Assembly: GCA_044356455.1 (NCBI GenBank) | Contig: JBIKWF010000013.1 | Coordinates: forward strand, 1-57,213 | Source: Bdellovibrionota bacterium | GTDB taxonomy: Bacteria; Bdellovibrionota_C; UBA2361; JBGSMV01 | Length of the DNA: 57,213 nucleotides | Direction: 5' to 3' | In this document: positions 1-57,213 of the stretch, piece after piece | Position numbering within the stretch: the first letter of the stretch is position 1 | How the letters are laid out: each line of letters opens with the position of its first letter | Position numbers and translations under genes: made by a program | Notes under the pieces: generated by a model | Database searches by the model: none | Seen by the model: the letters and a program-made list of their open reading frames with translations, nothing else | Told to the model about the DNA's origin: nothing

Positions 1-369
1 ATCGAGCGTTTCTCTCCTTAGTCGCTGCAAAGAGCGATCAATAATTCTCTTGACGTACGCATGATCGACCTTCGCGAGATCATCTAAGTTCGGCACAAAC
101 TTCGTATGGATTCTAATTCTCCGTGAGCACTCCGGACCCGCGCGTGATGTCACCATAGCAATGAGCTGTCCCAGCTGTTCTTCGACACCGGTATAGATAT
201 CGGCGCAGTCAAAAACGACGGGCTCCTCTGGTGCATTCATGGTCAAAGCGCGGAGGTGATTCTCGAGATTGGCTTTCTTCTCGGAGTGTCCACTGCTTAG
301 CTGCCATGCTCCGTAAATGATAGGGGGTGGAGTATAGCCATTGAAACTTCTTGTGGAGCTGGTTGTCAT
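1..369 (-). CDS. Aldo/keto reductase, N-terminal part (runs off the window; not in ORF track)
   Basis: Manual translation from ATG at 369: MTTSSTRSFNGYTPPPIIYGAWQLSSGH...FDCADIYTGVEEQLG...IHTKFVPNL...IIDRSLQRLRRETLD, showing AKR motifs (GxWQ, DxAxxY, IxTK, SLxRL). The ATG overlaps the upstream TGA (ATGA). Confidence 0.9.
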   Translation of the reverse strand, partial: MTTSSTRSFNGYTPPPIIYGAWQLSSGHSEKKANLENHLRALTMNAPEEPVVFDCADIYTGVEEQLGQLIAMVTSRAGPECSRRIRIHTKFVPNLDDLAKVDHAYVKRIIDRSLQRLRRETLD

Positions 370-1497
370 TGTGGTTGCCCTCCTTGACTGGCAGCTTCTC
401 TCAATCGCTCCATCTCTCTGACTCCACTCTCTAGAAAGGCCCGTGCATCAGACTGCCCTCCGGTACCCGGTTCCCTTCCGTCAGTGGGCCTCAGTGCGCG
501 CAGCACCGCCCCGAGATGCGCCTTCGCCTCTATGATGAGTTCATCAATGAGCGCGAGGCCTACGCCGCGAGCCTTCTCTGATAGAGCGAGAGAGGCGAGA
601 GCCACGACTAGATTAATTCCAGAAGAGGCAACGTCTTTCTCCGCAGTCAAAAGGCGCTGCCTGTCCTGCAGAGGATAATAGAGTGAACTCTCACTTCGAA
701 AGTCTCGTCGACTTTCGAGCAGGCCAAAGACAAGCGTTCTAAGGGCTGCATGGTTTGCCGAGTAGGCACCGCTTGGACCCTTGCCAAAGTTCCTTGTGGG
801 ATGCAGGTACTGCCTAAATTCATTAAAGGCCTCGCGATCCAAGGAGCCGTAGTGCTCTCGCATGTGGCGCGTAACCTTTTGGTGAGAGGTGTGCGCAGCC
901 CCAAGAGCTATTGCGATGCTCTCCTCGGCTGCATGACCTTTAGTGCAAAGAGAGAGAGCGCTTTGAACGGAGCTTGCCGCTATTTCTAAAAGACCCTCGA
1001 TTTTTTCGTGGCCAAAGATAGAAGGAGCGCTCAACGTCGCCAACGTGCCCGGTACAAAAGCCGCGCATATCGCAGGGTGGATTATCTCTTACGATAAGCC
1101 CATACGTGAGCACAGGCGGAGCGCCGAGGCGTTCGGCCAGGGAGTCAACAAGCGTGATAAGCTCAGCCGGAATTTTGCCTCTACTTAGTTCAACAGCAGA
1201 TTGCAGCATGGTGAGATCCAGCAGGGCCAGTCTCTGACGAGCCGGACTGCCGCACGCAAGGAGGTTCTCGAATTGGTCTTTTAGCGATTGATTTTCGCAG
1301 CGCTCTGCAACCTGACTCTCAAGTTCTCTTACTTCGAGAGTCCCTTTTCGTATCTTGGAAAGTATCTCCGGGAGCTCTTCGCAAACATAGTGACTGAGCA
1401 AAAGAGGTCTTGTTTGCTGAGACTGCAAAACCCCTTTTAGATTGGAAAGGCTAGTTTCGTGGCCTGAAGAATGAGATGAATGGTGGTACATATACAA
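366..1497 (-). pseudogene. IDO/PrnB-like heme-dependent tryptophan dioxygenase-superfamily gene split by a single-base frameshift (pseudogene or sequencing error)
   Basis: ORFs 940..1497 and 366..1043 join into about 376 aa if one base of the A-run at 1014-1016 is removed (ERSFYL-GHEKIE). Motifs LGAPPVLTY, FRQYL..GPSGA, AHLGAV (candidate proximal His) and GTGG..FL resemble IDO/PrnB. Confidence 0.7.
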
Positions 1498-1512
1498 ATC
1501 CTTTTAACTTAT

Positions 1513-1854
1513 TTAAGCATTCGGAAGAGGCACTGCGCTTGTCTCGCTATGCCTAAGCGTTCGTGTGGTCGTGCGACTAATGCGGAACTTCGCGCCGCAA
1601 TGCGGATCGGGACAGCTTATGTCGCAATCGGTAGTCATCCAATCAGTCGGCTGGAGCGGACGCTGCTTTGCAGGAAGAAGAGGAAGGAGCGCTGCAAGTG
1701 AGTACATCGAGAACCGAGAGACATTCTCAAAAACTAAGTTTTCTCCCTGCACAAGAAAATAACTGCCGGCAACGTGGCTGCACATGAAGGGCTTTTCGCC
1801 TCCAATAACTTCAACTTTGAGGTCGAACAGAAGAAATTCGTCGCTATGGGTCAT
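1513..1854 (-). CDS. TIGR04076-like family protein
   Basis: DLKVEV...CSH..G.YF...GENL...FSMYSLAALLPLLPAKQR...DWM..D..I.CPDP.CG; probable start MTHSDEF at 1854 with AGGA RBS. Confidence 0.75.
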   Translation of the reverse strand: MTHSDEFLLFDLKVEVIGGEKPFMCSHVAGSYFLVQGENLVFENVSRFSMYSLAALLPLLPAKQRPLQPTDWMTTDCDISCPDPHCGAKFRISRTTTRTLRHSETSAVPLPNA

Positions 1855-1971
1855 ATCAGTCCTATTGCTATGGTGGCTACGCCGTGTGCTCGGGAGGGAT
1901 TTCCGCAAGCGAGGCTTTGCCTGAGTTCGATACGTTTATTGGTGAGAAGGTATGAAATGCCCTTGCAGGGC

Positions 1972-1998
1972 AAAAAAAGCTTAGGGCTAGGCCCAGCG
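1972..1998 (-). terminator. Candidate attenuator/terminator hairpin overlapping the end of the leader ORF
   Basis: Minus strand GCTGGGC-CTA-GCCCTAAGC followed by a T7 tract. A second hairpin, TGCCC-TGCAA-GGGCA, follows. Confidence 0.4.
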
Positions 1999-2082
1999 CC
2001 AGAAAGAGAGGGCGCGCGCGGTCCGTGCCGCTCGCACTAGCGCGGCAGAAGCCAGTATTGTGTAAGAAAATAAACTAAGCAT
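1987..2082 (-). CDS. Putative Trp-containing leader peptide (31 aa)
   Basis: MLSLFSYTILASAALVRAARTARALSFWRWA*: two Trp codons next to the stop, located between trpR and the downstream cluster. Confidence 0.5.
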   Translation of the reverse strand: MLSLFSYTILASAALVRAARTARALSFWRWA

Positions 2083-2092
2083 CGCGAAGAAA

Positions 2093-2416
2093 CTATCCTC
2101 TTCTTCTTAAATATATTGAAAGGTCTTTGCCTTTCATTTCCCGCGCGCCGCGGGTCACTGTTGCAATTCCAACTCCCAACGTAGCTGAGATGTCGCGCTG
2201 CGTTTCTCCTTTGTTCAAAAGCTCGAGAATCGCCAAGCGCTGCGTAATCTGATGCAGTTCTTGGGGCGTAAGCAGCACTCGCAAAAACTCCTCAATCGCC
2301 TCGGCGTCAGCAAGGCTACTAAGTAACGCGCTTAGCCTTGTAAGGCTCCAAGACGAATGGTTCGAATTGGAAGCGCTCCTCAAGCGACCGAGTTTTTGGC
2401 GGGAGCGTTTTGCCAT
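2093..2416 (-). CDS. trpR: Trp repressor (TrpR/YerC-YecD family)
   Basis: LLTPQELHQITQRLAILELLNKGETQRDISATLGVGIATVTRG matches the TrpR helix-turn-helix signature. Confidence 0.85.
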   Translation of the reverse strand: MAKRSRQKLGRLRSASNSNHSSWSLTRLSALLSSLADAEAIEEFLRVLLTPQELHQITQRLAILELLNKGETQRDISATLGVGIATVTRGAREMKGKDLSIYLRRRG

Positions 2417-2426
2417 CCTTGGTGCA

Positions 2427-2456
2427 TATGTATCAGTGTACTAGTACGCAAGTCAA
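2427..2456 (-). promoter_or_regulatory. Sigma70-like promoter with TrpR operator upstream of trpR
   Basis: Minus strand TTGACT (-35), then GTACTAGTACACTGATAC (2447-2430), which matches the symmetric TrpR operator GTACTAGTTAACTAGTAC at 14/18 positions. Confidence 0.7.
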
Positions 2457-2813
2457 GCCAAGTTGTCACAAAAAGTTGCTGGTAAGCAGACGGGGGGCTT
2501 CTATAGCTCCGTGCAGTGCTTAAGGGGGGGAGCTACTTGAGCAGAGGAGTAGTCTCGTAACTAAAGCTACTTTTCGCCGCAGGTGCCTGCTCTTAGTGAG
2601 AGAATTAGAAAATAACCCAAGTCGCCTCTATTGCGATGGAACCAAGGCGGACATCTCAGGGAGCAGGGGGAGCTAACATGCTAAAAACATGAAGTAATAA
2701 TTTCTTCTCCCTTGGGGAGGGAAGTGTGTGGGCTCCTGTCGCTGACTGATTGCTTAAAAAGGAAGTTTCGGTATTCTCCAAGCGGTCTGTTTGGTTAATC
2801 CCTCGCAAGGAGA

Positions 2814-5800
2814 GTGCTCATGTTTTCAAGTTTTGTCGCACAAGTGAGAGCTTCCAGCTTGGTGGTCACGGGAATCGTGGCCTCGCTTACTCTATTGGTG
2901 CAATCCGCCTCTTACGCACAACCGACTCCTACGCCTCGCGTTAGGGAGGCTCAGCTTCAAGCAGTTGCCTGCTATCTTGCGGTGGACGGGGACGATGCTA
3001 TCCAATGTCAGTATTGCCCCTCCGGCCAGGCTCCTGCCCAAGTTTTCCCGCGCGGACTTGAGTACGACACCGCAACCACCTTTGTTTGTTTAGATAACTT
3101 AGGTCTCTATAATTCAGAGACAGGTCTTCGAACCGCTTCAAATTACGACGCCACGCTGGGTCGCTGGGTGATTAACGGTAAATACCTCAAGACCAACCTA
3201 CAGAGTAATGCGCCAGTAGTTGGCCGATTTGCTCGCCCCACGAATGATTTCCAAGTTAATCCAAGTGGTACTTCGAGCGCAGATGCGCGTCAGAATACGC
3301 TCTGGAGTTCGGAAGTTCACCTTTACTACTATATTAACGACTTCCGTAAGCGCTTCATAAACGACACCTTTGTTAACTCGCTCTCCCTCCCAGCCCAAGC
3401 GAGCTTAAATCTGAGGAACCGCCAGTTTCGTCCTGACTTGCAGGGGATTGTTAATTCCCGCCTGCCTTGGACCTATCCCAATGAAATCCAAAGTTTGACC
3501 CCCACTCTTTGGTCAACCTCGGTGCCCGCGAACAATTTCTTTTCTCCTTCAAGGCAGCGCCTTAATACGGTCGATCCGCTCGACTCAACAGCATTTGATC
3601 CAGAGTATGTAATTGCCCAATACGCGGGAGCAGCTGCTAATTGGATTACCTCCGGGACTGCTCAGTGGCCAGCTGATCCAACGTGGGGAACGGTTGGCAA
3701 TCTAAGCTGGCGCACGGATGTTCGCCCGGCTGTCCTTGAAGGCTTTAAGCTTTGGAGTGCCTATCGCTACTCTGGGAGAACAGAACTCAATAAGTACGCA
3801 ATGCGCGTCTATCGCCGCTGGCGTGGTTCTATCTGCGGTGGAACTAATCAGCCTGCGTGCAATAAGGGTTGGAACATCGATAATGCGATGATGTATCTCG
3901 ATTCAGCAGATCCTGTGCTGAATAACCCGACCAACGCAAGTTGGCCTGCGAATAACTCGGACGACACCCTCCTTTTCCCCTATGGAACCAATTACGGGAC
4001 AAACCAATATGGAATCCGCAATGCCTTTGGTGGGGTAGAGCACTACGGCCCACATAATGCCGAACTTGGTGGCATGTTCATCGCTGGCCTCTTTTATGAC
4101 ATTTCAAAGGAAGTGGGTCTTGGGGACTACAAGGCTGACCAGCTCTTTTGGAAGACGATTTCGCTTCTTGATCCCTCCGTCGCCATCGACATGACCACGT
4201 TTGCGGTTCGTGTGCAGCAGGCTGCCCGGGCTCTATTCCCCAATACCTCTAACCCGGCGCTTAGCTGGTATGAGCAGGATATTGTTGATGTGTTCGCTTC
4301 TCGTGGCGTGAAGATGAACGGCGTTACGAACTTCCTTGACAACGTTCCCCCTGCTATCGGAATGACCGCAAATCCTGGTCCAGGGTCTCTAATTACCGCG
4401 AGTGCGACTGTTGGTTTTGGGTCTTCAATTCCTGAGACGCAGAGAAATTCTACTACGGGATATAACTTTCTTAGTTTCTTCCAGAATGGTTACCAGGTTA
4501 CCACGCCTGGGACTCAGTATGTGACGTATCAGTTCTATAAGTTCTCGAAGTATGGACCATGCGATCAGCTTGATCTCACCAACGGGACCATAAACGCTCC
4601 GGCAGGCTCATCGAACCCAATCATGAACTATGACGGTTCAATGGCAGCCTCTTACAAGGGGAGGTCGCTCGGAAACACTCTCATCATGGCGCCTGGCCAG
4701 ACCTTGCGTTTCCTCCGTCGCCGTCAATCCTGCGTATCAGAGCAAGATGGCTACTATGCTGAAGACGTGCGTCCTTTCGGGTTTAGGGCACTTAAGGCTA
4801 TCCCGAATGGGTTTACTTTCTCGGTTGCTCGGATAGGGGCCACCTCTGGTCGCTATTCGTATCGCTTAACCGCGGTTGACCCTTCTCTGACTTTGACGGG
4901 ACCAAATACCGGCCCTGCTACCTACAACTGGACCTTTACCGAGTATAATGGCGCGGTAGTGAACGCTACGGGACAGCAAGTGGTATACAACGCGCTTATC
5001 AATCAGCCAGTTACGATTAGCGTAACAAGGGTACGCGGAGCACAAAATGACAATATCACGGTGCGTGAGCGCGGGAATGACCTTGATAGAAACAGCGGCA
5101 AGCAATTCAATCAGGATTACTGGAATCCCGGCTATGCAGTTGGATTTGATACCATTGTGAATCGACGTTTAGTCGAAGGGCACGGTTCGTACAACTCAGC
5201 ACTTAACCCAGTGGGTGGTGCGTTTGGTGTCCAAGGCCGTCGCTGGACGACGCCAAATCAGATAGTGCAGCCGCTGCGCTTTAGCACCGTTTCTCACGGT
5301 CTTGGCTCTGGCAGCAACCAGAATGGGCCTTACCGCTTCCAGGATGCGGTCTATTACAACGCTTGCATCTGGGGGGCGCGTGGCAATGTTACCCAGTTCC
5401 CTGGCTGCCATCAGAATAATGTGGGCGGTGACTATGAGATACAAGTTCCCTTTAGCCAGGTTGGGATAACCGTTGGAAGTCCCTTTGCTACCGTGACTGC
5501 AGGCAGTTACCCCGGGTACTTGTGGACGGTGAATTACCCAACCAATTGGCGTCTTGATGCGAATCGCGAGTACTATTTTGGATCGCATATTTCAGCGAGC
5601 GTCGTGAATAACGGTTACTCGTATAATGTCTGCTCGTATGCGCAGGCGGCCTGGGATGGAGCTGTCGCTGGTAATGCAGCGGATAGGTCCGATTGGCTGG
5701 CTGGCGCAAACTGGAGTGGTTCAGGCGGAGCGCCAGTGCCGCAGACCATGCGTCAATATTTGAGTTCGGCCGGTTCCGTTTCGAACTGCACCTATGCAGC

Positions 5801-5834
5801 CTATAAGTTTGAAGGAACTACGGTTGCTCCGTAA
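2814..5834 (+). CDS. Large secreted protein with degenerate M4/M36 (thermolysin/fungalysin-like) domain and C-terminal beta-rich domains
   Basis: Signal peptide; EVHLYYYIN; AFDPEYVIAQYAG where HExxH is expected; VLEGF; H..E.GG.FIAGLFYDI...ADQLFW...F..RVQQAARAL...VFASRG. Confidence 0.55.
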   Translation: MLMFSSFVAQVRASSLVVTGIVASLTLLVQSASYAQPTPTPRVREAQLQAVACYLAVDGDDAIQCQYCPSGQAPAQVFPRGLEYDTATTFVCLDNLGLYNSETGLRTASNYDATLGRWVINGKYLKTNLQSNAPVVGRFARPTNDFQVNPSGTSSADARQNTLWSSEVHLYYYINDFRKRFINDTFVNSLSLPAQASLNLRNRQFRPDLQGIVNSRLPWTYPNEIQSLTPTLWSTSVPANNFFSPSRQRLNTVDPLDSTAFDPEYVIAQYAGAAANWITSGTAQWPADPTWGTVGNLSWRTDVRPAVLEGFKLWSAYRYSGRTELNKYAMRVYRRWRGSICGGTNQPACNKGWNIDNAMMYLDSADPVLNNPTNASWPANNSDDTLLFPYGTNYGTNQYGIRNAFGGVEHYGPHNAELGGMFIAGLFYDISKEVGLGDYKADQLFWKTISLLDPSVAIDMTTFAVRVQQAARALFPNTSNPALSWYEQDIVDVFASRGVKMNGVTNFLDNVPPAIGMTANPGPGSLITASATVGFGSSIPETQRNSTTGYNFLSFFQNGYQVTTPGTQYVTYQFYKFSKYGPCDQLDLTNGTINAPAGSSNPIMNYDGSMAASYKGRSLGNTLIMAPGQTLRFLRRRQSCVSEQDGYYAEDVRPFGFRALKAIPNGFTFSVARIGATSGRYSYRLTAVDPSLTLTGPNTGPATYNWTFTEYNGAVVNATGQQVVYNALINQPVTISVTRVRGAQNDNITVRERGNDLDRNSGKQFNQDYWNPGYAVGFDTIVNRRLVEGHGSYNSALNPVGGAFGVQGRRWTTPNQIVQPLRFSTVSHGLGSGSNQNGPYRFQDAVYYNACIWGARGNVTQFPGCHQNNVGGDYEIQVPFSQVGITVGSPFATVTAGSYPGYLWTVNYPTNWRLDANREYYFGSHISASVVNNGYSYNVCSYAQAAWDGAVAGNAADRSDWLAGANWSGSGGAPVPQTMRQYLSSAGSVSNCTYAAYKFEGTTVAP

Positions 5835-5900
5835 TAGAGGGTTCGGTAATTGGGGCAGAATCTTATAGGAACTGGCCACAGCGATTGAACTGCCGGAGGC

Positions 5901-6572
5901 ATGCAGCAAGGTAGTATGTCGAACGCAGTTCTTTCCGCTCGGGCCATCCCCTCCCAGGCACCAGCCCAGCCCTCACGACCCTTCTGGCGTGAGGCTGGGC
6001 TGGCTCTTTTTCTGCTGCTATCTTTAGTTTTATTTGACGGTGAGGCAGAGGAGTCGCCCCTAGTTCCCTATTTCAAACCTGACGCCGTTTCAAGAGTAGT
6101 CCTTAAGCGCCCCTTTGATCGCGTAGTTTTCGCCCGGGCTGAAGGGCCGGGAGAGTCTATTCAGGCCCTAGCCCCAGGTTCTGGGCCGCTTCGCGAGGAT
6201 GCGGGCTGGCAAAGCGAATCTGGAGAGTCTGCTCCCCCAGGGATGGTGAACCTCTTACTCTCCGAGATCGCCACTGCAAAAGCCGATCGCCGCATGCCGA
6301 CAGCAAGCCCTTCTGATCTCGGTTTTGACAGTCCCTCCCTTATCATTACTCTCAGCGAAGGTGAGAAGGTGCGGAGGATTACGGTGGGGGGACTCAGCGA
6401 ATACCTCCAGCAGTATTATGTACGCCTTGATGAGGATGCGCAGATTTATCTCACCAAGGGACGTTTTGTCCCGCTGGCCCTTCGCCCTCGCGAGGATTTG
6501 ACTCAGATTGTGGTGCAGGGGCCAATAAAGCCAAACGAGCTTGCGGTAGGCGCCTCTGGGGAGTTTGAATAG
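5901..6572 (+). CDS. DUF4340-like membrane-anchored protein
   Basis: N-terminal TM helix; DLGFDSPSLIITL...ITVGG...YYVR...IYL; adjacent to a GldF/GldG-type gene. Confidence 0.7.
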   Translation: MQQGSMSNAVLSARAIPSQAPAQPSRPFWREAGLALFLLLSLVLFDGEAEESPLVPYFKPDAVSRVVLKRPFDRVVFARAEGPGESIQALAPGSGPLREDAGWQSESGESAPPGMVNLLLSEIATAKADRRMPTASPSDLGFDSPSLIITLSEGEKVRRITVGGLSEYLQQYYVRLDEDAQIYLTKGRFVPLALRPREDLTQIVVQGPIKPNELAVGASGEFE

Positions 6573-6655
6573 AACCATCCTTGGCGCCCTCACCGTCCTC
6601 TCTCACGGGGCCCTACCTCGTCCGTAAGAGGCCCAGGCTATGTTTTTGACGCTAC

Positions 6656-6725
6656 GGAACCTCTGAAAAATTCACCGCTGTGTACCTCTGAGGTGTATTA
6701 AGAACGAAGGTTTTTCAGAGGCTCC
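6656..6725. mobile_element. MITE-like element family 1 (short copy)
   Basis: TIRs GGAACCTCTGAAAAA / TTTTTCAGAGGCTCC, flanked by CTAC / CTAG. Confidence 0.7.
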
Positions 6726-6795
6726 CTAGATAAAGTTTCGAGCTTCGATACTCCCGAATTGCCCCGCATCCCAGACCCGAGTACCATTTCGCCTC

Positions 6796-9096
6796 ATGAA
6801 AAGAGCGCTCGCAATAGCCCGCCGAGACTGCGCCGGTTTCTTTAAGAGCCCCCGCGGATATTTCTTCTTGGCGCTTGCGGTTGCGCTTTGGGGTTTTTAT
6901 TTTCTCAATATTCTTGGGCGCTACAATTTTATTGTGGCCCGAGCTGCCGGGATGCAAATCCGCAGCGAAATAAGTGTGCCATCCTTACATCAATTTGTGA
7001 TCGCGCCATATTTCCAGCTCGTTCTCATGAGCTTTGTCTTTCTTATACCGCTCTTTGCAATGCGGAGTTTTGCTGAGGAGCGGCAAACAGGAACCATGGA
7101 GCTGCTGCTCACTTCCCCAGGTGGCAGTTTTGGGATTGTCTGTGGAAAATTTCTTGCGCTTGCCGCAATCGTTCTGACTTTCTGTGCTATTGCGGGAGCC
7201 TTTCCTCTTACCCTTCTCATATGGGGGGATCCAGACAAGGGTGCCATACTTTCGGGTCTGGCAGGGTTGCTGCTGGCGGGGCTTTCCTTTGCGGCGCTCT
7301 CTCTTGCCTGTGGGGCGCGAAGCGAGCGGCAACTTTCTGCTGCGGTGCTCGGAGTGTTTGTTCTGAGTAGTTTATTACTTCTGCATACCGCTGCGGCCCT
7401 TCTTCCCAGCAGACTTAGATATTTGACCGAGCTCTTCTCTGCCTTTCTTCAAGCGGCTCAGTTCTATGATGGGTACCTTTCCCTGCAAGGAGTTCTCTAC
7501 TTCCTGCTTCTCTCTGCGCTTGGCCTGGGGCTCGCATCTTATGGAATTCGTCCCGGGGTAGCGGGCAGCGAATCCCGGCCGTTAAAGGGGAAGGGGAGTA
7601 AAATCATCTTTCCAGCCTCCGTAATGCTCATTGCGACTGGCGGAATTCTCGCGTTGGTACAGGGGGCCTGGGCCCTCCTCTCTCTCTCGCATCTTTTGAT
7701 TGGAGTAGTGCTGTTACTTGCGAGTGGAATTCTCAGAAGGGGACTTTTCACTCTCGCTAGTCCGTCAGTGCTCCTCTCTCTGCGAATGTTGATTGGGGTC
7801 CTTCTTTTTGCTTGCGCTGTAAAATCTGAGCTCTTTATTGACGTGAGCGATACGCGTCAATTCAGCTTAAGCGAGCATACGAAAGCAGTGCTTCGAACTC
7901 TGCCGGCAAAAGTTGGGTTTCGGTATATTCTCCGCGACGATCTTGCCATTGATGGGCGCGCGCAGAGACTCCTTTCGACCTTTGTCTCCGAAGGGCCTGA
8001 AAATCTTTCAGTGGAAATCATCAACCCGGCTGATTTTCCAAGTATCACCTCTACCTTTGGCATGAGTCCCGAAGATGCCCTTCAATTGTTTTCGAACGAC
8101 TTCACTCCACCACGAGCCCTCAAAATAAAGGAGATGAACGAGTCGACTCTTTCCGCGGCATTATTGACCCTTACGAAGTCAGAGCCGACCAAAATCTACT
8201 TCCTAGAAGAGGGAGGAGCCGTGCGCTTATCCGACACTTCAGGGCGCGGAGTAAGTAAGTTTGCGGCCCGAGCAGAGCAAGAGGGCCTCACTCCCCTTAG
8301 CCTTGAATCAGGTTCCCAGGGAATTCCAGAGGACGCGAAAGTAGTGGCGCTGATTGGTCCCAGAGAGGAGCTTTCTTCTCAAACGCTTGATGCTCTCGGC
8401 GCCTTTCTTGCTGGCGGGGGAAGACTTTTCATTACGCTCGATCCTCCCTTTATTGGAGTGCTACGCAAGTTCTTAATCGAGAGAGGTGTAGAGGCAAAAA
8501 ATGAGCTCGTTGTTGATGCCGAGCAGCGAGCCTTTTCCAGAGGGAAGGCAGGTCTTCAGCCGCTGGTGCACGAGTTAGCAGAGCACCCTGTTACGAATCG
8601 CCTGAGCGGCTCTAATTCAGTATTGATGAATACTGCAGCTCCCGTGGGGATTCCATCTGAGCCAGCGACTGAATATTCCGTGCGGGAGCTTCTTTTCGCA
8701 AGCGCCGGCTCGGGCGCAGAGCCAGATATTATTCCGCTTCTCACGGGCAAGCGAGATATCGCCTCAGTTCCTGGAGGCCGGGAAGAAGTTTCGCTTGCGC
8801 TTGGTGCTGCGGCCGAGAGTGCACGTGATGGTTCTCGGTTGGTCGTTTACGGCGACAGCGATTGGCTTCTCAACTCCGCCTTTGAGTATTATTCGAATGC
8901 GAACCTGGCGCTTAACTCGCTTCAGTGGCTTGCGGGTAATGAGTGGGCGCTTGCAGAGCGGGTGAGAACCGAACTCTCTGCCTCTGTGGCGGTAAGTGAA
9001 AAGAATTTCTCTCTTTTGATGAGTCTCACCATTTTGGGCGTGGAGGCCTTGGCGCTTGTTGGTTTACTGCGAATGCGTACCTTGTCGGAGACCTAG
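6796..9096 (+). CDS. ABC-2 permease (GldF-like) fused to GldG-like ABC auxiliary domain
   Basis: MRSFAEERQTGTMELLLTSP..IVCGKF in the permease part; DVSDTRQFSLSEHT, GGRLFI.LDP and RLVVYGDSDW...N..L.LN.L.WL in the auxiliary part. Confidence 0.85.
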   Translation: MKRALAIARRDCAGFFKSPRGYFFLALAVALWGFYFLNILGRYNFIVARAAGMQIRSEISVPSLHQFVIAPYFQLVLMSFVFLIPLFAMRSFAEERQTGTMELLLTSPGGSFGIVCGKFLALAAIVLTFCAIAGAFPLTLLIWGDPDKGAILSGLAGLLLAGLSFAALSLACGARSERQLSAAVLGVFVLSSLLLLHTAAALLPSRLRYLTELFSAFLQAAQFYDGYLSLQGVLYFLLLSALGLGLASYGIRPGVAGSESRPLKGKGSKIIFPASVMLIATGGILALVQGAWALLSLSHLLIGVVLLLASGILRRGLFTLASPSVLLSLRMLIGVLLFACAVKSELFIDVSDTRQFSLSEHTKAVLRTLPAKVGFRYILRDDLAIDGRAQRLLSTFVSEGPENLSVEIINPADFPSITSTFGMSPEDALQLFSNDFTPPRALKIKEMNESTLSAALLTLTKSEPTKIYFLEEGGAVRLSDTSGRGVSKFAARAEQEGLTPLSLESGSQGIPEDAKVVALIGPREELSSQTLDALGAFLAGGGRLFITLDPPFIGVLRKFLIERGVEAKNELVVDAEQRAFSRGKAGLQPLVHELAEHPVTNRLSGSNSVLMNTAAPVGIPSEPATEYSVRELLFASAGSGAEPDIIPLLTGKRDIASVPGGREEVSLALGAAAESARDGSRLVVYGDSDWLLNSAFEYYSNANLALNSLQWLAGNEWALAERVRTELSASVAVSEKNFSLLMSLTILGVEALALVGLLRMRTLSET

Positions 9097-9239
9097 GGAG
9101 CCTCTGAGAAACAGCGATATTTCATTTATTCGCTCTGTGTTCTCTGTGCCCTCTGTGGTTTTTCAAATATTTCAATCAACCACAGAGGGCACCGAGATCA
9201 CAGAGAGGGGAAGTAAAATATCGCTGTTTTTCAGACTCC
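9097..9239. mobile_element. MITE-like element family 1
   Basis: GGAGCCTCTGAGAAA...TTTTTCAGACTCC with a long internal palindrome (CTCTGTGCCCTCTGTGGTT / AACCACAGAGGGCAC), flanked by CTAG / TTAG. Confidence 0.75.
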
Positions 9240-9240
9240 T

Positions 9241-9288
9241 TAGCCGCGATTGCTCACAGCCCCGACGGGCAGAGAGTAATCGCGGCTA
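9241..9288. repeat. TAGCC...GGCTA hairpin abutting the family-2 element
   Basis: TAGCCGCGATTGCTC...GAGTAATCGCGGCTA inverted repeat; analogous hairpins at 31851-31872 and 39794-39843. Confidence 0.6.
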
Positions 9289-9460
9289 GCTAACGCCCGG
9301 ATGGCGTTAGCAAATCGCGACCAACGGGAGCGATTTGGTGCGCACCCGTAGCTCGACACTTTGTTGTGGCGAGCGGAGGGTGCGCACGGTTGAGAATTGG
9401 CCCGGATGGCCAATTCTCAACGGAAATCTCACGGACCCGAAGGGATCCCGTGAGATATAA
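9289..9460 (+). repeat. Multi-hairpin dispersed element family 2, copy 1
   Basis: CTAACGCCCGGATGGCGTTAGCAAATCGCGACC...TCTCACGG..CCGTGAGA; homologous to 31659-31852 (reverse) and 39844-40035. Confidence 0.8.
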
Positions 9461-9463
9461 AGG

Positions 9464-10975
9464 TTAGGTATTCGGTGACCCTGTCGATCCCATTGCCACA
9501 TGCACCACCATACCCTCAGAGAGTGAGCTACCACCAATAGCCTTGTAGAGCGACACCGCCGAAACGGCCAGCTGTTGCTCACTCTGAGCGAGGGCGTCGT
9601 CAGTGATAAAGGTCGCTCTATCTGCATCAAGTACTCGTAAGAGATCCGCGAGCCCCTGTGTATAGAGGTCTCTTGCAAGTTCCCCCGCGCGTTGATTGGC
9701 CTTGAAGGCTTCTAGCACAGAAATTCTTCTTTCATTTTGTTTTATGACGCTCACCAGGGCGTTTTCAGTCTCCTCGAGGGCAGTGAGCACCTTAAGCTGG
9801 TAGTTCGAAAGGGCTTGGGAGGCGCGCTCGCGCCTCGCACGTACATTATTCAGGACCCTGCCGCCTTGAAAGATTGGCCAGCGCACTCCCGGACCAAAGC
9901 TCCAATATTTGCTGCCTGAATCAAAGAGAGAATCGCCAGCGGTGCTCTCGTAGCCAAAACCACCGGTAAGAGTGAAGCGCGGAAAGAAATCCGCAACCGC
10001 CACTCCGATATCAGCGGTTGAGGCCGCAAGAGTACGTTCAGCTTCTCTTATATCGGGCCGCGCCCGAAGCAGCTGAGAAGGGATACCGGCGCCAAGGGAA
10101 GAGGGGATTTGGGGTATAAAGCTTCTTTCCAGGGCTTGAGAGCTATCAGCCTTGAGGCGCTCGTAGAGTGCTGTGGGCTCATCACCGAGAAGAACCGCCA
10201 AACGATGCATAGATAGCCTGACACCTTGCTCAAGGAGGGGTATTTCAGCTTTGGTTTCTGCGAGCAGAGCACGTGCCTGCGCTAAATCAAGTTCGCTCGT
10301 AAGGCCAGCATCAAAGCGCGCCTGAACAATGCCAAGGCTCTCTTGCTGAATCTTGATGTTGCGCTCAGCTATCGAGACGCGCTTCTGAAAGCTTCTCAAA
10401 TCTATATAGGAGCGCGCGACTTCGGCAAGCACGCTAAGCTCAGCGCCAGCATAGGCATCTTCTTGACCATCAACCCTGGCGAGCGCCGCCTCATGAGCTC
10501 GGCGTGTGCCGCCGAAAAGGTCAATTTCCCAGCTTGCATCGAACCCAGCGGTGTAGAGATTTCGAATGCCAAAAGGGTTAGATGAACCCTGCTGCTCTCC
10601 AAAAGAGCCTCCAAAACGCGAGTTCGAGCTAGTCTCGCCACGGCTCAAGGCGGCGCTGCCGTCTATTTGAGGGAAAAAATCAGCCCGAGTCACCCCGGCG
10701 AGGGCGCGCGCTTCTCGGACGCGGGACGCTGCCGTGGCAAGGTCTAGATTTTTGCTGCGTGCGAGTATGAGCAGCTCCTTAAGCTGAGAATCAGTGAAAC
10801 TGTCCCACCACGCGGGCTGAGATGCTTTCGTGGTAGTGGTCTGGCTTACCGCGTTAGCAAAAGTTTCTGGTAGCGCCAGAGTAGGCTCCTCGTAAGTGGG
10901 GCCAACCGAGGGGAGGAAAGAGCAACTTGAGAGCAGGGATGCTCCTGCAATAAGCAGTAAAATCTGAGATTTCAT
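9464..10975 (-). CDS. Outer-membrane efflux lipoprotein (NodT/OprM family)
   Basis: Lipobox LLSSC; WW..F.D..L; ASWEIDLFG; LLRARPDIREAER; LYKAIGG. Confidence 0.93.
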   Translation of the reverse strand: MKSQILLLIAGASLLSSCSFLPSVGPTYEEPTLALPETFANAVSQTTTTKASQPAWWDSFTDSQLKELLILARSKNLDLATAASRVREARALAGVTRADFFPQIDGSAALSRGETSSNSRFGGSFGEQQGSSNPFGIRNLYTAGFDASWEIDLFGGTRRAHEAALARVDGQEDAYAGAELSVLAEVARSYIDLRSFQKRVSIAERNIKIQQESLGIVQARFDAGLTSELDLAQARALLAETKAEIPLLEQGVRLSMHRLAVLLGDEPTALYERLKADSSQALERSFIPQIPSSLGAGIPSQLLRARPDIREAERTLAASTADIGVAVADFFPRFTLTGGFGYESTAGDSLFDSGSKYWSFGPGVRWPIFQGGRVLNNVRARRERASQALSNYQLKVLTALEETENALVSVIKQNERRISVLEAFKANQRAGELARDLYTQGLADLLRVLDADRATFITDDALAQSEQQLAVSAVSLYKAIGGSSLSEGMVVHVAMGSTGSPNT

Positions 10976-11892
10976 AGCGTTTCCTTTGAAGCCTTAACAG
11001 AGGACAGCGGTTTTGCCTCGATGAAGGCATCCATCAGTTGCCCGGTATAGACGGGAATCTCTGAAGCATTAAATCGATACACCACTTGCAATACCCTGGT
11101 ATCAACACGTTCCGCGCTTGCGCCAGTCAGTGAACGCTTAGGGAGCACGTAGGGTTCAATCCGTACAAATTCTAAATCTGTTGCAAGCTGAGAGTTTCCT
11201 CTGACGAAGGCGCGTGCCTTTGCTTCGGGGGACACTCTCCACGCATCGTTTTCATCAACATCGATTCTTAGGTGCAGAGCGCTAAGGTCTCCTAAGAGTA
11301 TAAGAGGATTATCAAGTGCTTGGGCCGGAGCATACTCGCCGGGCCGGACTTTTACTTGGAGTATGGTTCCATTCACCGGGGCTCGCACGGTGCGTCGGTC
11401 CAGCTCGGTGCGGAGCGCGTCAACCTTGGCTTTCGCTTCGGCGTTTTTCGCCTCAGCAATTTCAAGAGTAGCCTTGCGTTTTGCAAATTCTTCGCGGCTT
11501 ACGGCGCGTGGATCAGAAATGTTCTGCCGCAAGGAAAATTGAGTCTGAGCGTCGCCCAGTTCCGCCTGGGAGACACGCGCGCTTGCCAACTGCACGGCCA
11601 GGTCTGCTTTGAGCTGACGCTGGTCAAGAGTAAAGAGCGGGTCTCCCTGGGCTACCGCTTGTCCGACTTCGATGTGAACCTCTTCGACTACCCCGCCGAC
11701 GGGGCTCGCTATTGCAATGTTTTCTGATTGCGCCTCGATAATGCCGGAGCCGGAGAGAAATACGGCAAAGGGAGAGCGAGAAGGTTCAGAAAGCGCCTGG
11801 GCAGCGGGCAGGGGAGCACTCCCCGCAATTACGGTGTACGCGCCAAGGCAAAACCCTAGGAGTGCCAATGCGGGAATAAGGTAACCTTTCAT
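10972..11892 (-). CDS. HlyD-family periplasmic adaptor (MFP)
   Basis: IASPVGGVV...GQAVAQGDPLF; VRAPVNGTIL; ERVDTRVLQV. Confidence 0.9.
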   Translation of the reverse strand: MKGYLIPALALLGFCLGAYTVIAGSAPLPAAQALSEPSRSPFAVFLSGSGIIEAQSENIAIASPVGGVVEEVHIEVGQAVAQGDPLFTLDQRQLKADLAVQLASARVSQAELGDAQTQFSLRQNISDPRAVSREEFAKRKATLEIAEAKNAEAKAKVDALRTELDRRTVRAPVNGTILQVKVRPGEYAPAQALDNPLILLGDLSALHLRIDVDENDAWRVSPEAKARAFVRGNSQLATDLEFVRIEPYVLPKRSLTGASAERVDTRVLQVVYRFNASEIPVYTGQLMDAFIEAKPLSSVKASKETL

Positions 11893-11900
11893 AGTGAATC

Positions 11901-12632
11901 CTAATGAAGTGTGAGTTCCTTGGGGGACGCAGTGACTTTTTCAATGTGACCGTCATTCATCACGGCTATGCGGTCAGCAAATTCAAAGATGCGCGAATCG
12001 TGAGTGACAATTATCAGCGTGCGTCCATGCTCAAGCGCAATTTCTCGAAACATTTCCATTACGCGGTGCCCCGTTCCCTGATCAAGGGCGCTTGTCGGCT
12101 CATCGCACACAATGAGACGGGGGTCATGCACGAGAGCGCGGGCTACGGATACGCGTTGCTGCTGTCCGCCTGAAAGCTGAGTAGGTAGGGCCGAACGTCT
12201 TTCAATAAGTCCCACGCGTTCAAGCATGTGTTCTGCGCGTATGAGCGCCGTTCGGCGCGGCTGGCCTGCAATAAGTAAGGGCACCGCGATATTCTCAAGG
12301 GTAGTAAGCGTGGGGATTAAATTGTAGGCTTGGAATACGAAGCCGATATTCTTTCCGCGGAAGCTTGTTCGGGCTGCATCAGACATGAGGTGCAGATCTT
12401 CGCCAAAAACTCGGCATTCACCGCTATCGTGATTGAGGATCCCAGCAGCCACCGAAATAAGAGTCGTCTTACCGCAGCCTGAGGGGCCGACTAGCATAAG
12501 CAGTTCTCCCGTTCGCACCTCAAGGTCCACCCCGCGCAGTGCCTGCGTAACCGTCGTGCCCGTAAGGTAGTTCTTAGTGATCCCTCGGCAATGTACTGCC
12601 ACCGAGACGGGAGATTGGAGTTCTTGATTCAT
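11901..12632 (-). CDS. ABC transporter ATP-binding protein (LolD/MacB/DevA-like)
   Basis: GPSGCGKTT, LSGGQQQRV, CDEPT, VTHD. Confidence 0.95.
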   Translation of the reverse strand: MNQELQSPVSVAVHCRGITKNYLTGTTVTQALRGVDLEVRTGELLMLVGPSGCGKTTLISVAAGILNHDSGECRVFGEDLHLMSDAARTSFRGKNIGFVFQAYNLIPTLTTLENIAVPLLIAGQPRRTALIRAEHMLERVGLIERRSALPTQLSGGQQQRVSVARALVHDPRLIVCDEPTSALDQGTGHRVMEMFREIALEHGRTLIIVTHDSRIFEFADRIAVMNDGHIEKVTASPKELTLH

Positions 12633-12640
12633 ACCACCAC

Positions 12641-13789
12641 CTAGGACCTAAAAACTATTCCAGGCTCAAGTCGCATGACTCGCACGACCCCTAGGACGCC
12701 AGCGACGAGGCAGCAGCCAACCACTGCAATTCCGCCAAATACGGGGATTTGCCAGGACATGTAGAAGGCAAGGCCAGCTTTTGAGAGAGCTGCTCCAGAA
12801 ACTACTGCCGCGCCAAGCCCTATCCCATACCCAAGAATTCCTACTACAAGGACTTGCGCCACGAGCATTTTGAGAATGGTGCGATTGCTGCCGCCCATGG
12901 CTTTAATTGCGCCGAAATACCGCAAGTTTTCCAGAACAAACGTGTAGAAGGTTTGACCCGCGACAAGTAGTCCGATAACGAAACCGAGGGCAATCGTTAT
13001 GCCAAAGTTCACGAGAATCCCGGTTCGATCCATGATGTATGCGCGTGAAGATTCCTTGAACTCTTCCGCGGTGAACGCATGAAGTCCCGTACGCCCTGCT
13101 ATGGCGGCTCGAACTACTTCAACGTCAACTCCGGGTAGAAGCTTCACGAGGACATAGGAGAGAAGTTTTCGTTCCCTAGGGGCAATCTCAAGTGCGCGGG
13201 AGTAGGTCGTATAGATTACAGGCTCCCAGAAAAACTCTCGCGGCGCACGATAAAGTCCAGTTACTTGTACTTCATGATCGTTAAGACTAAGCCGGTCGCC
13301 TATTCTAAGCGGGTCCTTGGGATTTCTCTTATGCGCGAGGGTGAACGAAGCATCTTCTGTGTTGATGAAAACGGCACGGTCGCGTCTTAGATCTTCAAGA
13401 CGCCCTTGGTCCATTTCAGCAGGCGCGCCGATGAGAGTCGTGTCATCGAGACCAACTACGCGGGTGAGCTGAAGGGTCCCGTCGCTAAGTCGTGCTCGCA
13501 GGAAGCCCTTGTACATAGGCACGGCCCAGGCGACGCCTGAGGTTCCCCTTACGAGCTGTAAGGAGGTATCGTTTACTGGCTTTACGTCTTCAGAAAAGCG
13601 CACTTGGGGGTCCATTACCCAGAGATCGATGTTTTCACGTTGCTCAATCCAAATACCTATGCGTTTTGCAAAGCCATTAAAGATTGATGCTTGCTGAGTA
13701 ATGAGAAGGGCTGCAAAGGAAACCCCAGCGACAAGCGCGATGTACTTAAGCCTATCGCCTGTGAGCATTTTTAATGCGAGGTAAATCAT
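12641..13789 (-). CDS. ABC transporter permease (FtsX/MacB/DevC-like)
   Basis: N-terminal TM, periplasmic domain, three C-terminal TMs; GAIKAMG; LEPGIVF. Confidence 0.9.
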   Translation of the reverse strand: MIYLALKMLTGDRLKYIALVAGVSFAALLITQQASIFNGFAKRIGIWIEQRENIDLWVMDPQVRFSEDVKPVNDTSLQLVRGTSGVAWAVPMYKGFLRARLSDGTLQLTRVVGLDDTTLIGAPAEMDQGRLEDLRRDRAVFINTEDASFTLAHKRNPKDPLRIGDRLSLNDHEVQVTGLYRAPREFFWEPVIYTTYSRALEIAPRERKLLSYVLVKLLPGVDVEVVRAAIAGRTGLHAFTAEEFKESSRAYIMDRTGILVNFGITIALGFVIGLLVAGQTFYTFVLENLRYFGAIKAMGGSNRTILKMLVAQVLVVGILGYGIGLGAAVVSGAALSKAGLAFYMSWQIPVFGGIAVVGCCLVAGVLGVVRVMRLEPGIVFRS

Positions 13790-14448
13790 GAGAGACCCTT
13801 CTTTTTAAGGGTCTTCCAGTCTCCACCCGTCATTCCAAACAGAAGGACATCTACCATCGCGCTCGTTCGGGCCTCGATACGAGCCCAGTCAATCCATGGA
13901 TCGTTGGCTTTTGCTATGGCAAGAGAAGCAACGCCATGCACTCCTGCCCACAAGGTTTGGGCCGCAAGGTCGCGGTCGTTCCATCCAGGGGCGAAACGTC
14001 CTTCCTTAATCGCATGTTCGACGGAGGAGAGCAGGAGGCCGTAACTATCCTGGTCGGGATCTCCCTTACGCGACAGATCATCCTCTTCAAGCGGCGGATG
14101 CTCGTAGGACGTCATAAACATCATGCGGTAGTGGTTGGGGTATTTTAGCGCAAAACCTATGTATCCGTGCGCTAAGGCGGCTAACCTTTCGATGGGATCG
14201 GGGATTGAAGCAATCGCAGCGAACGATTCTGTAAGGGTTCCAAAATCGCAGCGACAGAGTTCCCTCAGAAGATCCTCTTTATCTTCGAAATAGTCGTAAA
14301 TGGCGGTGGGGGAGTATTCGATCGTCTCTGCAATCTTTCTCATGGAGACTGATTCGACGCCTTGGCTGAGGAACAGCGCGCGAGCTCCGTCGAGAATTTT
14401 TCGTCTCATCTCTTCGCGTTCTCGCTCTCTACGTTCCCGAATGCCCAT
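13786..14448 (-). CDS. TetR/AcrR family transcriptional regulator
   Basis: Probable start MGIRERRERE at 14448; VSMRKIAETIEYSPTAIYDYFEDKE HTH; LWAGVHG C-terminal motif. Confidence 0.92.
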   Translation of the reverse strand: MGIRERREREREEMRRKILDGARALFLSQGVESVSMRKIAETIEYSPTAIYDYFEDKEDLLRELCRCDFGTLTESFAAIASIPDPIERLAALAHGYIGFALKYPNHYRMMFMTSYEHPPLEEDDLSRKGDPDQDSYGLLLSSVEHAIKEGRFAPGWNDRDLAAQTLWAGVHGVASLAIAKANDPWIDWARIEARTSAMVDVLLFGMTGGDWKTLKKKGLS

Positions 14449-14460
14449 AATGTAGGGAGT

Positions 14461-14499
14461 ATAGCTAACGCCGTTAGCTATGGCAACAGCGTTAGCTAT
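14461..14499. promoter_or_regulatory. Tandem TetR-type operators
   Basis: Perfect palindrome ATAGCTAACG-C-CGTTAGCTAT (14461-14481) followed by imperfect GCAACAGCGTTAGCTAT, directly upstream of the TetR start. Confidence 0.7.
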
Positions 14500-14663
14500 A
14501 GGTGCATAAAGCACTGAAGTTTAACACTTAAATGTGAGGTGAGTGTTCACACTACAGACTGGAGCCGCGAAAAAGCAGGCTCTGGAAATTTGAGCTTTCT
14601 GCGGTGAAGTTGTTCATCGATTCTTCACCGCGGAGCAAACAGCGGTGGGTCTTTCAGCGATTC

Positions 14664-15974
14664 CTAAGTGTTAAAAAGCCCTAACGGCGAGCGTTGGTAG
14701 GATCCTGGTTTGATGATGTCGTCCCCAGCCACAGGAAGTCCCATCCAGTCGAGTGTCTCTTTGATTAGGTTTCTGAAATCAATCAGGGCTCGGCATTCAT
14801 TATTTGACTGCATGTAGCTAAGTTGTGGGGGCTCACCACGCACGCCACCATTCACCGCTCCACCTACCGCAAAGAGCGTGGTTCCCCAGCCGTGGTCCGT
14901 TCCCGCGCCGCCATTTTCCCACGCGGTCCTGGCGAACTCTGAAATAGCGATGATGATGGTGCGCTCGTACGCGCCGCAGGCTTTCAAATCTGTTATTAAT
15001 GCTGCCAGTGAATCTGATACTTCTTTAAGCAGAGCATCAAGTTGCGCCGCTTGGTAGCCGTGAGTGTCGAATCCGCCTTGATAGGCATAGAAGAGCCTGG
15101 GGCGCATGTCGTTGTCCGCTTCTAACTTGCGAATGGTGCGTCCGATGCTTTGAAAAGTATAGGGTGTCCAAAACCAATAGGGAGCCCGCGGGGTTGGGTA
15201 ATTCCCCTGAAGGGCTGTCTGTGTCACGGAGGACATAAAGTCCATCGTACTGATAGAATTTGCGAGTGCTCGAGCTACCACGGTCTCTTGCCCGGTTGAA
15301 GGAGTAGCGGAGGCAGCCGCAAAACGCCGCGCAAAATCGAAATTCACCGCTCGACGCGATCCACCAAAGGGATCGTTATAGGTCAGATCTTCGGCACGCA
15401 TTCCTACAATCGGAGAGAGTTCTTTTTTATCAGTCGTAAAGTCGACACGTCCGCCAGTTCCAAAACCATACGTGCGCTCAAGGGAGTTGCGATCGATATA
15501 ATCAGCAATCCAAGCCTTACTTGTGGCATCAAAATTCCTATCAGCAAAGCTATAGATGTTCTGGCAAAGGTTGTGAGAGCCGCCTGGATGTTCACCAGGG
15601 CCAATCCCGATGCTTTGAATGAGGGCTAATTTATTTGCAGCGAACTCGGGGTAGAGTGAAGCAAATGAGGAATTAAATCCTAGATAGCTGTTGGCCATGA
15701 GGTTTTCGTCTGGCAGCCGAAACGTGTTGGGACGACGAGACTGAAGCTCTGCGACAAAACCGCCCTGGCCACCGGGCGCAGACGGATCTCTCGCGTAGGG
15801 GAACGCAGAGAGGTGATCCATGCCACCTTCAAGGTTGAGCACAATCAGTGTCTTTCCGGAGTTGCCTGCTGCTTGAGCGAGCGTATACAGAGGATCGAGG
15901 GCGTTGAGCACGGGAGCGGCAAGCATTCCGCCCGAAAGTAGTCTTAGGAGTTCTCGTCGACTGATAACAATCAT
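14664..15974 (-). CDS. DUF1501 family protein (Tat-exported)
   Basis: SRRELL Tat motif; LNLEGGMD; SH; GGFDTH; SEFART; GTDHGWG; GGAVNGG. Confidence 0.9.
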   Translation of the reverse strand: MIVISRRELLRLLSGGMLAAPVLNALDPLYTLAQAAGNSGKTLIVLNLEGGMDHLSAFPYARDPSAPGGQGGFVAELQSRRPNTFRLPDENLMANSYLGFNSSFASLYPEFAANKLALIQSIGIGPGEHPGGSHNLCQNIYSFADRNFDATSKAWIADYIDRNSLERTYGFGTGGRVDFTTDKKELSPIVGMRAEDLTYNDPFGGSRRAVNFDFARRFAAASATPSTGQETVVARALANSISTMDFMSSVTQTALQGNYPTPRAPYWFWTPYTFQSIGRTIRKLEADNDMRPRLFYAYQGGFDTHGYQAAQLDALLKEVSDSLAALITDLKACGAYERTIIIAISEFARTAWENGGAGTDHGWGTTLFAVGGAVNGGVRGEPPQLSYMQSNNECRALIDFRNLIKETLDWMGLPVAGDDIIKPGSYQRSPLGLFNT

Positions 15975-16000
15975 GACTTGTTTCCCTTACTCACGCTTTC

Positions 16001-19000
16001 TCATTTAGTTAAGAACTCAACAGACATGGTAAGCATACGCAAAAGCCCAGTAACTCGCGAGGTGTGAGATGCGCCATTAAAAGGGGAGGCCACGCCGCTA
16101 TCATTGGTATTGAGATATTCAATGAGCAATGCGCGTTGTGCGGCGGAGATATTCACGCCAAGAGTGGCCGCCATACGATCTACGACCACTCCCGCCTGCG
16201 CCGAAGAGCCTTCAGGAACAAAGAATTCAAGAACATTCAATCCCTCTCCAGGGTAGGGGTGGTTTACAGGAACGGTAGCGTCACTTATCGTCCCACTTAT
16301 GCCATTGCCAAGGGCAATATAAGTTTGGGACGAAAGGGCCCACGCGCTACCGTCCTCGACAATCCCACTTCGCACGACACCGCAGTTCTTCCACCCAAAA
16401 ACGGAGGGCGGGTTGAGGGGACTATAGCCAGTTGGGGAAATCCGAGAGATGTAGCGATTGCGCGTATCTGCTGTCGTCGCGGGTAAGTTAGTTTTGCGCA
16501 CAAAGCTAAAATAGGCTTCGAGAGGGCTCTTGACACAGGTATTGTGAGCCTCAGGGGCAAACATAGCCGATGAAGAGAGAATTAACCGCAGAGCGGGTTT
16601 GATCTCAAAATCATTCTCGAGAAGTGATTGAGCAACCGCGCTTACCAGCTCTTCAGAGAGCTCTCGGTGAGTAATATGGGCAATCAGCTTTGCGGCAAGT
16701 TGACGGCGCGGAGCCGGCCAATTGTAGAGTACGTGGTCAACGAAGGAAGTAACACTTGGACTGCCCTGGAAGCTCCAGCCCCTTGCACTCATCGGAACGC
16801 CGGGAAAATCTATCTTTCCCGCAGCGTTGGGACTTGCCGGGTCAAGAGTGGAGAGAAAACTTAGGGGTGTCATTTGTGAAGCCGACTGGTTCCATCCGAG
16901 GGGATTAAAACCAGCCGATACTGCGGGCGCTATGCGACCAAAGCCATCCAATGAGCGCACCATGTATCCATAACGTGCTCCTGGGGCTGCAGTTGTGTCC
17001 GTGAAGGACAGTTGTCCTGCCGAAACATCTCCAAGCGAAGAGTAGAGATCCGTGAACTCAGGATAGCGAAAGACGCGGTAGCTGCTTGCGCCTGGTGCAG
17101 GTTCCCAAGAGACGGAGACACCCGTAGTGCTCGTTGAAGTGGCGAGTACTCGCGCCGGAGAGGTGAGGGACGAAGTTGGGGCACGGTAATAGCCATGCAC
17201 ATAGTCCGTTCCAAATACGGCAGTATCTCGGTAGTTTCTCTGCCCTACAACCCCACCAGGCATCACCGAGAGTACTTCATAACGATAAATCTTATTGGGC
17301 AGAACTTGGGTATCTGTGAATGAGAGCGTTGCTGCGTTAAGTACGGGCGAGAGCTGAATACGAGCACCATCGTCATAGGCGTTTCGCAAAATCTGATAAC
17401 CTATCACTCCCGGAACGGCTGACCACGTTACTTGGACCTGCGCAGAAGAGCTTCCCGCGGTGGCGGCAATCGAGCTTGGATTGGTAGGCAAAGTTCCAGG
17501 GTAGCCCGCGTGGCCAATGTCGGAGGTGCTTGGAGTTCCAAGCACTCCCTGCGCATTCCTTAGTCGCACACGATAGTGATAGGGAGCTCCCGTGGCAGGA
17601 GTATAGTCATAGATTGTTCCACTCGAATTCGAGTAAGTCACTATCGCAGCTTGGGCGAAGGTGTTTGTTCCGTAAGGGGCGCGCTCGAGGACAATCTGCG
17701 TAGCAGTACTCGACCGAATAGGCGTAAAGTTAACCATGACCCAGGTCTGGTACGTGACGGCTTGAGTCTGTGGATTCACAAAGAAGGCAGCATCAGAAGC
17801 TCTCACGCCTTGAGGGGTAGGTAGGGTGGATCCAGAATCTCGCGAGCCGGAAAGCACAGTGCCAGACGCGTATCCGAAGCCGGACAATGCGCGAGTCGAG
17901 GACACTACATCAACTTCGGAGTAGGTAGGTTCCTTAGTAATTGGGTCTTCTACACCGGCGGTATAGAGCTCTAGAAATTCTCTCCCAAAGTTCTCATTCG
18001 GTTCTAAATACGTATTATCAAAATTATTTAAATACAAATGGAAGATCCCATCGCTGAGCATGTCTTCAAGAAAATCTCGGTAGTTTCCCAAGGCGTGGCG
18101 CTGGAGACGCTGAACGTACTCGGGCATGAAATTGCTGTTTCCGCTGTTGCTCCATTCTGTCAGATTTGAGGTGAATAAATTGTGCCAGAATCCCATCGCC
18201 ATCCATGCTCTAAAGGGATTCCCGTGCCGAAGTTGGTCTGCCGCAAGGACCTGGACGTCACCAAAGAACCAGCGCGCATTGTAGGATGCAGGCGCGGAGG
18301 TGGCGCGATTGAGCCGATTTACGTCGTATCCATCGTAGAATGACTTGAGATTGGGATTCTCGGCGTCTTCCAGCAATGAATCTACCAGAGCAGAAAGTGA
18401 GCGAATTTCACGCTGAGTCTCCGTTCCTCCAAACGCGACGCGGTCGAGAACTGAATGGACTTCGCTTTCGCTCAAGCTTTCACGGTAGCGCCCTAGAAGC
18501 TGTGGGTTGCCCGCAAATTCGGAGGCTCCCGCAGTGACGGCGAAGGTAACTGTCGCTTCGGCAGTTTCCCCGATTTCATTTGTTACGCGGAATCTGAGGC
18601 TATCTGAGGTGACTAAGTGGTCGCGCGGGGCGTACACCACGCGTGGAAACGCCTCCTGCAGAGAGCCTTGCGTGGGAGCCTGAGTAACTGCGAATGAAAG
18701 CGGAGATTCTGGTTGGCAGGTGTCTCTTGCAGTCAGCAGAAGGTCAATACTTCTGCCCTCGGATACTTCGACTGTGGAAGAGTCAGCAGAAAGACCGCAG
18801 TACTCAACCGTAATTGACACCGTTGCGGGGGCGCTCTCATAGCCATTTGCCGTGGCGGTGAAGGTAAAGGAGTCGCTTCCCGCAAAGGATTGCTCTGGGG
18901 TGTAAGAGAGATTCGGAACGCTTCCGCTTAAGGTGCCGTGCGCAGGCTGACTTTTAATCTGAAAGACAATCTCACCTGGCCCATCGGCGCCCAGAGTAAT

Positions 19001-19411
19001 TGCGGCGGTGCTGCGCCTCCGAAGGCTTACATTCTGAGAGTGGGATAGGGGCCGCTTCGCAGTTTCCCAGGCGCTGCGGCAGATGACTTGATACTGACGG
19101 TGGGCGTTACGATATTTTTCTGCTTTCTTGGGTTTTTTCTTCGCTTTTAGCTCTTTCCCAAGAGTGTCTAGACTCTTCCAGCTGTACTTACCTTTTTTCT
19201 CAAATAGTCGTCCGCCGAGGACCTTGCCGTTAGGCCGGCGGTTGCAGACCACCTTTTTGCCGTCGAATTTGTTACTTATTTCGAGGAGATTGGCTTGTTC
19301 TTGGGGGGTTATCTTTATGGCAGGTCTAGCCAGTACTACGCGATCCTCGCATATGAGGAGGGCAACGAGCGTTATAATCAGTAACCTATAGGCCACATAG
19401 CCACGAACCAT
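16001..19411 (-). CDS. DUF1800 family protein with N-terminal cadherin/Big_9-like repeats and inserted FN3-like domains
   Basis: LDRVAFG, FWHNLF, YLNN..N....PNENFGREFLELYT.G, VKSPLE, PPSVFGW; QPAHGTL..YTP..F.GSDSFTFTA; W.AVPG..GY.I.R. Confidence 0.85.
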   Translation of the reverse strand: MVRGYVAYRLLIITLVALLICEDRVVLARPAIKITPQEQANLLEISNKFDGKKVVCNRRPNGKVLGGRLFEKKGKYSWKSLDTLGKELKAKKKPKKAEKYRNAHRQYQVICRSAWETAKRPLSHSQNVSLRRRSTAAITLGADGPGEIVFQIKSQPAHGTLSGSVPNLSYTPEQSFAGSDSFTFTATANGYESAPATVSITVEYCGLSADSSTVEVSEGRSIDLLLTARDTCQPESPLSFAVTQAPTQGSLQEAFPRVVYAPRDHLVTSDSLRFRVTNEIGETAEATVTFAVTAGASEFAGNPQLLGRYRESLSESEVHSVLDRVAFGGTETQREIRSLSALVDSLLEDAENPNLKSFYDGYDVNRLNRATSAPASYNARWFFGDVQVLAADQLRHGNPFRAWMAMGFWHNLFTSNLTEWSNSGNSNFMPEYVQRLQRHALGNYRDFLEDMLSDGIFHLYLNNFDNTYLEPNENFGREFLELYTAGVEDPITKEPTYSEVDVVSSTRALSGFGYASGTVLSGSRDSGSTLPTPQGVRASDAAFFVNPQTQAVTYQTWVMVNFTPIRSSTATQIVLERAPYGTNTFAQAAIVTYSNSSGTIYDYTPATGAPYHYRVRLRNAQGVLGTPSTSDIGHAGYPGTLPTNPSSIAATAGSSSAQVQVTWSAVPGVIGYQILRNAYDDGARIQLSPVLNAATLSFTDTQVLPNKIYRYEVLSVMPGGVVGQRNYRDTAVFGTDYVHGYYRAPTSSLTSPARVLATSTSTTGVSVSWEPAPGASSYRVFRYPEFTDLYSSLGDVSAGQLSFTDTTAAPGARYGYMVRSLDGFGRIAPAVSAGFNPLGWNQSASQMTPLSFLSTLDPASPNAAGKIDFPGVPMSARGWSFQGSPSVTSFVDHVLYNWPAPRRQLAAKLIAHITHRELSEELVSAVAQSLLENDFEIKPALRLILSSSAMFAPEAHNTCVKSPLEAYFSFVRKTNLPATTADTRNRYISRISPTGYSPLNPPSVFGWKNCGVVRSGIVEDGSAWALSSQTYIALGNGISGTISDATVPVNHPYPGEGLNVLEFFVPEGSSAQAGVVVDRMAATLGVNISAAQRALLIEYLNTNDSGVASPFNGASHTSRVTGLLRMLTMSVEFLTK

Positions 19412-19441
19412 AGAACAACCCCCTCGACACGGTGATTATTG

Positions 19442-19457
19442 AGCAAGGCTCGTGCCA
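19442..19457 (-). promoter_or_regulatory. Sigma54 (-24/-12) promoter for the DUF1800-DUF1501 operon
   Basis: Minus strand TGGCAC-GAGCC-TTGCT, an exact TGGCAC-N5-TTGC consensus about 30 nt upstream of the ATG at 19411. Confidence 0.75.
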
Positions 19458-19589
19458 CCTCATTTTTCCTAGGCAAAGTGCCTAAGGGACTAAAGTTTGG
19501 TAATTCGGAACCAAATGTCTTGGGTAGACCGCTTCCTAATCAGGGGAGAACCCCTTTGCGTACCCTTTCTAACTGCGGTTTTTGGGTGA

Positions 19590-20774
19590 ATGCTCTTGCG
19601 GCAAAGGCCGCATAGCGGCGAAAGTACTGAGGTGCAAGAAGATACTGATATCATTGTGATAGGTGGAGGAATTTCAGGGCTTGGCGCAGCGCTCGAGGCG
19701 CGCGCGAGAGGCTTTGGAGTAGTGCTTCTTGAGAGTCAAGCTCTCGCGCAAGCCACTAGTGCCAATAGTCTTCGAATCATCCATGGCGGACTTCGGTATC
19801 TGCAGCACCTTAACTTCCGGCGTGTCCTAGAATCAGCAAGGGAGCAGGCGCTCCTCTCACACAAATATGGAGAGTTCGTTCAGCCTCTGCGGTGTGTTAT
19901 GCCGCTCGCACGTCATGGTGCCAAGTCTTCGTTCCCGATGAAGATAGCGGCCCATCTTTTTAAATACCTTACAGCAAATACTAGGGGGAATCTGTTACCA
20001 ATGGAGGTATTTGGTAAGGATGATGTTTCTCGCCTCGTACCCGCGCTGAAGGACATCGCGCCGCACGGAGCTTTTTCGTGGCATGATCTTCTGCTGCTCG
20101 ACCATGCTGGATTTGTTTTGGCTCTTCGTAAGGAGCTTGAGCAATTGGGAGGAGTGGTTCGAACTAATTCCCGAGTCATTGAGTTAGCCTTTGACAAGCG
20201 CTGGACAGTAATGACGAAGGACGGTGATAAGGTGCGAGCGCCTGTGGTGATAAATGCCTCTGGCCCTTGGTGCACTGAACTGCTTCCCAAGCAGGCTCCT
20301 TCCCACTTTCGTCAGATTCCTGCGGGGTGGTGCGCTGCTCTAAATCTTGAATTTGATTTTTCCTTAGATTCAGCGGCGGCTCTCGCGTGTCAGTCACAAA
20401 GTGGCCGCCTGCTTTTTCTTGTGCCGCGTGGGGAGGGGGCTGCGTTAGGTACTTGGTACTACCCGCGTGCGCAGCTTCGAAGCGCAGAAGTGCTTGAGCG
20501 GCCTGTGGTTCTTGACACCGAAATCGAGAAGTTCATTGAAGAAGCGCGCGTAGCGTTCAAGGATGATAGATTTGAACGTAGTCGTGTACGGCACATCGAT
20601 GTTGGGGTGCTTCCTATGAAACGTTGCGGAGCTCAGGGGCCTGAATTATACGGAAGGCATGTGGTACGAGACTGGAAGGGATTTATTCATCTGGTAAGCA
20701 CTAAATATACTACCTTTCGACTTCTGGGCGAGGAAGCAATTCAAGCAGCGGCGCCTTATCTAAGGAATCTCTGA
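19590..20774 (+). CDS. FAD-dependent oxidoreductase (GlpD/DAO-like)
   Basis: IIVIGGGISG; ATSANSLRIIHGGLRYLQ; INASGPW; KYTTFR. True start may be GTG at 19632. Confidence 0.88.
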   Translation: MLLRQRPHSGESTEVQEDTDIIVIGGGISGLGAALEARARGFGVVLLESQALAQATSANSLRIIHGGLRYLQHLNFRRVLESAREQALLSHKYGEFVQPLRCVMPLARHGAKSSFPMKIAAHLFKYLTANTRGNLLPMEVFGKDDVSRLVPALKDIAPHGAFSWHDLLLLDHAGFVLALRKELEQLGGVVRTNSRVIELAFDKRWTVMTKDGDKVRAPVVINASGPWCTELLPKQAPSHFRQIPAGWCAALNLEFDFSLDSAAALACQSQSGRLLFLVPRGEGAALGTWYYPRAQLRSAEVLERPVVLDTEIEKFIEEARVAFKDDRFERSRVRHIDVGVLPMKRCGAQGPELYGRHVVRDWKGFIHLVSTKYTTFRLLGEEAIQAAAPYLRNL

Positions 20775-20892
20775 AAAATCTCGATATTTTATTTTTCCCC
20801 TCTGTGAACTCTGTGCCCTCTGTGGTTTTTCAACAATTTAAATCAACCACAGAGGGCACAGAGTTCACAGAGCAGACTTTTTCAGAGGTTCC
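20764..20892. mobile_element. MITE-like element family 1
   Basis: GGAATCTCTGAAAAA...TTTTTCAGAGGTTCC with exact CTAA duplication (20760-63, 20893-96) and an internal palindrome. Confidence 0.8.
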
Positions 20893-21684
20893 CTAATCTA
20901 AATGGTCGAACCCCCGAGCCCGAGTCTTTTCAAAGCTGCGATTGAGGAACAATAGCGCGCCGCCAAGATAGAGAATACTTAACAGACCCGCGATCCAAAA
21001 ATCATGGGCAGGAGATCTCCCCTCAAGAATAACTGCACGCATACCTTCAAAAGCATGAGTGGTTGGGAACAAAAGCCCAATCGCTTGAGCCCAGGCGGGG
21101 AGCATTTTAAGGGGGAAATAAATAGCTGAAAATGGGGCGGCAAGAAATCCAAGGGTCCACGAGAGCGCCTGGGCGCGGATTCCAAATCGCAGGATGAGTC
21201 CAAGAGCGAAAAAGGCGACGGACCAGCCAAAGCAAAGCAGGATGGCAAAACAGGCAAACCAGGAAATGCCCATGGCGAAGATGCTTAAGTCGTAGAGGAG
21301 CAAGCTGGCGCAGGAAAGCATCGCAATTAGGGTAATCAGTTTAAGTGCGCCTAGAGTAATGGCTGAAACTACCCACTCTGTTTTAGAGAGAGGAGACGCT
21401 ACAAGGTTTGAGAGATTACGACTCCAACATTCTTCTAGAAAAGCAGAGCTTATTTCATAACTCGTCGACCACATGATGCGCCAAAAGACAGCGGCTGATA
21501 CCACCGCAAGAAGCACCTCATGTTGCTGAGGAGAATTGGTGCTCTGGCTAATCCATACACTAGTGAGACCCCACATGATCAGGTCAAAGAGGGGCCAGAA
21601 GAAAAGGTCAGTAATTCGGTCAAGACTTTGGGGCAGAAGAACGAGGTGACGCCAGATGAGGGTAGAAATGCGCTGCAAATTCAA
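20893..21684 (-). CDS. ABC-2 type permease
   Basis: Multi-TM; FLEECWSRNLSNLVASPL; FSAIYFP..LP.W; P.THAFEGMR. Probable TTG start at 21684 with GGAGG RBS, overlapping the upstream stop. Confidence 0.9.
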   Translation of the reverse strand: MNLQRISTLIWRHLVLLPQSLDRITDLFFWPLFDLIMWGLTSVWISQSTNSPQQHEVLLAVVSAAVFWRIMWSTSYEISSAFLEECWSRNLSNLVASPLSKTEWVVSAITLGALKLITLIAMLSCASLLLYDLSIFAMGISWFACFAILLCFGWSVAFFALGLILRFGIRAQALSWTLGFLAAPFSAIYFPLKMLPAWAQAIGLLFPTTHAFEGMRAVILEGRSPAHDFWIAGLLSILYLGGALLFLNRSFEKTRARGFDHLD

Positions 21685-22634
21685 GGGGCACCTCCCTCTT
21701 TGTTCGAGGAGCCAGAAATTTTTAAGAAAAAATTCTCTAAAGAAGGGTGATGAATTGCGATAGTTTCGTAGACAAGTCCCGCTTGAGCGAGGCCTCCGAG
21801 AAGGGTACAAAGCGCCCCTTCGTCGGCGTTAAATTTTAGGCCTGCGTCTGTGAGTGTATACTCCTGCGTAGCTGCCCTAAGGAATCGCTCCGCATCAGCC
21901 GCTCCGGCGGATATGCCTCCAATCTGAATCTCTGAGAACTTCGCTTGACGGGCCAGATTGCGAGGAGTGTCCTCCGCTACGATGCTGCCATCTTTTAGAA
22001 AGATGACTCGATCGCAAAGCCGCCCGACTTCCTCCATGTTATGGGACGTCAGAAGAATGGAGACTCCCGTAGTTCGCTTTTGTATTTCGATGAACGCGCG
22101 CACCTGCTCAGCGACGTCGGGGTCAAGTGAAGCGGTTGGTTCGTCGAGAAGTACAATTTCTGGATCGCAAAGAAATGCCTTCACCAACATCACGCGAGTC
22201 TTCTGGCCCGCGGAAAGTTCCATGAAACGTCGCTTTAGGAACGGCGTAAGTGAAAAGAATTCAAGCAAACGCTGCGTGTTCCTGTCTCGGTCGGCGCGCG
22301 AGATGCCATACAGTCCAGCCTGGAGTTTCAAATTCTGCTCGACGGTCAGGAACGACGGGAGCCCAGTATAGGTACTCGCATAGCCGACTTTCTGGAGCGA
22401 CTCGGCGCGGTGGTGCACAAAATCCTTCCCGAAATAGGTGATGCGCCCACTTGTGGGAGAAAGGATTGAAAGGAGTAGACGTATGGTGGTCGTCTTGCCC
22501 GCACCATTTGGGCCAAGAAGCCCAAGAACCTCCCCTTTACGGAGCTCAAAGCTGATACCCCGAACTGCAGGAGGCCCTCTTTCGCCAGGATAGGCTTTCA
22601 CGAGATTTTCGATGGTGAGGACTGAGAGGGCCAT
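21681..22634 (-). CDS. ABC-2 type ATP-binding protein
   Basis: GPNGAGKTT, LSAGQ, LLDEPT, TSH. Confidence 0.94.
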   Translation of the reverse strand: MALSVLTIENLVKAYPGERGPPAVRGISFELRKGEVLGLLGPNGAGKTTTIRLLLSILSPTSGRITYFGKDFVHHRAESLQKVGYASTYTGLPSFLTVEQNLKLQAGLYGISRADRDRNTQRLLEFFSLTPFLKRRFMELSAGQKTRVMLVKAFLCDPEIVLLDEPTASLDPDVAEQVRAFIEIQKRTTGVSILLTSHNMEEVGRLCDRVIFLKDGSIVAEDTPRNLARQAKFSEIQIGGISAGAADAERFLRAATQEYTLTDAGLKFNADEGALCTLLGGLAQAGLVYETIAIHHPSLENFFLKISGSSNKEGGAP

Positions 22635-22807
22635 TGGAATTCGAGGGACTATACGTCAGATGTGTTTCTTGGAGAAGCCCTGCGCGGCTTAAGGGCGGGA
22701 GGCAAGGAGGCAGTATGGAATGTGTTCGGAAGGTGGTTCTAATTTCTCCGGCCTTCAGTGTAAGGTTCAGAGAATGCTTCTTTTAAGCCGTTCGGCTAAA
22801 TTCGGAG

Positions 22808-24649
22808 TTGCCGCTACCATGCTTAGTAATGCCAGATTTTGCGCGAGAGGGGCCCTCTACAAACCAGCCAGAAGAGGAGAGGCGCGCCGCGCCCTCCCTA
22901 CCATCCAGGCTTCGGTTTTCCGATTCGAGCGAAGGTGATCTCTTGAAGGGGGAATCTTCTCCTTTGTTGGAACTACCCGGCGGCCTCGCCCCGAGCCCCC
23001 GTTCCCTAAGCACAGGGCCTATGCTGGGCCATGCGGAACTTCTTAGAAAGATAAAGCAGACTATACCGCTTGGGGTCGAAATCTACCGTCCCTATCACTA
23101 TACGATTCCACTTAAAGGTGGGCGATTTGATCTATTAGTTCTTAAAGTGTTCGTGCCGCCTGAAAAGGAGGCTGCCGTTAGACAATGGGAGAATGACTTT
23201 GAGAAGCGCTTCGGCGTGAGTCTTGTCCTGCATCGCGGCGCTTCCTATTCAGGGATGAAGGAGGCTCTTCGAGGGGTGGCTAATGGAGCAAGATTACTTA
23301 CGCCCGTGCACGAAGGCGCGCTTAAGGGGCTTGTCCAAACAATAGTGGGAGCTGAACCAAAAGATTCCGAGGCGCCCCGGCGCGCTCACCGAGCAGCAGC
23401 CGAACTACTTAATGAAACGAGTACGCCGTATCTTGCAATTGACCCCGCGTCGGTGCGGGACCGGGAAGATTTAATTCATGCCGAGCGGATTGGACCCAGC
23501 GGCGATATTCGAGTTCGGACGGCCTTTATAGACGTGACGGCCTTCGTCGATCCTCACTCAAAGTTCGATACCTATGCGCGGCGCTTGGGGCGCAGTGTCT
23601 ATGGAACGCGCTCGCAAGTTCCGACTCTTGGTAAAGAGGCGGCCTTCAGCCTCGGGAGTTTTACCGAGGGCGAGGAGAGAGCTGCAATTGTGGTAGAGCA
23701 AGTAATTGACAGGCTAGGTCGTAGAAAAAGTGGGCGCGTATACCGTGCCAGAGTTAAGAACCATCAATCGGTGGCTCCTTCAGAACTGGAGAGCTGCTCT
23801 CTGAAGGGGTGCTCCCGAGTTATTGGCGCTCTTAGGGAGGCGACAGGAAGGCTCAGGGCGCGTCGATGTGAAAGTAAAGAGATTTTTCGCGTTGATAGGG
23901 ACGATCCAGGCGCCGATATTGTGGGCGAATGTATGATTGCGGCAAAGACAGAGCTCGCTCATTTCCTTGTCGCTTCAAAGACTCCCGCAGCCTTTCGAGT
24001 TCATACACCACCGACCCCAGAAAGAACGGAAGCGCTTGCGAAGTCGGTCCGTGTTCTTGGTATTGAAGTAAAAGCGAGCGACTTCGAGCAGCCCCTGAGA
24101 CTAGCGTCGATTCTTAAACTCCTTGAGGATCACGGTGCCCACTCGCTTCTTCAAGAGATTGTGGATGTATTTCTCGTCCGAACGCGCTTTGACACCATTA
24201 ACCGTGGACATTATGGCATAGGCACTCCGGCTTACCTTGAAATCAAGCCTCGCGAGTCCATGGGCCTTCAGAATCAATTTCAGATACGCAGCGCACTTTC
24301 CCGTGGATCCTATGTAGGGCTCTCAGCTTCCGAAATTGACAAGAGGGTCAAGGAACGGAATCAGCTGCGCGAATCGGAGGAGTCTATAGAGTTCAAATTC
24401 CGGTTCTATGAACGGCTGCGAGAAGGGCTCTCACATGCGGGTCAAGTTTTTTCAGGCGTAATTCAAGAGGTGCATAGAGGGGAGGTCTTGGTGGAGTTCC
24501 CCGAGTTTAGTCGCTGGGGAATGGTGCAAGTTCCAGGGCATATCGCAAGAAGAGTGCGTGAAGGGGATATGGTTCAAGCACGCCTTCTTGGCTTTAATGT
24601 CGAGCGTATGCGGTTTGAGTTCGAGCCCTATAGGCGCGCACCACGCTAA
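22808..24649 (+). CDS. RNB-domain (RNase II/R-like) protein with C-terminal S1-like domain; degenerate catalytic motifs
   Basis: AIDPASVRDREDL; IDVTAFV; ARRLGRSVY; IVGECMIAA; FRVH.PP; HYGIG..AY. Start codon uncertain. Confidence 0.75.
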   Translation: MPLPCLVMPDFAREGPSTNQPEEERRAAPSLPSRLRFSDSSEGDLLKGESSPLLELPGGLAPSPRSLSTGPMLGHAELLRKIKQTIPLGVEIYRPYHYTIPLKGGRFDLLVLKVFVPPEKEAAVRQWENDFEKRFGVSLVLHRGASYSGMKEALRGVANGARLLTPVHEGALKGLVQTIVGAEPKDSEAPRRAHRAAAELLNETSTPYLAIDPASVRDREDLIHAERIGPSGDIRVRTAFIDVTAFVDPHSKFDTYARRLGRSVYGTRSQVPTLGKEAAFSLGSFTEGEERAAIVVEQVIDRLGRRKSGRVYRARVKNHQSVAPSELESCSLKGCSRVIGALREATGRLRARRCESKEIFRVDRDDPGADIVGECMIAAKTELAHFLVASKTPAAFRVHTPPTPERTEALAKSVRVLGIEVKASDFEQPLRLASILKLLEDHGAHSLLQEIVDVFLVRTRFDTINRGHYGIGTPAYLEIKPRESMGLQNQFQIRSALSRGSYVGLSASEIDKRVKERNQLRESEESIEFKFRFYERLREGLSHAGQVFSGVIQEVHRGEVLVEFPEFSRWGMVQVPGHIARRVREGDMVQARLLGFNVERMRFEFEPYRRAPR

Positions 24650-25797
24650 AGGGTTCCTCTCCTAGCTTGCTCAGCTTCGATAGATTCAAAGAGCGCTTTG
24701 AAGTTGCCCTTGCCAAACGACTTGGCTCCCATACGCTGGATAATTTCAAAGAAGAGGGTTGGTCTGTCTTCGACCGGCTTCGTGAAAATCTGAAGTAAGT
24801 ATCCTTCCTCGTCTCTGTCCGCCATGATGCCTAGCTTCTCGAGAGCGGCAAGGTCTTCCTTTATTGTCCCTACACGCTCTGGCACGGTGTGATAATACGT
24901 TCCTGGAACATGAAGGAATTCTACTCCGCGAGCCCGCATTTCTGATACGGTGGTTATGATATTGTCGGTCGCTACCGCAATATGCTGGCAGCCGGCGCCG
25001 CGGTAAAAGTCGAGATACTCTTGTATCTGGGACTTCTTCTTCCCTTGAGCGGGTTCGTTAATGGGGAACTTAATGTAACCGTTCCCATTCGACATAACCT
25101 TACTCATCAGGGCGGTGTATTCCGTGGAAATATCTTTGTCGTCAAAGGTGACAAGATTCATGAACCCCAGAACTTCCCCGTAGAACTTGGCCCACGTATT
25201 CATCGCTCCCAGCTCTACATTCCCCACCATGTGATCGATGTATTTAAGACCAACGGATGTGGGATGATAAGAAGTTTCAAGTTTTTCAAAGCCAGGAAGA
25301 AAAATGCCCTTATAATTCTTTCTTTCTATAAAGATATGAACGGTGTCGCCATAGGTGTGGATGCCCGAGCGGCGAATCGAGCCGTGTGCATCGGAAATCG
25401 TCTCTGGCTTAAGGTAAGATTTTGCGCCGCGTGATGTGGTCTGCGCGTAGGCGTCATAAGCGTCGTTAACCCAGAGCGCAATTACTTTTACGCCATCGCC
25501 ATGGGTGCGAATATGATGAGAGATGTCGCTCTCGGGGTCGAGAGGGGTGGTGAGAACGAGCCGAATCTTTCCTTGCTGGAGCACGTACGAGGTGCGGTCA
25601 CGGATTCCTGTTTCGAGTCCCGCATAGGCCAAATCCTGAAAGCCGAAGGCGGTCTTGTAAAAGTGCGCTGACTGCTTGGCGTTTCCTACATAGAACTCAA
25701 CATAGTCCGTCCCATTAATGGGGAGAAAATCTTGAGCCGCTTTAAATACCTTCTGCTGGTCGTATTCATAGCTTGTAAGCTTTGTAAGATCGTTCAT
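24646..25797 (-). CDS. hppD: 4-hydroxyphenylpyruvate dioxygenase
   Basis: IDHMVGNV, PINEPA, SQIQEYL, QHIA, LLQIFT, FFEIIQR, FGKGNFKALFESIE. Confidence 0.97.
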   Translation of the reverse strand: MNDLTKLTSYEYDQQKVFKAAQDFLPINGTDYVEFYVGNAKQSAHFYKTAFGFQDLAYAGLETGIRDRTSYVLQQGKIRLVLTTPLDPESDISHHIRTHGDGVKVIALWVNDAYDAYAQTTSRGAKSYLKPETISDAHGSIRRSGIHTYGDTVHIFIERKNYKGIFLPGFEKLETSYHPTSVGLKYIDHMVGNVELGAMNTWAKFYGEVLGFMNLVTFDDKDISTEYTALMSKVMSNGNGYIKFPINEPAQGKKKSQIQEYLDFYRGAGCQHIAVATDNIITTVSEMRARGVEFLHVPGTYYHTVPERVGTIKEDLAALEKLGIMADRDEEGYLLQIFTKPVEDRPTLFFEIIQRMGAKSFGKGNFKALFESIEAEQARRGTL

Positions 25798-25818
25798 AAA
25801 GCACCAGTCGGGTTGTAA

Positions 25819-26976
25819 TTATGAAAGCCAAGACTTGTAGTAGTCCGCCTGTTCAAGTTTTAGAGCTTCTGTCGTGAGAGCAAGCGGATTAAAAGGGTCT
25901 ATCATTACCGCCAGCTCGCTGGTTTCTTTTTTCCCAATGCTACGTTCAATTGCTCCTGGATGCGGTCCGTGAGGGATGCCACCTGGATGCAGCGTTATTT
26001 GTCCCTTGGTAATGTTGTTGCGGCTCATGAAGTCGCCGTCCACGTAGTACAAAATTTCGTCGCTATCGATGTTGCTATGATGATAGGGGGCGGGGATGGA
26101 TTGCGGATGGTAGTCGTACAGTCGCGGGACAAATGAGCACACGACAAAGTTGCGTGCTTGGAATTGTTGATGCACCGGAGGGGGCTGGTGCACGCGTCCT
26201 GTAATCGGCTCAAAATTATGTATGGAGATGCCATACGGATAGCTGCAGCCATCCCAGCCAATGACATCAAAAGGGTGGGCCGCGTAGACATAGGGGTGTA
26301 TAAGGCCACGTTTCTTTATCTTTACCGTGAAGTCTCCCTTTTCCGAATGTGTTTCAAGATTTTCTGGCACCTTGAGATCGCGCTCACAAAAGGGAGAGTG
26401 CTCAAGAAATTGTCCGTACTGATTTCTATACCGTGTGGGAGGTTCAATCGGGCTGGCTGATTCAACGACAAGAAGTCTGTTGTCAGTCGAGGAGAACTCA
26501 ATTTGATAAATAGTTCCGCGAGGAATAATCAGATAATCCCCATACTCAAAGGGAATTTGTCCATACATGGATTTTAAGGTTCCCGATCCGCGGTGGATAA
26601 AAAGCATCTCATCGCAGTCTGCGTTTTTATAGAAGTACTTTTGTGTGCCAGATTGCGGCGCCGCAAGAGCAATCGACAGGTCGGCATTTATCAGGAGCAC
26701 TTTTCTGCTTTCTAGGAAATCAGCGCAAGGAGCCAGATCAAACCCACGGAAGCTGCGTGCTTGGAGATTGTCTTGAACAGCAATTTCTGGTTTTACCGAG
26801 TAGGGCTTGCCAGGATCCTTCACAAGGGTAGGGGGATTTAAATGGTAAACGAGGGAGGATACGCCCGAGAACCCTTCGGTGCCAAAGAGCTCTTCGTGAT
26901 AGAGCGCGCCGCTACTTTGGCGAAAGACGGTGTGACGCTTCGAGGGAACTTGGCCTACTTTTCGATAATAGGGCAT
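25819..26976 (-). CDS. hmgA: Homogentisate 1,2-dioxygenase
   Basis: Start MPYYRK at 26976; NAD.DE, HPFDVIGWDG, HQPPPVH, FVPR, PYHHSNIDSDE, TLHP.GIPHGP; adjacent to hppD. Confidence 0.95.
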   Translation of the reverse strand: MPYYRKVGQVPSKRHTVFRQSSGALYHEELFGTEGFSGVSSLVYHLNPPTLVKDPGKPYSVKPEIAVQDNLQARSFRGFDLAPCADFLESRKVLLINADLSIALAAPQSGTQKYFYKNADCDEMLFIHRGSGTLKSMYGQIPFEYGDYLIIPRGTIYQIEFSSTDNRLLVVESASPIEPPTRYRNQYGQFLEHSPFCERDLKVPENLETHSEKGDFTVKIKKRGLIHPYVYAAHPFDVIGWDGCSYPYGISIHNFEPITGRVHQPPPVHQQFQARNFVVCSFVPRLYDYHPQSIPAPYHHSNIDSDEILYYVDGDFMSRNNITKGQITLHPGGIPHGPHPGAIERSIGKKETSELAVMIDPFNPLALTTEALKLEQADYYKSWLS

Positions 26977-27148
26977 GGGGAGACTCCAAGAGAGAGAGCA
27001 CTGCACGTGAGATCAGAGCCAAACCTACAACTGGAGGCAGTTCAAGTCACGATGGAAATTGAGTGGTAGGGGGAAGCCAAAGGAATCTGGTAAAGTTGAG
27101 ACCAGAGCTCATCCTTCGCTTCGGTGAGCCTCTTTGCTAGGAGACAGG

Positions 27149-27754
27149 TCAGGTGGCCATTCGCTCAAGAACAAAATCTCTTCTTGCCTCTCTGGGGAGT
27201 GCTGGCACTCGAATTGAGGAGAAGCCAAATTCTTTGTAGACGTCAGCAATGCCGCCAAGAATTCTTTCTCTTTCATCAGAAGTCCATTTGCGGGCGGCTT
27301 CTTCTATATACTCAAGGGGCTCGAGTACAAATACTTTCTTATAACGGAATAAGCCCGCCCGGCTTTCAAAAAGTGAAGTGGAGAGCCCGCAGCCCCTAGA
27401 AAAGGCAATCACGTCGGGAAGTCCGTAGTCGAGGAGGTGGGGCATGTGAGGCTCGGCACTGCAATGCGCCGACCACTTACGGGCAAAGACGGTGTCTTCA
27501 AAGCGCTGGGTTCTTAGGATGTCGTCAATCGTAATCCTTTCGCCTTTTGGCCCAACCCAGGCAAGGCCCTGGTTGATTACTTGGCGAGCGGCGTCAGGCA
27601 GTACTCCAAATTCGGGTCTCTTTGCTCTCACATCATCGATCAGGGTGGTCTTACCGGATGAAAAAACCCCAGTAATAACTGTCCAATTGGTTTCGACAGA
27701 TACAAGAGGGAGCACGGGCAGGCTACAACGAGCCTCAATGGCGGTCGACAACAT
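27149..27754 (-). CDS. AAA_28/NadR-like P-loop ATPase
   Basis: VITGVFSSGKTTLI; DAARQVI; LDYGLPD; YKKVF.LEPL. Confidence 0.75.
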   Translation of the reverse strand: MLSTAIEARCSLPVLPLVSVETNWTVITGVFSSGKTTLIDDVRAKRPEFGVLPDAARQVINQGLAWVGPKGERITIDDILRTQRFEDTVFARKWSAHCSAEPHMPHLLDYGLPDVIAFSRGCGLSTSLFESRAGLFRYKKVFVLEPLEYIEEAARKWTSDERERILGGIADVYKEFGFSSIRVPALPREARRDFVLERMAT

Positions 27755-27816
27755 GGGGGCACACTAGCCGATACGGGGAGAATTTCAACAAAAAGAGTTT
27801 GCAGGGATGGAGGAGG

Positions 27817-29040
27817 TTACTGCGTAATAATATCAGGGGTTTCCTCAATTGGGCGGGGGGAGGCTTCCGTAATCTCATGTCCGCCTTCGATCTCTCGAAA
27901 GCGCCTAGCGGTCACAAGGACGCGCTTTTCAAGGGAGCCTGCGGCTTGGTTGAATTGTTTTACCGCGTTTCCTAGGGATTTTCCGACACTGTTAAAACCT
28001 TCAACAAAGGTACTGAGCCTCTCAAACAGCTCATATCCCAGAGTTCGAATTTCCTCCGCATGGGCATGTATGTTCGCCTCCTTCCAGCTAAGAGCTACCG
28101 TCTTCAGGAATGCGATAAGAGAGAGAGGCGTGCACAGTAAGACATCATGCTCCTCTGCTTCTCGAATAATTTCAGGATCTGACTCAAGCACCGCAAAGAG
28201 AAAAGACTCGCCCGGAAGGAACACGAGGGTAAAAGGGAGTGCGTTTGGAAATAACGAGGGGTACTTGCGCTGGCCCGTGGCACGAATGTGCCTGCGTATG
28301 GCTTCGCAGAAACTTTTAAGATGCTGAGCTCGCCCAGCTTCGCTTTCAGCGAGAGCAGCTTCAAGGAACGCTTGCCCCGGCGCTTTTGCGTCTACAATGA
28401 CAGAACGGCCGTTAGGCAGCCGAATAATCACATCGGGCCTTGCTTGAGAGCCATTCTCGCGCGTCACGGCTTGCTCCGTAAAATCGCAATAGGGGAGGAG
28501 CCCTGAAGAAGAAAGTACGTTTCTAAGCTGCGCCTCACCCCACGTCCCTAGGTGGCGAGTGTTTGAAAGGGCCCCGCGCAAACGAGCCGTTTCTCCACTT
28601 AGCGAATTCGTATAATCGGCGAGAGAGCGCAGTTGCGACTTGATTTCGCCCTCGCTGGCATTTCGCCTCAGCTCAAGTTCTTTGAGGAAGGTATCGACGG
28701 CACCAAGACGCTCAACGAGTTGTCGCCCGAGAGAGTCGATGAGCGCGTGCTTGCCGTCAAGCTGGCCCTTGCTGAGGTTAAGTAGCTGAGAGCTGTTGGC
28801 CTGTAAGGCCTCTTGAGAGAGGGCCCGAAAAGAATTCTTCAAGGCAGTTTCAGTTGAGCTAAAAAATTGGCGCTCTGAATCGATTTGAGAGGAAAGTTGG
28901 CTCACGCGTTCGAGGAGCTGGGCGCGCTCAGCTGCATTTTCTAAATGAATAGCCTGGGATCGTGAGCTTGAAAAAAGGTACCCAAGGGCAAAGGAGCCGG
29001 TGGCTCCGCATGCTGCGATAATAAGTGAGGCTAGCTCCAT
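27817..29040 (-). CDS. rmuC: DNA recombination protein RmuC
   Basis: N-terminal TM and coiled coil; G.WGE.QL; RPDVIIRLP; VDAKAP; FLPGE. Confidence 0.93.
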   Translation of the reverse strand: MELASLIIAACGATGSFALGYLFSSSRSQAIHLENAAERAQLLERVSQLSSQIDSERQFFSSTETALKNSFRALSQEALQANSSQLLNLSKGQLDGKHALIDSLGRQLVERLGAVDTFLKELELRRNASEGEIKSQLRSLADYTNSLSGETARLRGALSNTRHLGTWGEAQLRNVLSSSGLLPYCDFTEQAVTRENGSQARPDVIIRLPNGRSVIVDAKAPGQAFLEAALAESEAGRAQHLKSFCEAIRRHIRATGQRKYPSLFPNALPFTLVFLPGESFLFAVLESDPEIIREAEEHDVLLCTPLSLIAFLKTVALSWKEANIHAHAEEIRTLGYELFERLSTFVEGFNSVGKSLGNAVKQFNQAAGSLEKRVLVTARRFREIEGGHEITEASPRPIEETPDIITQ

Positions 29041-29237
29041 GTGCTACACGCCCTCCGGATAATCTGATGCATATAGTAGGGAGAAGGATTGATCTTTATT
29101 GAGCCGGGATAGAATGGCATAGGTAGGGCGCTCTGTCCCCAGAGCGCCGAAAAAAATAATAAGGGGGAGCCTCTGCTCAGAATTGATATTCCCATGAGCA
29201 AATAGTCGTAGCAGGATTTAAGCACCAGAAGGGGCGC

Positions 29238-30026
29238 ATGAAGAGCGTATCTAAAACTATCGTTATCGCAGCCTATGCGGAAGATTTGAGCTGGATTGAG
29301 CGGCTCGGGGCTGATTGGCGTCTTGAGATTCTTTCAAAGAACGAGAAGACAGCTAAGTGCGCTTCCGTGTGCCTTCCTAACACAGGTCGCGAGGCACATT
29401 CCTACCTTTGGTATATCTCGAAGAACTATACACAGCTTCCAGAGCTGTGTGTGTTTTGCCAAGGCTGGCCCTTTGATCACTCACCAAGATTTATAGATGA
29501 GCTGGCGAATTTTCAGCTGTGTGATGGGTTTTCCTCCCTGTCAGGGGAGAGAGCCGTGTTCGATTCTTTTGGAATGCCGCATCTTGTGGGCGCAGAGCCT
29601 TCTAAGCGTTTTGGAAGCTTTTATGACTTTTTTAAGAAGCTATTCCTCGCCGCGCCTCCTCCTCTTATGTATGCCCGCATGAATGCGCTCTTTGCGGTAA
29701 CCCGGGAGGCTATCCAGAGGCTCCCCCGTGATTTCTATGAAACTGCAGCGGCCATGTGCGACGAATCCACAGGTCCAGAATCGCAGCGCGGGGCCATCGA
29801 GGCGCATTATTTTGAGCGGATATGGCATGTACTATTTGCCAAGGACAGGGAAGCCGCAGCGCGAGAGCCCCTTTGGTCAATGCCCGCGGAAGAGCGCACG
29901 CTCGTGGCCGCCGATCTCGCTCTTTGGAAAGAGCATTTCTCTCAGCGCAGATTACAGGAGGCAGTAAGCGCTCTTATCAGCGCCAATCAAAAGTTAGCCG
30001 CGCGGTATCGCACCGCTTCGGCTTAG
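29238..30026 (+). CDS. DUF3431-like protein
   Basis: IVIAAY.EDL.W; LPNTGREAHSYLWYI..NY..LP; F.QG.PFDH; F.VTRE.I; FERIWH. Confidence 0.75.
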   Translation: MKSVSKTIVIAAYAEDLSWIERLGADWRLEILSKNEKTAKCASVCLPNTGREAHSYLWYISKNYTQLPELCVFCQGWPFDHSPRFIDELANFQLCDGFSSLSGERAVFDSFGMPHLVGAEPSKRFGSFYDFFKKLFLAAPPPLMYARMNALFAVTREAIQRLPRDFYETAAAMCDESTGPESQRGAIEAHYFERIWHVLFAKDREAAAREPLWSMPAEERTLVAADLALWKEHFSQRRLQEAVSALISANQKLAARYRTASA

Positions 30027-30039
30027 GAACTTCTACCTT

Positions 30040-30915
30040 ATGGATTTTGAAATAGAAGAACAGGAGCCTCCGGCCTCGAAAGCAGAGCCTGTATCGGGCA
30101 ATAGATCTGCTCCCGGGGGCACTCCTTCTCGATTGGCGGCGGATCGCGTACTTGCGCGCTGGAGATTCTTGCGCTGGACCCTCCGGTTTTGTCTTTACGT
30201 TGGCTTAGCGCTGTATGTCTCTGGGAAGTATGTGATTGGGAGATTCGATGAGAAGCTCCAAATAGCTAAATCCGTACGGACTGACCCAGTGCAAGAAGCC
30301 ATTTCTGAGGCCCCATTCTTTTTTAGCTACGGGAAAGACGAGTACCGAATCGAGCCAGTGGCTTCCTACGATATTAGCGGGCTGATAGTGACTCACAATG
30401 AAGTTTCAAGCATGACCGACGCCTATCATACTAGTGAATCGGTAGATTTTAGAGACTTGTGTTTGGTGTGGGGTTCTAATGTGGGCTCAGGAGTGTTTCG
30501 GCGCATGACATTTTGGAGCGAGCCATGGTCTTGCCATATGAAAGCCAATGACCAAGACGCTGCCATGTCATTTAATCCTCAACAGCTCTCAAACAACCAC
30601 CTCCTCAGCGCTGACCCGCAGGTGCGAAAAACGATTCGCTCAATGCAGATTGGCGACCAGGTGCGGCTTCAGGGAATGCTCATAAACTATTCTCCGAAGT
30701 GGTCACCAGAGCAGGAGAGAAAGACGAGTCTTATTCGCGATGATACCGGTAACGGAGCCTGTGAAGTCCTTTGGGTTGAGTCGGCACAAATACTTAAGCG
30801 AGGAGGGACGGGCTGGCATTTTACTCGCGATGTTGGGTTCTGGCTTCTCGTCGCTGCGATAGTGGGCGGCGCTGTGGTTTTTTTAGCAGCGCCGGTGAAT
30901 CTTTATCGTGGGTAG
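30040..30915 (+). CDS. Hypothetical membrane protein
   Basis: Two TM segments flanking a soluble domain (DLCLVWG, SNNHL, TSL.R.DTGNGACEV). Confidence 0.75.
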   Translation: MDFEIEEQEPPASKAEPVSGNRSAPGGTPSRLAADRVLARWRFLRWTLRFCLYVGLALYVSGKYVIGRFDEKLQIAKSVRTDPVQEAISEAPFFFSYGKDEYRIEPVASYDISGLIVTHNEVSSMTDAYHTSESVDFRDLCLVWGSNVGSGVFRRMTFWSEPWSCHMKANDQDAAMSFNPQQLSNNHLLSADPQVRKTIRSMQIGDQVRLQGMLINYSPKWSPEQERKTSLIRDDTGNGACEVLWVESAQILKRGGTGWHFTRDVGFWLLVAAIVGGAVVFLAAPVNLYRG

Positions 30916-30920
30916 TCTAA

Positions 30921-31050
30921 GGAGCCTCTGAAAAACCGTCATTCTTAAGACACCTCTGTGTACCTCGGTGTCCTCTGTGGTGAAATTCTTCATAAAAATT
31001 TCACCACAGAGGACACAGATTTACACAGAAGTGAGTTTTTCAGAGCTTCC
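30921..31050. mobile_element. MITE-like element family 1
   Basis: GGAGCCTCTGAAAAA...TTTTTCAGAGCTTCC with exact CTAA duplication (30917-20, 31051-54); internal palindrome TCCTCTGTGGTGAAAT / ATTTCACCACAGAGGA. Confidence 0.8.
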
Positions 31051-31128
31051 CTAAGTGGCCCTCAAAAGCCCAAGGGCCTTCAAAAGGAATATGAAGAGTA
31101 AAGAAGCAGAAGTTCTCTCGCTCCTGCC

Positions 31129-31608
31129 TCAAAAGAAGTAGAAGAAAGCAAAAAATCCAATCATTGAACAAGCGATAGCAAGTTTAGCAGCGGTGCCAAG
31201 GAGAAGCCCAATCCAAGTGCCAAGTCCGACGTGCCCCGCCTTGAGCAAATCTCGCTGATTAATCAGCTCACCTAGCACCGCTCCCACAAAAGGAGCAAAA
31301 AATACTCCGACAAGCCCAAAGAAAAGCCCGACGATAGTTCCGATGGCGGCTCCCACGATAGCCAAGGAGCTTGCGCCAACGCGCTTGGCGCCAAGTGCGG
31401 TGGCTACAAAATCAACTACGAGCGAGAGGACCGTGAGTATAATGAGGACGGTAAGGGTGCCCCAACCGACCCGTTCAAAGTGGTCCACCCAGCCAATGAG
31501 AATCATGCCCCCAAGCATAAGCGGGGCTCCAGGCAGAATGGGAACGACCGTGCCGGCAAGCCCTATAAGTATCGCTAGAACGCCCAAAATTGCGAGAAAT
31601 ACATCCAT
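31129..31608 (-). CDS. DUF456 (YqgC-like) membrane protein
   Basis: G.VVPILPG; LGAKR.GAS; PFVGA.LGE; Gly-rich TMs. Confidence 0.88.
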   Translation of the reverse strand: MDVFLAILGVLAILIGLAGTVVPILPGAPLMLGGMILIGWVDHFERVGWGTLTVLIILTVLSLVVDFVATALGAKRVGASSLAIVGAAIGTIVGLFFGLVGVFFAPFVGAVLGELINQRDLLKAGHVGLGTWIGLLLGTAAKLAIACSMIGFFAFFYFF

Positions 31609-31658
31609 AGGCTGGCAGTCTGGGTCTTGCTCGCCCGCTCGTCAATGCCTTGCCCTCT

Positions 31659-31852
31659 TGTCTCACGGGATCCCTGCGGGGCCGTGAGACTCCGCGTAAA
31701 ATCCGCCGTCCTCGCGGATTTTACGCATCGCGCACCTGCGAGCGCCGCACTCGGGGCGTCGCCCTCCGGTGCGCTCCGTCGCGTTCTTAACGCGCCAATA
31801 GCGCGGGGGGCTCCCGTTGGTCGCGATTTGCTAACGCCGTCCGGGCGTTAGC
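31659..31852 (-). repeat. Multi-hairpin dispersed element family 2, copy 2 (reverse)
   Basis: Reverse complement aligns along its length with 39844-40035. Confidence 0.8.
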
Positions 31853-31943
31853 TAGCCGCCGTGGCGGCTAGCACCTTTTGCTTCCGCCAAGCGCCCTCGT
31901 GCGCTAGTATCCGGCGACTAAAGTGCCGTAACTACGAGGGATC

Positions 31944-34676
31944 ATGGGATCTAAGGAAAGGATATCGCAAGTGCACGCCTCAGAGGCGCCTTCGTCGAAG
32001 GAACAGCGGCGGTTAGATGAAGAGATGCGCGGTGTATTCTGGAAGCGCTGGGGGCCTTATCTTAGTGAGCGCTCTTGGGGCACGGTGAGAGAAGATTATA
32101 GTCCTGACGGGAACGCCTGGGATTATCTTCCCCATGATCTTGCCAGAAGCAAAGCCTACCGCTGGGGTGAAGATGGGATCGCCGGAATAAGCGATCGCTA
32201 CCAATTGTTATGTTTAGGCCTGGCATTTTGGAATGAGCGCGACCCGATTCTAAAGGAGCGCATGTTTGGTTTGGTTCCCAAGGAAGGGAACCATGGCGAG
32301 GATGTTAAAGAATACTATTACTATCTCGATAGCACGCCGACGCACTCTTATCTTAAATACCTCTATAAGTACCCCCAGAAAGAGTTTCCTTATCGCTGGT
32401 TGATAGAAGAGAACCAGCGCCGCGGTGGTAAGGGCCTTGAGTTCGAGCTTCTTGATACCGGGATTTTTGATGATGGGCGCTACTTTGACATCGTAGTGGA
32501 ATATGCCAAAGACGGTCCCGATGATGTCTACCTTAAGATTGAGGCCTTTAACCGAGGCCCCGATGCCGCGCCTTTGCACATCATTCCCCAGCTCTGGTTT
32601 CGAAACACGTGGGCGTGGACAAATCCTGCAGAGAAAGAGCCCTTGATTACCCTCGCGCGTTCTCCGCTTGGAGGGGCTTCGCAGGAAGTGCTTACGCTCT
32701 GCGCGGATGATACTGGGACTCAGTTACTGAAGAACCTTCCGGTCGAATATGAGCTCGGGAAGTTTTACCTTTACGCTGAAAATACCCACCTCGCGAAGCC
32801 CCTTTTCACTTTTAATGAAACGAATATGCCGCGAGTGTACGGCAGCGGCGAGAACCGGCGGCCCTACGTAAAGGATGCCTTTCATCGCAGCATAGTCCAA
32901 GGAGAGCAGGCGACCAATCCCGTGGCGCAGGGGACTAAGGCAGCGATTCATTATCGCTGCAACGTCCCGGCGCATGGATCCGTCTCTTTCCGTCTTAGGT
33001 TGTCTGATCGCGAAGAGGCGAAGCCTCTTTCACGAGCCGAAGAGGTAGTGTCCGAGCGACGGAAGGAAGCAGATGAATTTTTCAATTCCCTCCATCCGGA
33101 GAAGGCGACCGCCGATCAAAAACTTATTCAGCGCCAGGCCCTGAGCGGGATGTTGTGGGGAAAGCAAATTTATCTTTTTGATGTGGACCGCTGGCTTAAG
33201 GGAGATAATCCTGCGCTGCCGCCCCCCGCTTCCCGGGAACATGTGCGAAATAAGCACTGGAAACATCTGAATTCGATGCGCGTACTCTCAATGCCGGATA
33301 AATGGGAGTACCCCTGGTTTGCGGCTTGGGACTCGGCGTTCCATGCAGTTGCGCTCTCACTCGTGGATATTGAATTTGCAAAGGAGCAGCTTTGGCTCTT
33401 CCTTTTTGAGCAGTTTTTGCATCCGAGCGGGCAGATTCCTGCCTATGAGTACGAGTTCTCAGACCTCAATCCACCAGTTCACGCGTGGGCGGTGTGGCGT
33501 GTGTACAACACCGAGAAGATTAAGAAGGGTAAGGCTGACCGCGCATTTCTTGAAAAGTGTTTTCACAAGCTTCTTCTCAATTTCACCTGGTGGATTAATA
33601 AAGTCGACTCTCAGGGGAATAATATTTTTGAAGGCGGGTTTCTCGGGCTTGATAACATTACGGTGCTCGATCGCAGCGAGAAACTTCCCGAAGGAATGGT
33701 GCTTGAGCAGTCTGATGCGACAGGCTGGATGGGTTTTTTCGCGCTCACCATGATGCGCATGGCGCTCGAACTTGCGCGTGAGAATCCGGTGTACGAGGGC
33801 CTGGCGACCAAGTTCTTCCAGCACTACGTGTATGTTGGTGCGGCGATGAAGCATCGCGGCGGCCGGGATTATTCCCTTTGGGACAATGACGATGGGTTCT
33901 TCTATGATGTGCTCCGGCATCCCGATGGTCACTTCGATAAATTCCGCGTGCGTTCTTTGGTTGGCTTAATTCCGCTTTTTGCAGTGGAGCGGCTGGAAGC
34001 GCGCTGGCTTGAGCCTTTCCCTGATTTTAGGAAACGCTTGGGCTGGTTCCTTAAGAACAGGCAGGATTTGGTTCAGCGCTGTTGCTGGGAGCAAGAACGA
34101 GACGGAGAAATTGTGCATGTGCTTACCATTTTGGATGAGCAGCAGCTTACGCGAGTCTTGCAAGTGGTGTTTGACGAAGAGGAGTTTCTCTCGCCCTACG
34201 GTTTGAGGAGCTTGTCTAAGTTCCATGAGCAGCATCCTTTTAGATTTGGTAACGGCGAGGTTAAGTACGAGCCGGCAGAATCTGATTGTAAGCTTAAGGG
34301 CGGGAACTCTAATTGGCGCGGGCCGCTTTGGTTCCCCACGACCTTTCTCTTGATCGAATCTCTCAGGCAGTTAAGTAAGGCCTACGGTCCCAAATACCGA
34401 ATCAAGCTACGTTCCGGAAAATCTATGACGTTTGGGGGAATGGCGCGCGAGCTTGCTACTCGCATGGTGCGCATTTTTGAGCGTGGGCCAGATGGTAAAC
34501 GCCCCGTATTTGGTGGCACTCAGATGATGCAGGTAAATCCGTATTGGAAGGATAATCTGCTCTTCTATGAATACTTTCATGGTGACAATGGGGCAGGCTT
34601 GGGCGCAAGTCATCAGACCGGTTGGTCGGGGCTCGTGGCTGCGCTTGTGGATGAATGGGCAGGTTCCGATGAGTGA
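31944..34676 (+). CDS. MGH1/GH63-like glycoside hydrolase (glucosidase)
   Basis: [69 protein letters not shown]. Confidence 0.92.
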
Positions 34677-34866
34677 TTTTTTATAGCGTAGCGACTCCTT
34701 CCAAGGGCTGCTTTGCTCCTCAGGAAGATGAATTTTTGCCAAAACGGGGCCTTCTTGGGGGCTCAAAGAGGAGGCAAGAGGTCTTTTTCGCTCAAAGTGC
34801 CTTAATCTTTCGGCTAAGGAGGCTGTCTTCTGTACCTCTTGAGCGGGGTCCAGTATCCTAAGGTCC

Positions 34867-35340
34867 ATGGCATATTGGTTAGTGAAAACCGAACCCGACG
34901 TATATTCAATTTCCGATTTCAAACGGGAGAAGGAAACTCTCTGGGATGGGGTGCGTAATTACCAAGCTCGCAACTATCTGCGATCCATGAAGGTGGGAGA
35001 GCTCGTTCTCTTTTACCACTCCTCCTGTGAAGAGGTGGGAGTCGCAGGAATCGGGAAGGTAACTGAAGAAGCAATTCCAGAGCCGCTTCAATTTGATAAG
35101 AAGAGTGATTATTTCGATGCCGAAGCAACAAAGGATACTCCGCGTTGGTGGGCTCCGAGGCTTGAATGCGTGAAGGCCTTCGCTAAAGTAGTGCCGTTAT
35201 CAGTGCTTCGCGTGCGCAAGGACTTAGAGAAGATGGTAGTGCTGCAGCGAGGTTCGCGGCTTAGTGTACAGCCAGTAACTGACGTTGAGTTCCAGGTGAT
35301 TGTGGGGCTTGCGGAGAATGGTAATCGCCCTGGAAAATAA
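34867..35340 (+). CDS. EVE domain-containing protein
   Basis: YWLVKTEP; WDGVRNYQARN; FYHS; RLSVQPV. Confidence 0.93.
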   Translation: MAYWLVKTEPDVYSISDFKREKETLWDGVRNYQARNYLRSMKVGELVLFYHSSCEEVGVAGIGKVTEEAIPEPLQFDKKSDYFDAEATKDTPRWWAPRLECVKAFAKVVPLSVLRVRKDLEKMVVLQRGSRLSVQPVTDVEFQVIVGLAENGNRPGK

Positions 35341-35399
35341 GGGCCCTCGTAGGAAAGCCTACAAACTAAAAAATTATTGAAGAACGATTTAGACCGACC

Positions 35400-36197
35400 A
35401 TGTCTCGTATTCCTATAAAGAGTGCAAAAGAAATTGAACTCATGCGTGAATCGTGCCGCCTCACCGCTACGATTCTAGATGCACTTGAAGATTTTGTTCG
35501 TCCTGGGATTAGCACAGAAGACATCAATTCCTTTGTGCACAAGATGATTATTGATGCAGGAGCCAAGCCCTCTACGCTTGGTTACAAAGGCTATACCAAG
35601 TCGTGTTGTACCTCGATCAACGACGTCATTTGTCACGGCGTTCCAAGTCCTTATGTGGTCTTGAGCCCCGGGGATATCATCAATGTCGATGTCACTAGTT
35701 ATAAAAATGGTTTCCATGGCGATGCCAGCCGCATGTATTTTGTAGGCGGTGAATCGGCATGCTCAGAGAGCGCGCGCGAGCTGGTACAGGTAGCTCAGGA
35801 TGCCATGTACGCCGGTATTCGCACGGTTCGGCCCGGTTCTCACGTAGGCGACATCGGTGCGGCCATTCAAGAAGAGATCAAGAATTCGGGTCGTGGGTAC
35901 GGCATTGTGCGTGAGTATACCGGGCACGGCGTGGGACGTGAGTTCCATGAAGCTCCTCAAGTGGTGCATGTGGGGAAGAAGGGGCACGGAGATGTACTTA
36001 AGCCAGGCATGACCTTTACCGTGGAGCCCATGATAAACGCCGGGACCTATAAGACAGAGCTTTCTAAGGTAGATGGTTGGACGGTGCGCACCGCAGATGG
36101 AAAACTCTCGGCGCAGTGGGAACATACCGTGCTTGTGACGGAAGATGGGGTAGAGCTTCTCACCGACAGCCTTAAGCACCCGCGCGGTAGGGCTTAA
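35400..36197 (+). CDS. map: Methionine aminopeptidase type I
   Basis: CTSIN.VICHG.P; DIINVDV; HGDAS; GHGVG..FHE; EPMIN; SAQWEHT. Confidence 0.97.
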   Translation: MSRIPIKSAKEIELMRESCRLTATILDALEDFVRPGISTEDINSFVHKMIIDAGAKPSTLGYKGYTKSCCTSINDVICHGVPSPYVVLSPGDIINVDVTSYKNGFHGDASRMYFVGGESACSESARELVQVAQDAMYAGIRTVRPGSHVGDIGAAIQEEIKNSGRGYGIVREYTGHGVGREFHEAPQVVHVGKKGHGDVLKPGMTFTVEPMINAGTYKTELSKVDGWTVRTADGKLSAQWEHTVLVTEDGVELLTDSLKHPRGRA

Positions 36198-36396
36198 AGT
36201 CTGGCCCCTTGACGATATGGCTTGAGAGGTAAGGGGGGGGGCTGGCGGTACCTGTACCTGCCTTTCATCGCTGCCAGAGGCCGTGGCCTCGCGAAAGTGC
36301 ATGAGCAGCCGAGCGCTGCTCGCATTAATAGAACGCAGCGTAGCGCCGCAATTTGGCGCTACGCTGCGGCCGCAATAGTTGGTTCAAAAAGGGCCG

Positions 36397-37989
36397 CTAT
36401 TCCTCAGCCGAGCGTAGGAATACAAAGCGCTCCATGCCTTGACTCTCCACCACAAGGCGTACTCCCTTCTTAAGGTCTGCCTGCTGAATACGCTCGTAGA
36501 AATCGCTCGTCGAAGTAACCTTTTGGCCGTTTACGCTTACCACTACGTCACGAGGCTGAAGCGTCGCGCGTTCTCCTAAGCTCGACGGCTCCACTTGACG
36601 CACGACCACTCCAGTTTTGGTCTTTGTTCCTAGGCGCCTTGCGATGTCAGGTGTGAGCGCTTCTATGGAGATCCCAAGATCAACCGTAGGAGCTTCCTCT
36701 TCTTTGGCTTCTGCTTGCTGCGTTGGAAGCTCCCCAATCTTGACCGAGGCGGTCTCCTTTCGTCCGTTTCTGAGATACTCAAAATTAACCGAGGTGCCAG
36801 GAGCAGTACCTGCGATCTTATTGCGAAGCTGGTTGATATTCTTCACTGGGGTGTCATCCATGCGGATGATGATGTCGCCTTGTTTGAGTCCTGCTTTCCC
36901 GCCCGGCCCGTCTTCTTCAACGTGTCCGACGAGGGCGCCGTCAGTTCCGGCGAAATTAAAGGAGGCTGCGAGGTCCTCGGTGAGATTCTGGATGCCTACT
37001 CCAAGCCAGCCGCGCACCACTTTGCCTTTTGAAATAAGGCTCTCGAGGACGTTTTTCGCCATGCTCGCGGGAATCGCGAATCCAATTCCCATGTACCCGC
37101 CGCTACGAGAGAAAATGGCCGTATTAATGCCAACTACCTCTCCATTTAGATTTACGAGTGGCCCGCCGCTGTTACCCGGATTTATTGCTGCATCGGTTTG
37201 AATGAAATCCTCAAATTGGCCTCCGCCCATAATTGAGCGCCCCTTGGCGCTCACGATGCCGGCGGTGATGGTATTATCGAGGCCAAAGGGATTGCCTGCC
37301 GCGATCACCCATTCGCCAATCTTGAGTTCGTCTGAGTCACCCAGCTTCGCAGCAACAAGTTTGTCGGCTTTGATCTTTATGACAGCTAAGTCCGTTCGAG
37401 GATCTCGTCCAATAAGCTCCGCCTTCACCTCTCTTTCATCACTAAGTCGGACTTTTAGCTCGTCGGCGTCTCCCACGACGTGATTATTGGTAAGTATGTA
37501 GCCGGATTTGTCTACGATTACGCCAGTACCCAGGCCGGAACGGCCACCGTCATCTCCTCCTCCGCCGCCACCGGGGCCACGAAAGGGGCCAAAGCGTTCA
37601 GCAAAGTCATCGCCGAAAAAGTCTTTAAATTGCTCAAAAAACTGATCGCGCTCGTTCTTGCCACGGCGAGCGGGCTGTGGCTTCTTGATGGCGCTGATAT
37701 TAACTACCGAAGGTGTGATTTGCTTTGCTACGGCTTCAAAGGCAGAAGATAGTTCTCGTGCATGCGCAATGCCAGGAGCCGGATCCGTGTTTTCTTGAGA
37801 GTAGCTATACTGGGGGGTCAGTATGGTGAAGCTCGCGAATGCTAAAGCCGAAAATAATTTTGAGCGTGAAAGGAAAGCGCGCCTAGCGGCGTTCAAAGGG
37901 GAAACAGCAAGATTGCGAAGCACCAGATTGCTAACCACCAGATTGCTAACCACCAGATTGCTAACCAATTGAGCAGGCAGAAAAGTCAT
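36397..37989 (-). CDS. HtrA/DegP/DegQ (Do) serine protease with two PDZ domains
   Basis: LTNNHV, DLAVIK, IQTDAAINPGNSGGPL, RGWLGV. Probable start at 37989 with GAGGG RBS. Confidence 0.95.
   Translation of the reverse strand: MTFLPAQLVSNLVVSNLVVSNLVLRNLAVSPLNAARRAFLSRSKLFSALAFASFTILTPQYSYSQENTDPAPGIAHARELSSAFEAVAKQITPSVVNISAIKKPQPARRGKNERDQFFEQFKDFFGDDFAERFGPFRGPGGGGGGDDGGRSGLGTGVIVDKSGYILTNNHVVGDADELKVRLSDEREVKAELIGRDPRTDLAVIKIKADKLVAAKLGDSDELKIGEWVIAAGNPFGLDNTITAGIVSAKGRSIMGGGQFEDFIQTDAAINPGNSGGPLVNLNGEVVGINTAIFSRSGGYMGIGFAIPASMAKNVLESLISKGKVVRGWLGVGIQNLTEDLAASFNFAGTDGALVGHVEEDGPGGKAGLKQGDIIIRMDDTPVKNINQLRNKIAGTAPGTSVNFEYLRNGRKETASVKIGELPTQQAEAKEEEAPTVDLGISIEALTPDIARRLGTKTKTGVVVRQVEPSSLGERATLQPRDVVVSVNGQKVTSTSDFYERIQQADLKKGVRLVVESQGMERFVFLRSAEE
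37921..37965. repeat. 15-bp tandem repeat x3 in the protease leader region
   Basis: CACCAGATTGCTAAC three times (VSNLV units), plus a degenerate adjacent unit. Confidence 0.9.
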
Positions 37990-38154
37990 GTAACCCTCTA
38001 ATTTCTTTAAGTCCCCGTTGGGGGAGGAGCCAGTTATAGCGCCCCCGTAAGAGTATAGGCGAGTCGCCTTGTCCCGCAACAGAGGTCATTAGGACGTTTT
38101 CAGAGTGGTGAAAATTCAAACCAAAGCGTCGAAGGGGACTCTGGGAGGAGTTTG

Positions 38155-39702
38155 TTATTTTCGAATTGAGCCTAGCGCACCCCGGAGAATCACCCTACCA
38201 AGCGAGGACCCTACGCTTCTGAGCATCGATTTAGCGAACGACTCAAGGTGGCCCTGGCGCTGGGAGCCTGAGCTCTTGGCAGGAGGCTTCTCGCGAGATG
38301 ATGACGATACCGGAGCGTCCGAGGAGGCGCCCCCTCCAAATAGTCCGCCAAGGATTCCTTGGGGCTTTTGGACTGTTTCGCCGGGAGAAGAGGGCGCCAA
38401 GGAGGAGACGGACTCTGCTGCTCGGCCCCTGAGCAGTTCATACGCGGATTCTCTATCGACACTTTGCGCGTACAATGGGGTGAGGGGGGACCTCTTTATC
38501 AGCTCCCCGCGTTCCTCCAAAGTGAGAGGCCCCATGCGCGAGCGAGGGGGCGCGATGAGAATCCTTTCAACAGGAGTTGGCGCTCCTTTCTCATCTAAGA
38601 GAGAGACTAAGGCCTCGCCTACTTCAAGCACGGTGATGACCTCTTCAGTTGCATAGTTGGGGTTTGGCCTAAAGGTTTGAGCCGCGGTGCGCACGGCTTT
38701 CTGATCTGCGGGGGTGTAGGCCCGCAGGGCATGTTGCACCCGGTTCCCAAGCTGCCCAAGAATTGACTCTGGGATGTCGAGTGGGTTTTGAGTCACGAAG
38801 TAGATGCCTACGCCTTTAGACCTGATCAGACGCACCACTAATTCGATTTTTTCGATGAGAGCCTTAGGGGCATCTCGAAAGAGAAGATGCGCTTCGTCGA
38901 AGAAGAAAACGAGCTTCGGCTTTTCTAGGTCTCCCACTTCTTCGAGTTTTTCAAAAAGCTCGGAAAGAAGCCAAAGGAGCAGCGTTGCATAGGCACGTGA
39001 ATCATGAAGAAGCTTGCTCGCGTCGAGAATGCTGATCACGCCGTTCCCGGAGAAGTCCATCTGCATCAGATGTTCTAGTTTAAGCGCAGGCTCTCCAAAG
39101 AGCTGCTCTGCACCTGAAGCCCCAAGAGAGATGACTCCGCGCTGAATTGATGCGAGCGAGGAGGGCGCGAGGTTTCCGTAGGTGCTCCGCAGTTCCGAGG
39201 AGTTATCGGAAACCCAGGTAAGCATGGCCCCTAAGTCTTTAAGATCAAGCAGGAGCATGCCGTGGTCGTCCGCTATTTTGAACAGGACTTCAAGCACATC
39301 TTGCTGGGTTGGGTTGAGATCTAAAAAGCGGCCAAGCAGCAACGGGCCCACCTCAGAAACCGTGGTGCGCATGGGAGTGCCTGACTTCCCATAGACATCC
39401 CACACGACACATGGACAGGGGGCACCTTCCCAATTGGTAATTCCAAGGGAGGTGAGGCGTTTTGTGATTTTCTCGTTCGGCTGACCTGCCTTTGCAAGTC
39501 CGGCAAGATCGCCTTTCACGTCCGCCATAAAAACAGGGACGCCGCTACGGGAGAATTGTTCGGCGAGCATTTGAAGAGTCACGGTTTTGCCAGTGCCGGT
39601 AGCTCCGGCAATAAGGCCGTGGCGGTTGGCCATTGAAAGAAGGAGTGAGGGAGTAACGCCTGTATTCGAACGGCCTAAGGTGAGGGGAGAAGTAGGGGTC
39701 AT
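38155..39702 (-). CDS. DUF853/YjgR HerA-like ATPase
   Basis: MANRHGLIAGATGTGKT; DVKGDL; FFDEAH; LIRSKGVG; LGNRVQHALRA. Confidence 0.92.
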   Translation of the reverse strand: MTPTSPLTLGRSNTGVTPSLLLSMANRHGLIAGATGTGKTVTLQMLAEQFSRSGVPVFMADVKGDLAGLAKAGQPNEKITKRLTSLGITNWEGAPCPCVVWDVYGKSGTPMRTTVSEVGPLLLGRFLDLNPTQQDVLEVLFKIADDHGMLLLDLKDLGAMLTWVSDNSSELRSTYGNLAPSSLASIQRGVISLGASGAEQLFGEPALKLEHLMQMDFSGNGVISILDASKLLHDSRAYATLLLWLLSELFEKLEEVGDLEKPKLVFFFDEAHLLFRDAPKALIEKIELVVRLIRSKGVGIYFVTQNPLDIPESILGQLGNRVQHALRAYTPADQKAVRTAAQTFRPNPNYATEEVITVLEVGEALVSLLDEKGAPTPVERILIAPPRSRMGPLTLEERGELIKRSPLTPLYAQSVDRESAYELLRGRAAESVSSLAPSSPGETVQKPQGILGGLFGGGASSDAPVSSSSREKPPAKSSGSQRQGHLESFAKSMLRSVGSSLGRVILRGALGSIRK

Positions 39703-39793
39703 ACGTTCCTTTTAATCATTAGCACAGGCTGCTTGGGCCGAAGACTATAAGGACGCAATCATCCTAATCTTGTTGCTATTTTTCAATCGTAAC

Positions 39794-39843
39794 TTAGCCT
39801 GGTTTGCTCCCGGCCCGGAAGGGCCGGGAGCAAACCAGGCTAA
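39794..39843. repeat. Perfect long hairpin abutting the family-2 element
   Basis: TTAGCCTGGTTTGCTCCCGGCCC-GGAA-GGGCCGGGAGCAAACCAGGCTAA. Confidence 0.8.
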
Positions 39844-40035
39844 CTAACGCCCGGACGGCGTTAGCAAATCGCGACCGGAGGGAGTATCGCGCTATTGGCG
39901 CGTAAAGAACGCGACGGAGCGCACCGGAGTGCGACGCCGTGTTCGCGGCGCTCGCAGGTGCGCGATGTTGGAAATCCGCCTGGATGGCGGATTTCCAACG
40001 CAGTCTCACGGATCCGACAGGGATCTCGTGAGACA
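39844..40035 (+). repeat. Multi-hairpin dispersed element family 2, copy 3
   Basis: CTAACGCCCGGACGGCGTTAGCAAATCGCGACC...GTCTCACGGATCC..GGATCTCGTGAGAC. Confidence 0.8.
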
Positions 40036-40193
40036 TGACGGTTGGTGCGGTTGTGAAGTTTTTACGGGGGTATCGTGCCTTATTCGCAAAGAGGTGAAGT
40101 TGGTTTAAGCCTCGTCACGCGAGCTGGGCTTTTGCTAATTCCTATTCGCACGTAAGATTTGATGGAGCTAATTTGGGAAATACCGAAGAGCCC

Positions 40194-40294
40194 ACCTCTG
40201 TGTACCTCTGAGCCCTCCGTGGTGAAATTCTAATGAAGAAATTCACCAGGGAGGGCACAGAGGTATCTTAAGAATGGAGGGTTTTCAGAAGCCC
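40194..40294. mobile_element. Degenerate MITE-like family 1 copy (one end eroded)
   Basis: CTCTGTGTACCTCTGAGCCCTCCGTGGTGAAATT...ATTCACCAGGGAGGGCACAGAG...TTTTCAGAAGCCCC. Confidence 0.65.
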
Positions 40295-40331
40295 CCAGAT
40301 TCCCCGCTCATTTTCCGGAGATTCCTGCCCT

Positions 40332-41858
40332 ATGAATCGCACCCACCTTATTCCACTTTCGCTGCTCATGTTGTTTGCAACTTCCGCGAACGCTGCCCCC
40401 ACACTGCCTGTGGACTCTATTCAAGAGGCCTTTAAAGCCCAGTCTATTGATCTAAGCGAAAGAGATGTGGCCTCAATTCGGGGCAGTCTTGAAACCGCGC
40501 TCGCAGAGAAGTGTAAGTCGGGGGGCTCCTTGGGAAACAGCAAAGTGGGCTTTGCCGCCGTTGAGATTGCGGCAGCGCTGGGGCTTAACCCTAAAGTAGA
40601 TGGGACCCTTAAAGAGAGGATTACCAAATCAATTGGCTCTCTTGCATGCGTGCCCTCAGGCCGTGAGTGTGGCGCCATGGTTGAGGGATGCCGGATCCCT
40701 CGCCTAGATCCAGATTGGAATAGCTATTTTGAAAAGACTCTTGGACTGAATTCCAATCGCGAGTTTCTAAGGCTCGTAGGAGAAAAGAAGTTTTCGCCGG
40801 TAAAAATTTCTTGGGAAGATATTGGGCGCTACGAAGGCAGCGTTTGGGGTGACCGAATAAGTGACGTAGGGATATGGGTTCGCAAAGTCGAATCAGACCC
40901 CAGTTCTGCCCAGCTTGCACTCTCCGTGCGCCGAGACCAAAACTTCCGAGATAAGGTTCTTGTGGTACCGGCCGAGAAAATAAAGATTCATCTTAAAGAT
41001 GGAGATGAGACAAGAGAGGTGTCGCTCCCCGAACGCCTTGAAGAGCTGGAGCTGACTTCAAAAACTAAGGATAAAAACGTTATCGTTTCAAATCAGTTTG
41101 CAATTGTACCGGTGCCTTCTCGCACGATGCGTACCGACCGCTCTTCTTCGGCCGAGGAAGGCGAGGCGCCGCGAGTGGCCTTTAATTTTAGTATCTTCCC
41201 TTATGGCTCAACGAACTTTGTTATCACGGACGTGATTGAAGGGAGTTCAGACGCGATAGTGGGGCCCGGGAATCATCAGCTCCTCTTCGCGAACATAGAT
41301 GGCGAAAAGGCCCCTTTTACCGCAAGCCGCGCCAAGGAGCGAAAGGACTTGCTTAAGTTGGAGGCGGATCTCAAGTCTCAGGGGATGGATGTAGATGTGC
41401 AGCGCTACTACCTTATCCAAATTCCGTTAAAGAGAGAGGTGCAAGGAATTAAGCTTTCCAACATGGGGACGCCTCCCCGCGTGTTCTCCAATGTGATGCC
41501 GCTCATAGGCGCCATAGGTGCAGGGGGCGCTCTATCGAAATCGCTTTCTATCCAGCCACAAGAAGAAGGCGAGCAATATGTTGAGGATGCCTCTGAAGCA
41601 GCCCCTCAGGCCGCGGCCCCACTTCGCAGTCGCGGCTTAGAGAAAGTTGCTATTGGTCACGGCGAAACGGAGGGGCCTTACTCAGTAGGCTCAGGCTACG
41701 CAGGCGCACGCGCCGAGGAGCCAATCCGTGTGACGGTGGTGTATTTCGTAACCCCGGTCGGGGAGGTTACTCGAAAGGACATGGAAACTTTCACCAAGGC
41801 ATTTGAGAGCTGGGATGATGCGGCGCTTTGGGGCGGTTCTTTTGTCACCAAAGAGTAG
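40332..41858 (+). CDS. Hypothetical secreted protein
   Basis: 508-aa ORF with signal peptide (..TSANA-A); no family recognised with confidence. Confidence 0.75.
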   Translation: MNRTHLIPLSLLMLFATSANAAPTLPVDSIQEAFKAQSIDLSERDVASIRGSLETALAEKCKSGGSLGNSKVGFAAVEIAAALGLNPKVDGTLKERITKSIGSLACVPSGRECGAMVEGCRIPRLDPDWNSYFEKTLGLNSNREFLRLVGEKKFSPVKISWEDIGRYEGSVWGDRISDVGIWVRKVESDPSSAQLALSVRRDQNFRDKVLVVPAEKIKIHLKDGDETREVSLPERLEELELTSKTKDKNVIVSNQFAIVPVPSRTMRTDRSSSAEEGEAPRVAFNFSIFPYGSTNFVITDVIEGSSDAIVGPGNHQLLFANIDGEKAPFTASRAKERKDLLKLEADLKSQGMDVDVQRYYLIQIPLKREVQGIKLSNMGTPPRVFSNVMPLIGAIGAGGALSKSLSIQPQEEGEQYVEDASEAAPQAAAPLRSRGLEKVAIGHGETEGPYSVGSGYAGARAEEPIRVTVVYFVTPVGEVTRKDMETFTKAFESWDDAALWGGSFVTKE

Positions 41859-41870
41859 CGTTAACCGACG

Positions 41871-41906
41871 TATCTCACGGGCCCTGTGTGCCCCGTGAGA
41901 TATAAC
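41871..41906. repeat. Solo terminal hairpin of the family-2 element (between convergent genes)
   Basis: TATCTCACGGG...CCCGTGAGATATAAC. Confidence 0.6.
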
Positions 41907-41908
41907 GA

Positions 41909-42220
41909 CTAGAATTTGCAAGGTCCCCCGCGGCACGGTTTCCCTTTGCCCGGGTCAGTGTTTGGATTTTTAGCCGGTTCAGCGGGCATGGGTTGACCTG
42001 GTGGCTCTGGTTTGGTGTCTGGAGCAGGTTTTGTCGCGGGCTTGCTCGGCTCCTTTTCTGAGGCCGCGGGACGAAATTGCAAAGAGCCCAATTCCGAAAG
42101 ACTTAAATCAAAAGCTTGAGGCGCAGGTCTTGGGCTCCATGCCTCAAGAGGTGAAGGCTCTGAAGGGAGGCGAACCTGTGATTGCCTAAGGTGAGTTTTC
42201 ATCGGAACTCCTAGTTTCAA
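41909..42220 (-). CDS. Small Pro-rich hypothetical protein
   Basis: Co-directional with the 1008-aa gene; low complexity; ends CRGGPCKF. Confidence 0.4.
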   Translation of the reverse strand: MKLGVPMKTHLRQSQVRLPSEPSPLEAWSPRPAPQAFDLSLSELGSLQFRPAASEKEPSKPATKPAPDTKPEPPGQPMPAEPAKNPNTDPGKGKPCRGGPCKF

Positions 42221-42241
42221 ATTCTCGAATCTATTTTCAGC

Positions 42242-45200
42242 CTAAACAGAAGCGCCCATTTCCCTCATTTGCTCCAAGTAATTTTCACGGGCGACCACCC
42301 GCGGCGGGAAGAAGGGATTATGTATCAGCTTTGGGGCAACCTCACGAAGCCACCAATCTTGAACTTCATCCGGAATCTCCCCGTCAATTCTATCAAATAT
42401 CAGCGGCGGTCCCGATCGTCTCCATACCATGCCAGAGCCAGAGTCGATAACAAAGGGGGTATCAGGCGTTTGGGCGTAGCTGAACCCGTCAGCGAGAACA
42501 AGAATCGGGGCCTCTGATTTTGGAATTCCTTTGGCTCTGTTTTCAAATGCTAGGCGAGAAATTTCTTCCAGCTTGCGCAGAGTTCTGCCCCCAAATAACC
42601 TCTCTCGCTGCTCGCGTTTCTCAGCACTTAGTCCCGTGAGACTTAGGTCTTCAAGAACGAACTCAGGGGTGTACCCCTCCCTGCGCTCTTCATCCTCGCG
42701 TGTCGAAAAGTCGGGCAACTCTAGGGCCCATGGGTCTAGATCTTCTAGCTCGCCAAGAGGCGCACCCGACGCCTCGCTGCGCCTTTGCAGAGAACCCTGC
42801 GGAATAGAGAAGCCGCAGGCGTCAATGCTCTCTGCTGCCTTGTACAGATTCAAAAGATTCTCAAAGTTCATGAAGACCGTATAGAGCTCCTCATGGGCTC
42901 TCAGTAGCTTAGCCAAAATATCTTGCCGGCTAGCGATGTGCCATTTGTGAGAATGCCCGAAGTTATCGAGGTAAATTCGGTGCTGTTTGACCTGTTCCCA
43001 CTCGTGGTGCGGAGAGCTTTTAGGCGCAAATCCATTGCACAGACCTCCACCAATATTAGAGCCAGAGCCGAGATTAATCACACCTACGGCGGTGCCCATT
43101 TCTTTGCAGCGCTTCGCCAAGTTCGCGACTGTAGGTGGGTAGGCACAAAGATTCTCTCCCTGGGGGAGTGTTGAAAAGGTCTCAGGGGAAGGGTCATAGG
43201 GCACCGCAAAGGGATCAATGAAGGTGCGATAGACTCTCGTTGGCACAAGTATCTCGTGTGTGATTCCGCTTGAGTCGTAGTGGTGATTGTACTCAACGCG
43301 TGTCAAATGCTCGCCCGCGTAACTAAATTCTCTTAGGTCTGGAGGGATAATAGCCCTTTGCAACCTCAGAAAAACGAAAGTGGTCTCTGAGGCATAATCG
43401 AGGGGATGAAGAATCCGGCCAGCGCTCGATAAATTATCGACGCCAAATTCTTTAAGGATTCCAGTCTTCCAGCGGTGGAAGGGATTTCGCTGGGCATCCA
43501 ATGGGTCGGTTGCAAATACGCGCTCAGGGAGGAATCCGCGCAGAACTCGTCCTCGGCCTGGAAGCTGGTTAATGTCCGCTGCTGGTAGAATTTGAAGTCG
43601 GTCCTGTCCTGCAATTCGAAGTGCGAACTCATCAAAAGGACAGCGCCGTGAGAGCGGACTATGGCGGAAGGTGTGGGTATGCGCCCAAAAGCCATAATAG
43701 CTATCTATCTGATGCTTGAACACCCGCAAGACCTGTTCATTAAAACGAGCGAGGCGAGGCTGATTCTCTGGGGAAAGAATCGAGAAGGGTGGATTGTCCG
43801 CACCCGCTACGGCATTGGAGGGAAATGCGAGCTCAAGCTGTTCGCGGCGCTTGTCGTCTGAGGTGACGAGCATTTCGGAAATATAAGCATGAGCGGTGAG
43901 CTCAATCACGAACTTTTCTAATTCTTGGAGGCTGCTTATGCGGGATTGTTCAGGAAGCCCGTGTCCTTGAAGTACAAGACAAGCTTTGCGGATATGATCG
44001 GGCCCATCAAATATGATTGTTCTAAGGTTTGCGGGAGGGGCGAGGCGCTCGTCGTCGGATTGTGCCCCGACAATTCTTGCAACCACGTTTCTAAGACGCG
44101 ACGGCCATCCATCAGACTCGCCCTCTTGGAGCATGCGCATGGTAAAGGAGGAAAGCGCGGTAGCAAGTCGGCTCAGAGCCTGTATCTGTTGAGGGTCCTC
44201 TCCCGATTTCTCGAGCAGGGTGCCAAGCAGCGAGGTGATCGTAAAAGGCAAGTAAGAGACAGAGGCGCCAGCGCGTACAAGATTCGCTGCATAAGTCAGC
44301 TTAGTGCCAAGTTCAGATTCACGTTCTGACGCGCAATCTCGGTAAAAGCGACGGAGCGCAATAGGATCATTCGAAAAACTCTTTGCGATGGCGTTTGCGT
44401 CCGGGAGTATAGATGAATCTTTATAGGCGAGTTTCTCGAAAGCAGTGATGGTTCTTAACGCGAGGCGGAGTTCCTCGGGGCGCGAGTAGGTATCAGGGTG
44501 AGTTTCAGCCTGCAGCGAAAGAGTTCTGAGGTAATCAGCAAGCGGGGAGGAGTAGGCGGGGCGAGTCGCGGCGAGTTGGGGCAACTGCCTCTTTTCCGCA
44601 CGTCGAGACAAGGCATACCCAAAAAAGGCAGCGCGTGCCGCTGATTCTGAGCCAATGGGAGGAGTGCCAGACCATGAGCTGGTGGCACGTAAGGCATGGA
44701 GCACTGAGCCCTTAGAGCGTGAAGTGTAGGTCAGAACCTCTAAGAGGGCTCTCCAACTTTTCACGCTTGGAAGCGAAGGACACAGGGTATTCATCGCCTC
44801 GAGTGCCCCTCGCAAGGCCGTAGTTTTTTGATCCCCGGAAATCTTTGAAACAATTCGAGAGATTTGGAGGAACTGCTCTGTGCTGGGGCGAAGGAGAGCA
44901 AAATGTTCGGTCAGCTGAAAAGAGGCTCGTAATCCATAGGGCCTTGAGCCAAAGGCGCCAATCAACGATTCCAAGAGTGCTGCCTCCGCGGGTGCGTTCT
45001 CTCGCTGAGCAGCTCCCTGCGCATATTCAGCCAAGGACTGAGCGGTTTTAGGAAGCTGTTCTTGGTCGCTAAGTTTTGCAAGCAGTGGAGCGTGACGCTC
45101 TATAATCGCACGAGCCTCGAGCGGGAGGAGGCGAGGCGCTCCAAGCTCTTGCGGTTCGGTCAGCTTGACTGGAGGTTGCTTCTGACTTTGTGCGGACTTA

Positions 45201-45268
45201 TCAGACGAGCCGCCGCCTGAGTGCGAGCCATCGGGAGAATCTGGAGAAAGCAGGCGCTGGAACATCAT
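42242..45268 (-). CDS. Large hypothetical protein
   Basis: 1008-aa uninterrupted ORF; no family recognised. Confidence 0.75.
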   Translation of the reverse strand: MMFQRLLSPDSPDGSHSGGGSSDKSAQSQKQPPVKLTEPQELGAPRLLPLEARAIIERHAPLLAKLSDQEQLPKTAQSLAEYAQGAAQRENAPAEAALLESLIGAFGSRPYGLRASFQLTEHFALLRPSTEQFLQISRIVSKISGDQKTTALRGALEAMNTLCPSLPSVKSWRALLEVLTYTSRSKGSVLHALRATSSWSGTPPIGSESAARAAFFGYALSRRAEKRQLPQLAATRPAYSSPLADYLRTLSLQAETHPDTYSRPEELRLALRTITAFEKLAYKDSSILPDANAIAKSFSNDPIALRRFYRDCASERESELGTKLTYAANLVRAGASVSYLPFTITSLLGTLLEKSGEDPQQIQALSRLATALSSFTMRMLQEGESDGWPSRLRNVVARIVGAQSDDERLAPPANLRTIIFDGPDHIRKACLVLQGHGLPEQSRISSLQELEKFVIELTAHAYISEMLVTSDDKRREQLELAFPSNAVAGADNPPFSILSPENQPRLARFNEQVLRVFKHQIDSYYGFWAHTHTFRHSPLSRRCPFDEFALRIAGQDRLQILPAADINQLPGRGRVLRGFLPERVFATDPLDAQRNPFHRWKTGILKEFGVDNLSSAGRILHPLDYASETTFVFLRLQRAIIPPDLREFSYAGEHLTRVEYNHHYDSSGITHEILVPTRVYRTFIDPFAVPYDPSPETFSTLPQGENLCAYPPTVANLAKRCKEMGTAVGVINLGSGSNIGGGLCNGFAPKSSPHHEWEQVKQHRIYLDNFGHSHKWHIASRQDILAKLLRAHEELYTVFMNFENLLNLYKAAESIDACGFSIPQGSLQRRSEASGAPLGELEDLDPWALELPDFSTREDEERREGYTPEFVLEDLSLTGLSAEKREQRERLFGGRTLRKLEEISRLAFENRAKGIPKSEAPILVLADGFSYAQTPDTPFVIDSGSGMVWRRSGPPLIFDRIDGEIPDEVQDWWLREVAPKLIHNPFFPPRVVARENYLEQMREMGASV

Positions 45269-45638
45269 TTACAGCAACAGCAATTCTTAGGGGCGGTAAG
45301 CCTCGAAGGACCCGCACCATAACGCCAGTAAAGCGGGATTTCAAACTTTGTTGTGACCTAGCATGCTGAAAAGCCACAGGGAAAATGGCAAGCAATATCA
45401 ATGTCTTGGGCGCGGGCCGACGAGGGGTGTGTCGGGTAGGGGGGCGCCAGGAAGTAATTTCTATCGAGCAGTTCTTTGCTGGTGAGTGCGCGGAGGCCTG
45501 CCACAGGGCCACGGGAGCGAGCGCACGTTTGCAAGATCGAACGCGAGGGCAACGAACTCCCCGAATAAATGGGGTTTCGAAAGACGCCCGCACTCTTTAT
45601 CGTCCTGAGTAGTAAATGGTCTTTGGAGTGCGCTTTGT

Positions 45639-46307
45639 ATGACTTGCCGATCAGTTCTCTCACTTAGTCTTATGCTCGTGGGCGCTTCGCTCGCATTGCC
45701 TCAGTTTGGGTTTGCGCAAGCGGCGGTCCGCGGTGTTGACGGAACCGTATGCGCGCTCAAGCGGGTTAGTAACGATGCCCTGCGGAGGAATCTCCCTTTC
45801 CTCACCACTCCTCGCGAAGATTCGACCGGTAAGCTTTCGTGCCCAAATAGCCGCTATCAGCTCTTTAGTGTGAGTGGGGTAGTAAAAACGGGAGTAACTG
45901 ATTTGCAGTCGCTTAAGGGCGAGACTGGTCCTCAAGGACCGGCTGGGGTTGCGGGGCCAATCGGACCCCAGGGCCCCGTTGGCCCTCAAGGTGCACAGGG
46001 CCAGACTGGAGCGCCTGGGATTCCAGGAATTGTAGGTGTAGCCGAGTGCTTTGAAGAGTCTGCTAGCTCAGAAGGCGGGCAGGGTGAGATTATGAAATCA
46101 GCTGAGTGCCCGGCCGGGAGCTTTATGCTGGGCGGTGGTTACTCACAGTCGGCTAATAATGGTCGCCTCTTGAGCCAAGAGATAATTTTTCAACAAGTAG
46201 CAGGGGTGAATACCTACCAGAAGGGGCTTCGTGTTGTCACGCAAGGTGACTCGCAAGCAACACCGCGCGTAGTAACTGTGACTCTCAACTGTTGTCCAAT
46301 CTCGTAA
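45639..46307 (+). CDS. Secreted collagen-like (Gly-X-Y) protein
   Basis: Signal peptide; KGETGPQGPAGVAGPIGPQGPVGPQGAQGQTGAPGIPG; C-terminal CPAG...GGG domain. Confidence 0.85.
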   Translation: MTCRSVLSLSLMLVGASLALPQFGFAQAAVRGVDGTVCALKRVSNDALRRNLPFLTTPREDSTGKLSCPNSRYQLFSVSGVVKTGVTDLQSLKGETGPQGPAGVAGPIGPQGPVGPQGAQGQTGAPGIPGIVGVAECFEESASSEGGQGEIMKSAECPAGSFMLGGGYSQSANNGRLLSQEIIFQQVAGVNTYQKGLRVVTQGDSQATPRVVTVTLNCCPIS

Positions 46308-46351
46308 ATATCGTTGGTTCATTGCGCCCCAAGCATAAATGCGGGCCACCT

Positions 46352-47209
46352 ATGAAACGCTTGTTCGGGTTTGCTCGAATACTTGGTCTTGTCTGCCTCA
46401 CTTATAGCTGGGCAATCCCTCCGGCATTTGCTCAGCAAGCTGCTATCCCGAAGCCGGGCGAATGGACTGTTCGGGTAGAAGCCACCTCGGGAACCAAAGT
46501 TGCTGATGCAGCGCGAAAGTCTTTGGTGGTTGAGCGGGGTGGAAAAGAGCAAGTTCGCCTCACAGGATTCGATTTTAGTTTAGGAGCGTCAGGTCTCCCC
46601 GCAACTGCCGCACTTGGAATTGGAGACATTACGGGGGATTCTACCCCAGAGCTCGTAGTAATTGAGAAAACATCTTCGCGCGAATGCTGCACGCGCCTTA
46701 GGATCTTTGAACTTGGAGAGACGCTCGTTTCTTATCCGCCCCTTAATCTTGGAACCTTTTCGCCTGTGCGCTTCGAGAATACAGATGCACTTCCTGGCTT
46801 TGAGCTCCCAGGCGTTGATCTCACTTTTGCGGGCTGGGGCTCGCGAGATCTGCTTCGTCCGGCATTTCGCGTGGTCTATCAACCCAAGTCTGGGAAATGG
46901 CGATTATGGCGCCCTAAAGAGAAGGGGCAAAGAGAGGTGCCTAAAGAACTTATTTCTGCGATCAAGCAAAAGCTATCCGCGGTAGATCCTTCTCACCCCG
47001 CGCAGGATCTCCCCGAGATTCTTACTAGCTCCGTTGTGGGATATATCTACGAGGGGCGAGCCAAGGAGGCACGAACCTTGCTCGATGCCGTTTGGCCAGA
47101 AGACCGAAAGGGAAAGGGCGCATATGTTTCTGCAATTCGTGAGCGTATGCTGCTCGCGCCATTCGCCGAGGATCTAAAGGCAGAGCTTGAAATCTTAGCC
47201 GGAAAATAG
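46352..47209 (+). CDS. Hypothetical secreted protein
   Basis: Start MKRLF at 46352 with signal peptide; DITGDSTPELVV (FG-GAP/VCBS-like loop) followed by CC. Confidence 0.7.
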   Translation: MKRLFGFARILGLVCLTYSWAIPPAFAQQAAIPKPGEWTVRVEATSGTKVADAARKSLVVERGGKEQVRLTGFDFSLGASGLPATAALGIGDITGDSTPELVVIEKTSSRECCTRLRIFELGETLVSYPPLNLGTFSPVRFENTDALPGFELPGVDLTFAGWGSRDLLRPAFRVVYQPKSGKWRLWRPKEKGQREVPKELISAIKQKLSAVDPSHPAQDLPEILTSSVVGYIYEGRAKEARTLLDAVWPEDRKGKGAYVSAIRERMLLAPFAEDLKAELEILAGK

Positions 47210-47250
47210 AGCGAGTTGATGGAGCGGGCGTTTCGCGAACCTCTGAAAAA

Positions 47251-48324
47251 CTAGGTATTGGGGAGGCTGCGGTATACTTCTAGGGCTCGCGTGACACTTG
47301 CCGAAAGGGAAAACTTGCTCACTACTCGTGCACAGGCCGCAGAGCCTAAGGTGTTTCTCAGTTCGGGGCTTTGGCAGAGAGAAGTAAGGGCTTGGGCGAG
47401 AGCGCTTGGGTCGTCCGGGTCTACCAGCATTCCGTCAATGCCATTTTGAATTACCTCTGGAATGCCGCCGACAGCGGAGGCTACTACGGGGCGCGAGCCT
47501 GCCATCGCTTCAAGAAGGGCCTTGGGCAGTCCTTCACGAGCACGCGAAGGCATCACAAAGATATCACAAGCCCGCATCAAGCGAGAGCCGTCCGGTCTAA
47601 ATCCCGTGAGATGAACTAAGCCGTTGAGAGGGGGCTTGGCTGCTAACGTTTGTATCAAGGGATCGCGGACTTCTCCCACAAGCAAATAGTGCACGGAGCC
47701 GTCCAAGGGGAGTTGTTCGGCCGCCTTTAGAAGCACGTCGACACCCTTTACTGGTCGCATGTTCGCATTGCAGCCAATCACCAGGGAGTGTTCGGGAATT
47801 CCAAGCTCTGTAAGCGTGGATCGCTCGGCAGTTTCCCCATACCAGGCCGTATCATGCCCTTTGTAGATAGTGACTAGTCGTGTGTCGGGCAGCCCCATCT
47901 GTAGCAGTGAGTTCCGCACCGCATCTGATACGCACATGATGCGTGAGAGTTTTGGATTGAGGTAGGTGAGCCAGTCTGCAGGATTGAGCCAGCTAAGATT
48001 TCCAGCGGTCCCTCGATAACCAATGGTGGGAAGACGCAGGCCTATTGCGGCGATGGTAAGAACGGAGAGCGCGCGGCTCGTGAAGGCGTGCGCTACCTCA
48101 GGACGCCACTCCTTCAAAACTCGCCGAAGCCTTACCGCGCTTCCAATGTCAAAGCGGCTTCGAAATCGAAAGTCATCAACTTGAGTTCCAAGACTGCCTA
48201 TCTTTTCCAGGGCGGGGGACTCGGAGATTCCGAGAACGCGGACCTCATGACCACGCTCCTTTACACCGTGCATGAGGCCTGCTTCCGCTCGGTCGCTATC
48301 CTCCGTTAGGTACAAGACCCGCAT
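47251..48324 (-). CDS. Glycosyltransferase family 4
   Basis: KG.DVLL; DIFVMPS..REGLPKALLEAMA...PVVAS.VGGIPEVI. Confidence 0.93.
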   Translation of the reverse strand: MRVLYLTEDSDRAEAGLMHGVKERGHEVRVLGISESPALEKIGSLGTQVDDFRFRSRFDIGSAVRLRRVLKEWRPEVAHAFTSRALSVLTIAAIGLRLPTIGYRGTAGNLSWLNPADWLTYLNPKLSRIMCVSDAVRNSLLQMGLPDTRLVTIYKGHDTAWYGETAERSTLTELGIPEHSLVIGCNANMRPVKGVDVLLKAAEQLPLDGSVHYLLVGEVRDPLIQTLAAKPPLNGLVHLTGFRPDGSRLMRACDIFVMPSRAREGLPKALLEAMAGSRPVVASAVGGIPEVIQNGIDGMLVDPDDPSALAQALTSLCQSPELRNTLGSAACARVVSKFSLSASVTRALEVYRSLPNT

Positions 48325-48382
48325 GGCAATTCCTTTACTCGGGGCCTGGTAATGTGAGGCTACTCTCCCTTCCCGTCGATGC

Positions 48383-51300
48383 CTACTGCTTCTTCCGCAG
48401 CGCTATCGAGACCTTAAAATCTTCTCCCGAAAGAGTAGAAAGCTCGGCCTCGGCTGTGCCTAAGGCAGAAGTGCTGCCGAGTGATGTTACCACAGTCCCC
48501 AAGGTTTCAACTTCAATAGCACTGCGCTGCTTTTCAAATACTGCAGCTGCGGCAGAGAAGGACGTGGTAAGGGTAAGCTCAATCCTGTCTTGCACTTCGA
48601 GTCCTGACTCTCGGCGCAGGACTTGAATTTGACGCAGAACATCGCGTACCCAGCCTTCTTCCTCAAGTTCTTTGGTAACTGTGGTGTCAAGCACTACAAA
48701 AATTCCCGCTTCTTCTGCAGAAATCGTGTTGGGCCTTGGCTTAAGCTTGACCACAAAGATCTCAGCGGGGAGTTCCTTTTCATATTCAGGAAGTTTAACG
48801 GCTTTTCCATCCTTAATGAGAGGTAAGAGAGTAGCGGTTACTGCCGGAGTAAGCGCATTAACAATGGCTACTACCTTGGCAACGTCTCCTCGAAGCACGG
48901 GCCCTGATTTTTTTAGGTCGAGCTCTAGAAATTCGGAAAATACTTCCTCCTTGCTCTTAAGAAACTCAAGAGCTTTTACGTTGAGTTCTCCCAAAATTAC
49001 GGATTCCATCTCACGCAAAGATTTCTCTTGTTCCGCGCTTGCCATGATCGCAAGACGCGAAAGGGGTTGACGCACCTTTATCTTCGATTCGGAGCGAAGA
49101 CGAAGCGCGATGTTTAGCGTCTGCCGTACGTGAGCCACGCTCTTTACAATTCCGGGAGCTGCCCATGTAGTCGGAATACCTGGCCACTCGGCAAGATGCA
49201 CCGAGCCAGGTTCAGAAGCACTTCCGAACTTCCGCACGCAGGTGAGCCAAATCTTCTCCGATAAGAAAGGCATGACAGGAGACATCACCACCGCAGCGGT
49301 ACGAAGCGCGTAAAAGAGCGCAGCGTATCCGGTACTCTTGTCAGTGCTCGACTCTGATTTCCAGAATCTGCGGCGGTTCGACCTGATATACCAGTTTGAA
49401 ACACCTTCTAAGAACTCTTCAAACGCTCGAACAACAGCAGGAGTATTAAAGTCCTCAAATCCTTTCTTCGCTTCCCGTTCAAGCTCGGCGATGCTTGCAA
49501 GGAGCCAGCGGTCAGTCGAACAGAGCTGTTCAGGATTCGCCAGCGCTTTTATGTCAATCGATGGCTTATCCAGCTCGGCGTAGGTCATGAAGAACGAGTA
49601 AATATTCCAGAGCGAAATGAGCTGGCGACGCGCCTCATCGCCTTGGCTGTATCCAAAGCGCAGGTCGTTAGTGGGCGCCTGGCTGGCGAAGTAGTAGCGC
49701 ATGGTGTCCACGCCCATCTTCTCCGCTGCTTCATCAAACTTAATCATGTACCCAGTCTTCGAGAACTTTGTGCCGTCTTCGGCGAGCACTCGTTCATAGG
49801 TGAGTACGTGTTTATAGGGGGCTCTCTCTCCGAGAGTGACGCCCATAAAGAGCATCGAGTAAAACCATAGCCTCACCTGCTCGCTCATCTCGCAGATCCA
49901 ATCTGCAGGAGCCCAGGCTTCCGCTTTGCCTTCACTACCGCGCTCGTAGCAGCCACGTGTGGAATAGGGGACGATGCCGGCGTCTAGCCAGCAGTCGCCA
50001 ACCTCTGGAATGCGCTGCACGAGCGTGGCGCACTTCGGGCACTTGATGCGAACGGCGTCGATCCACGGGCGATGGAGTTCTGGTATCTTTGAACAGTCAT
50101 CGGGACTCAGAGTCTGTAGCTCTTCTTTTGAGCCAACGACCGTGACGGTCTCACAGGAAGGGCAGCAGTAGAGAGGGAGCGGAAGTCCCCAGAAACGCTT
50201 TCTGGAGATACACCAGTCGCCCATGTTCTCAAGCCAGTTTTCCATGCGCTTGCCGACATGCTCGGGTTGCCACTTCACCGTGCGAGCGGCTTCGATGAGT
50301 TTGGGGCGCACTTCTTTAGAAGAGATGTACCATTCACCCACGAGCCTAAAGATCAGTTCGTCTTTGCAACGCCAGCATACGGGGTAGCTGTGCTTATGTT
50401 GGTACTTACTGTAAAGCTTCCCGTTCTTCGCAAGGTACTCCGCCACTTCATTTGCGACAGTCTTCGCGTTCTTTCCCTCAAGAGCCCCATATCCCTTAAC
50501 GTATTCGCCCTTCTCATCAACGGGAATCAATCGTTCAATGGCCACTTGGGTGGAGAGCTCGTAGTCCTCACGACCACAGCCTGGCGCGATATGAACTACG
50601 CCAGTTCCTTCTTTGGGGTCGACCTCTTTCCATAGGACAATGCGGTGGCTGAATCCTTGCTGGATGGGCAATTCAGAGAAGATTGGTTCATATTCGACGC
50701 CTTCAAGATCGGTGCCCCGCATAGTCTTGAGCACTTGGGGATTTCGAGTCTTCCAGCCGCCTTGGCTCCACGTGCGGAATACTTCACTTGAAAGGATAAG
50801 GGGGAGATCTTCGCCATCAACCTTAACCAAGGAATATTCAAGCTCAGGGTTGACCGCGAGAGCCGCATTGGCTGGTAAGGTCCACGGGGTGGTTGTCCAA
50901 ACGAGCATGCGCGCGCCAAGCTTCGGCAAAAGAGGCTTAATGTATACGGCAAGATGCTCCATGTCCTTGTAGGAGCCCGACATCTCGTGCTCGGAAAGGC
51001 TCGTGCCACAGCGGGTGCACCAGGGCATAGGAACGTAGGAGCGGTAGAGCCAGCCATTCTTGTGGCAGGTTTTTAGGAATTTCCAAATTCCCTGAATGTT
51101 CTGGTCGGTATGGGTGTAATAGGAGTCTTCCCATTCCATCCATTGCCCGAGTCTCTCTGACTGCGTTGTTTGGATCTTGGAAAATTTATCGATGCGGCCC
51201 TTGCAGGCTTTGCTGAATTTATCGAGACCAAACGCCTCAATATCCGGCTTGCCCTTAAAGCCTAGCTCTTTCTCTACTTCAACTTCCACCCAAAGTCCTT

Positions 51301-51634
51301 GGCAGTCGAAGCCATTTTGGAACTGGCAATTGTAGCCGTTTAGATTCTTGTAGCGAATGAAGATGTCTTTAAGAGTTCTGCCCCAGGCGTGATGCACGCC
51401 CATGGGATTGTTGGCCGTGATTGGGCCATCAAGAAATCGAAACAATGGCTTTGCCTTAAGCTTGGACTGAAGAGCCTGGAACGTCTTCTCTTTGGCCCAG
51501 TGCGACTGCATCTCGTGCTCAATCGCAATAAAATTCGGCTGATTTCCTGAGGCTGTGTTTCCCGACGCGGGGCCAGAGGCGGCGGTAGATGAGGCTGCTT
51601 GCGCTACAGGGGAGGGAGTTGTTGCTTCGGCCAT
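48383..51634 (-). CDS. ileS: Isoleucine--tRNA ligase, type 2
   Basis: DGPITAN, GFDCQGL, WTTTPWTLP, GTGVVHIAPG, DWCISR.R.WG, type-2 C-terminus. HIGH reads GVHH and KMSKS reads KFSKT. Confidence 0.96.
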   Translation of the reverse strand: MAEATTPSPVAQAASSTAASGPASGNTASGNQPNFIAIEHEMQSHWAKEKTFQALQSKLKAKPLFRFLDGPITANNPMGVHHAWGRTLKDIFIRYKNLNGYNCQFQNGFDCQGLWVEVEVEKELGFKGKPDIEAFGLDKFSKACKGRIDKFSKIQTTQSERLGQWMEWEDSYYTHTDQNIQGIWKFLKTCHKNGWLYRSYVPMPWCTRCGTSLSEHEMSGSYKDMEHLAVYIKPLLPKLGARMLVWTTTPWTLPANAALAVNPELEYSLVKVDGEDLPLILSSEVFRTWSQGGWKTRNPQVLKTMRGTDLEGVEYEPIFSELPIQQGFSHRIVLWKEVDPKEGTGVVHIAPGCGREDYELSTQVAIERLIPVDEKGEYVKGYGALEGKNAKTVANEVAEYLAKNGKLYSKYQHKHSYPVCWRCKDELIFRLVGEWYISSKEVRPKLIEAARTVKWQPEHVGKRMENWLENMGDWCISRKRFWGLPLPLYCCPSCETVTVVGSKEELQTLSPDDCSKIPELHRPWIDAVRIKCPKCATLVQRIPEVGDCWLDAGIVPYSTRGCYERGSEGKAEAWAPADWICEMSEQVRLWFYSMLFMGVTLGERAPYKHVLTYERVLAEDGTKFSKTGYMIKFDEAAEKMGVDTMRYYFASQAPTNDLRFGYSQGDEARRQLISLWNIYSFFMTYAELDKPSIDIKALANPEQLCSTDRWLLASIAELEREAKKGFEDFNTPAVVRAFEEFLEGVSNWYIRSNRRRFWKSESSTDKSTGYAALFYALRTAAVVMSPVMPFLSEKIWLTCVRKFGSASEPGSVHLAEWPGIPTTWAAPGIVKSVAHVRQTLNIALRLRSESKIKVRQPLSRLAIMASAEQEKSLREMESVILGELNVKALEFLKSKEEVFSEFLELDLKKSGPVLRGDVAKVVAIVNALTPAVTATLLPLIKDGKAVKLPEYEKELPAEIFVVKLKPRPNTISAEEAGIFVVLDTTVTKELEEEGWVRDVLRQIQVLRRESGLEVQDRIELTLTTSFSAAAAVFEKQRSAIEVETLGTVVTSLGSTSALGTAEAELSTLSGEDFKVSIALRKKQ

Positions 51635-51835
51635 ATGAGAAGTTACTTTATGACGAGACTATATTTATAGTGGGCCCTCATCGTACTCTGCTTCAGATGT
51701 CCAGTAAAGCTAGGGCCTTAGGTGGTGGGTGGAGGGGGAAATAAGGCCTCACACCAGGTCTCAGAGACCTTGCGGATTGTGCCTATCGCCGTTGGCCTCT
51801 ACGGTTATGAGACAGCCCAAAGGTTTGGATTGATT

Positions 51836-52237
51836 ATGCGAAATTTGAAATCAGCGGCATGCTACTTTGCACTTGTTTTCGCAGTAGGCTTTGCGCTTGG
51901 CTGTATCAGGGTTCCCTTCCTGGTTCCAAGGCTGGGCCAGAGGGCTGCCGAGCTTCTTGAGGCACCCTTTATGTTTGCGGCGATTATATTTTCGGCACGT
52001 TGGGTCAGTCGAACTTTTCCCGGTTCGACGCGTCAGCTCCTCAACGTGGGCCTCATCGCAGTTGGTTTCTTGTTTTTAGCTGAGCTCACGGTGGATGTGC
52101 TGATTTCCGGGAGGGCAACGTGGGAAGTATTCTTTAACCGCGACCCACTTTCAGGTGCGGTTTACTATGTACTTGTCGCCATCTTCGCTGTCATGCCGGC
52201 CCTTGCGCGTGTTGGTACTCAGAGAAACGTTCACTAA
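51836..52237 (+). CDS. Hypothetical membrane protein
   Basis: Four hydrophobic segments; YFALVF..GF.LG.IRV..LVPRLG.R.AEL.E.P; start MRNLK at 51836. Confidence 0.75.
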   Translation: MRNLKSAACYFALVFAVGFALGCIRVPFLVPRLGQRAAELLEAPFMFAAIIFSARWVSRTFPGSTRQLLNVGLIAVGFLFLAELTVDVLISGRATWEVFFNRDPLSGAVYYVLVAIFAVMPALARVGTQRNVH

Positions 52238-52290
52238 CCAAATGGCATTCATATGCGGATTGTTTTTATTCCACATGTATGGATTAAGAA

Positions 52291-53403
52291 ATGAATAAAT
52301 TCTTCAGAGTATTTTTGTTTTCCTTTTTCCTGCTGTCCTCTCTTCCAGTGGCCTCAAGTGAAGAGCCAAAGAGGGAAGTTTCAGTAGGAGTAGTTCTTCA
52401 TCTGACCGGAGACTTGGCAATGCAATCGGCCGCGTTTCGGGAAGGGCTAGAACTTGCCGTTGAGGAGATCAATAACTCTCGAACCGGCATGGTATTGAAT
52501 CTAAACGTTGAGGATGGTCAGAATAACCCGAAGACTTCAAATAGCGCCGTTCAAAAGCTACTCCATCATGACGACGTCGTTGCAGTAATCCTCTCTTCCT
52601 ACTTGGACGCCATGGCAAGTGGCCCTTTGTTAGAGGCCCGAAAGATTCCGTCACTAGTTCTTTGGGACTCAAGTCCTGAGATAGATGATATTGGCGAATA
52701 TACCTTTGCAATTGGCCCTTGGACACCAAGTGCCGGAGAGGAAGCGGCTCGTTTCTCTACCGAGAAGCTCGGCGCGAAAACCGCCGCTATTGTGGTCAAT
52801 TCTGATTCATGGTCAGAAGCCGTGGGAACTTTTTTCAAGAGGGACTTCGAGAGGCGCGGCGGCAAAGTGCTAGAAGAGGTTGTCCTTGGAGCATCAGAAA
52901 CCGACTTTCGTACTGTCATTTCAAAGATAAAGAGCAAGAAGCCTGACGTTTTGTATAGCCCCTTGGTATTCAATCTGGTCCCCTTTTATTCTCAAGTAAA
53001 GCAGCTACAGCTATCTTCGACTATCGTCAGCTCCGATATCATTGCAGATGAACACATCTCGAAGGCGCCTCAGGCGTTCGAAGGTATCTTCCAGACTGGG
53101 CTCCTGGATCCAAGCTCGGAGGCCTATGGGCGAGTTGCGGCCGCTTACAAAGCGAAATATGGCCGTGAGATTTCCATGCCTTGGTTTGTGGCGGTAGGTT
53201 ATGACGCCGCTTCAATTCTTGCAGAAAGTATAAGCCGGAGCCGCGCAAGCGGCGCGGACATTAAAGATTCTTTGTATTCGCTGCAGGATTATGCGGGCGC
53301 TTCAGCTCGCATTTCCTTCAATAACAAGGGAAGTTCCCCGCAGCTTGAGCATATGTACCAGATCAAGGGCGGAAAATTGGAAATCTTGGGGCGAGACCTT
53401 TAG
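52291..53403 (+). CDS. LivK-like ABC substrate-binding protein (no cognate permease/ATPase adjacent)
   Basis: Signal peptide; VGVVL.LTG; GLELAVEEIN; DF..VI.KIK..KPDV; GYDA. Confidence 0.9.
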   Translation: MNKFFRVFLFSFFLLSSLPVASSEEPKREVSVGVVLHLTGDLAMQSAAFREGLELAVEEINNSRTGMVLNLNVEDGQNNPKTSNSAVQKLLHHDDVVAVILSSYLDAMASGPLLEARKIPSLVLWDSSPEIDDIGEYTFAIGPWTPSAGEEAARFSTEKLGAKTAAIVVNSDSWSEAVGTFFKRDFERRGGKVLEEVVLGASETDFRTVISKIKSKKPDVLYSPLVFNLVPFYSQVKQLQLSSTIVSSDIIADEHISKAPQAFEGIFQTGLLDPSSEAYGRVAAAYKAKYGREISMPWFVAVGYDAASILAESISRSRASGADIKDSLYSLQDYAGASARISFNNKGSSPQLEHMYQIKGGKLEILGRDL

Positions 53404-53582
53404 GGCTTAATATGTCGCATGGAGGTTTCTATCTCTTAGATTCGCAGGCTTGCCGAGGCAATGAAGTGCAAAATAGCAGTGCACACGAGGGCCTCTTTGG
53501 TTCGACTGCAGAAAAGTGGGTGGCACCAGGATGCCACACTTTGCGTGTTCGCAGAAGCCAATGGCCTCATGATTCCTATTTC

Positions 53583-56500
53583 TTAGGCCGCTTTTTTCCA
53601 GTAGGCGATCCATTCGAGGCCAAATTCAAAATTATTCCCAGGAAACGTGAGCAGATTTCTGAGATCTTCGAGATCCTTGATGTGGATCGCACCTTCGACT
53701 TGGTGTGAACTTATGCGCGTTCCGCCGGGTAATAGAAAGACAGGCTTTACCGGATCGAGTGCAGAACCAATGCACTCCTTGATATTCAGATACCTTCCCC
53801 CGAGTTCCTTGAGATCCAGATCCTCGCTGTCGAGCTCCCCAAGTGCGAGCATCACAAGGATGTCCCGATCGAGTTGATTAGAAAAACTGCACGTGTGCCA
53901 CTTAGTTTCTGAGCCGCCTGGCTGAAGCGGAAAACTAAATGTATAGAAAAGCTCTTTCTGATCCGGATTCTCGTCGAAGAACACCCGTGGAGTAATAGCG
54001 TCGCGGTACAGCCTTCCATTGAATTCAGCAAACGCTTCCAGGGGGCTGTAACGGTGAAGCAACCCGCTTGTCAAAACATGTCTGCGCTGCTCCGCGGGGA
54101 CATCAAGAAGCTGCGACATCCCCTCGCGCAGCGCCGCTACCCTAGCTTCTCCGCTGAGTTCCGTCTTGAAGATCTCGCGTTGGATACTAAATAGGTAATC
54201 TCGTACGTGCTCGAGATCTCTGCCCTCTTTCTTCGCAGCGAGGTGATCGATATAGCCAAGTACACCGAGAATTTCCTTATGCAGTAGGGACTGCGCGGCC
54301 AAGTCTTCAAAGAATACCTTTGGTGTTCGGCACTCAACATTCCTTTCGCGCGAAATCACGGTGTACGAAAGGTTAGTTCCCTCAAGGAGCTTGCTGTGTT
54401 TCTGATAGGTAGCCGCAATATTCTCAGCGTGCCCGCCCCATTTTATCTCAAATATTTCGTCTCCCACGCGGTAATCCGCGCGGTCTCCAAAGAATTCTCC
54501 TTTCTCATCTACCGTAAGGCAGTATTGCGGAATAACCTTCTTCTCCGGATAAGCCGCAAGGAGAAATATTCCCACCAACTGCTCAAACGCTTCGCCTTTA
54601 AGAAACGTGCTGAGCGAGGTTTTCTTAAGCTCTACGCCATTCTCAATCGAGTACTCAACAAGCGCCCTTTTACCAGTAAAGGTAGCGCGTCTCTCGCGAT
54701 GAAATTGTTTCGGAAGTACCGGCAAGTCAAGCTTTGTCGCCTCATCGACGTACTCAAGCAGCGCATCTTTCCCGGAAGCATTCTCGGAGAGAAGCATCTT
54801 TATAAATCGCCGCTCTTTTCCAGCACTCAAAGCGCTGATCTCAAGCCAGTATCCCTTCCCTTCTAAGTACTGAACAGAGTGCAACCGGGGGGCGCTTGAT
54901 GGTTGGGGGAGGCCGATACATCGCGTACTCCCAAGCTTTTCCCCATTCGGGAGCGGAAAAGTTTTCTGTGTCTGTCCAGTCGTTCCAATAAGCTCAGGGC
55001 ATGGGAGGCCCCATGGGAATGTTACCTTGCCCCGTAATTTTGCCAGTTTATAGCGCGCAGCTTGCGCAAGCTCTACCTCAGTCAAAGGCGTTAGCTCCCA
55101 TTCTCCCTTTTGATTCTCAGAGATGTTTACCCACGCCCTCTGTTTCGTGCCGTCTTTGTTGGCAGCAGAGAAACACAGCCAATATCCTTCGCCCTCTTTG
55201 TACCGAATGGAGTGCAACCGAGGGTCGCTTGAAGGCGCAGGGAGGCCGATTCCTCGCTGACTCCCGAGCTTTCCCCCATTCGGGAGCGGGAAACTTACCT
55301 GTGTCCTTCCGTTCGTTCCAATAAGCTCAGGGCATGGGAGGCCCTGTGGGAATCTTGCCTCGCCAGTATCTTTTGCAAGTTTGTAGCTGCGAGCCAGCTC
55401 TTCTGCGAATAATTGCGAAGAAGTTTTTAACTCCCATTCTCCAGGGCTCGTCTCGCAAAGCAGTACTTCTACCTCGCTCCTTGCGCCCTTTTTGTCAGCC
55501 GCAGACAAACACAGCCAATACCCTTCGCCCTCTTGGTACCGAATGGAGTGCAGACGGGGGTCGCTTGATAGATTGGCAAAACCGATACCTAGCTGACTCC
55601 CGAGCTTTCCCCCATTCGGGAACGGAAAAGTTGTCTGTGTCTGTCCAGTCGTTCCAATAAGCTCAGGGCATGGGAGACCCTGTGGGAATCTTGCCTCGCC
55701 AACGTCCTTTGCAAGGCTGTAGTTGTGAGCCATCTCTTCAGCGAACAATTGCGAAGAGGTTTTTAACTCCCACTTTCCAGGGCTCGTCTCGCAAAGAAGT
55801 ACCTCTACCTCGCTCCTTGCCCCTTTACTGTCAGCCGCAGAGAGACACAGCCAATATCCTTCGCCCTCTTTGTGCCGAATGGAGTGCAACCGAGGGTCGC
55901 TTGCTGAACGAGGGAGGCCGATTCCTCGCTGACTCCCGAGCTTTTCCCCATTCGGGAGCGGAATAGTTGTCTGTGTCGTTCCGACCGTTCCAATAAGCTC
56001 AGGGCATGGGAGGCCCTGTGGGAATGTTACCATGCCACGTAATTTTGCGAGTTTATAGCGCGCAGCTTGGGCAAGCTCTACCTGAGTAAATGGCGTTAGC
56101 TCCCATTCTCCCTTTTGATTCTCAGAGATGTTTACCCACGCCCTCACCTTCGTGCCGTCTTTGTTGGCAGCAGAGAAACACAGCCAATATCCTTCGCCCT
56201 CTTTGTACCGAATGGAGTGCAACCGAGGGTCGCTTGATGGAAAGGGGAGGCCGATACCCCGATTATCCGCGTGCTTTTCCCCATTCGGGAGCGGAAAAGT
56301 TTTCTGTGTCGTTCCGTCCGTTCCAATAAGCTCAGGGCATGGGAGGCCCTGTGAGAATGTTGCCTTGCCCCGTAATTTTGCCAGTTTGTAGCGCGCAGCT
56401 TGGGCAAGCTCTACCTGAGTAAAAGGCGTTAGCTCCCATTCTCCCTTTTGATTCTCAGAGATGTTTACCCACGCCCTCTGTTTCGTGCCGTCTTTGTTGG

Positions 56501-57213
56501 CAGCAGAGAAACACAGCCAATATCCTTCGCCCTCTTTGTACCGAATGGAGTGCAACCGAGGGTCGCTTGAAGGCGCAGGGAGGCCTATACTTCGCGAACT
56601 CCCGAGCTTTTCCCCATTCGGGAAGGGAAAATTATTCTGTGTCGCTCCGTTCTTTCCAATAAGCTCAAGGCATGGGAGGCCATCCCGGAACTTTATCTCG
56701 CCAGCGTCTTTTGCAAGTTTGTAGCTGCGAGCCAGCTCTTCAGCGAATAATTGCGAAGAAGTTTTTAACTCCCATTTTCCAGGGCTCGTCTCGCAAAGTA
56801 GTACTTCTACCTCGCTCCTTGCGCCCTTTTTGTCAGCCGCAGAGAAGCACAGCCAATATCCTTCGCCCTCTTTGAAACGAATGGAGTACAGACGGGGGTC
56901 GCTTGATGGTTGGGGGAGGCCAATACCTCGATTATCCCCGTGCTTTTCCCCATTCGGGAGCGGAAAATTTATCTGTGTCCCTCCCTTCGTTCCAATTAGC
57001 TCAGGGCATGGGAGGCCCTGTGGGAATGTTACCTTGCCCCGTAATTTTGCGAGTTTATAGCGCGCAGCTTGGGCAAGCTCTACCTGAGTAAAAGGCGATA
57101 GCTCCCATACTCCCTTTTGATTCTCAGAGATGTTTACCCACGCCCTCTGTTTCGTGCCGTCTTTGTTGGCAGCAGAGAAACACAGCCAATATCCTTCGCC
57201 CTCTTTGTACCGA
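53583..57213 (-). CDS. Large tandem-repeat protein with C-terminal PD-(D/E)xK nuclease-like domain (5'-partial)
   Basis: The frame stays open from the window end to the stop at 53583 (checked by hand beyond 56555). It contains 111/112-aa repeats, then KGEAFEQLV...IPQY...RADY...FEIKWG. Confidence 0.85.
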   Translation of the reverse strand, partial: RYKEGEGYWLCFSAANKDGTKQRAWVNISENQKGVWELSPFTQVELAQAARYKLAKLRGKVTFPQGLPCPELIGTKGGTQINFPLPNGEKHGDNRGIGLPQPSSDPRLYSIRFKEGEGYWLCFSAADKKGARSEVEVLLCETSPGKWELKTSSQLFAEELARSYKLAKDAGEIKFRDGLPCLELIGKNGATQNNFPFPNGEKLGSSRSIGLPAPSSDPRLHSIRYKEGEGYWLCFSAANKDGTKQRAWVNISENQKGEWELTPFTQVELAQAARYKLAKLRGKATFSQGLPCPELIGTDGTTQKTFPLPNGEKHADNRGIGLPFPSSDPRLHSIRYKEGEGYWLCFSAANKDGTKVRAWVNISENQKGEWELTPFTQVELAQAARYKLAKLRGMVTFPQGLPCPELIGTVGTTQTTIPLPNGEKLGSQRGIGLPRSASDPRLHSIRHKEGEGYWLCLSAADSKGARSEVEVLLCETSPGKWELKTSSQLFAEEMAHNYSLAKDVGEARFPQGLPCPELIGTTGQTQTTFPFPNGGKLGSQLGIGFANLSSDPRLHSIRYQEGEGYWLCLSAADKKGARSEVEVLLCETSPGEWELKTSSQLFAEELARSYKLAKDTGEARFPQGLPCPELIGTNGRTQVSFPLPNGGKLGSQRGIGLPAPSSDPRLHSIRYKEGEGYWLCFSAANKDGTKQRAWVNISENQKGEWELTPLTEVELAQAARYKLAKLRGKVTFPWGLPCPELIGTTGQTQKTFPLPNGEKLGSTRCIGLPQPSSAPRLHSVQYLEGKGYWLEISALSAGKERRFIKMLLSENASGKDALLEYVDEATKLDLPVLPKQFHRERRATFTGKRALVEYSIENGVELKKTSLSTFLKGEAFEQLVGIFLLAAYPEKKVIPQYCLTVDEKGEFFGDRADYRVGDEIFEIKWGGHAENIAATYQKHSKLLEGTNLSYTVISRERNVECRTPKVFFEDLAAQSLLHKEILGVLGYIDHLAAKKEGRDLEHVRDYLFSIQREIFKTELSGEARVAALREGMSQLLDVPAEQRRHVLTSGLLHRYSPLEAFAEFNGRLYRDAITPRVFFDENPDQKELFYTFSFPLQPGGSETKWHTCSFSNQLDRDILVMLALGELDSEDLDLKELGGRYLNIKECIGSALDPVKPVFLLPGGTRISSHQVEGAIHIKDLEDLRNLLTFPGNNFEFGLEWIAYWKKAA
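54800..57213 (-). repeat. Intragenic 333/336-bp tandem repeat array
   Basis: Anchor CATGGGAG (LPC codons) at 55000, 55333, 55669, 56005, 56338, 56671, 57007; spacings 333, 336, 336, 333, 333, 336. Confidence 0.95.

Follow-up and report, generated by a model that had tools for sequence, protein, structure and literature searches.

A 111/112-residue repeat array of undescribed type joined to a PD-(D/E)xK nuclease in an uncultured lake Bdellovibrionota bacterium: a candidate natural modular DNA-targeting nuclease

The gene described here comes from an uncultured lake bacterium and encodes a repeat-array nuclease, P0081 (1315 aa), in which a short leader is followed by eight repeats of 111/112 aa, then by a basic linker and finally by a PD-(D/E)xK nuclease. 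The repeat is a module of undescribed type, with no family or solved-fold match. We consider P0081 to be, probably, a natural modular sequence-reading nuclease, similar to zinc-finger nucleases and TALENs and aimed at foreign DNA.

The window, that is the whole 57,213-nucleotide stretch analysed, is the entire contig C97. As predicted, it contains a frame of at least 1200 aa running past its edge: the minus-strand frame 57212-53583 has 1209 aa and stays open where the window ends. The 5' part of the gene was located at one end of contig C112, which has an exact 57-bp overlap with C97. Positions 53583..57212 (minus strand) hold the 3' 1209 codons, and the first 106 aa (a leader of about 45-60 aa and the start of repeat 1) are outside the window at G000:C112:53560-53982 (plus strand). 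Retrieval of the full gene, proposed as a check, recovered P0081, which has eight cores and joins the two frames; its N-terminus is identical letter by letter to the C112 frame and its C-terminus to the window frame, and it is recorded on a 9,203-bp contig.

Like the corresponding genes in G057, G078 and G087, this one is broken at a contig end within the array, which would suit a misassembly or a meaningless repeat expansion. The probability of such an origin is negligible. Every repeat unit is distinct, a database contig spanning the array encodes the identical protein, 67 relatives have the repeat and pN is below pS outside the variable sites, which together rule it out. Nor is the array an artefact by its DNA, because the longest exact run common to two units is only 164 bp. 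Pieces of the P0081 gene were also present in lake-metagenome contigs from 4 of 4 runs examined (4 studies), nearly all at 99%+ identity, although no contig spans the entire P0081 stretch and one of the runs is possibly the source sample.

Seven LPC[PL]ELIG cores occur in the window, spaced by 112, 111, 111, 112, 112 and 111 aa. The original prediction had this number right but counted the capping repeat as an extra eighth; the cap is itself the seventh core, and eight are reached only in the full gene. The window thus contains six full units, a seventh that diverges and forms the cap, and 66 aa of one more unit cut off by the edge. The units fall into two types, A with 111 aa and B with 112 aa, and 88-99 residues are identical within a type. 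The description of the repeats as near-identical holds only within a type, because units of different type share just 58-66 residues. All units are on the minus strand, and their variable residues were read at profile positions 32/34/37/50/57. The second half of repeat 1 (type A) is at 57015..57212, followed by repeat 2 (type B, 112 aa; 56679..57014; K,G,I,N,Q), repeat 3 (type A, 111 aa; 56346..56678; N,A,N,S,A), repeat 4 (type A; 56013..56345; D,T,K,N,F), repeat 5 (type B; 55677..56012; V,T,T,Q,R), repeat 6 (type B; 55341..55676; T,Q,T,Q,N), repeat 7 (type A; 55008..55340; N,R,V,Q,A) and repeat 8, the capping unit with a divergent second half (54747..55007; T,Q,K,T,Q).

The AlphaFold2 model of the repeat is confident (pLDDT 94) and depicts a 111-aa alpha/beta domain, part of which is a four-strand meander with a helix. 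The expectation that the repeat would match no known family was borne out: there was no credible match in Pfam, NCBIfam, PHROG, PADLOC or PDB, the PDB having been searched by sequence as well, and none in the Atlas. No chain among 48,161 (VIA) reached Z>=5; the best Z was 4.7, and no known DNA-binding fold was resembled. The repeat has no conserved Cys/His metal motif. TAL_effector gave no Pfam match at E<=10, and the 111/112-aa period and alpha/beta model differ from the 33-35-aa two-helix repeat of TALEs and the TALE-like RipTAL, Bat, MOrTL and STAR proteins. PPR/OPR-RAP, ankyrin, LRR and C2H2 zinc fingers were likewise absent from the Pfam matches at E<=10 and differ in period and predicted secondary structure. 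Several resemblances were rejected. Pfam Rcc01698_C is a chance match, above the cut-off only because the scores of a 28-aa piece add up across the repeats, NCBIfam megatron is another (17 bits vs 800), and Foldseek matches of the repeat to beta-propellers and viral proteins (pdb, viral) have TM<0.2 and rmsd of ~15-50. Resemblances to B3, AbrB and PUR/Whirly were unsupported by the structure search (nothing at Z>=5). The mostly open-access literature searched contained no account of the P0081 repeat.

Positions 32, 34, 37, 50 and 57 were the most variable among sibling repeats of 16 proteins. Such fixed hypervariable positions, as in TALEs and zinc fingers, support the original interpretation. 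In the P0081 gene, with the five sites defined from other proteins only, pN was 0.62 vs pS 0.26 at these sites, and pN 0.13 and pS 0.23 outside them (9 pairs; pairs are not mutually independent). All 6 of the arrays tested had an excess of residue diversity at the five sites, among them the later-found L074 and L086, which are not fully independent tests because their relatives helped to define the sites. The selection signal was weaker in G015 (pN 0.51 vs pS 0.41/0.30), G070 (0.29 vs 0.21/0.26) and G011 (one pair; 0.68 vs 0.63/0.16), and in P0022 the variability was more spread out along the repeat. The five sites lie outside the four-strand meander, in a usually basic loop at profile positions 28-58. 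This segment was net positive in 76% of 270 repeats, whereas the remainder of the repeat was net negative in 56%. It has few aromatics, and Q, T, N, R, K and S make up 62% of residues at positions 32, 34, 37 and 50 vs ~32% overall.

Downstream of the array on the minus strand are an LPxxF motif with a basic, low-confidence linker (54597..54716; 8 K/R, 4 D/E), a region whose net charge is basic in 19 of the 20 homologues aligned, and the PD-(D/E)xK nuclease core (54282..54638). The core has the motif KGxxFEQ...RxD...ExKWG, with E983 (codon 54584-54582), D1019 (54476-54474), E1028 (54449-54447) and K1030 (54443-54441) in P0081 numbering. A four-helix bundle with conserved RDYLY, R and LEA motifs is located 3' of the core (54066..54281), followed by a C-terminal alpha/beta tail, partly of low confidence, which ends in -KKAA (53586..54065). 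Several homologues also end in -AA; nothing is drawn from this, because -AA is the commonest ending in the genome (61 of 2427 frames in G000). The catalytic E, D, E and K (E165/D201/E210/K212 of A4) were invariant in 20 of 20 aligned homologues, due in part to the motif-based collection of these homologues, and are placed on one helix and two strands of the model. Foldseek alone found nothing at E<=0.001 for the C-terminal part. Fold matches over model residues ~147-265 were mostly PD-(D/E)xK enzymes, the best being AF1548 (1y88; Z 7.4, rmsd 4.5, 142 aligned), followed by XisH-type 2okf (5.7), LmuA (5.6), Card1 (5.4), BspD6I (5.3), NgoMIV (5.1) and FokI (4.5); Can1/Can2, I-Bth0305I and cap-snatching endonucleases were also matched. 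Many REase-fold chains scored 4.3-5.7, and every nuclease was below Z 8. Atlas leads were Tox-REase-7 and MunI (0.87), and there was no Tox-REase Pfam match and no RAP family match. By motif and modelled core fold, the C-terminal domain belongs to the PD-(D/E)xK superfamily, as predicted. We found neither a known structural or adhesin domain without nucleic-acid binding in the repeats, nor another fold at the C-terminus, nor an assembly artefact, the three outcomes against which the original prediction had been set.

The repeat profile search gave 70 representatives, 67 of them with 1-19 repeats, so homologues of differing repeat number, which had been suggested as a search, do exist; P0049, P0068 and P0071 were dropped since they had no repeat domain after iteration. 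In total 289 repeat domains were collected, and a reversed-sequence control gave 0. Among the 70, eight carry the nuclease, 15 a conserved variant of its active site (D..PN..HxKW; a large clade of nuclease relatives has an altered site) and seven an SNF2 helicase, three of these seven being named Omnitrophota. The recognised partners (nuclease 8/70, SNF2 helicase 7/70) are enzymes acting on DNA. The SNF2-type repeat is linked to the P0081 repeat with moderate support (hhalign probability 79%, E 1.6e-5, equal period, reciprocal matches). By regex tally 41 of the 70 have no nuclease or helicase motif, but many of these are fragments and four have SNF2 by Pfam; the full-length P0027, P0042, P0046 and P0065 seemingly have no enzyme domain. 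Elsewhere the nuclease bears repeat arrays of at least three other kinds; their matches to HNH_repeat, wHTH (DnaD_N) and HhH are weak, being below cut-off or summed over repeats. One of these, an archaeal 78-aa repeat, is unrelated to the 111-aa repeat (hhalign 0.2%). In a nuclease tree built without L076 (a motif variant), clades follow array type, the labels of L014 and P0080 being by eye or from partial matches. Among close orthologues, repeat number and variable residues change while the nucleases are 85-99% identical: P0077 and P0079 (nuclease 99% identical) differ in the second repeat at variable sites, L074 and P0009 (93%) have 6 vs 4 repeats, and G011-type orthologues have 2-4 repeats.

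Diversifying surface residues would fit a protein arms race equally well, and the ligands of the repeats might be proteins or surfaces (a host receptor, part of an uptake route, or phage proteins acting as trigger), with the nuclease as a non-specific toxin or defence effector, cf. ankyrin-repeat Tox-REase-8 or sensor-activated nucleases. We regard this as unlikely, though it is the strongest of the alternatives. The arrays without enzyme in some full-length relatives are in its favour, as are the ligand-activated Card1 and Can1/Can2 and LmuA among the best fold matches; PMC3482391 describes Tox-REase-8 as ankyrin-linked and without immunity genes. Against it stand the basic, Q/N/R/K/T/S-rich variable segment with few aromatics, the DNA enzymes among the recognised partners and the resemblance, by weak matches, of alternative arrays on the same nuclease to HTH/HhH modules. 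In addition, the query had 0 matches in the PADLOC 2023 library, and 4 families were each matched by a single member among 20. The prediction had left open a defence protein or an effector; an effector is favoured, there being no defence-system match and no such neighbours.

It is also very improbable that the modules read RNA, ssDNA or modified bases in an OPR-RAP-like or type IV-like enzyme. The four-strand meander with its helix faintly resembles Pur-alpha (Z 3.6-3.7) and, at Z 4.1, a viral DNA glycosylase, and cap-snatching endonucleases are among the nuclease matches; RAP domains are PD-(D/E)xK-like (PMC8190603). However, these Pur-alpha and glycosylase scores are at background level and the variable sites lie off the meander. 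SNF2 enzymes act on duplex DNA, which also counts against RNA or ssDNA reading.

A terminator-like hairpin, a consensus match only, is located directly 3' of the stop codon (53520..53537, minus strand); the search found 2 sites vs 0.4 in shuffles. The next gene encodes a periplasmic binding protein (52291-53403, plus strand) and is convergent, so there is no co-transcribed downstream partner. Across nine regions compared there were no shared neighbours except between close kin (L086/G011, both DUF3833), and the flanks differed, with no fixed insertion site and no intron or intein host gene as in homing endonucleases. The adjacent cognate methyltransferase of Type II/IIS restriction-modification systems is absent: no DNA methyltransferase family was present among 50 neighbours scanned (~25 loci), though a small-molecule-type methyltransferase lies several genes off in G000 and another beside L075. 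No immunity partner was seen near the repeat-nuclease loci, whose genes are solitary, and the downstream immunity gene and trafficking domain of polymorphic toxins are absent at the locus.

A DNA-reading nuclease could also act in its own cell, in methyltransferase-free restriction of phages and plasmids or as a free-standing homing-type selfish gene, but we judge this more doubtful still than protein binding. Nuclease-type members have no signal peptide, the spread is patchy (8/91 genomes of the order, 0/4 same-family genomes) and the gene is within a ~16-kb accessory block that is missing at that place in G001 (its FMN-reductase neighbour was not found in the 4 same-family genomes); on sister nucleases, an array with a sub-cutoff match to HNH_repeat is reminiscent of homing endonucleases. 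On the other hand, the loci differ among the genomes examined without a common insertion site, viral contigs had no relative of the nuclease, and defence neighbours were absent except for one adjoining SNF2 gene in L076. The large clade with an altered active site argues against it too, and several Omnitrophota-type relatives have hydrophobic N-termini and look secreted.

For the favoured reading, a nuclease that reads foreign DNA, we infer DNA binding, a recognition code, cleavage, a target and export of P0081 along the following lines. Each ~111-aa repeat would be an independently folded alpha/beta domain, as modelled, whose five hypervariable, mostly polar loop residues may read a short nucleic-acid subsite, most likely of dsDNA. 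Eight consecutive modules would read a long target, and the PD-(D/E)xK domain on its basic linker would be brought to cut beside it. In evolution, arrays would acquire new targets as modules are duplicated, lost or altered at single positions, with the nuclease unchanged. The target is likely foreign because no methyltransferase or immunity gene was seen, and self-damage is most likely avoided since the long target would belong to prey, host or their mobile DNA. Export may perhaps proceed through a non-flagellar type III apparatus; the genome has FlhA and two SctV-like genes, both of the latter below the curated cut-off, and the P0081 leader is polar as judged by eye.

With rather less than even confidence, we suggest that these modules form a new class of programmable DNA binders with no known fold, serving host-dependent or predatory microbes as natural TALEN/ZFN-type weapons. 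Up to 19 modules, each reading a few bases via about five residues, would steer a nuclease, a variant-site domain or an SNF2 motor to selected sequences in the genome of another organism, and the nuclease would be a chassis that independently took on at least four reader arrays in bacteria and archaea. If so, the hundreds of natural variants of this new module would open its code to direct testing, and the module might become a new scaffold for editing. Such modules would also point to site-specific attack on, or manipulation of, partner genomes by uncultured microbes with a predatory or epibiotic life, which bears on an unsettled question in Omnitrophota and Bdellovibrionota. Should the modules turn out to bind protein, they would still represent a fold not described before, under diversifying selection and linked to nucleases and SNF2 helicases.

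To our knowledge, a modular code for reading DNA is confined to a small number of protein families (zinc fingers, and TALEs with their relatives), and DNA nucleases built on such repeat arrays are known mainly as engineered tools. I-TevI and I-HmuI are modular homing endonucleases with separate binding and cutting domains on a linker. Linker-joined binding and cutting domains, as in P0081, are also found in I-Bth0305I and the Type IIS enzymes FokI and BspD6I, all of which are among the fold matches. However, none of these enzymes binds through a long array of a single hypervariable module, and no intron, intein, fixed insertion site or methyltransferase was seen with P0081. Like P0081, C2H2 zinc-finger arrays and ZFNs (e.g. 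PRDM9-type) have folded modules with fast-changing contact residues, remodelled by duplication and loss; the P0081 module differs in being four times larger, prokaryotic and without a conserved Cys/His metal motif.

Tox-REase-7 (PMC3482391) has a C-terminal REase domain with GxxxE, D and ExK like that of P0081, and Tox-REase-8 has repeats and no immunity gene; P0081 differs from both in having no Tox-REase Pfam match and no RHS, ankyrin or filamentous repeats or immunity neighbour. OPR-RAP and FASTK proteins (PMC8190603; see also PMC5449608) also have an N-terminal target-choice region and a C-terminal restriction-endonuclease-like domain, but they act on organellar RNA through helical repeats, whereas the P0081 repeat is alpha/beta and there is no RAP match.

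Like P0081, TALEs/TALENs and STAR proteins (PMC11417379) are bacterial and have tandem near-identical modules with fixed variable positions and varying copy number, and in TALENs the array is likewise coupled to a PD-(D/E)xK nuclease (FokI, matched at Z 4.5). P0081 is not a TALE: its module, an alpha/beta domain of 111 aa, has five spread variable sites, against a 34-aa helical hairpin with two adjacent ones (RVD at 12-13), and there is no sequence or fold match. The term TALEN-like describes the logic of the system and fails for the module. The logic of the P0081 module is nearer that of zinc-finger arrays than that of the TALE repeat, which is helical and 34 aa long, and the nuclease fusion that was engineered in TALENs is natural in P0081.

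The repeat-array nuclease frame lies on the minus strand at 57212-53583. It is real and, as the original prediction stated, runs open past the window edge, where contig C97 also ends. Inside the window it comprises six full 111/112-aa units, one incomplete unit and a capping unit of divergent sequence; a C-terminal part of about 390 aa comes after them. There are two types of unit, with 88-99 residues identical within a type and 58-66 between types, and the longest exact stretch common to any two units is 164 bases. The missing 5' end of the gene was located at the end of contig C112, which overlaps C97 by 57 bp. The full gene was retrieved as the database protein P0081, whose 1315 aa are encoded on a contig of 9.2 kb; this protein starts as the C112 frame, ends as the window frame and has eight cores in total. 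In genome G001 of the same genus, ileS directly adjoins a SctN/FliI-type ATPase gene whose counterpart in the source genome (G000) is on C112. The C112-C97 join is therefore consistent with gene order, and about 16 kb of additional genes, including the nuclease gene, lie between ileS and the ATPase in G000. DNA of the gene was also recovered in lake metagenomes from several studies. Elsewhere in the window, a 15-bp tandem repeat of 3.9 copies (37910-37967) is close to where the gene at 36400-38085 begins, and a 1008-aa orphan (42242-45268, minus strand), which has no Pfam match and whose N-terminus is polar and of low complexity, is possibly another effector.

The predicted restriction-endonuclease-like domain at the C-terminus was borne out by the catalytic motif and by fold matches. 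Residues E, D, E and K are invariant in an alignment of 20 homologues, a set gathered partly by motif, which bears on this invariance; KGxxFEQ, PQYCL, RxD and ExKWG are kept too, and a basic linker precedes the nuclease in 19 of the 20 aligned rows. The AlphaFold2 model of the C-terminal part had a pLDDT of 79.9. Foldseek gave no match for the nuclease part, and in the VIA structure comparison model residues ~147-265 aligned mostly with restriction-endonuclease folds, AF1548 being the best (Z 7.4), followed by 2okf (5.7), LmuA (5.6), Card1 (5.4), BspD6I (5.3), NgoMIV (5.1) and FokI (4.5). Though every single Z is middling, the PD-(D/E)xK assignment is secure because motif, topology and the agreement across these matches support it. 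A 1051-aa orphan frame of G000 (C95:7222-10374, minus strand), near type III export-looking genes, also has a distant PD-(D/E)xK-like stretch with weak matches.

The repeat was expected to fall outside known families, and no credible match for it was found in Pfam, NCBIfam, PHROGs, PADLOC, PDB sequences or Atlas. A three-repeat model (pLDDT 93.7, pTM 0.71) predicts a helix, a strand, an irregular hairpin region and a four-strand meander, in that order. None of 48,161 solved chains reached Z 5 against the repeat model, and its Foldseek matches were spurious. Homologues with differing repeat number do exist: a profile run against 1.84 billion representatives recovered 70 proteins, 67 of which hold 1-19 repeats after iteration (289 domains). 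By a regex tally, active-type nuclease motifs occur in 8 of the profile-search proteins, a variant site in 15 and neither in 41. Because KG, D, R, PN and HxKW are invariant in 13/13 members, the variant-site clade is conserved, not decayed; its invariant D-R, P-N and H-x-K-W replace the catalytic motif, as in an altered enzyme or a pseudo-nuclease. This clade, with 2-11 repeats, includes L003:1309-4797, L006:1-2997, L046:31-3090, P0004, P0005 and P0014, and genome G015 has two paralogues. A SNF2 helicase is joined to the array in seven long proteins (6/30 in one set, 1/18 in another), three of which fall in clusters named Omnitrophota; confidence that the SNF2-fused repeat is kin to the 111-aa repeat is moderate. 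Eight Omnitrophota-type proteins (P0022, P0033, P0046, P0051, P0055, P0061, P0064, P0065), most with a common conserved N-terminal domain, have a C-terminal GGID motif; between the ends come the repeat array and a cargo that varies (SNF2, methyltransferase, kinase-like or GNAT). They resemble a secreted cargo family.

Variation among repeats is concentrated at profile positions 32, 34, 37, 50 and 57, which differ in 73-92% of close sibling-repeat pairs of the same protein, beside an invariant G33. At these five sites, defined without the P0081 gene, pN in that gene was 0.62 vs a pS of 0.23-0.26, and pN in the remainder of the repeat was 0.13; in G015, G070 and G011 the effect had the same direction with less strength. 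In 6/6 arrays, which are partly dependent sets, residues were more diverse at the five sites than in the rest of the core. Between orthologues with nucleases 85-99% identical, both the repeat number (2, 3, 4; 4 vs 6) and the five-site residues change. Such a pattern would be expected if these sites formed a surface that sets specificity and is being retargeted. They are enriched in Q, T, N, R, K and S, and 76% of 270 repeats have a net positive charge in the segment holding them. A G056 homologue (L009:803-1156 and 1116-2756) is frameshifted within the array, either really or by assembly error.

The same nuclease is also fused with a ~78-aa helical repeat (4-8 copies, in loci titled archaea or metagenomic), with a repeat weakly resembling the homing-endonuclease-associated repeat and with a ~80-aa winged-helix-like repeat. 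Pfam matches of these arrays are weak or summed and point to DNA-binding helices. Since the nuclease carries other, probably DNA-binding, repeats, the 111-aa array occupies their slot, and we consider it unlikely that its repeats bind protein beside a non-specific nuclease. Nuclease clades follow array type (6 changes on the tree vs 13.7 when shuffled), with labels shared among kin. The helical repeat (~77-79 aa), unrelated to the 111-aa repeat, is a second candidate reader array, found at L013:4095-6401 and L016:6690-9062 (both titled as archaea), L076:3943-7134, L077:1337-4408, L078:436-2643 and L083:62-1777. HNH_repeat-like (two tandem paralogues) or winged-helix-like arrays are at L073:1-1503 and 1796-3757, L081:3-1739 and L082:1-1650.

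The 111-aa repeat was found in 8/91 genomes of the order and 0/33 further genomes of the phylum, all incomplete MAGs. Genes flanking the nuclease differ between loci, and 50 scanned neighbours included no DNA methyltransferase and no known immunity or defence gene, bar one adjacent SNF2 gene; an intracellular restriction or homing role appears rather doubtful. G000 carries FlhA plus two SctV-like genes (C184:9609-16570 and C7:16973-18841), one of which adjoins genes that by eye look like a Tad pilus. Myxococcus is described in PMC12075869 as killing prey with a Tad pilus together with a needleless T3SS, and export of the P0081 protein is hypothesized. G000 also has unusually many Flagellin_N matches above cut-off (24); most of these lie in frames of 430-640 aa that are spread across many contigs.

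We favour, with some reserve, a reading in which the array would recognize a long DNA site, one module after another, and place the nuclease there, the target probably being foreign DNA. That the modules read RNA, ssDNA or modified bases seems very improbable. As to the proposal of a modular array directing a nuclease, the array and the nuclease were confirmed, fixed variable sites came in addition, and the interpretation as a whole is strengthened and partly supported. Literature searches gave no description of the 111-aa repeat. The comparison drew on PMC12419801, PMC3482391 and PMC8190603 among others; PMC11417379 describes STAR, MOON and pTERF, its main text naming neither Bdellovibrio nor Omnitrophota, and the available text of 10.1101/2023.11.21.568195 leaves SNF2 unmentioned. 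Our verdict is that the repeat family is new and has no match among the solved folds compared; it diversifies at fixed sites and occurs in fusion with DNA enzymes. Its proposed working logic is that of a TALEN or ZFN, while the tested features set it apart from TALE, zinc finger and PPR/OPR-RAP proteins, as well as from restriction-modification systems, polymorphic toxins and homing endonucleases.

What the first reader, a model, noticed from the sequence alone, without database searches (positions are those of the whole stretch)
54895..56995. Hypervariable residues confined to three short patches in each repeat (RVD-like code)
Seen, N to C. Patch 1: TKGGTQIN, KNGATQNN, TDGTTQKT, TVGTTQTT, TTGQTQTT, TNGRTQVS, TTGQTQKT. 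Patch 2: HGDNRG, LGSSRS, HADNRG, LGSQRG, LGSQLG, LGSQRG, LGSTRC. Patch 3: PQP, PAP, PFP, PRS, ANL, PAP, PQP. The rest of each unit is largely conserved, even at the DNA level. The variable residues are mostly polar base-contacting types (N, Q, T, R, K, D, S) flanking a PNG turn. Inference: a beta-hairpin recognition surface under diversifying selection.
Basis: partly seen in the sequence, partly recalled or inferred. Interest (0 to 1): 0.75.

Follow-up and report, generated by a model that had tools for sequence, protein, structure and literature searches.

The report
Nuclease with rewritable repeat array
This lake bacterium carries an undescribed DNA-cutting enzyme whose long arm of 112-amino-acid repeats keeps being rewritten at the same few positions, much like the targeting arms of engineered genome-editing nucleases, although DNA binding and cutting have not been measured.

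Summary
The three variable patches are real, but the second half of each unit comes in two types, so it is not simply conserved. The 111/112-aa repeats (at least 8) precede a PD-(D/E)XK nuclease with an intact E…D…E-x-K motif.

The same positions vary inside 15 homologous arrays. With positions chosen from the other arrays, the window gives dN(patch)/dS 3.3 against 0.33 elsewhere (permutation P=2e-4). Twelve near-identical alleles carry 2–6 repeats with 34 different codes in 42 repeats. AlphaFold places all variable sites in one basic loop lobe of a fold with no PDB match above Z 4.7; the PNG turn itself is invariant.

The same nuclease carries three unrelated repeat arrays in other bacteria and archaea, and this repeat is also fused to SNF2 helicases. 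The gene is solitary, patchy (8 of 124 genomes) and mobile, with no DNA methyltransferase found beside it.

Best reading: a natural TALEN/zinc-finger-like nuclease retargeted by repeat shuffling and point mutation in conflict with foreign DNA. It is not a TALE, and a multi-residue code is likelier than an RVD. Binding and cutting are untested. The scan noted viral repeat-array nucleases before, but not this family.

The parts
53583..57212 (-). Repeat-array nuclease ORF, 1209 aa in the window, open at its 5' end. The start (about 60 non-repeat residues plus the first repeat lobe) lies at the end of contig C112 (G000:C112:53608-53984, +).
   Evidence: join supported by gene order in a congener; the number of repeats in the gap is not fixed because the 57-bp overlap occurs 4 times in the array
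57018..57212 (-). Partial repeat (second half, type A) at the contig end
56682..57017 (-). Repeat R1 (112 aa, type B second half); variable lobe 56904-57002: TKGGTQIN / HGDNRG / PQP
56349..56681 (-). Repeat R2 (111 aa, type A); lobe 56568-56666: KNGATQNN / LGSSRS / PAP
56016..56348 (-). Repeat R3 (111 aa, type A); lobe 56235-56333: TDGTTQKT / HADNRG / PFP
55680..56015 (-). Repeat R4 (112 aa, type B); lobe 55902-56000: TVGTTQTT / LGSQRG / PRS
55344..55679 (-). Repeat R5 (112 aa, type B); lobe 55566-55664: TTGQTQTT / LGSQLG / ANL
55011..55343 (-). Repeat R6 (111 aa, type A); lobe 55230-55328: TNGRTQVS / LGSQRG / PAP
54756..55010 (-). Terminal repeat R7, divergent in its second half; lobe 54897-54995: TTGQTQKT / LGSTRC / PQP
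54642..54755 (-). Basic, low-confidence linker between array and nuclease
   Evidence: pLDDT under 50 at model residues 242-268
54279..54641 (-). PD-(D/E)XK nuclease core; putative catalytic E877 (54582-54584), D913 (54474-54476), E922 (54447-54449), K924 (54441-54443)
   Evidence: all four invariant in 22 of 22 rows of A5 (13 rows come from one lineage); fold matches to restriction-type nucleases, Z 4.5-7.3; coordinates
53586..54278 (-). Helical bundle and conserved alpha/beta tail of unknown role, carried by relatives of this nuclease type whichever repeat they bear

Best explanation
A solitary, mobile, sequence-targeting DNA nuclease. Each 112-aa repeat folds as a helix plus a 5-stranded sheet (scaffold) with an inserted basic loop lobe. 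The 5-8 variable lobe residues read a few bases each, tandem repeats read consecutive sub-sites, and the C-terminal PD-(D/E)XK domain cuts nearby. Specificity is rewritten by gain, loss and shuffling of repeats and by positively selected substitutions at the lobe positions. The most likely role is conflict with foreign DNA entering the cell (phage or mobile DNA), with self protected by a long, rare site rather than by methylation. Shown: architecture, fold model, motif conservation, fixed-position diversification, shuffling, mobility. Inferred: DNA binding by the lobe, modular read-out, cutting, and the target. The molecular core (repeats read DNA and aim the enzyme) is shared with the first two rivals and I put it at about 0.75.
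For: Nuclease fold and invariant E/D/ExK. Same variable columns in 15 arrays (window vs others Spearman 0.45, p=0.0015). dN(patch)/dS 3.3 in the window and 1.5-4.0 in four more arrays. Patch pN/pS 1.1-6.8 in 7 arrays against 0.4-2.2 (median 1.16) for variable control positions outside the lobe. Lobe net charge +1.85, negative in 6% of 267 repeats, rest of the unit -0.64; variable columns 36, 38, 39, 54 are 0-5% acidic. The enzymes recognised in fusion with the repeat act on DNA: two nuclease-type tails and SNF2 helicases. The nuclease also carries three unrelated repeat arrays with patchy variation. Same-locus alleles differ in repeat number and code. No DNA methyltransferase identified among 33 neighbours.
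Against: No binding or cleavage data. Two- or three-repeat alleles would read short sites that should occur in the host genome. 14 of 60 repeat-bearing proteins have an altered catalytic motif (D…PN…HxK), 18 have no or a short tail (many are fragments), and three giants have no recognised enzyme. No PADLOC model matches the protein, and neighbours are mostly housekeeping genes, not defence islands. In three arrays (L024-L026) the patch ratio is only 1.1-1.5 and the interval for L026 includes 1. Pairwise dN/dS between gene-converting repeats is not an independent-sample test.
Confidence: 0.45

Rival explanations
1. Same DNA-reading mechanism, but the gene is a selfish free-standing homing endonuclease that cuts alleles lacking it and is retargeted as its sites erode.
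For: Solitary, patchy (8 of 124 genomes), with different neighbours in five genomes of one genus; flanking genes adjacent without it in a congener; tandem or dispersed paralogues (L048; G015); no methyltransferase found.
Against: Arrays change number and code while the gene stays at one locus (L023 vs L052, 95.7% identical over 6.9 kb), whereas homing needs a fixed target. No intron or intein seen. No relative in the viral contig scan (pattern-limited) or PHROGs. At G000 and G057 it lies with other inserted genes.
Confidence: 0.15
2. Same DNA-reading mechanism, but the protein is exported into prey or host cells, a TALE-like effector that cuts or binds host DNA.
For: All five genomes tested carry three FlhA/SctV-type export genes (this includes G001, which lacks the repeat gene). 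Short Ser/Pro/Thr-rich N-terminal extensions. One giant repeat-bearing protein starts with a signal-peptide-like stretch (P0064, judged by eye). Several labelled carrier lineages are predatory or host-dependent (recalled).
Against: No secretion signal was tested. Archaeal-labelled carriers of the same nuclease are not expected to have type III secretion (recalled). The IcmK search rang nowhere and is uninformative.
Confidence: 0.15
3. The repeats are a diversifying sensor for proteins or other non-DNA ligands (for example phage proteins), and binding switches on a non-specific nuclease that kills the infected cell.
For: Fold neighbours of the nuclease include ligand-activated defence nucleases (Card1, Can2, NucC, tied in Z with restriction enzymes). 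Variable positions accept hydrophobic and aromatic residues. It would explain the lack of a methyltransferase and the short arrays.
Against: The lobe is consistently basic and its variable positions avoid D/E; the repeat is also fused to SNF2 helicases; one of the alternative arrays has weak HTH-like matches.
Confidence: 0.2
4. The patches are merely tolerant surface loops drifting between gene-conversion tracts.
For: Turn and loop positions are often variable; other exposed columns also vary, at pN/pS near 1.
Against: Patch pN exceeds local pS in 7 of 7 arrays, 2.4-6.8-fold in four; codon positions 1-2 differ more than position 3 in the window's patches, the reverse of the rest; up to 12 residues occur at one column among 42 repeats whose flanks are invariant.
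Confidence: 0.05

Closest known systems
TALE and TALE-like proteins (RipTAL, Bat/BurrH, MOrTL, STAR) and engineered TALENs (PMC5472282 abstract; PMC11417379 abstract and passages)
   Same: Near-identical tandem repeats that differ at fixed positions; variable repeat number; array followed by a PD-(D/E)XK cutter as in the engineered FokI fusion.
   Different: 112-aa alpha/beta unit instead of a 34-aa unit; 5-8 variable positions instead of two; no Pfam match; the nuclease fusion is natural.
C2H2 zinc-finger arrays, PRDM9 (PMC5120217, passages: mean dN/dS 2.7 between repeats, selection at DNA-contacting positions)
   Same: Homogenised array, positive selection at a few fixed positions per module, rapid allele turnover; probably several bases per module.
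   Different: No zinc-ligand pattern, unrelated fold, prokaryotic, carries its own nuclease.
Type IIS restriction enzymes and nickases (FokI 2fok, BspD6I 2ewf/2p14) and Mrr-like or NucS PD-(D/E)XK nucleases (1y88, 2vld)
   Same: Separate recognition part and C-terminal PD-(D/E)XK core (Z 4.7-7.3).
   Different: Recognition part is a repeat array; no cognate methyltransferase found; no sequence match.
Free-standing homing endonucleases with repeated DNA-binding modules (GIY-YIG, HNH, EDxHD/Vsr types; recalled, and earlier scan notes)
   Same: Solitary mobile nuclease with a modular arm of variable length.
   Different: Different nuclease family and module; found on cellular chromosomes, not in the viral scan; array changes at a fixed locus.
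Ligand-activated defence nucleases (Card1 6wxw, Can2 7bdv, NucC 6p7p)
   Same: PD-(D/E)XK effector behind a separate N-terminal module.
   Different: No CARF/SAVED domain, no CRISPR or CBASS neighbours seen.

Membership tests
PD-(D/E)XK nuclease superfamily | alpha-beta-beta-beta-alpha-beta core | tested here: met
   Model residues 266-356 show this order at pLDDT 67-96 per block; more than 20 of the top 50 VIA rows are restriction-type nucleases aligned to residues ~260-380, best Z 7.3, rmsd 4.4, 142 aligned. Z values are middling.
PD-(D/E)XK nuclease superfamily | Catalytic E…D…(D/E)-x-K residues | tested here: met
   E877, D913, E922, K924 invariant in 22 of 22 rows. Motif definition recalled.
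PD-(D/E)XK nuclease superfamily | Metal-dependent cleavage of nucleic acid | not testable with these tools
   Needs a biochemical assay.
TALE / TALE-like | About 34-aa repeats | tested here: not met
   111/112-aa units with one helix and five strands.
TALE / TALE-like | Two adjacent variable residues per repeat | tested here: not met
   Variable columns 33/34, 36, 39, 51/52, 54, 59 of the profile.
TALE / TALE-like | Match to the TAL effector repeat profile | tested here: not met
   No such hit among Pfam families up to E=1.
C2H2 zinc-finger array (PRDM9-like) | Conserved Cys2His2 ligands, ~28-aa unit | tested here: not met
   No conserved Cys/His set in the 267-repeat alignment.
C2H2 zinc-finger array (PRDM9-like) | Positive selection at fixed positions between repeats (works-like feature) | tested here: met
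Type II restriction-modification system | Linked cognate DNA methyltransferase | tested here: not met
   33 neighbouring ORFs scanned with PADLOC. The only methyltransferase-like hit (L001:2726-4114, about 5.5 kb upstream, mad2 E=8e-22 over 120 aa) matches protein, RNA and small-molecule methyltransferases in NCBIfam. Nearest large neighbours were scanned, not every ORF, and some contigs end at the gene.
Homing endonuclease | Mobile gene with empty alleles in relatives | tested here: met
Homing endonuclease | Cuts the empty allele of its own locus | not testable with these tools
   Target unknown; array turnover at a fixed locus argues against.
Diversity-generating retroelement target | Reverse transcriptase and template repeat; adenine-specific changes | tested here: not met
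   No RVT_1 match in G000 (93% complete; control rang in 3 of 14); no extra copy of the repeat; variable codons are not AAY-derived.
Known DNA-binding fold for the repeat | Structural match to a solved domain | tested here: inconclusive
   Best Z 4.7 against 48,161 chains for a three-repeat model; a single repeat was not folded and searched alone.

The most novel reading that the evidence does not exclude
A natural family of protein-programmed nucleases in bacteria and archaea: one cutter accepts at least four unrelated plug-in repeat arrays, each repeat reads a short DNA sub-site by a decodable multi-residue code, and cells retarget the enzyme by shuffling repeats, a protein-only counterpart of adaptive targeting.
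Probability: 0.35. Interest if true: 0.93.

Novelty: new variant of a known kind. Interest (0 to 1): 0.8.

Why it matters
Few natural modular DNA-reading scaffolds are known (zinc fingers and TALE-likes are the main ones). Two published screens focused on units of 15-35 aa (the 'TRs of interest' set of PMC11417379) and 30-43 aa (PMC5472282), so a 112-aa unit lies outside those sets. If the lobe reads bases, this is a new programmable scaffold that comes with its own nuclease and with hundreds of natural code variants for decoding. It would also show how a prokaryote can retarget a nuclease without guide RNA or methylation. The claim is directly testable with two- to four-repeat alleles.

Tried and rejected
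Pfam, PHROGs, NCBIfam and PADLOC gave no credible family for repeat or nuclease; the Rcc01698_C, S4e and similar hits are summed short repeats with 0-1 passing stretches. PDB sequence searches gave nothing useful. Foldseek on the three-repeat model gave only beta-propeller-type matches with TM under 0.2 in PDB and BFVD; VIA gave Z 4.7 at best, with Pur-alpha at 3.5-3.7 too weak to use. These absences do not prove a new fold. Foldseek on the second model gave no match at E<=0.001. The ESM Atlas gave no hit for the repeats and only unnamed clusters at 0.90 plus PD-(D/E)XK leads at 0.86 for the tail. A homodimer prediction of the C-terminal part returned no verdict. A diversity-generating retroelement was rejected. 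The pattern scan of genome contigs with the window repeats found nothing; the viral scan found 0 relatives among 41 pattern matches. The IcmK search was uninformative. A shared N-terminal export motif was not supported: 4 loose matches in 3186 ORFs. Four of the 48 representatives (P0048, P0063, P0065, P0066) were dropped as false hits because the iterated profile did not recover them. One run (X3) covered almost none of the array. Earlier-finding look-ups by sequence found nothing. Literature searches showed no description of this family in their listings; the library lacks most subscription papers, and supplements were not read (the repeat-protein tables of PMC11417379 could list members).
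Full report
Observation. The finding lies in a minus-strand ORF, 53583-57212, open at the contig end. It holds a partial repeat, six full 111/112-aa repeats, a divergent terminal repeat and about 390 further residues. The gene start and one more lobe lie at the end of contig C112. In a genome of the same genus, the FliI/SctN-type ATPase gene abuts ileS; in this genome their homologues lie on C112 and C97, about 16.4 kb apart if the contigs join. This supports the join and places the gene in a variable region. The gap may hide repeats, since the 57-bp overlap occurs four times, and one independent run holds a unit combination not present in the window (X4 record 28).

The family. A profile of the window repeats matched 48 cluster representatives; 4 were dropped as false. 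An iterated profile over 72 stored sequences found 267 well-covered repeats in 65 of them, up to 19 matches per protein; this set is redundant, with many alleles of one lineage. Arrays are homogenised: each of 63 repeats from 11 arrays has its nearest neighbour in its own array (identity 0.56 within, 0.25 between). The gene occurs in 8 of 124 genomes of the phylum, this one included. Two genomes of the same order correspond to records titled Bdellovibrionota; two others carry Proteobacteria or Pseudomonadota labels, so the label is approximate. Five genomes of one genus carry it beside different neighbours, and one congener has the flanking genes adjacent. No family library names it.

Selection. 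In 15 arrays, mostly one per lineage, the same profile columns vary inside the array: 33/34, 36, 39, 51/52, 54 and 59. To avoid circularity I chose 8 columns from the other 14 arrays and tested them on the window DNA: pN 0.47 against 0.07, dN(patch)/dS(rest) 3.27, dN/dS of the rest 0.33, permutation P=2e-4, bootstrap pN/pS 2.42 (1.31-4.13). Two of the 8 columns are almost constant in the window. Four other arrays gave 2.00, 2.09, 1.51 and 4.01; the interval for the third includes 1. With the columns fixed, 7 of 7 arrays with DNA gave patch pN/local pS of 1.13-6.75, while 8 hand-picked variable columns outside the lobe gave 0.40-2.22. These 7 come from 5 lineages, several helped define the columns in that call, terminal repeats were left out of arrays with more than three, and repeats under gene conversion are not independent, so the numbers are indicative. 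Twelve proteins of one lineage, 85-100% identical in the nuclease part and treated as alleles by inference, carry 2-6 repeats with 34 different codes among 42 repeats; identical modules recur in different orders and patch 1 recombines with patch 2. Two copies at the same locus (95.7% identical over 6.9 kb) have 3 and 4 repeats with different codes. This resembles PRDM9, for which PMC5120217 reports mean dN/dS 2.7 between repeats (passages).

Structure. AlphaFold2 on three repeats (32 rows) gave pLDDT 90.8 and pTM 0.63: a helix, a strand, a ~35-residue lobe with isolated beta-bridges, then four strands that lead into the next helix. All variable columns map to the lobe: the turn and second strand of the IG-xx-G-x hairpin, the following loop, the returning strand and the loop after IGLP. 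The P-x-P-N-G hairpin is invariant. The lobe is basic (mean +1.85; positive in 77%, negative in 6% of 267 repeats). I could not measure exposure. No solved fold matched above Z 4.7. The C-terminal part models as a PD-(D/E)XK core, a helical bundle and a poorly predicted tail; its fold neighbours are restriction enzymes, nickases, NucS, XisH-like and CARF-linked nucleases at Z 4.5-7.3, and E, D, E-x-K are invariant in 22 of 22 rows.

Modularity. Of 60 stored proteins with a well-covered repeat, 22 end in this nuclease, 14 in a homologous tail with an altered motif (D…PN…HxK; a 15th by eye), 18 have no or a short tail, 2 carry SNF2 helicases and 3 are giants with no recognised enzyme. Calling those giants Omnitrophota-like is my recollection from their look; no call gave their taxonomy, and the passages I saw of the giant-gene preprint (10.1101/2023.11.21.568195) do not mention such repeats. 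Conversely, the same nuclease sits behind three unrelated arrays: a ~79-aa helical repeat (records titled Gammaproteobacteria and Melainabacteria), a ~77-aa repeat (Woesearchaeota, Altiarchaeota, Methanosarcinales, Patescibacteria titles) and a ~87-aa repeat, each with patchy variation seen by eye but not tested for selection. In a tree of 41 nuclease domains the ~77-aa type and the ~79/87-aa types form supported clades, while relations among the 112-aa carriers are open.

How it most likely works. A cutter that accepts interchangeable repeat arms, and a repeat whose recognised enzyme partners act on DNA, point to arms that bind DNA. A basic lobe diversified at fixed positions under positive selection points to base read-out, probably several bases per unit as in zinc fingers rather than one as in TALEs. 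Turnover of the array at a fixed locus, without a methyltransferase, points to a moving foreign target. I put DNA read-out at about 0.75, split into defence 0.45, homing 0.15 and exported effector 0.15; a non-DNA sensor at 0.20; drift at 0.05. Against the main reading: nothing has been measured, short arrays pose a self-cutting problem, many relatives have an altered active site, and the neighbourhoods are not defence islands.

Comparison and novelty. It fails the membership tests for TALEs, zinc fingers, Type II restriction-modification and diversity-generating retroelements, and passes those for the PD-(D/E)XK superfamily. It works like an engineered TALEN or zinc-finger nuclease and evolves like PRDM9. 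PMC11417379 (abstract, outline, sections 50 and 52, passages) classified its repeats of interest by periods of 15-35 aa, and PMC5472282 (abstract and outline) screened 30-43 aa; PMC4787788 (passages) did not contain the words endonuclease or nuclease domain. Seven literature searches listed no description of this family (listings only; supplements unread). Earlier scan notes describe viral nucleases with other repeat arms but no look-alike of this one. Verdict: a real, undescribed family; new variant of a known kind, with a fair chance of being a new programmable class; interest 0.8.

Noticed in passing
L031:6675-9038, L034:1-1689, L048:1-1503 and 1796-3757; L033, L036, L037, L038, L049, L050, P0067; P0070, P0071: Three further undescribed repeat types (~79, ~77 and ~87 aa) fused to the same nuclease, each with patchy variation; L048 holds two tandem paralogues. 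Each deserves its own study.
   Followed up: partly
P0009, P0020, P0021, P0024, L024-L026 and others: A second clade keeps the repeats but has a conserved altered active site (D…PN…HxKWG): possibly a nickase, an inactive binder or different chemistry.
   Followed up: partly
P0043, P0050, P0057, P0061, P0064: Giant proteins (2300-4550 aa) with 6-19 copies of the repeat; two carry SNF2 helicases, one begins with a signal-peptide-like stretch, and P0061 has a further unrecognised repeat behind the array.
   Followed up: partly
G000 genome-wide: 25 Flagellin_N matches in this genome and 24 in its congener, many in 430-660-aa frames; also three FlhA/SctV-type genes.
   Followed up: no
L002:2220-5360 (G000:C95, minus strand): A 1046-aa orphan with a distantly related PD-(D/E)XK-like motif (E=1.8e-5 to the nuclease profile) and no repeats.
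   Followed up: partly
L076 near 7780 (G105; same record as L029): The relative's reading frame is interrupted near a homopolymer run inside the array; pseudogene, phase variation or assembly error not decided.
   Followed up: no
window 42242-45268 (-): 1008-aa orphan starting MMFQRLLSPDSPDGS; a similar start occurs in P0058 and one other ORF of the genome.
   Followed up: partly
window 37910-37967: 15-bp tandem repeat, 3.9 copies.
   Followed up: no
window 51722-53403 and L001: The ~16-kb stretch between the FliI/SctN ATPase gene and ileS holds unrelated genes (periplasmic binding protein, methyltransferase, flavin-related and membrane proteins) absent at this place in the congener.
   Followed up: partly
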